Source: Candidatus Eiseniibacteriota bacterium (GTDB taxonomy: Bacteria; Arandabacterota; Arandabacteria; Arandabacterales; Arandabacteraceae). From it: a stretch of 13,152 nucleotides of DNA. The notes beneath the pieces were generated by a model. The model ran no database searches, was not told the DNA's origin, and saw nothing but the letters and a program-made list of their open reading frames with translations. The stretch covers positions 1 through 13,152 of the forward strand of contig JBDRNT010000065.1 of the NCBI GenBank assembly GCA_043810925.1. Direction: 5' to 3'. Made by a program: the position numbers and the translations under genes. Positions 1 through 13,152 of this stretch are shown here, piece after piece. Each line of letters begins with the position of its first letter. The first letter of the stretch is position 1.

Positions 1-71
1 GCCGCTGTCTGAGTCACAAGCAGACCACAGCTCATGAGTGCCGCTAGAACGAGAGCTGCTCGGCACGTCAT
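1..71 (-). CDS. 5' end of a putative exported protein (runs off the left edge); not in the supplied ORF track
   Basis: Minus strand reads AGGAGG (82-77), 5 nt, then ATG at 71. Translation MTCRAALVLAALMSCGLLVTQTAA... looks like a signal peptide (basic residue, then hydrophobic stretch). A good promoter lies upstream. Confidence 0.65.
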   Translation of the reverse strand, partial: MTCRAALVLAALMSCGLLVTQTA

Positions 72-169
72 AACAGCCTCCTGGTGCGTCCAACGAAGAA
101 GAGGCAATACGCTTACGACATCTCGGCGTATGAAAAAACCATCGTATAAACTGAACATCGCACCGTTGA

Positions 170-198
170 AGTGTACCACAGCCCGGGCGTCGTGTCAA
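170..198 (-). promoter_or_regulatory. sigma70-type promoter for the gene starting at 71
   Basis: Minus strand: TTGACA (198-193), 17 nt, TACACT (175-170), with TG just upstream of the -10 (TGG-TACACT). Confidence 0.7.
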
Positions 199-302
199 TT
201 GCTCGCCTCAGTCTCCCGGCGCGGCGAAATGGCCACACGCTTAGGCTGCAATCAGTTTGTAGAACCTCACTGGATGGGTCAAGCCGCCTCTTGGCCCGGG
301 AC

Positions 303-429
303 AATTCGGTGAGGACGATTCGGTGACAGTTACCTGATTATCACGTATGTAATTTGGTGACAGTCTGCAAATTGCCGAGTCAGATCTTCCCCGTGGCCGA
401 GCAGATAATTAGTAAGCTGGCACCGAATT
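303..429. repeat. REP/MITE-like palindromic repeat cluster (AATTCGGTGACAGT family), copy 1
   Basis: AATTCGGTGA (303-312), ATTCGGTGACAGTTACCTGATT (318-339), AATTTGGTGACAGTCTGCAAATT (351-373) and the inverted copy AATTAGTAAGCTGGCACCGAATT (407-429). The inverted copy overlaps the arcC stop codon. Confidence 0.7.
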
Positions 430-1387
430 ACTGGGTGAAGTGGGTGCCGGTCTTGCCGAGGAGGGCTTTTTCGATGCTGGGTGGGTCGGTGACAATCGCC
501 TCTTTGCCACCGTGCTCCAGGAACTCGATGATTGCCCGGATCTTTGGCGCCATGCTGCCTTCCGAGAAGTGCCCTCCTCTTGCCAGATACTCTCTGGCCC
601 CGGCAAGCGTCACGCGGTCGAGCGGCTTTTCATCCGGTTGGCCGAAATTGAGATACACCTTCTCGACGGAGGTCGCTATCAAGAGGAGATCCGCCCCTAT
701 CTGCCGCGCAAGAAGCGATGATGTGTAATCCTTATCAATCACCGCAGCGGTGCCCTTGAGGTTGCCCTCCTCATCTGCGACAACGGGAATGCCCCCGCCC
801 CCGCCCGCCACCACTATGATGCCTGCGTCTAAGAGGTTCCTGATTGCCGCTTCCTCCACGATACGGATGGGCTTTGGTGACGGCACGACGCGCCGCCAGC
901 CGCGACCCGCATCCATGCAGACATTCCAACCATCACATTTCCGCCGGCCCTGGGCGACTTCCTCCGTCATGAACACCCCTATCGGTTTCTCCGGATTCTC
1001 GAATGCCGGATCACCGGGATCAACCTCGACCTGGGTGACCACGGTGGCCACAGTCCGTTTCATGCCACGGCGCAGGAACTCATTATAGAGATTCTGCTGC
1101 ACCGCATAACCTATAGAACCCTGAGTGTCGGCGTCGCAGGCATCGAGCGGCACTTCATGCAACTCGTGGGCGGAAAGTTCCGAGCGACGAAGGATGAAAC
1201 CCACCTGGGGACCGTTGCCGTGTGTTATCGCAACGGTCCATCCATGCTCGATCATGTCGGCTATATGAATGCAGGTCTCGTGGGCTGCCGCGTACTGGTC
1301 CTGGACAGTCATGTGCGCCTTGTCCGAGATCAGCGAGTTTCCACCGATTGCGACAACCGCAAGTTTATGTTTGGTGTTGGGAGCCAT
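428..1387 (-). CDS. arcC: carbamate kinase
   Basis: Motifs VVAIGGNSL, ITHGNGPQVG, DTQGSIGY, PEKPIG, DAGRGWRRVVPSPKP, GGGGIPV, AVIDKD and GSMAPKI. ATG at 1387 overlaps the upstream TGA (TGATG, translational coupling); GTG at 1390 is an alternative start. Confidence 0.96.
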   Translation of the reverse strand: MAPNTKHKLAVVAIGGNSLISDKAHMTVQDQYAAAHETCIHIADMIEHGWTVAITHGNGPQVGFILRRSELSAHELHEVPLDACDADTQGSIGYAVQQNLYNEFLRRGMKRTVATVVTQVEVDPGDPAFENPEKPIGVFMTEEVAQGRRKCDGWNVCMDAGRGWRRVVPSPKPIRIVEEAAIRNLLDAGIIVVAGGGGGIPVVADEEGNLKGTAAVIDKDYTSSLLARQIGADLLLIATSVEKVYLNFGQPDEKPLDRVTLAGAREYLARGGHFSEGSMAPKIRAIIEFLEHGGKEAIVTDPPSIEKALLGKTGTHFTQ

Positions 1388-2424
1388 CACTCAGGTTTCT
1401 CGTCTCCCATCGTAAGCGCCATGACGGCCTTCTGGGCGTGAAGCCGGTTCTCCGCCACGTCGTAGATACATGACCTTTCACCACTGGCAACGTCATCGGT
1501 CACCTCGTGCCCCCTGTCGATGGGCATCGGGTGAGTGAAGATCGCATCCTCGGTAAGCGCCATCTTAGCGGTATCACAGATCCAGTCGGTGTATTTCAGG
1601 GCTTTCTCAATCTCTTGTTGCCTCTGAAACTCGCCACCGATGTATGCCTTGGGACTCATCCAGTTACGTGAATACACAACGTGGGCGCCCTTGTAGCCCG
1701 CTTCTGCATCGTTCGTCATCGAAAGCGTCGCTCCGTTGGCTTTGCAGTTCTCGTGGGTCCATCTGATGATTTCCCCGTCGAGATCATACCCCTCAGGAGC
1801 GGCAACCGTGACGTCCATGCCGAAACGGGAACCTATGAGCATGGCCTCCTGGATGCTACACAGCGAACGGGCAAGCGCTCCGTGCCCCCACGTCACCAGG
1901 AGCTTTTTACCCTTGACGGCCGCGGGGTCGAACCCACCACCGGGAGTAAGCCACTCGATCCACCCCATGATGTCGGCCAGTCCCTGGCAGGGATGGAACT
2001 TGTCATGCGCCATCGAAACCACAGGTATGTCGGCCCACTGGGCATACTCGCGGATCAACTCCTCGCCCTCGCCATACGCGCTCACCTTATCTTCGAGAAT
2101 TCTGATCCCCAGACCGCAGGCATATCTGCTCATCACCCTGGCCGCGTCCTCGATGGTCTCCCCCGCAGTGGTCGCCGTCTTCAGACGCATGCTCTTGGGT
2201 TCAAGAAACTGTGCATGTCCCCCGAGCTCTGTTGCCGCACACTCAAAGCTCTGCCGGGTGCGAACCGACGGGTTATAGAAAAACATAAAGAAGGTGCGGT
2301 CCTTAAGGACATTCGTATAGCCGTAACGGTCGCTCTTCATCTTGACGGCCAGATCGAGCGCCGCCAGCAACTCCTCGTGCGACCAGTCCTGGGTCGTAAC
2401 CAGATCGCGTCCCTTTAGAGTCAC
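1387..2424 (-). CDS. ornithine/aspartate carbamoyltransferase-family protein (divergent, knotted AOTCase/YgeW-like); substrate unknown
   Basis: FYNPSVRTR (STRT-type carbamoyl-phosphate motif), HPCQGLAD, HPMP (in place of HCLP) and AENRLHAQKA. Likely start is GTG at 2424 (VTLKGRDL), preceded by GGAGG at the end of the upstream gene, rather than the ORF-track start at 2514. Confidence 0.88.
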   Translation of the reverse strand: MTLKGRDLVTTQDWSHEELLAALDLAVKMKSDRYGYTNVLKDRTFFMFFYNPSVRTRQSFECAATELGGHAQFLEPKSMRLKTATTAGETIEDAARVMSRYACGLGIRILEDKVSAYGEGEELIREYAQWADIPVVSMAHDKFHPCQGLADIMGWIEWLTPGGGFDPAAVKGKKLLVTWGHGALARSLCSIQEAMLIGSRFGMDVTVAAPEGYDLDGEIIRWTHENCKANGATLSMTNDAEAGYKGAHVVYSRNWMSPKAYIGGEFQRQQEIEKALKYTDWICDTAKMALTEDAIFTHPMPIDRGHEVTDDVASGERSCIYDVAENRLHAQKAVMALTMGDEKPE

Positions 2425-2429
2425 GGTTT

Positions 2430-3500
2430 CTATTTCCCTCCCATCAGGAGCGTCATGATCGCCTTGTGCGCATGCAGGCGGTTCTCGGCCTCGTCGAATA
2501 TCGCAGATCTCCACCCGCTCTTGACATCGGTCCTGTCCATAACGTCATTGTTGACTTCGTAGCCGCGGTCCGCCGGCAGGCAGTGCATATAGATCGCTTC
2601 CTGGTCAGCGGTCTCCATCAGCTCGGATGTCATCTTCCAGCTCTTGTACTTGTTGAATATCTCGAGTGTCTTCTCCGGATTGTTCTCACCGACCGGGGGC
2701 GGGAAGATGGGGGTTGCTGCCCAAGCCTTTGGATACACCACATGTGCCCCCTCGAACGCCGATTCGAAGTCGTTTGTGACGCTGAAAGTGGTACGGTTCA
2801 TCCTGGCATTGGCTTCGCACGCGGCCAGAATCTCGGGATCGAGCTCCATCTCCGGAGGATGGGCGAGCACCGTCTCACAACCCATCAGTGACGCGGCGAT
2901 AATGACGCTCTGGGGAACTGCACGGGGCTTATGCACGCTCGGGCTATAGGCCCAGCTCATGACGAACTTGACACCCTTGAAGGTGCCGAACTTCTCTTTG
3001 ACCGTCATCACATCGGCCAGTGCCTGGCATGGATGATACTTATCGCATTCCATATTTATCACGGGAACATCCGACCAGCGGGCGAACTCCTGCATCATCG
3101 CATGGGCACCGCCATACTCCCAGTCCACCGGATCGCCGTAACAGCGGATCGCGATCCCATCACCGGTGCGGCTTAAGACCCTTGCGACGTCTGAGACACG
3201 TTCGGTGATATACGCGATTTCCTTACCCTCAAGCGCGGGCGTGTAGATCTTGGAGGGATCCAGGAAATGGGCGTGCCCGCCGAGCTGTGTCATACCCGCT
3301 TCAAATGTGTTCCGGGTGCGCAGGCTCTGGTTGTAGAAGATCATGAACAGGGTCTGCGCGCGCAACAGATGATCATGGGGCTCGCGCAGTGCGAACCGGC
3401 GCTTGAGATCGAATGCGACATCAAGCATGGTCTCTACCTGTTCCTTGTCCCAGTCCCGCAGGGTCATGTAGTCTTTGCCTCTAAAACTGTCTGTTCTCAT
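2430..3500 (-). CDS. knotted carbamoyltransferase, YgeW-like
   Basis: FYNQSLRTR, HPCQALAD, YMHCLPADRG and EAENRLH. The segment MSWAYSPSVHKPRAVPQS resembles the YgeW-type WAYSPSxxKPxxVPQ proline-rich loop. Confidence 0.9.
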   Translation of the reverse strand: MRTDSFRGKDYMTLRDWDKEQVETMLDVAFDLKRRFALREPHDHLLRAQTLFMIFYNQSLRTRNTFEAGMTQLGGHAHFLDPSKIYTPALEGKEIAYITERVSDVARVLSRTGDGIAIRCYGDPVDWEYGGAHAMMQEFARWSDVPVINMECDKYHPCQALADVMTVKEKFGTFKGVKFVMSWAYSPSVHKPRAVPQSVIIAASLMGCETVLAHPPEMELDPEILAACEANARMNRTTFSVTNDFESAFEGAHVVYPKAWAATPIFPPPVGENNPEKTLEIFNKYKSWKMTSELMETADQEAIYMHCLPADRGYEVNNDVMDRTDVKSGWRSAIFDEAENRLHAHKAIMTLLMGGK

Positions 3501-3616
3501 GATCGATACCCTTTCCGGTTACTCCCGAACTTAAGTTTCTCTCCAGCCGCAGGTCTCCTCCCCGGCGACTGAGTGATCCTCCAGCGTGGTCGCGGGGGGA
3601 TAACTGCAATAAGGTG

Positions 3617-3644
3617 ATTATAATGAACCCCCGTCGGTTGTCAA
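3617..3644 (-). promoter_or_regulatory. consensus sigma70 promoter for the carbamoyltransferase-carbamate kinase operon
   Basis: Minus strand: TTGACA (3644-3639), 16 nt, TATAAT (3622-3617). Both hexamers are perfect consensus. Confidence 0.8.
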
Positions 3645-3690
3645 GACCACCCGGCCATGATAGATCCGACCCACCGGGCGTTCGTACCAT

Positions 3691-3719
3691 TTGATTTCAG
3701 TTTACGACAGTATTAGATT
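3691..3719 (+). promoter_or_regulatory. putative sigma70 promoter for the PLP enzyme gene
   Basis: TTGATT (3691-3696), 17 nt, TAGATT (3714-3719), about 40 nt upstream of the start codon. Confidence 0.5.
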
Positions 3720-3758
3720 CATTTGAGATCAAAGCAGGCTGGAAAGGAGCTGATCCAC

Positions 3759-5225
3759 ATGACCACAAAGGAACAGGTGCTTGAGAACACGGTAAGACGA
3801 TGCAGGGAAAGGGATATCATAATCCCGACCTATGACCAGATGAGAAACCCTGAGAAGGTCCCCCAGGGCATAAAGGACGAGCTTAAGAACGTCGGGCTCT
3901 GGGATCTTCACTCGAGAAACCTCTTCAGGATAACCTGGAAGAACGAGCCGGTGAAGCACGGCGGAGGTTTCGGCGGTGTCAACTTCCTTGAGATCCCCAG
4001 CGAACTCAGTGGTGTTAAGGCGAGGATCATCATCATCCTCGGCAAGTTCTTTCCGACGGGCTCTCATAAGGTGGGTGCAACCTTCGGGCCGCTGGTAGAG
4101 AAACTTGTGCGCGGTGAGTTTGATCCCACGACCCAGAAAGCCCTCTGGCCTTCGACCGGAAACTACTGCCGCGGTGGAGCATACAACTCATATCTCCTGG
4201 GATGTCCGGCAATTGCAGTGCTACCCGAGGGTATGTCGAGGGAACGCTTCGAGTGGCTTGAGAAAGTCGGCTCGGAAATCTATGCCACCCCCGGCAGCGA
4301 AAGCAATGTCAAGGAAGTCTATGATAAGACCCACGAACTTAAGAGTGAAAGACCGGACGAGATAGTTGTCCTCAACCAGTTCGAGCAGATGGGCAATCCC
4401 ATCTGGCACTATGCCGTGACCGGACCCGCACTGGAAGAGGTCTACGAGCAGGAAAAGAAGGGTCAGGCAAGGTTCTCAGGCGTCTTTCTCACCCAGGGCT
4501 CCGCGGGTACGCTTGGATGCACTGACTACCTCAGGAAGAAGTTCCCACTGGTCAAGGTGTGTGCGGGAGAGGCGCAGCAGTGTCCGACTCTTCTCCTGAA
4601 TGGTTTCGGCGCGCACCGTATCGAGGGGATCGGCGATAAGCATGTGCCGTGGGTCCACAACATGAAGAACATGGATATGGTGGCGAGCATAGATGACGAT
4701 CATTGCATCCGGTTGATACGGCTCTTCAACGAACCGGCCGGTAAGAAGTATCTCGCAAAGATGGGTGTCGAGAAGAGCCTGATAGACAATCTCGATCTCT
4801 TCGGCATTTCATCCGTGGCCAACTTGCTCGGCACCATAAAAATGGCCAAATACTATGAGATGAACGAAAACGACATGCTCTTTACGATCGCCACCGACTC
4901 CATGGAACTCTACCAGTCGAGGTTAAAGGAACTCCACGACGAATACGGTGAGTATTCCGAGTTGGATGCGGCAAGGGACTTCGAGCTTTGCCTGGTGGGT
5001 CAGACGTTTGACTGGCTTCTGGAGCTCTCCTACTGGGACAAGAAGCGTATGCACAATCTCAAGTACTTCACATGGATTGAGCAGCAGGGCAAGACCGTGG
5101 AGGAGCTCGATGCCCAGTGGTATGACGATGTCTACTGGAAAGTCCAGCTCAGCTCTTTCAAAGAGTGGGACAGCCGCATAAAGGAGTTTAACGAGCGAAC
5201 CGGTCTCCTCAAGAAGTATCAATGA
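3759..5225 (+). CDS. pyridoxal-5'-phosphate-dependent enzyme, fold type II (cysteine synthase/threonine dehydratase-like superfamily) with long N- and C-terminal extensions
   Basis: FPTGSHKVG (PLP lysine), PSTGNY, VVLNQF, GSAGTLG (phosphate loop) and HRIEGIG. ATG at 3759 follows an AAGGAG RBS. Confidence 0.88.
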   Translation: MTTKEQVLENTVRRCRERDIIIPTYDQMRNPEKVPQGIKDELKNVGLWDLHSRNLFRITWKNEPVKHGGGFGGVNFLEIPSELSGVKARIIIILGKFFPTGSHKVGATFGPLVEKLVRGEFDPTTQKALWPSTGNYCRGGAYNSYLLGCPAIAVLPEGMSRERFEWLEKVGSEIYATPGSESNVKEVYDKTHELKSERPDEIVVLNQFEQMGNPIWHYAVTGPALEEVYEQEKKGQARFSGVFLTQGSAGTLGCTDYLRKKFPLVKVCAGEAQQCPTLLLNGFGAHRIEGIGDKHVPWVHNMKNMDMVASIDDDHCIRLIRLFNEPAGKKYLAKMGVEKSLIDNLDLFGISSVANLLGTIKMAKYYEMNENDMLFTIATDSMELYQSRLKELHDEYGEYSELDAARDFELCLVGQTFDWLLELSYWDKKRMHNLKYFTWIEQQGKTVEELDAQWYDDVYWKVQLSSFKEWDSRIKEFNERTGLLKKYQ

Positions 5226-5232
5226 TAAACAA

Positions 5233-5250
5233 GCGACGGAAGTCGTCTTT
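5233..5250 (+). terminator. weak hairpin downstream of the PLP enzyme gene
   Basis: GCGAC-GGAA-GTCGT followed by CTTT, 8 nt after the stop. The stem is short and the U-tract poor. Confidence 0.3.
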
Positions 5251-5284
5251 GTCAGGCGGTTCAAGCGTCGGACGCAGGACAGAT

Positions 5285-5358
5285 AATTCGGTGACAGTTC
5301 ACGAATTCTTGGAATATGCCCGGCGAAGGATGGTCAATTAGTCGACTGTCACCGAATT
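5285..5358. repeat. REP/MITE-like palindromic element (AATTCGGTGACAGT family), copy 2
   Basis: AATTCGGTGACAGTTCACGAATT (5285-5307) and inverted AATTAGTCGACTGTCACCGAATT (5336-5358). The outer 14 bp are a perfect IR, with a 28-bp spacer. Same family as 303-429. Confidence 0.75.
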
Positions 5359-5364
5359 GCACAA

Positions 5365-5398
5365 CGGGCCATTGAAGAGATGATACTCCAATGGCCCG
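5365..5398. repeat. inverted repeat/hairpin next to the IS630 insertion site
   Basis: CGGGCCATTG (5365-5374) and CAATGGCCCG (5389-5398) form a perfect 10-bp stem. Confidence 0.55.
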
Positions 5399-5407
5399 GT
5401 TCTATAA

Positions 5408-6550
5408 CTAGTGTAGTGTCTCAGTAATACCTTGACAATATCCACTACCCGTGATACAAACGGGATTATGTGGAAACCAACCGATGCTCTCGTGATTACC
5501 TCCGAACAACGAAGAACCCTGGAAGCCTGGGTGCGTGCCAGGACGACACCGCAGCGCGTGGTCCTGCGCTCGCACATCTGTCTACTCGCCGCCGATGGAA
5601 AATCCAACAATGCGATTGCCCATCAATTGGGAACCTCCCGGCCCACCGTTATTCTCTGGCGCAGTCGATTCAAAGAACAGGGCCCCCGGGGCCTGGCCGA
5701 AGATGCACCCCACGGCCCCAGCCCCCAACGTTTGCATGCGGCCAAGATCAAGGAAATCGTAGAAAGAACCTTGCATACCACACCCACCGATGCGACCCAT
5801 TGGAGTACGCGAACGCTGGCCAAAGAACTCAGAGTCAGCCATTCCACGGTCGCGCGGGTTTGGGATGCGCACGGTTTGCAACCTCACCGTGTGAGAACTT
5901 TCAAATTGTCCAGAGATAAACAGTTCGTCGAGAAGCTCACCGATGTCGTGGGACTGTATTTGAACCCACCGGACAAAGCCATGGTGCTTTGTGTAGACGA
6001 GAAGTCCCAGGTTCAGGCCCTGGACCGCACACAACCCGGATTGCCCATGAAAAAGGGTCGCTGTGCAACGATGACCCATGATTACAAGCGCAACGGAACA
6101 ACGTGTTTGTTCGCCGCGCTCAATGTCTTGGACGGTACGGTGATTGGTACCTGTTATCCCCGCCATCGACACGAAGAGTTTCTCAAGTTCCTGCGCAAGG
6201 TTGACCGGGAGGTGCCCAGAACTCTCGATCTCCATCTGATCCTGGACAATTATGGGACGCACAAACATCCGAACGTCAAACGGTGGCTTAAAAAACATCC
6301 GCGCTTTCACTTGCACTTTACCCCAACCAGTTCCTCCTGGCTCAACCTGATCGAACGCTGGTTCGCTGAAATCACTCGCAAGCGGATTCGAAGAGGTGTG
6401 TTCCGAAGCGTTCCTGAACTCATTGCTGCCATCGAAGAATTCATTGAGATCAACAATCAGAATCCAAAACCCTTTACATGGACCAAGAAAGTGGACGAGA
6501 TATTGGAAAAAGTCGGCCATTGTAAAGCCGTTATTGAGACACTACACTAG
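5408..6550 (+). mobile_element. IS630-family insertion sequence, apparently intact
   Basis: Left end CTAGTGTAGTGTCTCAGTAATACCTTGACAAT versus reverse complement of the right end CTAGTGTAGTGTCTCAATAACGGCTTTACAAT. CTAG (containing the TA target typical of IS630) occurs at both ends (5408-5411, 6547-6550). TTGACA-N17-TACAAA lies just inside the left end. Confidence 0.93.
5468..6550 (+). CDS. IS630-family DDE transposase
   Basis: HTH region (SNNAIAHQLGTSRPTV), THWSTRTLA, and catalytic motifs CVDEKSQVQAL, LILDNYGTHK and SSWLNLIERWF. Likely start is ATG 5468. The stop TAG lies in the terminal CTAG. Confidence 0.95.
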   Translation: MWKPTDALVITSEQRRTLEAWVRARTTPQRVVLRSHICLLAADGKSNNAIAHQLGTSRPTVILWRSRFKEQGPRGLAEDAPHGPSPQRLHAAKIKEIVERTLHTTPTDATHWSTRTLAKELRVSHSTVARVWDAHGLQPHRVRTFKLSRDKQFVEKLTDVVGLYLNPPDKAMVLCVDEKSQVQALDRTQPGLPMKKGRCATMTHDYKRNGTTCLFAALNVLDGTVIGTCYPRHRHEEFLKFLRKVDREVPRTLDLHLILDNYGTHKHPNVKRWLKKHPRFHLHFTPTSSSWLNLIERWFAEITRKRIRRGVFRSVPELIAAIEEFIEINNQNPKPFTWTKKVDEILEKVGHCKAVIETLH

Positions 6551-6809
6551 GTCGCAGGCAAGATGGGCAGGAGGGGTGCGATAGCGGGTGGGGTCGGGAG
6601 CATGGGTGCCACCGCCTTGCCATCTGTCCACACCTTTGCTGTCGCAACCCCAGCACACGAATACACTCCACTCCTGCTGGGCATCAATGACCGCGCAGTC
6701 ACTCTCTCCGGTCGCGCTTGTAAGTACGACCCCGGCCTTAATGTTTGCGGTACGGCCTGCTTCCATCAACACGACCTCGACTTAATCTACACATCATCCC
6801 ACGTAGTGA

Positions 6810-7457
6810 TCACTGCTGGCTGTCACTCTCTGGTTCCTCTACGCCGACCAGGGTCCGTGGCAGGAACAAGGCCAGCGCGTTGCCCGCCGCATGCGCCACG
6901 ACGCAGGCCAAGAGCGAGCACCCTAGAACGAGACCTCCCCCCAGGATCGCCCCGTAGCCCATGACGACGAGCGCGCCGCCAAACCCCTTCTCGAAGTGCA
7001 GGAGACCGAACAGAACCGCGCTGATCCCGAGTCCCCAGCCGACGCTCGTGTAGAATGAGACCGCGGAAAGCACCACTCCGCGAAACACGAACTCCTCCAC
7101 CACCGCTGCGCATGCGATAAGGTAGAGCGCGGTTGCCATCTCTCCGTGGTTCGGCCTCCACTCCTCACGGGAGACGACGGCTCCCTTCGCGAAGAGGCGC
7201 TGGATGCCCATTGTCCAGGCGACCATGGCCAGGATCATCATGGGAGCAGCCACCGCGTCGAGCGCTCGTACAGAAGCCGCCTTGACCACGATCCACGCGG
7301 TCACCTCCGCCGTGACCCGTGACCGCGACGCCAGGGATTGCGCCCGTTCCGATCCGACCAAGCTGACGACCAGGGCGATCGCCGCCAGCAACCCAATGGT
7401 CTGGTTCACGACAAGCGAGCGAACCGAAGGGGATCTTACTGGTCGTGTGGCGGACAC
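6810..7457 (-). CDS. CPBP family intramembrane glutamic endopeptidase (CAAX protease/Abi family)
   Basis: Several hydrophobic helices and the motifs EEFVFRG, SAVLFGLLH and AHAAGN. GTG start with GAGGAG about 10 nt upstream. Confidence 0.88.
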   Translation of the reverse strand: MSATRPVRSPSVRSLVVNQTIGLLAAIALVVSLVGSERAQSLASRSRVTAEVTAWIVVKAASVRALDAVAAPMMILAMVAWTMGIQRLFAKGAVVSREEWRPNHGEMATALYLIACAAVVEEFVFRGVVLSAVSFYTSVGWGLGISAVLFGLLHFEKGFGGALVVMGYGAILGGGLVLGCSLLACVVAHAAGNALALFLPRTLVGVEEPESDSQQ

Positions 7458-7491
7458 CTTGCGATTGCTCCTCTCTCAACAAGCCGTGCGC

Positions 7492-7523
7492 AGCCAACTA
7501 CGACGTATGCTGATCCGTATAAC
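7492..7523 (-). other. putative attI-like recombination site, leftward-facing
   Basis: Minus strand GTTATACGGATCAGCATACGTCGTA-GTTGGCT. Matches 18 of 24 nt of the rightward site (7837-7860) and ends in the same AGTTGGC core, about 40 nt before the CPBP start. Confidence 0.55.
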
Positions 7524-7574
7524 GGCGCTTTGTACAGCGCCGGAGCAGTGTAGTACTCAGAGGTTCATACTCCC

Positions 7575-7603
7575 CAAATACATCAGTCTCAAGGGATTGT
7601 CAA
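7575..7603 (-). promoter_or_regulatory. putative Pc-like promoter, leftward
   Basis: TTGACA (7603-7598), 17 nt, TATTTG (7580-7575). Matches 23 of 30 nt of the rightward promoter. The -10 is non-consensus at its last position. Confidence 0.55.
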
Positions 7604-7632
7604 CTTCCTTCCAGCCTTGGTAGTTCTTACAT

Positions 7633-7719
7633 GGTTTCCGCTTAACTCCGGACCTCACGACACTGCTCTGGCTCGTGAGGCGGTTTGTGGCTGGGTGACC
7701 ACGGAGTTAAACTGAAACC
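7633..7719. repeat. central branched inverted repeat between the two promoter/attI modules
   Basis: GGTTTCCGCTTAACTCCG (7633-7650) and CGGAGTTAAACTGAAACC (7702-7719) are complementary at 16 of 18 positions. Inner hairpin CCTCACGA (7653-7660)/TCGTGAGG (7673-7680). Confidence 0.75.
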
Positions 7720-7748
7720 GCCTAACACTCTTCCCGCGAGTAATTGTG

Positions 7749-7777
7749 TTGACAACCGCCTGATTCTGGGGTATTTG
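7749..7777 (+). promoter_or_regulatory. putative cassette promoter (Pc), rightward
   Basis: TTGACA (7749-7754), 17 nt, TATTTG (7772-7777), about 80 nt upstream of the first cassette boundary. Confidence 0.6.
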
Positions 7778-7829
7778 TGGAGAGTATTCAGCAGAGTGTT
7801 AGACGGAAAGAGTGGCCATCTAGAACGTA

Positions 7830-7861
7830 CTTAACAGGATCCGTATAAGCAGCAGTTGGCA
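7830..7861 (+). other. putative attI site heading the cassette array
   Basis: CGTATAA-GCAGCA-GTTGGCA has the same TAA-N6-GTT spacing as attI1 (TAA-AACAAA-GTT). GTTGGCAC (7855-7862) is the exact complement of GTGCCAAC (8289-8296) at the end of cassette 1. No attC-family hairpin precedes it. Confidence 0.7.
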
Positions 7862-7881
7862 CTACGGAAATGGAGGAACAC

Positions 7882-8286
7882 ATGGATTACTCTGAAAGCC
7901 TCGAAGGGATGCCTGGCGATCCGAACGGTCCTGCCTATCGGAAGACTGAGACACGGACCGGTCCTCCTCTCGACTACGTCGCAGAAAAACTCAAACTATC
8001 CTTGGAAGCGCTCCATAGCACAATCCGCGCAATCCAGGAGACGGTTCCAGAGAATCTGCCTCAGCCTCAGGCAGCCATCGGATCGACCTATTCGGTCAAG
8101 CAGGATGCTCTCTTCTCACCCGCATGGGACGCGTTCCGCTGTGGACTTACAGCGTTTCTTGCTTTACAGAATTTCTTGGTTCTTGCGAATGACCAGGGCA
8201 TTTTCGACCGCCTCTTGGGGTATTCGAGGGAGGAGTTCAGGAATTGGCTGGGCAACATAGAAAGAGAAGGTTTAGTCTCCGGGTAG
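7882..8286 (+). CDS. gene cassette 1: hypothetical protein (~134 aa)
   Basis: The ORF fills the interval between the GTTGGCA core and attC1. ATG 7882 follows GGAGG (7872-7876); ATG 7870 is an alternative. No motif recognised. Confidence 0.75.
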   Translation: MDYSESLEGMPGDPNGPAYRKTETRTGPPLDYVAEKLKLSLEALHSTIRAIQETVPENLPQPQAAIGSTYSVKQDALFSPAWDAFRCGLTAFLALQNFLVLANDQGIFDRLLGYSREEFRNWLGNIEREGLVSG

Positions 8287-8289
8287 GTG

Positions 8290-8389
8290 TGCCAACCAGT
8301 GGTTCGAGACGGACTGCCTTGCGGCGTCACGGCTCTTGCAGACGCAATAGCCTTGCCGCCTTGCCCGCCGTTCAGCCACGCCGTTAGAT
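8290..8389 (+). repeat. attC site 1 (100 bp)
   Basis: R'' TGCCAAC (8290-8296), 5 nt, then L'' GTT[C]GA[G]ACGG pairing with CCGTTCAGC, 6 nt, R' GTTAGAT (8383-8389). Shares the internal GCGGCGTCACGGCTCTTGCAGA..GCAATAGCCT..GCCGCCTTGCC sequence with attC2 and, more loosely, attC3. Confidence 0.9.
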
Positions 8390-8403
8390 GACAAGGAAGG
8401 CAT

Positions 8404-9243
8404 ATGAAGTTGCTTCTTATTGTGTCAGTGATGTGTGTGATTGCATCGCCTGCTTTGTCTTACGAGGGTCTGGGCGAGGCTTTCCAGGCGACCAATCGGG
8501 AGGATGCAGTTCAATATATCATTGACAAGTGCCGTCTGGATTGGACGACTGGGTGGCCGACGGGCCACCCTCGCCAATGGAACGACGTCAGGGCCTATGT
8601 CTCACCTAACCGTCGCTACTGCCTGCTAAGCAAAGCAGGAGCGTCCGAGTGGGGTCAGGGCGGGGATGCTGAGTACTGCCTAGTCGGCGTGGATTCCGGG
8701 CCGATTTGGCTGAAGCACGGAACGATTGGCGGTGAACCGGGAGTTTCAGATCACGGGACTGTCGCCATATTCGAGGGGTGGAAGAGTGCCTCTGAGTTGA
8801 GGTATATTCCTGTTGGGCTCCTCATGATCAGCGCCGATGACGACACTTTCTTCACCAGAAGGTGGTCGAACCATATTCCCCGTCCGATTCAGGGGAAGCG
8901 CTTGTCCGAGAGCTACGGATTCAGTCTCGACGGTCGCTTCTTCATCGTTACAATGAACGTCGCAGATCCTGATGAAGACACTCCGCGGGCCAGCGGATAC
9001 AACAATACCATGTTGCATTGCATCGATCTTGAGGAAGGATCTGAGCGAGTCGAGGATCTGGGCCACTTCTGGCCCAAGACGCACGAGATTACTGACAAGG
9101 GTGCTGAGCTCACTGGGGAGTGGCAGCGCATTCTCAGCACACATGGCTCGTATGACTATGGATTCTACCGCATAACTTGGTCACCGTGGCAGGTTGAGAA
9201 GATTGTCGTTGGTACCAGAGACTTGGGCGAAGTTAGCCGCTAG
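8404..9243 (+). CDS. gene cassette 2: exported hypothetical protein (279 aa), probably beta-rich
   Basis: Signal peptide MKLLLIVSVMCVIASPALS and an AAGGAAGG RBS. Cassette ends GTTAGATGAC (8383-8392) and GTCATCTAAC (9243-9252) are perfectly complementary. VSPNRRY and FSLDGRF resemble beta-propeller blade motifs (inference). Confidence 0.85.
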   Translation: MKLLLIVSVMCVIASPALSYEGLGEAFQATNREDAVQYIIDKCRLDWTTGWPTGHPRQWNDVRAYVSPNRRYCLLSKAGASEWGQGGDAEYCLVGVDSGPIWLKHGTIGGEPGVSDHGTVAIFEGWKSASELRYIPVGLLMISADDDTFFTRRWSNHIPRPIQGKRLSESYGFSLDGRFFIVTMNVADPDEDTPRASGYNNTMLHCIDLEEGSERVEDLGHFWPKTHEITDKGAELTGEWQRILSTHGSYDYGFYRITWSPWQVEKIVVGTRDLGEVSR

Positions 9244-9245
9244 TC

Positions 9246-9253
9246 ATCTAACC
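9246..9253 (+). repeat. attC site 2, left fragment (R'' box), separated from the rest by the IS
   Basis: ATCTAAC (9246-9252) lies 2 nt after the cassette 2 stop. Joining it to 10836 onward restores ATCTAACCAGTGG..., matching attC1 TGCCAACCAGTGG.... Confidence 0.85.
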
Positions 9254-9327
9254 CCTATGAGGCCTACCCGAGTCAAGCGCAAAAACGCCCGCGTTAAGCT
9301 GGCGGGGTAGCCGGCTTTGTCTTTTCA

Positions 9328-9741
9328 TCAAGACCGAACGACCTGACTTAGTTTCACATCTGGCGGTGTGGGCAGATGCTGTCCCACACAAACCCCTATA
9401 CAAGGTTCAGGGCTCCGTGAAAGGAGCCTGCGAAGGTGGTGAGCCTTCGCGCCCTAGAAACACATCGGATCCCTCTTAGTGTCCCAGTCAAACGACGGGC
9501 TGCACGGGTGAGCATGCGCCAGTTAGTTTTGGGCTCACGTGAGGGGCAGGACAGGTCAGTCTTGACCGATATGTCATGTCGGAGCGGAGCGGCCATCCAA
9601 TCCAGCGCGAGAGGCTGCCTGAGATAAGCCAAGTAGCGCAGGCATGGTCTTATCCACAAGCATTTTGGCACATCGCATCTACCTAGCAGGCTTCTCACGA
9701 GACGGCTCCAGTTAGACGTGTGGCTTGACCGCTCCCTCCGA
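9328..9741 (-). ncRNA. candidate bridge RNA/seekRNA of the IS110/IS1111 element
   Basis: Non-coding region 3' of the transposase with two closed domains: 9579-9741 (TCGGAGCGGAGCGG/CCGCTCCCTCCGA) and 9328-9565 (TCAAGAC/GTCTTGA, GACCTG/CAGGTC). Internal hairpins at 9366-9389, 9408-9430 and 9430-9450. Contains short matches to the donor junction and to the attC target. Confidence 0.65.
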
Positions 9742-9742
9742 G

Positions 9743-10753
9743 TCAATTGCTAAGGAATCGTTTCATGTCGAATGCCCTTTGTCTGAGGAGCACGAAGTAG
9801 ACAGCTCTTCCGAGTTTGTGGGCGAGGATGGAAAGTGACTTAGCCTTTCCGTATCTTGCCTGAAGTCTGTTTCGATACTTCATCCCCTCGGAGAATGCCC
9901 ACTTAAGGTGCATGTTCCCGATCTTCCTGCCCGAGGTGCCATACTTCTTGCCGGCGGACTCCTTGGAGCATGCTACGAGCCGGGCATAAGATACGAAGTT
10001 GCTCACTGTAGGGAAGCGCGATATGTCATGAATCTCATACAGGATGGCCAGGGAGAGAATCTTGCCTATGCCGGGTACAGTCTTTAGCAGATAGAGAGAC
10101 TGGGAATCATGGTGCCGGGCGTTCTTCAAGATGAAGAGTTCCAGGCGTTTCATGAGTTGGTCGTAGTGGTCTATGAGTTCCAGGTCAGCGCTGATACTCA
10201 TGCTGACGTCGGGATCGGAGAACTGCTCGGCAACCCCGGCGCGGTGAGTCTTGTAGGCAATCTTCTTGCCGAATGGTGGGAGGTTGTACTGGCTGTTGGT
10301 GTTCTGGATGTGACCTAAGAGATCAGCCCGCCGTCGCATGAGGTAGTGACGTCGTCTGAGGAGATCTCTGGTGGCTCTCATCTCAGGTGGGTAGACATAG
10401 GCCTGGGGTATCATTCCGCCCCTAAGGAGGCCGGCGATCTTTCGGGAGTCTACACGATCGTTTTTGGCCTTCCCTCCATGTATGGCTCTCATGTATAATG
10501 CATGATCGAGGACGAAGGGGATGGTTTCCCTATGACAGAGGTCTGCGAGCCAGTACCAAGCGAACATGCACTCAGCACATACGACGATGTCCTCTCGGTA
10601 AGGCTGGATGACTTCGAGGAAGGCATCTGGCTCGGCGGGGATGTTGCGGTGAAGGACGACGTCTCCGTGGTCGTCGAGGACACAGACGTACATGGACCTG
10701 GTGTGCAGATCGACACCACAATAGAAGAGGTGCTCTTTGGTATAGAATCTCAT
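9743..10753 (-). CDS. IS110-family DEDD recombinase/transposase (possibly carrying a short in-frame deletion)
   Basis: RuvC-like DEDD residues (CGVDLH, VCAECM, AKNDRVDS), LKTVPGIGKI, and ESAGK (catalytic serine region). AAGGAGG RBS upstream. Confidence 0.95.
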   Translation of the reverse strand: MRFYTKEHLFYCGVDLHTRSMYVCVLDDHGDVVLHRNIPAEPDAFLEVIQPYREDIVVCAECMFAWYWLADLCHRETIPFVLDHALYMRAIHGGKAKNDRVDSRKIAGLLRGGMIPQAYVYPPEMRATRDLLRRRHYLMRRRADLLGHIQNTNSQYNLPPFGKKIAYKTHRAGVAEQFSDPDVSMSISADLELIDHYDQLMKRLELFILKNARHHDSQSLYLLKTVPGIGKILSLAILYEIHDISRFPTVSNFVSYARLVACSKESAGKKYGTSGRKIGNMHLKWAFSEGMKYRNRLQARYGKAKSLSILAHKLGRAVYFVLLRQRAFDMKRFLSN

Positions 10754-10835
10754 TGGGGTCTCCTCCTTTCAATGAGATGGGTTACCCCGAGCATACGCTC
10801 GGGAGGCTCCTGAGGGGAGGCCTCAATGAGTATCC

Positions 10836-10926
10836 AGTGGCTTGAGACGGACGGCCGTGCGGCGTCACGGCTCTTGCAGAAGCAATAGCCTCGCCGCCTT
10901 GCCGTCGCCCAGGCACACCGTTATAC
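10836..10926 (+). repeat. attC site 2, right fragment (reconstituted site 99 bp)
   Basis: AGTGGCTTGAGACGGACGGCCGTGCGGCGTCACGGCTCTTGCAGAAGCAATAGCCTCGCCGCCTTGCC...GTTATAC (R' 10920-10926) is closely similar to attC1. Confidence 0.9.
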
Positions 10927-10950
10927 GGTGCAAACACAAATGGAGGGGAA

Positions 10951-11613
10951 GTGAGAAGACTCTTCCGGCCTGGTATTGTGCTTACGGTCCTGTTCGCGTT
11001 GACGGTCCCAGCCAGTGAGGGTCGCGAGCTGAAGGCCGCACTGGCCTTATCAGCTTCGGCCGGATCCGGGATTGCAGGAAGAAAATGGCACTTTCAAGGC
11101 GTGAATGATGTGAGCGTGAGTGCGCCGAAGGCATGCGGCTTGGCCGTTGAATACGGCCCGGTGCAATCTGCGTGTGGCACGGAGCTCTTGTTAATCGTGG
11201 AGGGATCGGTCTTCACTGAAGGAACTAGCGAGACTGAACTGCAGGATCGTCCATTCGGTACCGCCAAACTGGCCATCAATTCAGCGGCAGGCCTAGTATA
11301 CGTTTCCCTTTCGGTACCCAACCGATTAGCCCCTTTCGTGCGACTCGGGCTAGGAGCGGCAAGAGTCCGGTTCGAAGAGACATATTCCGACGCCCGGCTC
11401 AGAGATATTGACATAGATTATTGGGACCTTGCTTATGGGCTCGGCGCCGGCATCCAATATTCGATCACACCAAGGATCAGCATCTCAGCATTCTACGATG
11501 GGATCTACGTCCCCGGTGACCGGCTTAGCCCCAGGAGTAATGGCCTTGAAACGGGGATTCGCACCGGGTGGGGCGCAGAGTGGACCGGACTGAGGGTTCA
11601 CATTCGCCCATAG
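10951..11613 (+). CDS. gene cassette 3: outer-membrane beta-barrel protein (8-stranded OmpA/OmpW-like class)
   Basis: Signal peptide and amphipathic strands APFVRLGLGAARV, LAYGLGAGIQYSITPRISISAFY and TGLRVHI. GGAGG RBS with a GTG start. Cassette ends GTTATAC (10920-10926) and GTATAAC (11619-11625) are complementary. Confidence 0.8.
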   Translation: MRRLFRPGIVLTVLFALTVPASEGRELKAALALSASAGSGIAGRKWHFQGVNDVSVSAPKACGLAVEYGPVQSACGTELLLIVEGSVFTEGTSETELQDRPFGTAKLAINSAAGLVYVSLSVPNRLAPFVRLGLGAARVRFEETYSDARLRDIDIDYWDLAYGLGAGIQYSITPRISISAFYDGIYVPGDRLSPRSNGLETGIRTGWGAEWTGLRVHIRP

Positions 11614-11618
11614 GTATT

Positions 11619-11715
11619 GTATAACTTGTGCATTCAGCGGTCTTGCTGCGGTGTTACGGCTCTGGCAGAACAAGAGCCTCGCCACCTTGCCTGCCGCTGA
11701 CGCGAGACGTTAAGG
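11619..11715 (+). repeat. attC site 3 (97 bp)
   Basis: R'' GTATAAC, 5 nt, CA[T]TCAGCGG ... CCGCTGACG, 6 nt, R' GTTAAGG (11709-11715). Internal GCGGTGTTACGGCTCTGGCAGA..AGCCTCGCCACCTTGCC is related to attC1 and attC2. Confidence 0.88.
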
Positions 11716-11728
11716 GCAAGGTGAGCCG

Positions 11729-12226
11729 ATGGTAGATAAACTGACGGAGAAACGGAAGCGGACGGGTCTGAGACCTTTGCTCGCCATACTCATTGCCACT
11801 GGTGTCGTGGCCGGTTGCTCGGCAGACAAGGGCAGCGGGCCCGAGGCAGTCAACCATCGCCCAACCATCGAGGAGATAGCTGACACGACAGCAGTGGTCG
11901 GAGACACGCTCTACCTACAAGTCACGGCTTCCGACCCAGACGGTGATGACCTGGAGTTCAGCTTGGTTATCCCTTGCAGTTGGTCAGAGATGCAGCAAGG
12001 TCGCTGTCCTATTGCATCTATCAGGTCTGCAGACCTTGTGTTTTGGTTTTGGCCTCGTACGTTCGATCTATCCTTTCGTAGTTTCAGCATAAAGGTGGAC
12101 GACGGTCACGGGGGACGAGATTCTACTGCTTTTGGGGTCGCGGTTTCGTCCTCAGGAGGCTCAGGAGCGACGATCATGCAACAAAAAGTGTGGGCTTTCT
12201 TCGAGAGTGTAAGATATTTTGTGTAA
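11729..12226 (+). CDS. gene cassette 4: lipoprotein with an Ig-like/cadherin-like domain, 3' end replaced by IS256 sequence
   Basis: Basic N-terminus, hydrophobic core and lipobox VVAG-C. NHRPTI, ASDPDGDDLEFS and VDDGHGGRDS fit cadherin-like/Ig repeats. Codons from 12203 on (ESVRYFV*) come from the IS256 IR. Confidence 0.75.
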   Translation: MVDKLTEKRKRTGLRPLLAILIATGVVAGCSADKGSGPEAVNHRPTIEEIADTTAVVGDTLYLQVTASDPDGDDLEFSLVIPCSWSEMQQGRCPIASIRSADLVFWFWPRTFDLSFRSFSIKVDDGHGGRDSTAFGVAVSSSGGSGATIMQQKVWAFFESVRYFV

Positions 12227-13152
12227 ATGGCTATAGTTTATACTCAGACAAAGGAGAGACTCTATGGCCAAGCAAGATCCCACCGACAATCTGCTGGATG
12301 AGCTCCTTGCGGGCAAGACGGCCGAGGAGATCCTCGGTAAGGACGGGCTTCTCGATGATCTGACGAGGCGGCTTGTCAATAGGGCGCTCGAGGGTGAGAT
12401 GACTCACCACCTGGGCTACCCACCTCACTCCCCGGCTGGTCGCCACAGCGGCAACTCCCGCAACGGCAAGACGACGAAGATCGTCAAGGGTAAGACTGGC
12501 GAGATGGAGATCGCCGTTCCTCGTGATCGCAACAGCGCCTTCGAGCCCGAGTTGGTCAAGAAGCACCAGCGCCGGCTTCCCGGGTTTGATGACAAGGTGG
12601 TCGCACTCTATGCGCGAGGCCTTACCACTCGGGAGATCACCGGACATCTTAAGGATCTCTACGGGGTCGACGTATCGCCATCGTTGATCTCGGCGGTGAC
12701 GGACACGGTGATCGAGGATGTGGTGGCCTGGCAGAGCCGTCCTCTGGATGCGGTCTATCCTATAGTCTATCTGGACGCGATCCATCTTAAGATGCGCAGT
12801 GAGGGCCAGGTACGCAACCAGGCTGTCTATCTGGCCCTGGGTATCAACCTGGATGGCGGCAAGGACCTTCTGGGGCTTTGGATCGGCGAGAGCGAGGGCT
12901 CGAAGTTCTGGCTTGGGGTATTGACTGAACTTCAGAACCGGGGGGTTGAGGACATCCTGATCGCCTGTGTGGATGGCCTGAAGGGCTTTCCGGAGGCGAT
13001 CGAGACGGTCTATCCCAAGACTCAGGTTCAGCTCTGTATCATTCACCTGGTGCGTCACTCGCTTCGCTACGTGAGATGGACGGAGCGAAAGCGGGTGGCC
13101 GCTGACCTGCGGTCGATCTACACAGCGGCAACGGCAGAGGCGGCAGAGCAGG
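12203..13152 (+). mobile_element. IS256-family insertion sequence (left end; continues beyond the window)
   Basis: GAGAGTGTAAGATATTTTGTGTAAAT at 12203 has the IS256-family terminal IR pattern and is followed 61 nt later by the transposase. Confidence 0.88.
12264..13152 (+). CDS. IS256-family (Mutator-like) transposase, partial; missing from the ORF track because it has no stop in the window
   Basis: ATG 12264 after AAGGAG reads MAKQDPTDNLLDELL...ALEGEMTHHLGY...NSRNG...VPRDRNSAFEP...LYARGLTTREI...YPIVYLDAIH...ELQNRGVEDILIACVDGLKGF...QLCIIHLVR. Confidence 0.96.
   Translation, partial: MAKQDPTDNLLDELLAGKTAEEILGKDGLLDDLTRRLVNRALEGEMTHHLGYPPHSPAGRHSGNSRNGKTTKIVKGKTGEMEIAVPRDRNSAFEPELVKKHQRRLPGFDDKVVALYARGLTTREITGHLKDLYGVDVSPSLISAVTDTVIEDVVAWQSRPLDAVYPIVYLDAIHLKMRSEGQVRNQAVYLALGINLDGGKDLLGLWIGESEGSKFWLGVLTELQNRGVEDILIACVDGLKGFPEAIETVYPKTQVQLCIIHLVRHSLRYVRWTERKRVAADLRSIYTAATAEAAEQ

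Follow-up and report, generated by a model that had tools for sequence, protein, structure and literature searches.

Integrons are generally described as consisting of one integrase, one attI site, one promoter, and one cassette array, and what remains once the integrase is lost is expected to be clusters of attC sites with no head (CALINs). Among published arrangements, an archaeal-integron preprint places attI downstream of intI with the array on one strand, which matches the gene order of the relatives examined here, and a review names an 'inverted integrase group', which these relatives match by gene arrangement. With integrons that carry intI, attI, and the array on one strand, the relatives share the order of elements, the G/TT crossover, and cassettes that end in attC. 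CALINs are clusters of attC sites lacking an integron-integrase, and the paper that describes them proposes integrase loss as one of their origins (Cury et al. 2016, PMC4889954). For mobile integrons, attI1-gene-attI1 structures and delta-attI-type cassettes, e.g., attI1-aadB-attI1, show that a duplicated attI is recombination-competent (PMC12901181).

The window, by which we mean the whole stretch of DNA analysed, is the complete 13,152-bp contig C65 of a genome (G000) of 3.85 Mb, which is assembled in 185 contigs and 91.7% complete. Like a CALIN, it contains at least two attC sites (three, with four cassettes) and no intI; an intI beside the array, as in a complete integron, is missing from the window and present at G007:C131 and G011:C297. 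Two differences from CALINs as described in PMC4889954 stand out: CALINs are defined without an attI/Pc head, whereas the window locus retains two heads, and intI pseudogenes lay near only 15 of 279 CALINs, whereas intI decay is graded across copies here. The attI1-gene-attI1 elements likewise have more than one attI per element, but their attI copies flank a gene inside the array (PMC12901181), whereas here the copies are inverted, have their own promoters (predicted), and flank the integrase position. A literature search of incomplete coverage returned no description of an intI flanked by inverted attI-promoter modules or of an integrase-less double head, and none of integrons in this phylum. 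The features of the window are as follows.

428-5225: carbamate kinase, two carbamoyltransferases, and a PLP enzyme (Pfam)
5432-6550: IS630 transposase (Pfam), within an IS630 copy at about 5412-6550
6810-7457, minus strand: CPBP/Rce1-like membrane protease gene (PF02517, 1.1e-13)
7493-7653, minus strand: left arm, a full-length module (model R1 positions 2-162; 102.2 bits)
7516-7493: left-arm attI-like core GGATCAGCATACGTCGTAGTTGGC, with the putative crossover G at 7498
7580-7575: left-arm TATTTG
7604-7597: left-arm GTTGACAA
7633-7650: left-arm upstream palindrome half
7654-7700: spacer of 47 nt between the arms, at the position held by intI in G007:C131
7701-7860, plus strand: right arm, a full-length module (101.6 bits)
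7702-7719: right-arm upstream block
7748-7755: right-arm GTTGACAA
7772-7777: right-arm TATTTG
about 7825-7833: right-arm CGTACTT repeat-like site
7837-7860: right-arm attI core GGATCCGTATAAGCAGCAGTTGGC, with the crossover between G 7855 and TT 7856-7857
7570-7604 / 7748-7782: inverted promoter block, 35 nt, 77% complementary
7493-7516 / 7837-7860: inverted att-like block, 24 nt, 75% (18/24)
7633-7650 / 7702-7719: third inverted block CGGAGTTAAnCnGAAACC, 18 nt, 89%
7856-8383, plus strand: cassette 1, a 138-aa protein without a Pfam family (7870-8286) and attC1
8384-10920, plus strand: cassette 2, a 279-aa protein without a Pfam family (8404-9243)
9743-10753, minus strand: IS110 transposase inside the cassette 2 attC
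10921-11709, plus strand: cassette 3, an outer-membrane beta-barrel protein (10951-11613) and attC3
11710-12230, plus strand: cassette 4, start only, a 165-aa Ig-like protein (11729-12226)

The two arms are inverted copies of one module of about 160 nt, in which an upstream palindrome is followed by GTTGACAA, a weak -10, and GGATC-N12-AGTT. A repeat finder placed three inverted blocks around a centre near 7677, the third of which was absent from the first-pass annotation of this DNA. The mirror symmetry reported in that annotation and all of the sequences that it quoted are present in the window. Recounting returned its identities of 23/30 for the promoter (by hand) and 18/24 for the att-like site, as well as its distances from TTGACA to GTT (106 nt in the right module, 105 nt in the left) and from GTT core to GTT core (357 nt). 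The conservation is patchy, as had been proposed, with an identity over the whole arm of just 58.5% (159 aligned positions). GGATC-N12-AGTTGGC occurs twice in the 3.85-Mb genome, as does GTTGACAA-N15-GTATTTG, and all of these occurrences lie in this region; thus, the symmetry is not due to chance.

The same two-armed unit was found in G001 (C177), a genome of the same genus, with 84% identity over 370 nt and different flanks, which shows that assembly did not create the unit. In a fragmented metagenome-type assembly of 185 contigs, the joining of two contigs into a chimera would be conceivable, but its probability is negligible given that the arms are only 58% identical, that several further contigs besides the G001 counterpart have the same layout, and that contig pieces from a public run, possibly of the source sample, span the right junction at 7769-7919. 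This one DNA run had minimal coverage and yielded four short contig pieces (two at 6984-7022 and two over 7769-8052), which contained no joints and no inversion.

Modules of this phylum combine an upstream palindrome (of the GTTAAGCGG-AAA-CCGCATAAC type), an outward TTGACA promoter (predicted), and an attI site, the last being ordered as a CGTAGTT-like repeat, GGATC, ATAAGCCGTA, and G/TT. In the 3' portion of the module, the CGTAGTT-like direct repeat precedes the crossover by about 27 nt; it resembles the accessory direct repeats of attI1. Searches with TIGR02249 and the G007:C131 IntI identified an intact intI in 5 of the 18 phylum genomes, with TIGR02249 scores of 457 bits for the G007:C131 IntI and 403 bits for that of G011:C297 (cut-off, 265 bits). 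A module copy next to an intI had been named as the observation that would establish the attI identity; at six of six intI loci, the module profile matched directly 3' of the intI stop on the same strand, strongly at G007:C131, G007:C21, G008:C79, and G002:C96 and weakly at G011:C297 and G006:C244. Among 80 metagenome intI contigs, nine carried the module after intI, all with an IntI sharing 63% identity or more with the query; several further contigs in the same identity range had no module match.

Cassettes follow these modules in the expected form. At G007:C131, G008:C79, G002:C96, and the window right arm, the first cassette begins at G/TT and closes with a sequence complementary to its start, and the chains behind intI-linked modules reach 3-4 cassettes with an R'' that complements the start. 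For a count across all fetched loci, 50 module copies were considered, 11 of which lacked GTT and 6 of which were too close to a contig end; an 8-mer complement was present within 3.5 kb of 10 of 33 intact-GTT modules, compared with 62 of 991 control GTTRRV positions (6%).

In the window, where attC sites were called by R''/R' logic and an attC family HMM, three consecutive cassettes to the right of 7855 each terminate in a sequence complementary to the bases with which they begin, in agreement with the cassette junction at G/TT and the R''/R' complementarity reported earlier. The first attC occupies 8289-8389, the second, which an IS splits, 9245.../10825-10926, and the third 11619-11715; together, they account for three of the six matches of the attC HMM in the genome. 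Cassette 1 starts with G/TTGGCAC (GTTGGCAC), the complement of which is its R'' GTGCCAAC (8289-8296), and has the R' GTTAGAT (8383-8389). Cassette 2 starts with G/TTAGATG and has the R'' CATCTAAC (9245-9252) and the R' GTTATAC (10920-10926); its attC is interrupted right after R'' by an IS110-family element (about 9253-10832), and the second half (10825-10926) is about 85% similar to attC1. Cassette 3 starts with G/TTATAC and has the R'' GTATAAC (11619-11625) and the R' GTTAAGG (11709-11715). After cassette 4, the array is cut by an IS256-family element, whose transposase runs from 12264 to the contig end. Since the module adjoins intI in relatives and is followed here by cassettes with R''/start complementarity, the right arm is, as judged from sequence, a genuine attI heading four cassettes; the claim of a promoter-bearing attI on this side therefore stands for the attI part, with the promoter part predicted. 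Separately, the stretch at 9240-9305 was folded as a candidate attC and failed (z = 0.4), because the cassette 2 attC is split by the IS110 element. Regarding the cassette contents, the 279-aa protein had a 29% match to the first right cassette of G001 among the fetched loci, and no other close relatives of the CPBP and cassette proteins were found among these loci.

The position between the arms is explained by relatives that retain an integrase there. At G007:C131, the order along intI is attI core (reverse), promoter (reverse), upstream palindrome, Pint (likely TTGACC-17-TAAACT), and an intact intI of 373 aa, followed on the right by an upstream block, promoter, attI, and a toxin-antitoxin cassette. 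The metagenome contig L071 also has an intact intI between two inverted modules, with an IntI 81% identical to that of G007 and an upstream divergent module, cut by the contig end, with 78.6% identity to the left arm of G007. At G007:C21, frameshifted and degraded pieces of intI lie between two arms. The small contig G000:C112, from the same genome as the window, has a module after and an inverted module before a 43-aa intI C-terminus (...HVLNKGGMGVRSPMDSL) that is 97.7% identical to the G007 IntI. The gaps between paired arms and their contents form a graded series.

1316 nt: intact intI (G007:C131)
669 nt: degraded intI (G007:C21)
about 233 nt: intI 3' stub (G003:C436)
195 nt: intI 3' stub (G000:C112)
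157 nt: G007:C37
146 nt: intI 3' stub (G007:C8)
about 47 nt: no remnant (window, G001:C177, and G011:C256)

No intI remnant was recognisable in the window spacer at 7654-7700. Given the graded gaps and the intI stubs between arms, the window represents the last stage in the loss of intI from between two arms, for which deletion is the probable route. This result alters two earlier proposals. The idea that a second module had replaced intI does not hold, as G007:C131 and L071 carry an intact intI between inverted modules; the description of an integrase-less platform is right in that the window has no intI, but this state arose by loss, and relatives keep intI between the arms. Inverted modules around intI are a rare layout: of 61 metagenome intI loci with enough flanking sequence left and right, none had inverted repeats around intI, the G007:C131 control being positive. 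At G008, G006, and several contigs, there is a conserved neighbour gene, and upstream of intI lie only the palindrome and a promoter (predicted). Overall, this lineage has two inverted promoter-attI heads (promoters predicted) flanking the integrase and a visible decay series leading from intI between two heads to an integrase-less double head. The locus is of real interest to integron specialists, its left-arm activity and promoter function being putative.

An integrase acting in trans on the window was also proposed in the first-pass annotation. None of the 20 TIGR02249 matches in G000 exceeded the 265-bit cut-off, and none did in its congener G001; the P0001 search found no intI in either genome; tblastn of the G007 IntI against G000 returned nothing beyond the 43-aa C112 stub; and the 13,152-bp window contig has no intI. 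Supply in trans is thus unsupported, an intact intI having been found in neither genome at 86-92% completeness. With the two genus genomes at 92 and 86% completeness, an intI may have escaped assembly. Because no intact intI was found in either genus genome and three IS insertions lie in or at the array, recombination is probably extinct here.

We therefore favour, with a probability of roughly 0.6, the reading that 7493-7860 is what remains, without its integrase, of a two-armed integron platform with a frozen array, whose recombination would need an incoming IntI. The right arm would be the attI and Pc of the four-cassette array, its promoter driving the first cassettes, and the left arm would be a second, inverted module of another sub-lineage that now drives the CPBP protease gene. 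An intI once situated between the arms would have been deleted, leaving 47 nt. Today, the only role of the locus would most likely be that of a bidirectional promoter ahead of an array that is frozen and riddled with IS elements, and recombination would return only with the arrival of an IntI of this lineage.

How far the left arm ever served as an attI bears on this reading and on its rivals. As stated earlier, the left module keeps an attI core; GGATCAGCATACGTCGTAGTT and GTT are intact although the arms are only 58% alike. The gene behind it differs between the two genus genomes, as had been anticipated, and homology stops at GTT: between the window and G001:C177, it is confined to 7496-7862, with unrelated sequence on both sides. 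The left unit of G001 starts with G/TTAGGCC (GTTAGGCC) and, 447 nt on, ends with GGCCTAAC, an 8-nt complement of its own start; it contains a 123-aa gene with its own ribosome-binding site, and GGCCTAAC lies directly at the stop codon. The G001 left-arm case consists of one 8-mer, and its attC has no clear R'. The R''/start test is strand-symmetric, and the leftward reading is favoured by gene orientation only. In the window, the CPBP gene is directly downstream of the left arm (GGAG, 11 nt, GTG), and neither an attC nor the complement of GTTGGCTG was found after it within 3.5-5 kb. The G007:C131 left arm stops at the contig edge, and no left array beside an intact intI was seen in any contig. 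The proposed two outward-facing entry points are thus partly supported by the conserved left core and the cassette-like G001 left unit, but not by the window itself, where the CPBP gene has no attC. We infer that this lineage once used the left arm as an attI.

A platform that is still active, with both attI sites capturing cassettes by means of an IntI supplied in trans and the 357-bp segment between them able to flip, appears unlikely. It would account for the GTT and ATAnGnnGTAGTT context retained in both cores, for flanks that are wholly different between the two genus genomes with homology ending at GTT, and for the R''/start complementarity of the G001 left unit, but it has to contend with the lack of an intact intI in G000 and G001, with the left gene lacking an attC, and with the three IS insertions in the array, one of them within an attC, which suggest that turnover has ended. 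If both heads do capture cassettes, one integrase would serve two arrays oppositely oriented to replication, a case that bears on current work linking array orientation to cassette stability.

The module is widespread beyond the paired loci. The sequence-only model R1 matched 13 of the 18 phylum genomes, with roughly 110 matches at E <= 1e-3, including 19 in G000, 16 in G001, 19 in G007, 11 in G008, 11 in G013, 10 in G011, and 9 in G002; nhmmer reported 21 module matches in G000. In several genomes of this uncultured and little-studied phylum, the integron head has multiplied to roughly 10-20 matches each. Many copies are decayed, some of them beside intI remnants. IntI fragments lie directly upstream of 'solitary' modules at L060, L066, and, weakly, L063 (tblastn), and others were recognised by reading the DNA; thus, at least some solitary copies look like relics of intI-linked heads.

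In a tree of 50 copies, the left arms did not form one clade. Those of the window, G001:C177, and G000:C94 grouped together (SH-aLRT 99) near the modules found 3' of G008/G002-type intI, and the window right arm fell into a different module subfamily. An old inverted duplication, as suggested in the first-pass annotation, is contradicted by this placement: the pair represents two module lineages set back to back and not a duplication in place. The different subfamilies fit two head-to-head single-headed platforms as well as a designed two-armed unit.

These dispersed copies allow another reading, namely that the left arm was never an attI, the module having been kept or exapted as a strong portable promoter and leader, and the pairing being a by-product of head-to-head landing or decay. 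Most copies lead straight into a ribosome-binding site and a gene, the promoter is kept in the 11 of 50 copies that lost GTT, and a cassette with an 8-mer complement followed only 2 of 14 module sites examined in G000 (C65+ and C45-); the different subfamilies of the arms and the IntI fragments upstream of solitary modules point the same way. We nevertheless consider this reading unlikely, since it leaves unexplained why the left core and GTT are intact in both the window and G001 when the arms are only 58% alike, which suggests constraint on the site, why homology breaks exactly at the left GTT, and why the G001 left unit carries a complement. If the heads spread by themselves, integron platforms could act as mobile promoters.

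The remnant reading also has to be weighed against the possibility that the two-armed unit is itself mobile, with the arms acting as terminal inverted repeats or as a giant attC hairpin (base xxxxAAC/GTTxxxx) and the intI-less pairs being MITE-like. Pairs of a left-type and a right-type arm occur in at least four places in the genus (G000 C65 and C94; G001 C177 and C65), and conservation of the unit extends exactly from one GTT to the other. In four of five pairs, the two arms have the same bases after GTT (GGC/GGC, AGG/AGG, GAAC/GAAC, and AGG/AGG, versus ATG/GGG), but this agreement is marginal given the strong GTTRRRY consensus (rough p about 0.03). A single strand of the 365-nt unit folds into one long hairpin closed by GCCAACT/AGTTGGC (-58.5 kcal/mol, z = -2.2), but any inverted repeat would fold likewise, and inverted tyrosine-recombinase sites invert rather than excise. 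One flank search, made for the C94 pair, recovered paralogous flanking genes but not an empty site, and the window flanks, when read, showed no direct target duplication. Weighing these points, we regard a mobile unit of this kind as very unlikely.

In its overall form, the unit resembles IS elements and MITEs in that inverted ends enclose a recombinase gene, copies with internal deletions outnumber intact ones, and many copies occur per genome; it differs in the lack of a detected target-site duplication or empty site, in the enzyme, which is an integron-type tyrosine recombinase, and in single arms being commoner than pairs. It resembles an attC in having xxxxAAC, a long imperfect inverted repeat, and GTTxxxx on one strand. 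However, no L boxes or extrahelical bases were identified in the 365-nt unit, and attC sites measure 57-141 nt, compared with 365 nt or, with intI, 1.6 kb; the resemblance may be only formal. A broader and quite improbable version is that one IntI lineage forms a self-propagating two-headed element with two divergent arrays, whose IntI moves the platform or its intI-less miniature like a cassette via a giant attC-like hairpin. If true, it would account both for the agreement of the arms after GTT and for the presence of dozens of platform relics in a genome.

Regarding expression, GTTGACAA is nearly invariant among the 50 aligned copies and is followed 17 nt later by a TA-rich hexamer. Both arms have a perfect -35 and a -10 (TATTTG) that is weak by the E. 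coli standard (3/6 matches), and a consensus promoter scan called neither module promoter. Each predicted promoter lies about 100 nt upstream of the first gene, and the arms may act as promoters. No Rfam match was obtained anywhere in the window at E values up to 1. RNAalifold on the 50 module copies returned no pairs for a conserved leader RNA structure, and a column-wise pairing scan of the copies showed only short helices of conserved words; by eye, a helix between the GAGTGTTA and TAACAGG regions seemed to covary between subfamilies, which was not established. LexA/SOS control was considered and rejected, the palindromes upstream of the two lexA genes of the genome (CCGAACAATTGTTTGG and CTGCACATTTGTGCAG) being unlike the module palindrome. 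The upstream palindrome precedes both Pint and Pc, including the Pint of G008 and G006, which suggests a putative shared regulator or a putative accessory site of IntI.

Two module pairs elsewhere in the genome of the window (G000), on contigs C94 and C23, are accompanied by copies of one gene.

C94, about 63476-64914: gene of 478 aa, located downstream of the pair's minus-strand arm
C23, 3201-4639: DNA copy of this gene, 81% identical, beside the pair
C45, 49020-49130 (locus L018, about 5051-5130): shortened module, the -10 region fused directly to GGTAGTT
C45, 48671-48757: attC of the window's attC family, belonging with the cassette behind the shortened module

Given the copy beside the C23 pair, the arm and the 478-aa gene were therefore copied, or captured, as one. 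The shortened module on C45 still heads a cassette, and the 8-mer complementary to that cassette's own start lies 284 nt further on. Single-headed integrons in two related genomes of the same phylum also possess the GGAAACCGCATAAC block, located upstream of the likely intI promoter and preceded by a conserved neighbour gene common to both genera.

G008 contig C79 (locus L044): GGAAACCGCATAAC block, upstream of intI
G006 contig C244 (locus L046): GGAAACCGCATAAC block, upstream of intI

A further G000 pair, on C112, carries a 43-aa intI stub between its arms.

C112, locus L005, 1810-2997: stretch directly 3' of the right-arm attI, with the gene for a 321-aa tyrosine recombinase first

Behind this gene, the apparent start of an IS91-type transposase was observed (family assigned by eye), and a mobile element appears to occupy the first-cassette position of this arm. 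On G007 contig C131 (L027/L049), cassettes 1 and 2 behind the intact intI each consist of an apparent two-gene toxin–antitoxin pair, read from the translations as an AbrB/SpoVT-like gene and a PIN-like gene.

Two of the three insertion sequences in the window are as follows.

9253-10832 (approximate ends): IS110-family element, transposase at 9743-10753 on the minus strand
5412-6550: IS630-family copy, ends TAGTGTAGTGTCTCA.../...TGAGACACTACACTA at a TA

The former interrupts attC2, the attC of the second cassette behind the right arm, directly 3' of its R'' box CATCTAAC, and the rest of the site resumes at about 10825, beyond the element. Members of the IS1111-attC group target attC sites, and we take the arrangement here to be reminiscent of that group. 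Near-identical IS630-family ends are carried at the edges of four other G000 contigs (C110, C9, C116, and C48); thus, this insertion sequence is probably a cause of breaks in the assembly.

G000 contains two lexA genes with different upstream palindromes, each with a CTTGACTA motif just upstream, which suggests one organism with two distinct SOS-type operators.

C122, upstream of 14651: palindrome CCGAACAATTGTTTGG
C12, upstream of 50433: palindrome CTGCACATTTGTGCAG

The left end of the window looks like a catabolic carbamoyl-phosphate pathway, unrelated to the two-armed integron head.

428-3500: two adjacent carbamoyltransferase paralogues and a neighbouring carbamate kinase

Follow-up and report, generated by a model that had tools for sequence, protein, structure and literature searches.

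A putative RNA-guided, ISGsu4-like insertion sequence in the R'' box of an attC site

The window, by which we mean the whole 13,152-nt stretch of DNA analysed here, contains an array of gene cassettes whose second attC site is split by a transposase-bearing element on the opposite strand. The locus raises the question of whether this element belongs to a lineage that selects attC sites and, if so, how such a site could be recognised. To our knowledge, insertion sequences that target attC come from one small clade only, which has been studied in clinical class 1 integrons. The effect of attC-targeting insertion sequences on cassette mobility is described as largely untested in PMC11616780.

The inserted element and its attC site

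The cassette array is evident from imperfect palindromes with R'' and R' cores, which follow each ORF in a single orientation (Table 1). All three attC sites obey the cassette rule, in which the R'' of a site is complementary to the closing TTRRRY of the site before it: GTTGGCAC at 7856 is the partner of TGCCAAC, GTTAGAT at 8383 that of ATCTAAC, and GTTATAC at 10920 that of GTATAAC. The left remnant of attC2 is the complement of TTAGAT, the start of cassette 2 at 8384. The left joint of the element reads ...GTCATCTAA-CC-CCTATGAGG... (9246-9262) and the right joint ...GAGTAT-CC-AGTGGCTTGAGACGGAC (10828-10852). Excision of 9254-10835 in silico gives ATCTAACCAGTGGCTTGAGACGGAC..., and removal of 9252-10833 or 9253-10834 gives the identical product, because the CC core leaves the register of the element ambiguous by 2 bp. 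When the rebuilt attC2 (102 nt) is aligned with attC1, 85 of 105 columns are identical and the alignment runs through the joint; with attC3, 72 of 108 columns are identical. Likeness of this degree is far above chance expectation.

An earlier note on this DNA had proposed an exact insertion inside an attC site, at its R'' end, antisense to the cassettes and with a 2-bp core. Each part of that proposal is borne out. Removal of the element restores the site, the R'' box is cut as ATCTAA/CC with CC at both joints (9252-9253 and 10834-10835), and the element is antisense to the cassettes since its transposase gene lies on the minus strand and the cassette ORFs on the plus strand.

Table 1. Positions of the attC sites, cassettes and element features in the window
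Feature	Positions	Strand	Sequence or description	Basis or remark
Cassette ORFs	7870-8286, 8404-9243, 10951-11613, 11729-12226	+		
attC1, intact	8290..8389	+	R'' TGCCAAC (8290-8296), R' GTTAGAT (8383-8389)	imperfect palindrome
attC2, left remnant	9246..9253	+	R'' box ATCTAA and core CC (9252-9253)	
attC2, right part	10836..10926	+	L'' to R' GTTATAC (10920-10926)	
attC3, intact	11619..11715	+	R'' GTATAAC, R' GTTAAGG	
Inserted element	9254..10835	-	1582 bp	sole copy in assembly
Right end (transposase orientation)	9254..9269	-	GGGTAGGCCTCA (subterminal repeat, 9258-9269), then TAGG (9254-9257)	
-35-like promoter half	9271..9276	-	TTGACT; its GATACT partner would come only from end-joining in a circle	
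Inner motif	9393..9399	-	ATAGG-GG, copy of right end plus core	tentative candidate for the donor-recognising RNA part
Structured RNA domain	9571..9742	-	right after the stop codon; candidate seekRNA, or target-binding part of a bridge RNA	covariation
Candidate left target guide	9602..9608	-	GCGCTGG, ends in core GG, then conserved ATTGGATGG	family covariation
Candidate right target guide	9711..9718	-	CGTCTAAC; would pair with GTTAGACG; actual site GTTAGATG	family covariation
Transposase gene	9743..10753	-	336 aa; DEDD_Tnp_IS110 and Transposase_20	Pfam
Left end (transposase orientation)	10814..10835	-	core GG (10834-10835), extension ATACTCAT (10826-10833), repeat TGAGGCCTCCCC (10814-10825)	

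The assignment to the IS110 superfamily made in the same note also stands. The predicted transposase matches the Pfam families PF01548 (DEDD_Tnp_IS110; E 1.1e-13, 51.7 bits, cut-off 29) and PF02371 (Transposase_20; E 1.2e-16, 61.3 bits, cut-off 21.3), and D15, E61, D99 and D102 are invariant in 17 aligned sequences, which include IS4321 and an ISKpn4-like protein. Judged by its protein, the element falls within the IS110 family as ISfinder broadly defines it (DEDD transposases). Compared with its relatives, the gene has lost 33 nt in frame between 9888 and 9889, at a conserved stretch of the protein; the 11 residues that are gone are retained by all 14 aligned relatives, so the copy in the window may be unable to move by itself.

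The anatomy of the element is IS1111-like, as had been suggested, with subterminal repeats, a short left end and a long non-coding region 3' of the transposase gene (489 nt after the stop codon vs 82 nt before the start). The 12-bp subterminal inverted repeats, TGAGGCCTCCCC and TGAGGCCTACCC, match at 11 of 12 positions, are conserved in relatives and lie within the length typical of IS1111 elements (approximately 11-13 bp). The terminal extensions, at 8 nt on the left and 4 nt on the right plus a shared 2-nt core, differ from the IS1111 rule of 7 bp on the left and 3 bp on the right beyond the repeats (PMC11187229). In 54 of 55 family loci, joining RE to LE would set TTGACN 17-18 nt ahead of KGATACT, as the two halves of a putative promoter. 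A 116-aa ORF within the non-coding region (9396-9746, minus strand) was rejected as a gene, as it has no Pfam match and overlaps the RNA domain.

No integron integrase or attI was found in the 13-kb contig, and a profile search of the 91.7%-complete assembly gave no integron integrase above cut-off; the best match in the assembly scored 111.9 + 81.1 bits (cut-off 265) and is without profile positions 179-236. A search of the assembly for further copies of the element gave none, and one contig carries an IS110-like gene, 26% identical, with an internal TGA. An empty-site allele was sought in 12 other genomes of the host family, in which cassette 2 (8404-9253) had no match. Five public read runs contain no more than 0.09 of the sampled words. 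At 90% likeness, four runs yielded nothing beyond short contig pieces of related elements, none of them joining 9253 to 10836, and one RNA-library contig is identical over 9933-10078, which is no proof of transcription.

Relatives and the sites that they occupy

Relatives of the transposase are encoded in 319 of 337 candidate stretches from species-representative genomes, and the best 80 of these 319 (55-77% identity) were fetched. Of the 76 relatives scored, 54 had two recognisable ends. Where these relatives also had sufficient sequence on the right (n=52), the right joint reads GTT, complementary to R'', in 49, and a strict GTTRRRY in 26, against a background of 267 per 315,840 positions. 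The textbook GTTRRRY motif therefore stands at the right joint in only half of the relatives.

The empty sites rebuilt from these relatives form hairpins closed by AAC...GTT, with a median energy of -16.95 kcal/mol vs -6.6 at 254 control GTTs (44 rebuilt sites; Mann-Whitney p 2.4e-8). In this constrained-hairpin comparison, the AAC...GTT hairpin was absent in 7 of the 44 rebuilt sites. The comparison replaced a strict minimum-free-energy test of GTT-AAC pairing, which was passed by 19 of 47 sites and failed by the window's own site. The neighbouring ORFs repeat the orientation seen in the window: 27 on the left are antisense to the transposase, 3 sense and 12 unclear, and on the right the corresponding figures are 28, 1 and 11. 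Identical elements were also present at separate sites of the same assembly (L009/L010, L031/L033 and L062/L063).

The earlier note had named other copies as the test of attC targeting. The relatives mostly pass this test, through their GTT joints, attC-like folds and antisense ORFs. Their hosts are uncultured environmental phyla. The family is widespread and little studied, and it appears to locate attC sites by means of a small RNA of its own, a strategy already known from another lineage.

A structured RNA domain and its candidate guides

The long non-coding end is predicted to encode a conserved structured RNA, on covariation far above controls. The domain has a closing stem of 10 pairs. 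Across 35 sequences, 95.9% of cells are paired, compensatory changes occur in 15 of 16 RNA pairs, and double-sided changes number 135, compared with 40.2 in shuffles and 6-16 when slid. An Rfam search of the whole window at E <= 1 gave no match. In IS1111-type elements the seekRNA is encoded in the non-coding stretch 3' of the transposase gene, and its match to the top strand precedes that to the bottom strand (PMC11187229); the candidate guides of the window element follow the same order.

Two segments of this domain vary with the target across the family. At positions 4-9, the right guide has 3.31 matches to the right flank vs 2.87 shuffled (sd 0.107), a level reached in 0 of 20,000 shuffles (45 loci, with kinship uncorrected). 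The left guide covaries with the left flank plus core, with 3.08 matches to the flank vs 2.17 shuffled (sd 0.16), likewise reached in 0 of 20,000 shuffles (50 pairs, kinship again uncorrected). Examples of right guides and their flanks are GCACAAC with GTTGTGC, GTATAAC with GTTATAC and CCGCCGCCCAAC with GTTGGGCGGCG(A), the last an 11/12 match. Guide-flank covariation of this kind can be inflated by kinship of elements and hosts.

In the window itself, the left guide agrees with its site, CCACTGG, at just 5 of 7 positions, and the right guide fits the right side of attC2 at 7 of 8. The proposal of the earlier note that attC1 is a free potential target survives in part: attC1 has the left side and core of attC2, but on the right it reads GTTGGCAC, to which the right guide fits at 4 of 8 positions.

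GG occurs in the left guide, the inner motif and both joints of the window element and of one relative (L003), where most others have TG; the inner motif sits in a conserved CCTCRATARG-KG-TTTGG block that shows the same division. A candidate right donor guide, GATGAGTTTCTAGG, can be placed tentatively, its ATGAGT being the complement of the left-end ACTCAT. This ATGAGT becomes ATTAKT in a clade with the left end ACTAAT, and other variants do not follow. Two matches of the non-coding region to the left flank, the 9-nt TCAAGCCAC and the 7-nt CCGTCTC, were rejected as left guide because the block is conserved whatever the flank. The 9-nt match lies on this block (CAAGCC) and is probably mostly coincidence.

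Proposed mechanism, alternatives and known systems

We put at roughly 75% the probability that the element is an ISGsu4-like insertion sequence, a deep-branching DEDD transposon with IS1111 anatomy that is guided by RNA into the R'' box of attC. Such an element would leave as a circle, in which the joining of the ends would assemble a promoter, and the transcript from the circle would supply both the transposase and the structured RNA of the 3' non-coding region. The RNA segment CGUCUAAC would pair with GTTAGA(T)G, the R'' complement on the right-hand side of the crossover; a second segment, GCGCUGG, reads like the left flank together with the 2-bp core, and so would pair with the opposite strand. 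Recombination at the core (GG in the transposase orientation, CC on the plus strand) would then place the element in R'', antisense and with no duplication of the target. Since the motif copied in the right guide is the most conserved one of attC, the family would be expected to land in attC sites of many hosts.

The insertion detaches R'' from the remainder of attC2. The R box required by the integron integrase would then be unable to form, and excision of cassettes at this site would be blocked. Cassettes 2 and 3 plus the element would become one unit between attC1 and attC3; the locking together of these two cassettes, put forward in the earlier note, is a reasonable inference. As the assembly holds no integrase above cut-off, this 'lock' may have nothing to lock against. 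A broader proposal, about which we lean slightly towards doubt, is that the ISGsu4-like clade represents a second, independently evolved and far more widespread lineage of RNA-guided integron parasites, whose guide would carry the universal R'' core RYYYAAC, and which would invade unrelated integrons in many phyla, cross over at the GTT that faces the integrase cleavage point once the site is folded, and reversibly fuse neighbouring cassettes.

The earlier note had placed the element in the IS1111-attC subgroup, and this claim does not hold: that it is an ordinary member of the group (ISPa21, ISPst6, ISKpn4, ISPa25) is very improbable. The element does share with the group the attC end, the antisense orientation (PMC3001079), the subterminal repeats and the 3' non-coding region, but the transposases are barely alignable. 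Comparison with an ISKpn4-like protein from metagenomes gave a local alignment only (22% over 162 residues, E 0.002), and that with IS4321 gave 21% identity with 20% gaps (E 0.003), whereas the ISKpn4-like and IS4321 proteins are 30% identical over their full length (E 1e-44). Full-length kinship with IS1111-type transposases was thus not found, with IS4321 compared rather than IS1111 itself. A published ISfinder identity matrix puts ISGsu4 at 17% to each of ISPst6, ISKpn4 and IS4321; the pairwise comparison, with this matrix for ISGsu4, places the transposase outside the ISPst6/ISPa21/ISKpn4 clade. A tblastn search of all 72,556 plasmids (E <= 1) gave 1031 records, and neither the organism tally nor the 60 of 1031 matches listed showed any sign of the Klebsiella/Escherichia records of which the at least 5000 IS4321/IS5075 carriers consist. 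The insertion point, near the same 5' (R'') end of attC, is not the group's own: reference IS1111-attC copies have 8 nt (46/59) or 7 nt (10/59) between the element end and GTTA, and the window family has 0 nt, with crossover at GTT itself. The length of the terminal extensions also speaks against membership.

Another reading accepts the RNA-guided mechanism and departs from ours only on the selection of structure or niche, holding that a short linear sequence (approximately NNNCTKG/GTTAGRC) is the sole guide, that the attC fold is irrelevant and that there is no specialisation for integrons. Guides of approximately 7 + 7 nt do account for the sites, some rebuilt sites have no hairpin, and ISGsu4 is reported as a 1275-bp insertion within a protein-coding gene (PMC11077965), so relatives also land outside attC. 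We consider this reading unlikely in view of the near-constant GTT at the right joints and the strong hairpin and antisense-ORF signals, which find the family in practice in cassette arrays. It is scarcely credible that the transposase gene is a captured cassette or chance neighbour and the precise insertion an assembly artefact of a repeat-rich bin. The single copy in a 185-contig metagenome assembly and the poor coverage of the stretch by public runs (best share 0.09) would suit such an artefact, but the halves of attC2 join to the base and resemble attC1, the conserved repeats of the family lie at the expected distances in the ends, and the same joints recur in 54 relatives from other assemblies.

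On the preferred reading, that of an RNA-guided ISGsu4-like element, a distant lineage targets attC like the IS1111-attC group, at another base of the site; current understanding is not overturned by such insertions. The guide code, which is readable, and the hundreds of insertions present naturally in environmental genomes would provide a natural experiment on how RNA-guided recombinases specialise on a structured, conserved target, as well as a route to predicting frozen cassettes in sedentary integrons and a source of further programmable recombinase-RNA pairs.

The named relatives of the window transposase are ISGsu4 and ISMahy12, which ISfinder places on a deep branch of the IS110 family. 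Their transposase sequences, taken from the source data of the seekRNA paper, share with it the identical stretches ECMFAWYWLADLC, YVYP.EMRATRDLLRRR and HLKWAFSE (judged by eye, with identity not computed). ISGsu4, as reported, is shorter than the window element and does not lie in attC, and a literature search found nothing in print for either relative about targeting of attC or about guide RNAs. The bridge RNA of IS621, of the IS110 group, acts at a 2-nt core common to donor and target through two guides on opposite strands flanking the core, and its promoter is assembled at the circle joint (PMC11208160). The window element resembles IS621 in its DEDD and Tnp domains, 2-nt core, two candidate guides and putative split promoter, and the sequences themselves match marginally (E 0.0063). 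The RNA of IS621 lies in the left end, whereas that of the window element would lie in the 3' non-coding region, where a donor-binding loop as in IS621 is only tentatively placed.

Group IIC-attC introns are likewise mobile elements that enter attC at its 5' end, in antisense orientation to the cassettes (PMC3001079); unlike them, the window element is a DNA transposon, with neither reverse transcriptase nor intron RNA. Within the IS1111-attC group, ISKpn4 and ISPst6 target attC through a seekRNA (PMC11187229). The window element has in common with this group (ISPa21, ISPst6 and ISKpn4, and more distantly ISPa25) a DEDD transposase, subterminal repeats and a long 3' non-coding region. It differs in its terminal extensions and repeat sequences, in a non-coding region approximately twice as long, and in its hosts: those of the IS1111-attC group are Pseudomonas or Enterobacterales, and those of the window family are uncultured environmental phyla.

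A cassette array with a split attC site

The window is an entire contig of 13,152 bp from a metagenome-assembled genome of 185 contigs, and its right half is a plus-strand cassette array. An imperfect palindrome with attC core boxes follows every cassette ORF, and each R'' box complements the TTRRRY tail of the preceding site, the signature of cassette boundaries made by an integrase. The second site is interrupted by a DEDD (IS110-superfamily) insertion sequence of 1582 bp, antisense to the cassettes. Removal of 9254-10835, or of an equally long stretch offset by 1-2 bp, restores a site identical to attC1 in 85 of 105 alignment columns spanning the joint, with CC at both joints, bearing out the precise, antisense attC insertion read from the sequence in an earlier note. 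The insertion into attC is both real and precise, and the DEDD element is of the RNA-guided type.

Features of the cassette array and the inserted element
Feature	Positions	Strand	Basis
Cassette ORFs	7870-8286, 8404-9243, 10951-11613, 11729-12226	+	ORF calls and Pfam
attC1	8290-8389	+	Imperfect palindrome with attC core boxes
attC2, split	9246-9253 and 10836-10926	+	Halves flank the element
attC3	11619-11715	+	Imperfect palindrome with attC core boxes
Transposase ORF, 336 aa	9743-10753	minus	DEDD_Tnp_IS110 and Transposase_20 domains
Inner conserved copy of right end, ATAGG-GG-TTTG	9393-9399	minus	Family conservation

Read in transposase orientation, the left end runs from the core GG through an 8-nt extension, ATACTCAT, and a 12-nt repeat, TGAGGCCTCCCC, to the ATG 60 nt further on, and the 489-nt non-coding region at the right end closes with GGGTAGGCCTCA as its inverted repeat, followed by a 4-nt extension, TAGG, and the core GG. 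The layout is that of IS1111 elements as described in PMC11187229, although the extensions given there are 7 and 3 bp. Eleven residues that all 14 aligned relatives keep (AAVLFLRGNPQ in the relative L002) are missing from the transposase, in a conserved, helix-like segment (FSEAAVLFL). In the DNA the loss shows as a clean in-frame 33-nt gap between 9888 and 9889 (minus strand) relative to L002 and L003, and the relatives' full-length matches in a search of species-representative genomes each span 10-11 codons more than the query transposase. Short similar sequences, CCGAGG and CCCAGGG, border the gap. The ends and RNA domain look intact, and this copy may either need a helper or be fixed in place.

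Other genes and mobile elements share the contig. Directly upstream of the array lies a second, unrelated insertion sequence, with a DDE_3/IS630-type transposase gene (5432-6550, plus strand, within 5410-6551) bracketed by imperfect inverted repeats, CTAGTGTAGTGTCTCAG... and ...GAGACACTACACTAG, that were recognised by eye. An IS256-type gene (Transposase_mut, E 1.8e-97; 12264-13151) begins immediately downstream of the final cassette ORF and extends past the contig end, and this third mobile element is probably the cause of the contig break. The minus strand of 428-3500 carries a carbamate kinase-like gene, then two adjacent ornithine/aspartate carbamoyltransferase-like genes (ORF overlap 2430-2514). 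Elsewhere in the assembly, a distant IS110-like gene (contig C59:568-1398) is 26% identical to the window transposase and has one internal TGA.

Insertion sites of the relatives

Among GTDB genomes, one per species, there are 337 candidate stretches, of which 319 encode relatives; the best 80 of these (55-77% identity; L-numbers) were retrieved together with their flanks. By record title, they come from Nitrospirota, Acidobacteriota, Gemmatimonadota, Binatia, Eisenbacteria, Planctomycetota, Armatimonadota, Chloroflexota, Actinomycetota, Zixibacteria, Desulfobacterota-type and proteobacterial bins. Four had no downstream DNA; both ends were recognised in 54 of the 76 scored, counts that include a few right ends (e.g. 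L017) probably mis-set on an internal look-alike. The family joints read ...GTCNGCTGCANGCGCT-TG-ATACTCAT...TARG-TG-TTAGGC..., and GTT stands at the right joint in 49 of the 52 relatives with enough flank, 26 of the 52 having the strict GTTRRRY (background 0.00085 per position). Hairpins closed by AAC...GTT were compared between 44 sites, each with a GTT joint and no less than 150 nt of left flank, and 254 control GTTs from those loci: the best one had a median of -16.95 kcal/mol at the sites and -6.6 at the controls (p 2.4e-8), and seven of the 44 sites gave no such hairpin. The flanking ORF is antisense to the transposase in 27 of 42 callable cases on the left (3 sense, 12 unclear) and 28 of 40 on the right (1 sense, 11 unclear), and identical elements occupy different sites of this type within single assemblies (L009/L010, L031/L033, L062/L063). 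Copies in non-attC DNA were to count against the earlier note; the GTT joints, hairpins and antisense ORFs largely favour attC targeting, but there are exceptions, such as the ISfinder element ISGsu4, placed inside a Geobacter gene in a table of PMC11077965.

The 2-nt core differs between left and right joints in 12 of the 52 relatives (TG/GG 5, GG/TG 4, TG/AG 2, TG/CG 1), including L002, L005, L006, L012, L019, L020, L023, L024, L026, L027, L028 and L039, a pattern that would follow if a donor core may differ from a target core and each joint keeps one of the two.

A structured RNA with putative guides

The first ~170 nt 3' of the stop codon make up a conserved, folded domain with a 10-pair closing stem. 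Among 35 sequences, pairing holds in 95.9% of cells and compensatory changes occur in 15 of 16 pairs, with double-sided changes in 135 cells, against 40.2 (sd 7.7) after shuffling and 6-16 with partners slid. In the loop that the stem encloses, a right guide, NNNNNAAC-TGGAGCC, lies on the 5' side, and on the 3' side lies a left guide, NNNNNNN-KG-ATTGGA, whose sequence is that of the left flank together with the core. The reverse complement of the right guide co-varies with the right flank (3.31 matches vs 2.87, sd 0.107, at positions 4-9, for 45 of 55 loci, the others being without a recognisable anchor or enough flank) and the left guide with the left flank (3.08 vs 2.17, sd 0.16, for 50 unique pairs), 0 of 20,000 shuffles scoring as high in either test, figures that relatedness can inflate. 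These patterns suggest that the target is probably read by a guide RNA. The top-strand-pairing guide comes first, the order reported for IS1111-type seekRNAs in section 9 of PMC11187229.

The window's right guide (9711-9718) predicts the target GTTAGACG, where the actual site is GTTAGATG; its left guide (9602-9608), GCGCTGG, matches the site CCACTGG at 5 of 7 positions including the core. Among natural insertions, guide and flank agree at position 4 in 76% of pairs and at position 6 in 51%. In the window and L003, the core is GG in the left guide, the inner right-end copy and both joints, whereas most relatives have TG throughout. The inner copy, with a block holding the left-end complement, is tentatively a candidate for the donor-reading part of the RNA. 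In 54 of 55 loci, joining the ends would place a TTGACN box and KGATACT 17-18 nt apart, giving a putative split promoter of the same kind as the ISEc11 junction promoter described in PMC11187229.

Two short attC-like palindromes without ORFs precede cassette 1, at 7641-7712 (GCTTAAC...GTTAAAC) and 7720-7804 (GCCTAAC...GTTAGAC). The R' of the latter, GTTAGACG, matches the right guide perfectly; its core is TG and its left side unrelated.

Consequences for the array and relation to known elements

The crossover falls at the bottom-strand GTT, which in the folded site pairs with AAC, the integrase cleavage point in attC. R'' now stands 1.58 kb away from the remainder of the site, and the R box would be unable to form; attC2 should for this reason be dead, and cassettes 2 and 3 would, with the element, become a single unit between attC1 and attC3. 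Experimental evidence on the effects of such insertions is limited, according to the discussion of PMC11616780. The proposal that attC1 is an unoccupied potential target holds for its left side and core, common with attC2, but not for the right guide, which matches at only 4 of 8 positions. At attC3 the right guide matches 6 of 7 positions, the core is AG and the left side is poor. By the guide code neither is a good second target; such mismatches are tolerated in natural insertions.

An integron-integrase model search of the assembly gave nothing above the cut-off of 265 bits. The best match, a 321-aa tyrosine recombinase (contig C112:2426-3199; 111.9 + 81.1 bits), is without model positions 179-236, so there is no clear IntI in the assembly, and the array looks like an attC cluster without an integrase in this bin.

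The earlier note's assignment to the published IS1111-attC group (ISPa21, ISPst6, ISKpn4) is not supported. The window transposase is 21% identical to that of IS4321 (plasmid R751), with 20% gaps (E 0.003). Its tblastn search of 72,556 plasmids (E <= 1) returned 1031 records, with no sign of the IS4321/IS5075 carriers (at least 5000 records, mainly Klebsiella/Escherichia) in the organism tally or the 60 rows listed, and IS621 was the sole Protein Data Bank match (E 0.0063). As a reference set, metagenome contigs were scanned for a 22-nt motif that marks the right end of the ISKpn4/ISPst6 sequences given in the PMC11187229 supplement, yielding 59 loci that all hold the motif by construction. 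Because ATA, 6-8 nt and GTTA follow the motif in 57 of 59 (GTTA being absent in two), the reference group is also antisense at the R'' end; its crossover lies 8 nt from GTT in 46 loci, 7 nt in 10 and 6 nt in one. An ISKpn4-like transposase from this set (L095) aligns with IS4321 over its full length (30% identity, E 1e-44) and with the window protein over 162 residues only (22%, E 0.002). These protein comparisons and the crossover position, 7-8 nt different, speak against membership. Peptide words from the window protein instead found ISGsu4 and ISMahy12 as kin in the PMC11187229 source data; since both are 17% identical to ISPst6, ISKpn4 and IS4321 in the matrix published there, the window element belongs to a deep branch filed under IS110 by ISfinder.

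The literature searched gave no description of this lineage, its exact crossover point or its guide code. The kind of insertion is already known from the IS1111-attC group and its seekRNA targeting of attC. The element shows what appears to be a known attC-targeting strategy in a new lineage, with its own crossover point and proposed guide code.

Follow-up and report, generated by a model that had tools for sequence, protein, structure and literature searches.

A probable bridge/seekRNA with an additional internal-loop domain in the 3' non-coding part of an IS1111-type element inserted in an attC-like site

Downstream of the transposase gene of an IS1111-type insertion sequence, we identified a 3' non-coding region that most likely represents a bridge/seekRNA, with a target-binding loop in a first domain (domain 1) and a donor-binding multiloop in a third one (domain 3). 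The element was found in a stretch of 13,152 nt (contig JBDRNT010000065.1, positions 1 to 13,152, hereafter the window), and its comparison with 160 related loci, 80 from genomes and 80 from metagenomes, revealed both a conserved RNA structure and a covariation between RNA guides and the DNA they match. Transcription, protein binding and catalysis of this predicted RNA system are deduced by analogy with characterised elements. The non-coding tail very probably encodes a known kind of guide RNA, pairing with the target and with the element's own ends, and would therefore stand as a fresh example of a recently described mechanism rather than as a new one. A preliminary description of the same DNA had already recognised here the downstream non-coding part of an IS1111-type element, with a target domain 5' and a donor domain 3'; this reading was right in outline, but wrong in two of its four guide assignments.

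The element and its insertion site

The element covers 1.58 kb on the minus strand and splits one attC-like repeat at G|TT. Its main features are the following:

9254-10833, minus strand: body of the IS1111-type insertion sequence, with junctions set against an intact paralogous attC-like site (8296-8386) and ends that recur in relatives
9252-9253 and 10834-10835: GG core dinucleotide, one copy on each side of the element
9258-9265, partner at 10818-10825: right sub-terminal inverted repeat TGAGGCCT (plus-strand letters), kept in relatives
9271-9276, minus strand: TTGACT, a -35-like box near the right end, CTTGAC being conserved in a 43-sequence alignment
9743-10753, minus strand: transposase gene, 336 aa, IS110 family RNA-guided transposase according to Pfam and NCBIfam

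The left end is short and the right end long, with 80 nt upstream of the gene (10754-10833) against 489-490 nt of non-coding DNA downstream of it (9254-9742). The repeat TGAGGCCT, set in by 8 nt at the left end and by 4 nt at the right, has a length of 8 bp, within the 7-17 bp of the sub-terminal inverted repeats expected for the IS1111 group of the IS110 family. Together with the long non-coding region downstream of the transposase gene, such repeats constitute the IS1111 layout in the published descriptions of Siddiquee et al. (PMC11187229) and Durrant et al. (PMC11208160). No second full copy of the element occurs in the assembly.

The transposase scored 51.7 bits against PF01548, 61.3 bits against PF02371 and 171.4 bits against NCBIfam NF033542 (cut-off 140), and displays the DEDD (RuvC-like) N-terminal domain and the PF02371 C-terminal domain of the IS110 family. 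In the translation, the area in which IS1111 proteins carry a C-terminal GL-P----S(T)G motif reads RLVACSKESAGKKYGTSG. Compared with L006, the closest among the relatives listed, the protein lacks the 11 residues that follow KWAFSE, an in-frame gap between residues 289 and 290 (window 9875-9890) located in or near the PF02371 domain; relatives' frames are mostly 347 aa long. Because these 11 residues of the C-terminal domain are missing, the transposase of this copy may be inactive or defective. Sequencing runs matched this DNA in small shares only, and the sole RNA contig recovered from four runs, 152 nt long and originating from a groundwater metatranscriptome, was identical to 9933-10078 inside the transposase gene and may be either a transcript or carried-over DNA; with no contig on the non-coding region, this four-run search says nothing either way about the guide RNA.

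On the plus strand of the window, short same-strand reading frames are spaced by ~100-nt repeats that open with a RYYYAAC-type box and close with a GTTRRRY-type box, like attC sites. The repeats at 8296-8365 and 10834-10903 share 91% identity, a third, partial copy occurs at 11647-11691, and both boxes, ATCTAAC (9247-9253) and GTTATAC, are present. We refer to these sites as attC-like since the single-strand fold of the intact copy was only weakly better than that of shuffled sequences (z -2.11) and no integron integrase exceeded the cut-off in the assembly (best match 111.9 bits vs a cut-off of 265). Because the element splits such a site, the neighbouring cassettes are probably fixed in place.

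Other features were observed in the surroundings. The cassette-like gene beside the interrupted site (10951-11613) encodes a predicted outer-membrane beta-barrel protein (PF13505, 29.1 bits, barely above the cut-off). A second mobile element, with an IS630-family transposase (295 bits), lies at 5408-6550 just upstream of the cassette-like array, bounded by 32-nt inverted repeats (5408-5439 and 6519-6550). Short palindromic repeats of the TCGGTGACAG...AATT type are present in at least four copies, in direct and inverted pairs, at 318-430 and 5284-5358, two copies being found just outside the IS630 element.

Structure of the RNA and covariation of its guides

Pattern scans of species-representative genomes provided 316 relatives among 334 candidate stretches, of which 80 were kept (55-77% identity), and the metagenome set comprised 80 loci (59-82% identity) kept out of at least 571 relatives among at least 598 candidates. 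Nearly all kept loci occupy the same kind of site, the right flank reading G, T and T at positions 1-3 in 98%, 98% and 100% of 48 guide/flank pairs. Mutual information was computed column by column for the RNA alignment and the left end, and the whole matrix was scanned against the flanks, but noise and shared ancestry prevailed in both. Because neither of these unanchored scans recovered the left-target guide, ends and RNA segments were located by fuzzy anchors, leaving out of each count the loci with a contig end or a missing anchor. Left flank and left-target guide were both located in 44 of the 80 genome loci, giving 43 distinct pairs; among the 80 metagenome loci the guide was located in 59 and the flank in 70, giving 51 distinct pairs. 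No Rfam family matched within the window (all families, E up to 1). The RNA features are listed from the 5' to the 3' domain:

9586-9735, minus strand: domain 1, target-binding domain, closing stem 9726-9735 / 9586-9595
9720-9728, minus strand: conserved scaffold, earlier proposed as the left-target guide, within a GG-YC-AAGCC motif preceding the loop
9711-9718, minus strand: right-target guide, RNA CGUCUAAC, pairing with transposase-sense G-TTAGATG (8 pairs, one G.T wobble)
9600-9607, minus strand: left-target guide, with CGCU (9604-9607), core GG (9602-9603) and AU (9600-9601)
9471-9549, minus strand: domain 2, internal-loop domain paralogous to domain 1, loop strands 9522-9530 AAAACUAAC and 9487-9496 GUCGUUUGAC
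9351-9466, minus strand: domain 3, donor-binding multiloop, outer stem 9457-9461 / 9351-9355, inner stem 9450-9455 / 9403-9409, two hairpins between
9457-9466, minus strand: candidate left-end (right-donor) guide GAUGUGUUUC, antisense to the core G plus ATACTCATT, with mismatches
9391-9399, minus strand: right-end (left-donor) guide, with AUAGG (9395-9399), core GG (9393-9394) and UU (9391-9392)

Of the two closed domains initially described, the 5' one was recovered, closed in the single-sequence fold of the region (MFE -163.2 kcal/mol, z -2.31, 4/100 shuffles folding as well) and by a covarying stem. The proposed 3' domain (9328-9565) is not one domain and holds two conserved structured units, at 9471-9549 and about 9351-9466. 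All nine pairs of the domain 1 closing stem had changed on both sides among 40 homologues, with 95.8% of cells paired. For the whole structure tested in this domain (40 sequences), 94.5% of cells were paired vs 35-47% with a slid partner, and the covariation score of 0.754 (0.07-0.17 when slid) was reached by 0/500 shuffles; pair counting detected no inner helix in domain 1 at the threshold used. Since many of these paired cells are G-U, and would thus be A-C on the opposite strand, a minus-strand RNA is favoured.

The internal loop of this structured RNA matches both strands of the target. Apart from one G.T wobble, the left-target guide CGCUGG-AU repeats the left flank CACTGG, and its AU (9600-9601), in the handshake position, repeats the two bases that open the left end. 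In the genome set, guides agreed with their own left flanks with a score of 3.33, counting identical bases only, vs 2.28 +/- 0.18 in permutations (0/20000, 43 pairs), and the metagenome set gave 3.41 vs 2.35 +/- 0.15 (0/20000, 51 pairs). Poor fits were observed for L008-L010, L014, L019, L020, L024, L031 and L063, and a few loci fit their left flank only with a one-base bulge; off-target or half-matched insertion has been reported for IS621 in a preprint (10.64898/2026.08.31.748434).

The right-target guide faces the second core G and the attC R'' box. Its assignment as an attC R-box guide, first made for 9711-9717 and here extended to 9711-9718, was supported by relatives in which changed guides match changed targets. 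Permutations of the genome set reached the observed agreement in 66/20000 cases with identical bases and 70/20000 with wobble allowed; the metagenome set did not replicate it (13660/20000), because guide and R'' box are nearly invariant there. This covariation is weak because most relatives keep CGYCUAAC and most targets GTTAGRC, and the informative cases are the exceptions, where an altered guide occurs with an altered flank:

L007: guide GUUCAAAAC, flank GTTTTGAA
L028: guide CGUAUAAC, flank GTTATAC
L040: guide CGCACAAC, flank GTTGTGC
L052: guide UCGAUAAC, flank GTTATCT
L127: guide CGCAUAAC, flank GTTATGC

Variant guides unfit for their own flanks were also found, in L031, L058 and L069. L007, whose transposase is 75% identical, is inserted at a site that departs from the usual GTTRRRY type, with flanks ...ATGGCCGG and GTTTTGAATC..., and its left-target guide UGGUCGG-AU matches its own flank TGGCCGG-AT. 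With both domain 1 guides changed to match, this locus presents, at the level of its sequence, as a natural retargeting event.

Domain 3 is closed by the outer stem GUUUC/GAAAC, for which L083 carries the compensatory variant GCUUC/GAAGC and L071 appears to carry AAUUC/GAAUU (alignment read by eye). The single-sequence fold of the region contains both hairpins announced between 9399 and 9467. The right-end guide is located between the inner stem and the 3' hairpin, inside the outer stem, a placement that agrees with the multiloop position of IS1111 donor nucleotides as described by Durrant et al. (PMC11208160). It reads AUAGGGG-UU, the sequence of the right end and core to which the opening two bases of the right flank are added, and the role proposed early on for this segment (AACCCCTAT) was borne out, as it tracks right-end variation in both sets (0/20000 in each, 30 pairs each). 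Relatives carry AUAAGUG, AUAGGUG, AUACGUG or AUAUGUG in step with their own right ends, and at right-end position -4 own pairs matched at 0.87 and 0.97 in the two sets, against backgrounds of 0.46 and 0.49.

Domain 3 thereby supplies a second loop matching the joined ends of the element, in which the right-end guide is firm and the left-end guide a candidate. For the latter, 9457-9466 is the best candidate, proposed with low confidence from sequence comparison, its equivalent in most relatives being GAUGAGUUUC. Opposite left-end position 6, the candidate offered C:G at 27/34 and 17/20 loci (genome and metagenome sets), A:U at 7/7 and 6/8, T:A at 2/7 and 2/2, and G:C at only 1/5 and 0/4; opposite position 7, T:A occurred in 2/2. 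Our confidence is low because its U opposite left-end position 2 never pairs and because its 3' half doubles as a strand of the outer stem, able to pair with GAAAC at 9351-9355.

As a separate observation, L061 contains the right-end motif twice, 245 nt apart, in the 513-760 nt past its transposase stop, and the first motif is followed by a sequence identical to the start of its own domain 3 (GTTTCTAGGTCG...). This arrangement suggests that a copy entered a TTG|TTTC site within the very stretch that encodes its own left-end guide.

Three other explanations of the region were weighed. It could be a structured, guide-less 3' UTR, serving as a stability or terminator element, with matches arising from the conserved attC and end sequences. 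In its favour, conservation of the R'' box and of the element ends would make some matches recur even if they had no function, and the right-target test did not replicate. However, in two data sets the left-target guide agrees with left flanks that were acquired independently, both target guides of L007 changed in coordination, and A/G, C and T variants at right-end position -4 are mirrored in the right-end guide, leaving this explanation improbable.

We consider very improbable the exact guide set of the preliminary description, in which the target was read by 9711-9717 and 9720-9728, 2 nt apart on one RNA strand, and the donor by 9391-9399 and GGAT (9467-9470). All six strings that it named are in place (AACCCCTAT at 9391-9399 and 9250-9258, GGAT at 9467-9470, GTTAGAC at 9711-9717, GTGGCTTGA at 9720-9728 and 10837-10845), and in this single copy the agreement of 9720-9728 with the left flank over 9 nt is striking. 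When the non-coding region (9259-9742) was shuffled by mononucleotides, an exact 9-nt match to the right junction arose in 2/300 shuffles, but one to the left flank arose in 21/300 and is not beyond chance. Across 60 pairs, moreover, the equivalents of 9720-9728 did not follow the left flank (2.883 vs 2.823 +/- 0.125; 6705/20000 in fixed register, 5215/20000 in any register), their AGCC core persists in relatives even when the left flanks are unrelated, and three of the nine bases (9726-9728) belong to the closing stem and undergo compensatory changes. The identity in this copy is best read as chance atop a conserved scaffold, and the odd closeness of the two proposed target matches is explained by 9720-9728 not being a target guide. 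The guide that does follow the left flank is found on the facing strand of the same internal loop, ~110 nt closer to the 3' end of the RNA. GGAT (RNA AUCC) adjoins the left-end candidate and is not conserved, its equivalents being ACC, ACG or ACA in most relatives where core plus left end would need ATCA; the caution originally attached to this 4-nt match, that it is not significant, stands. The covariation between guides and DNA anticipated across homologues was found for the left-target (9600-9607) and right-end guides, in the genome set only for the right-target guide, and not for 9720-9728.

Finally, a protein-coding region is scarcely credible: a 116-aa frame (9396-9746, minus) and a 63-aa frame (9436-9627, plus) are both open, but the 116-aa frame, the only one scanned, has no Pfam family, many 1-2 nt insertions or deletions separate relatives across the region, and paired columns change on both sides with pairs kept, indicating selection on RNA structure and not on codons.

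An additional internal-loop domain

In addition to the target and donor domains of the bridge/seekRNA reading, the RNA contains domain 2, built in the same way as domain 1, with a strand ...CUAAC-UGG opposite ...YUUGA-N-URGG. Its stems were paired in 50-53 of 53 sequences with compensatory changes, including a double change peculiar to the window. The domain keeps CUAAC in its 5' strand and YUUGA in its 3' strand, which correspond to the central, invariant part of the attC junction. Within an element, the 3' strand of domain 2 is similar to the left-target guide of domain 1 (3/20000) and drifts together with it, and it weakly follows the left flank (49/20000 and 113/20000); in the retargeted L007, domain 2 is unchanged.

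Several partners were tried and rejected. The 5' strand did not follow the right flank (4486/20000 and 14587/20000), no covariation was seen by eye with the right-end -35 box or the left sub-terminal repeat, and pairing with the domain 1 scaffold, also judged by eye, was inconsistent across clades. An antisense match to the left end was discarded as well, the base opposite position 6 being G in 34/34 loci whatever the left end. No partner for domain 2 was thus found among the flanks, ends, -35 box, sub-terminal repeat and domain 1 scaffold. It is conceivable, though we regard it as rather unlikely, that domain 2 is a functional third guide loop, that is, a second target-type loop beside the programmable one, and not a relic.

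Proposed mechanism and relation to known elements

As in characterised IS1111 members, the minus-strand RNA is probably transcribed together with the transposase. No sigma-70-like promoter was detected inside the integrated element. If it behaves like IS621 and ISEc11, the element would be excised in circular form. This would place TTGACT (9271-9276) 18 nt from GATACT (10829-10834), a pair of boxes from which the gene and then the RNA could be transcribed. This role is proposed after ISEc11, an IS1111 family member described with a junction promoter in its circle (PMC11187229); the corresponding promoter here, composed of a -35-like box near the right end and, at the left end, a -10-like box, which only circularisation would bring together, is deduced from sequence alone.

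In the assembled complex, the 5' strand of domain 1 (9711-9718) would pair with the transposase-sense strand of the right flank, at the attC R'' box. The 3' strand (9600-9607) would pair with the other strand, because its sequence equals left flank plus core, and would then present AU matching the left end. In domain 3, 9391-9399 would carry the right end and core and then UU matching the right flank, with 9457-9466 as the likely antisense guide for the left end. With domain 1 paired to the attC junction and domain 3 to the joined ends of the element, the RNA-recombinase complex would bring these ends and the G|TT site together for strand exchange by the DEDD recombinase at the core. In relatives, the first core base appears to follow the target at the left junction and the element at the right junction; in L006, for example, the left core is GG, and the right core and both guides read TG.

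The closest points of comparison are the attC-targeting IS1111 members ISKpn4, ISPst6 and ISPa25, whose seekRNAs have been purified (Siddiquee et al. 2024, PMC11187229). They share with the present element the DEDD transposase, the sub-terminal inverted repeats, the long non-coding region downstream of the gene and a target formed by one attC end beside GTTAG, and the guide order described for IS1111 seekRNAs in that study, top-strand match first and bottom-strand match further 3', is the same here. By contrast, ISKpn4, ISPst6 and ISPa25 insert 11 nt 5' of GTTAG according to Table 1 of a review (PMC13604230, a secondary source), whereas the present element, like nearly all its relatives, is inserted at G|TT of the box itself. 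The RNAs of the three described members measure 82-86 nt in their short form and about 150 nt in their long form (PMC11187229); here the two target guides lie 104 nt apart in a conserved RNA of ~385 nt with three domains. The extra loop sets this clade apart from those seekRNAs as they are described in the published account.

The published descriptions of the IS621 bridge RNA (Durrant et al. 2024, PMC11208160; Hiraizumi et al. 2026, PMC13626964) show a similar organisation, with two separable loops each reading both strands around the core dinucleotide, sense guides in which the dinucleotide after the core matches the partner DNA as handshake guides, and a right-donor guide that pairs discontinuously. 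The present element differs from these descriptions by an RNA located 3' of the gene, against 5' in IS621, by a reversed order of guide strands within the loop, by donor guides in a multiloop, by a GG core (TG in most relatives) against CT in IS621, and by its extra paralogous loop.

These elements constitute a widespread, uncharacterised and environmental addition to the RNA-guided IS1111 elements. They insert at G|TT of the attC box, unlike the attC-targeting members studied so far, and provide a complete, naturally occurring set of guide/target pairs, together with a clear retargeting case in L007. If domain 2 were indeed a guide loop, the RNA would be a three-loop bridge RNA, in which one loop reads the constant part of a structured target and another its variable part, and a functional target-like loop of this kind would be relevant to the question of how structured targets come to be recognised specifically by bridge recombinases.
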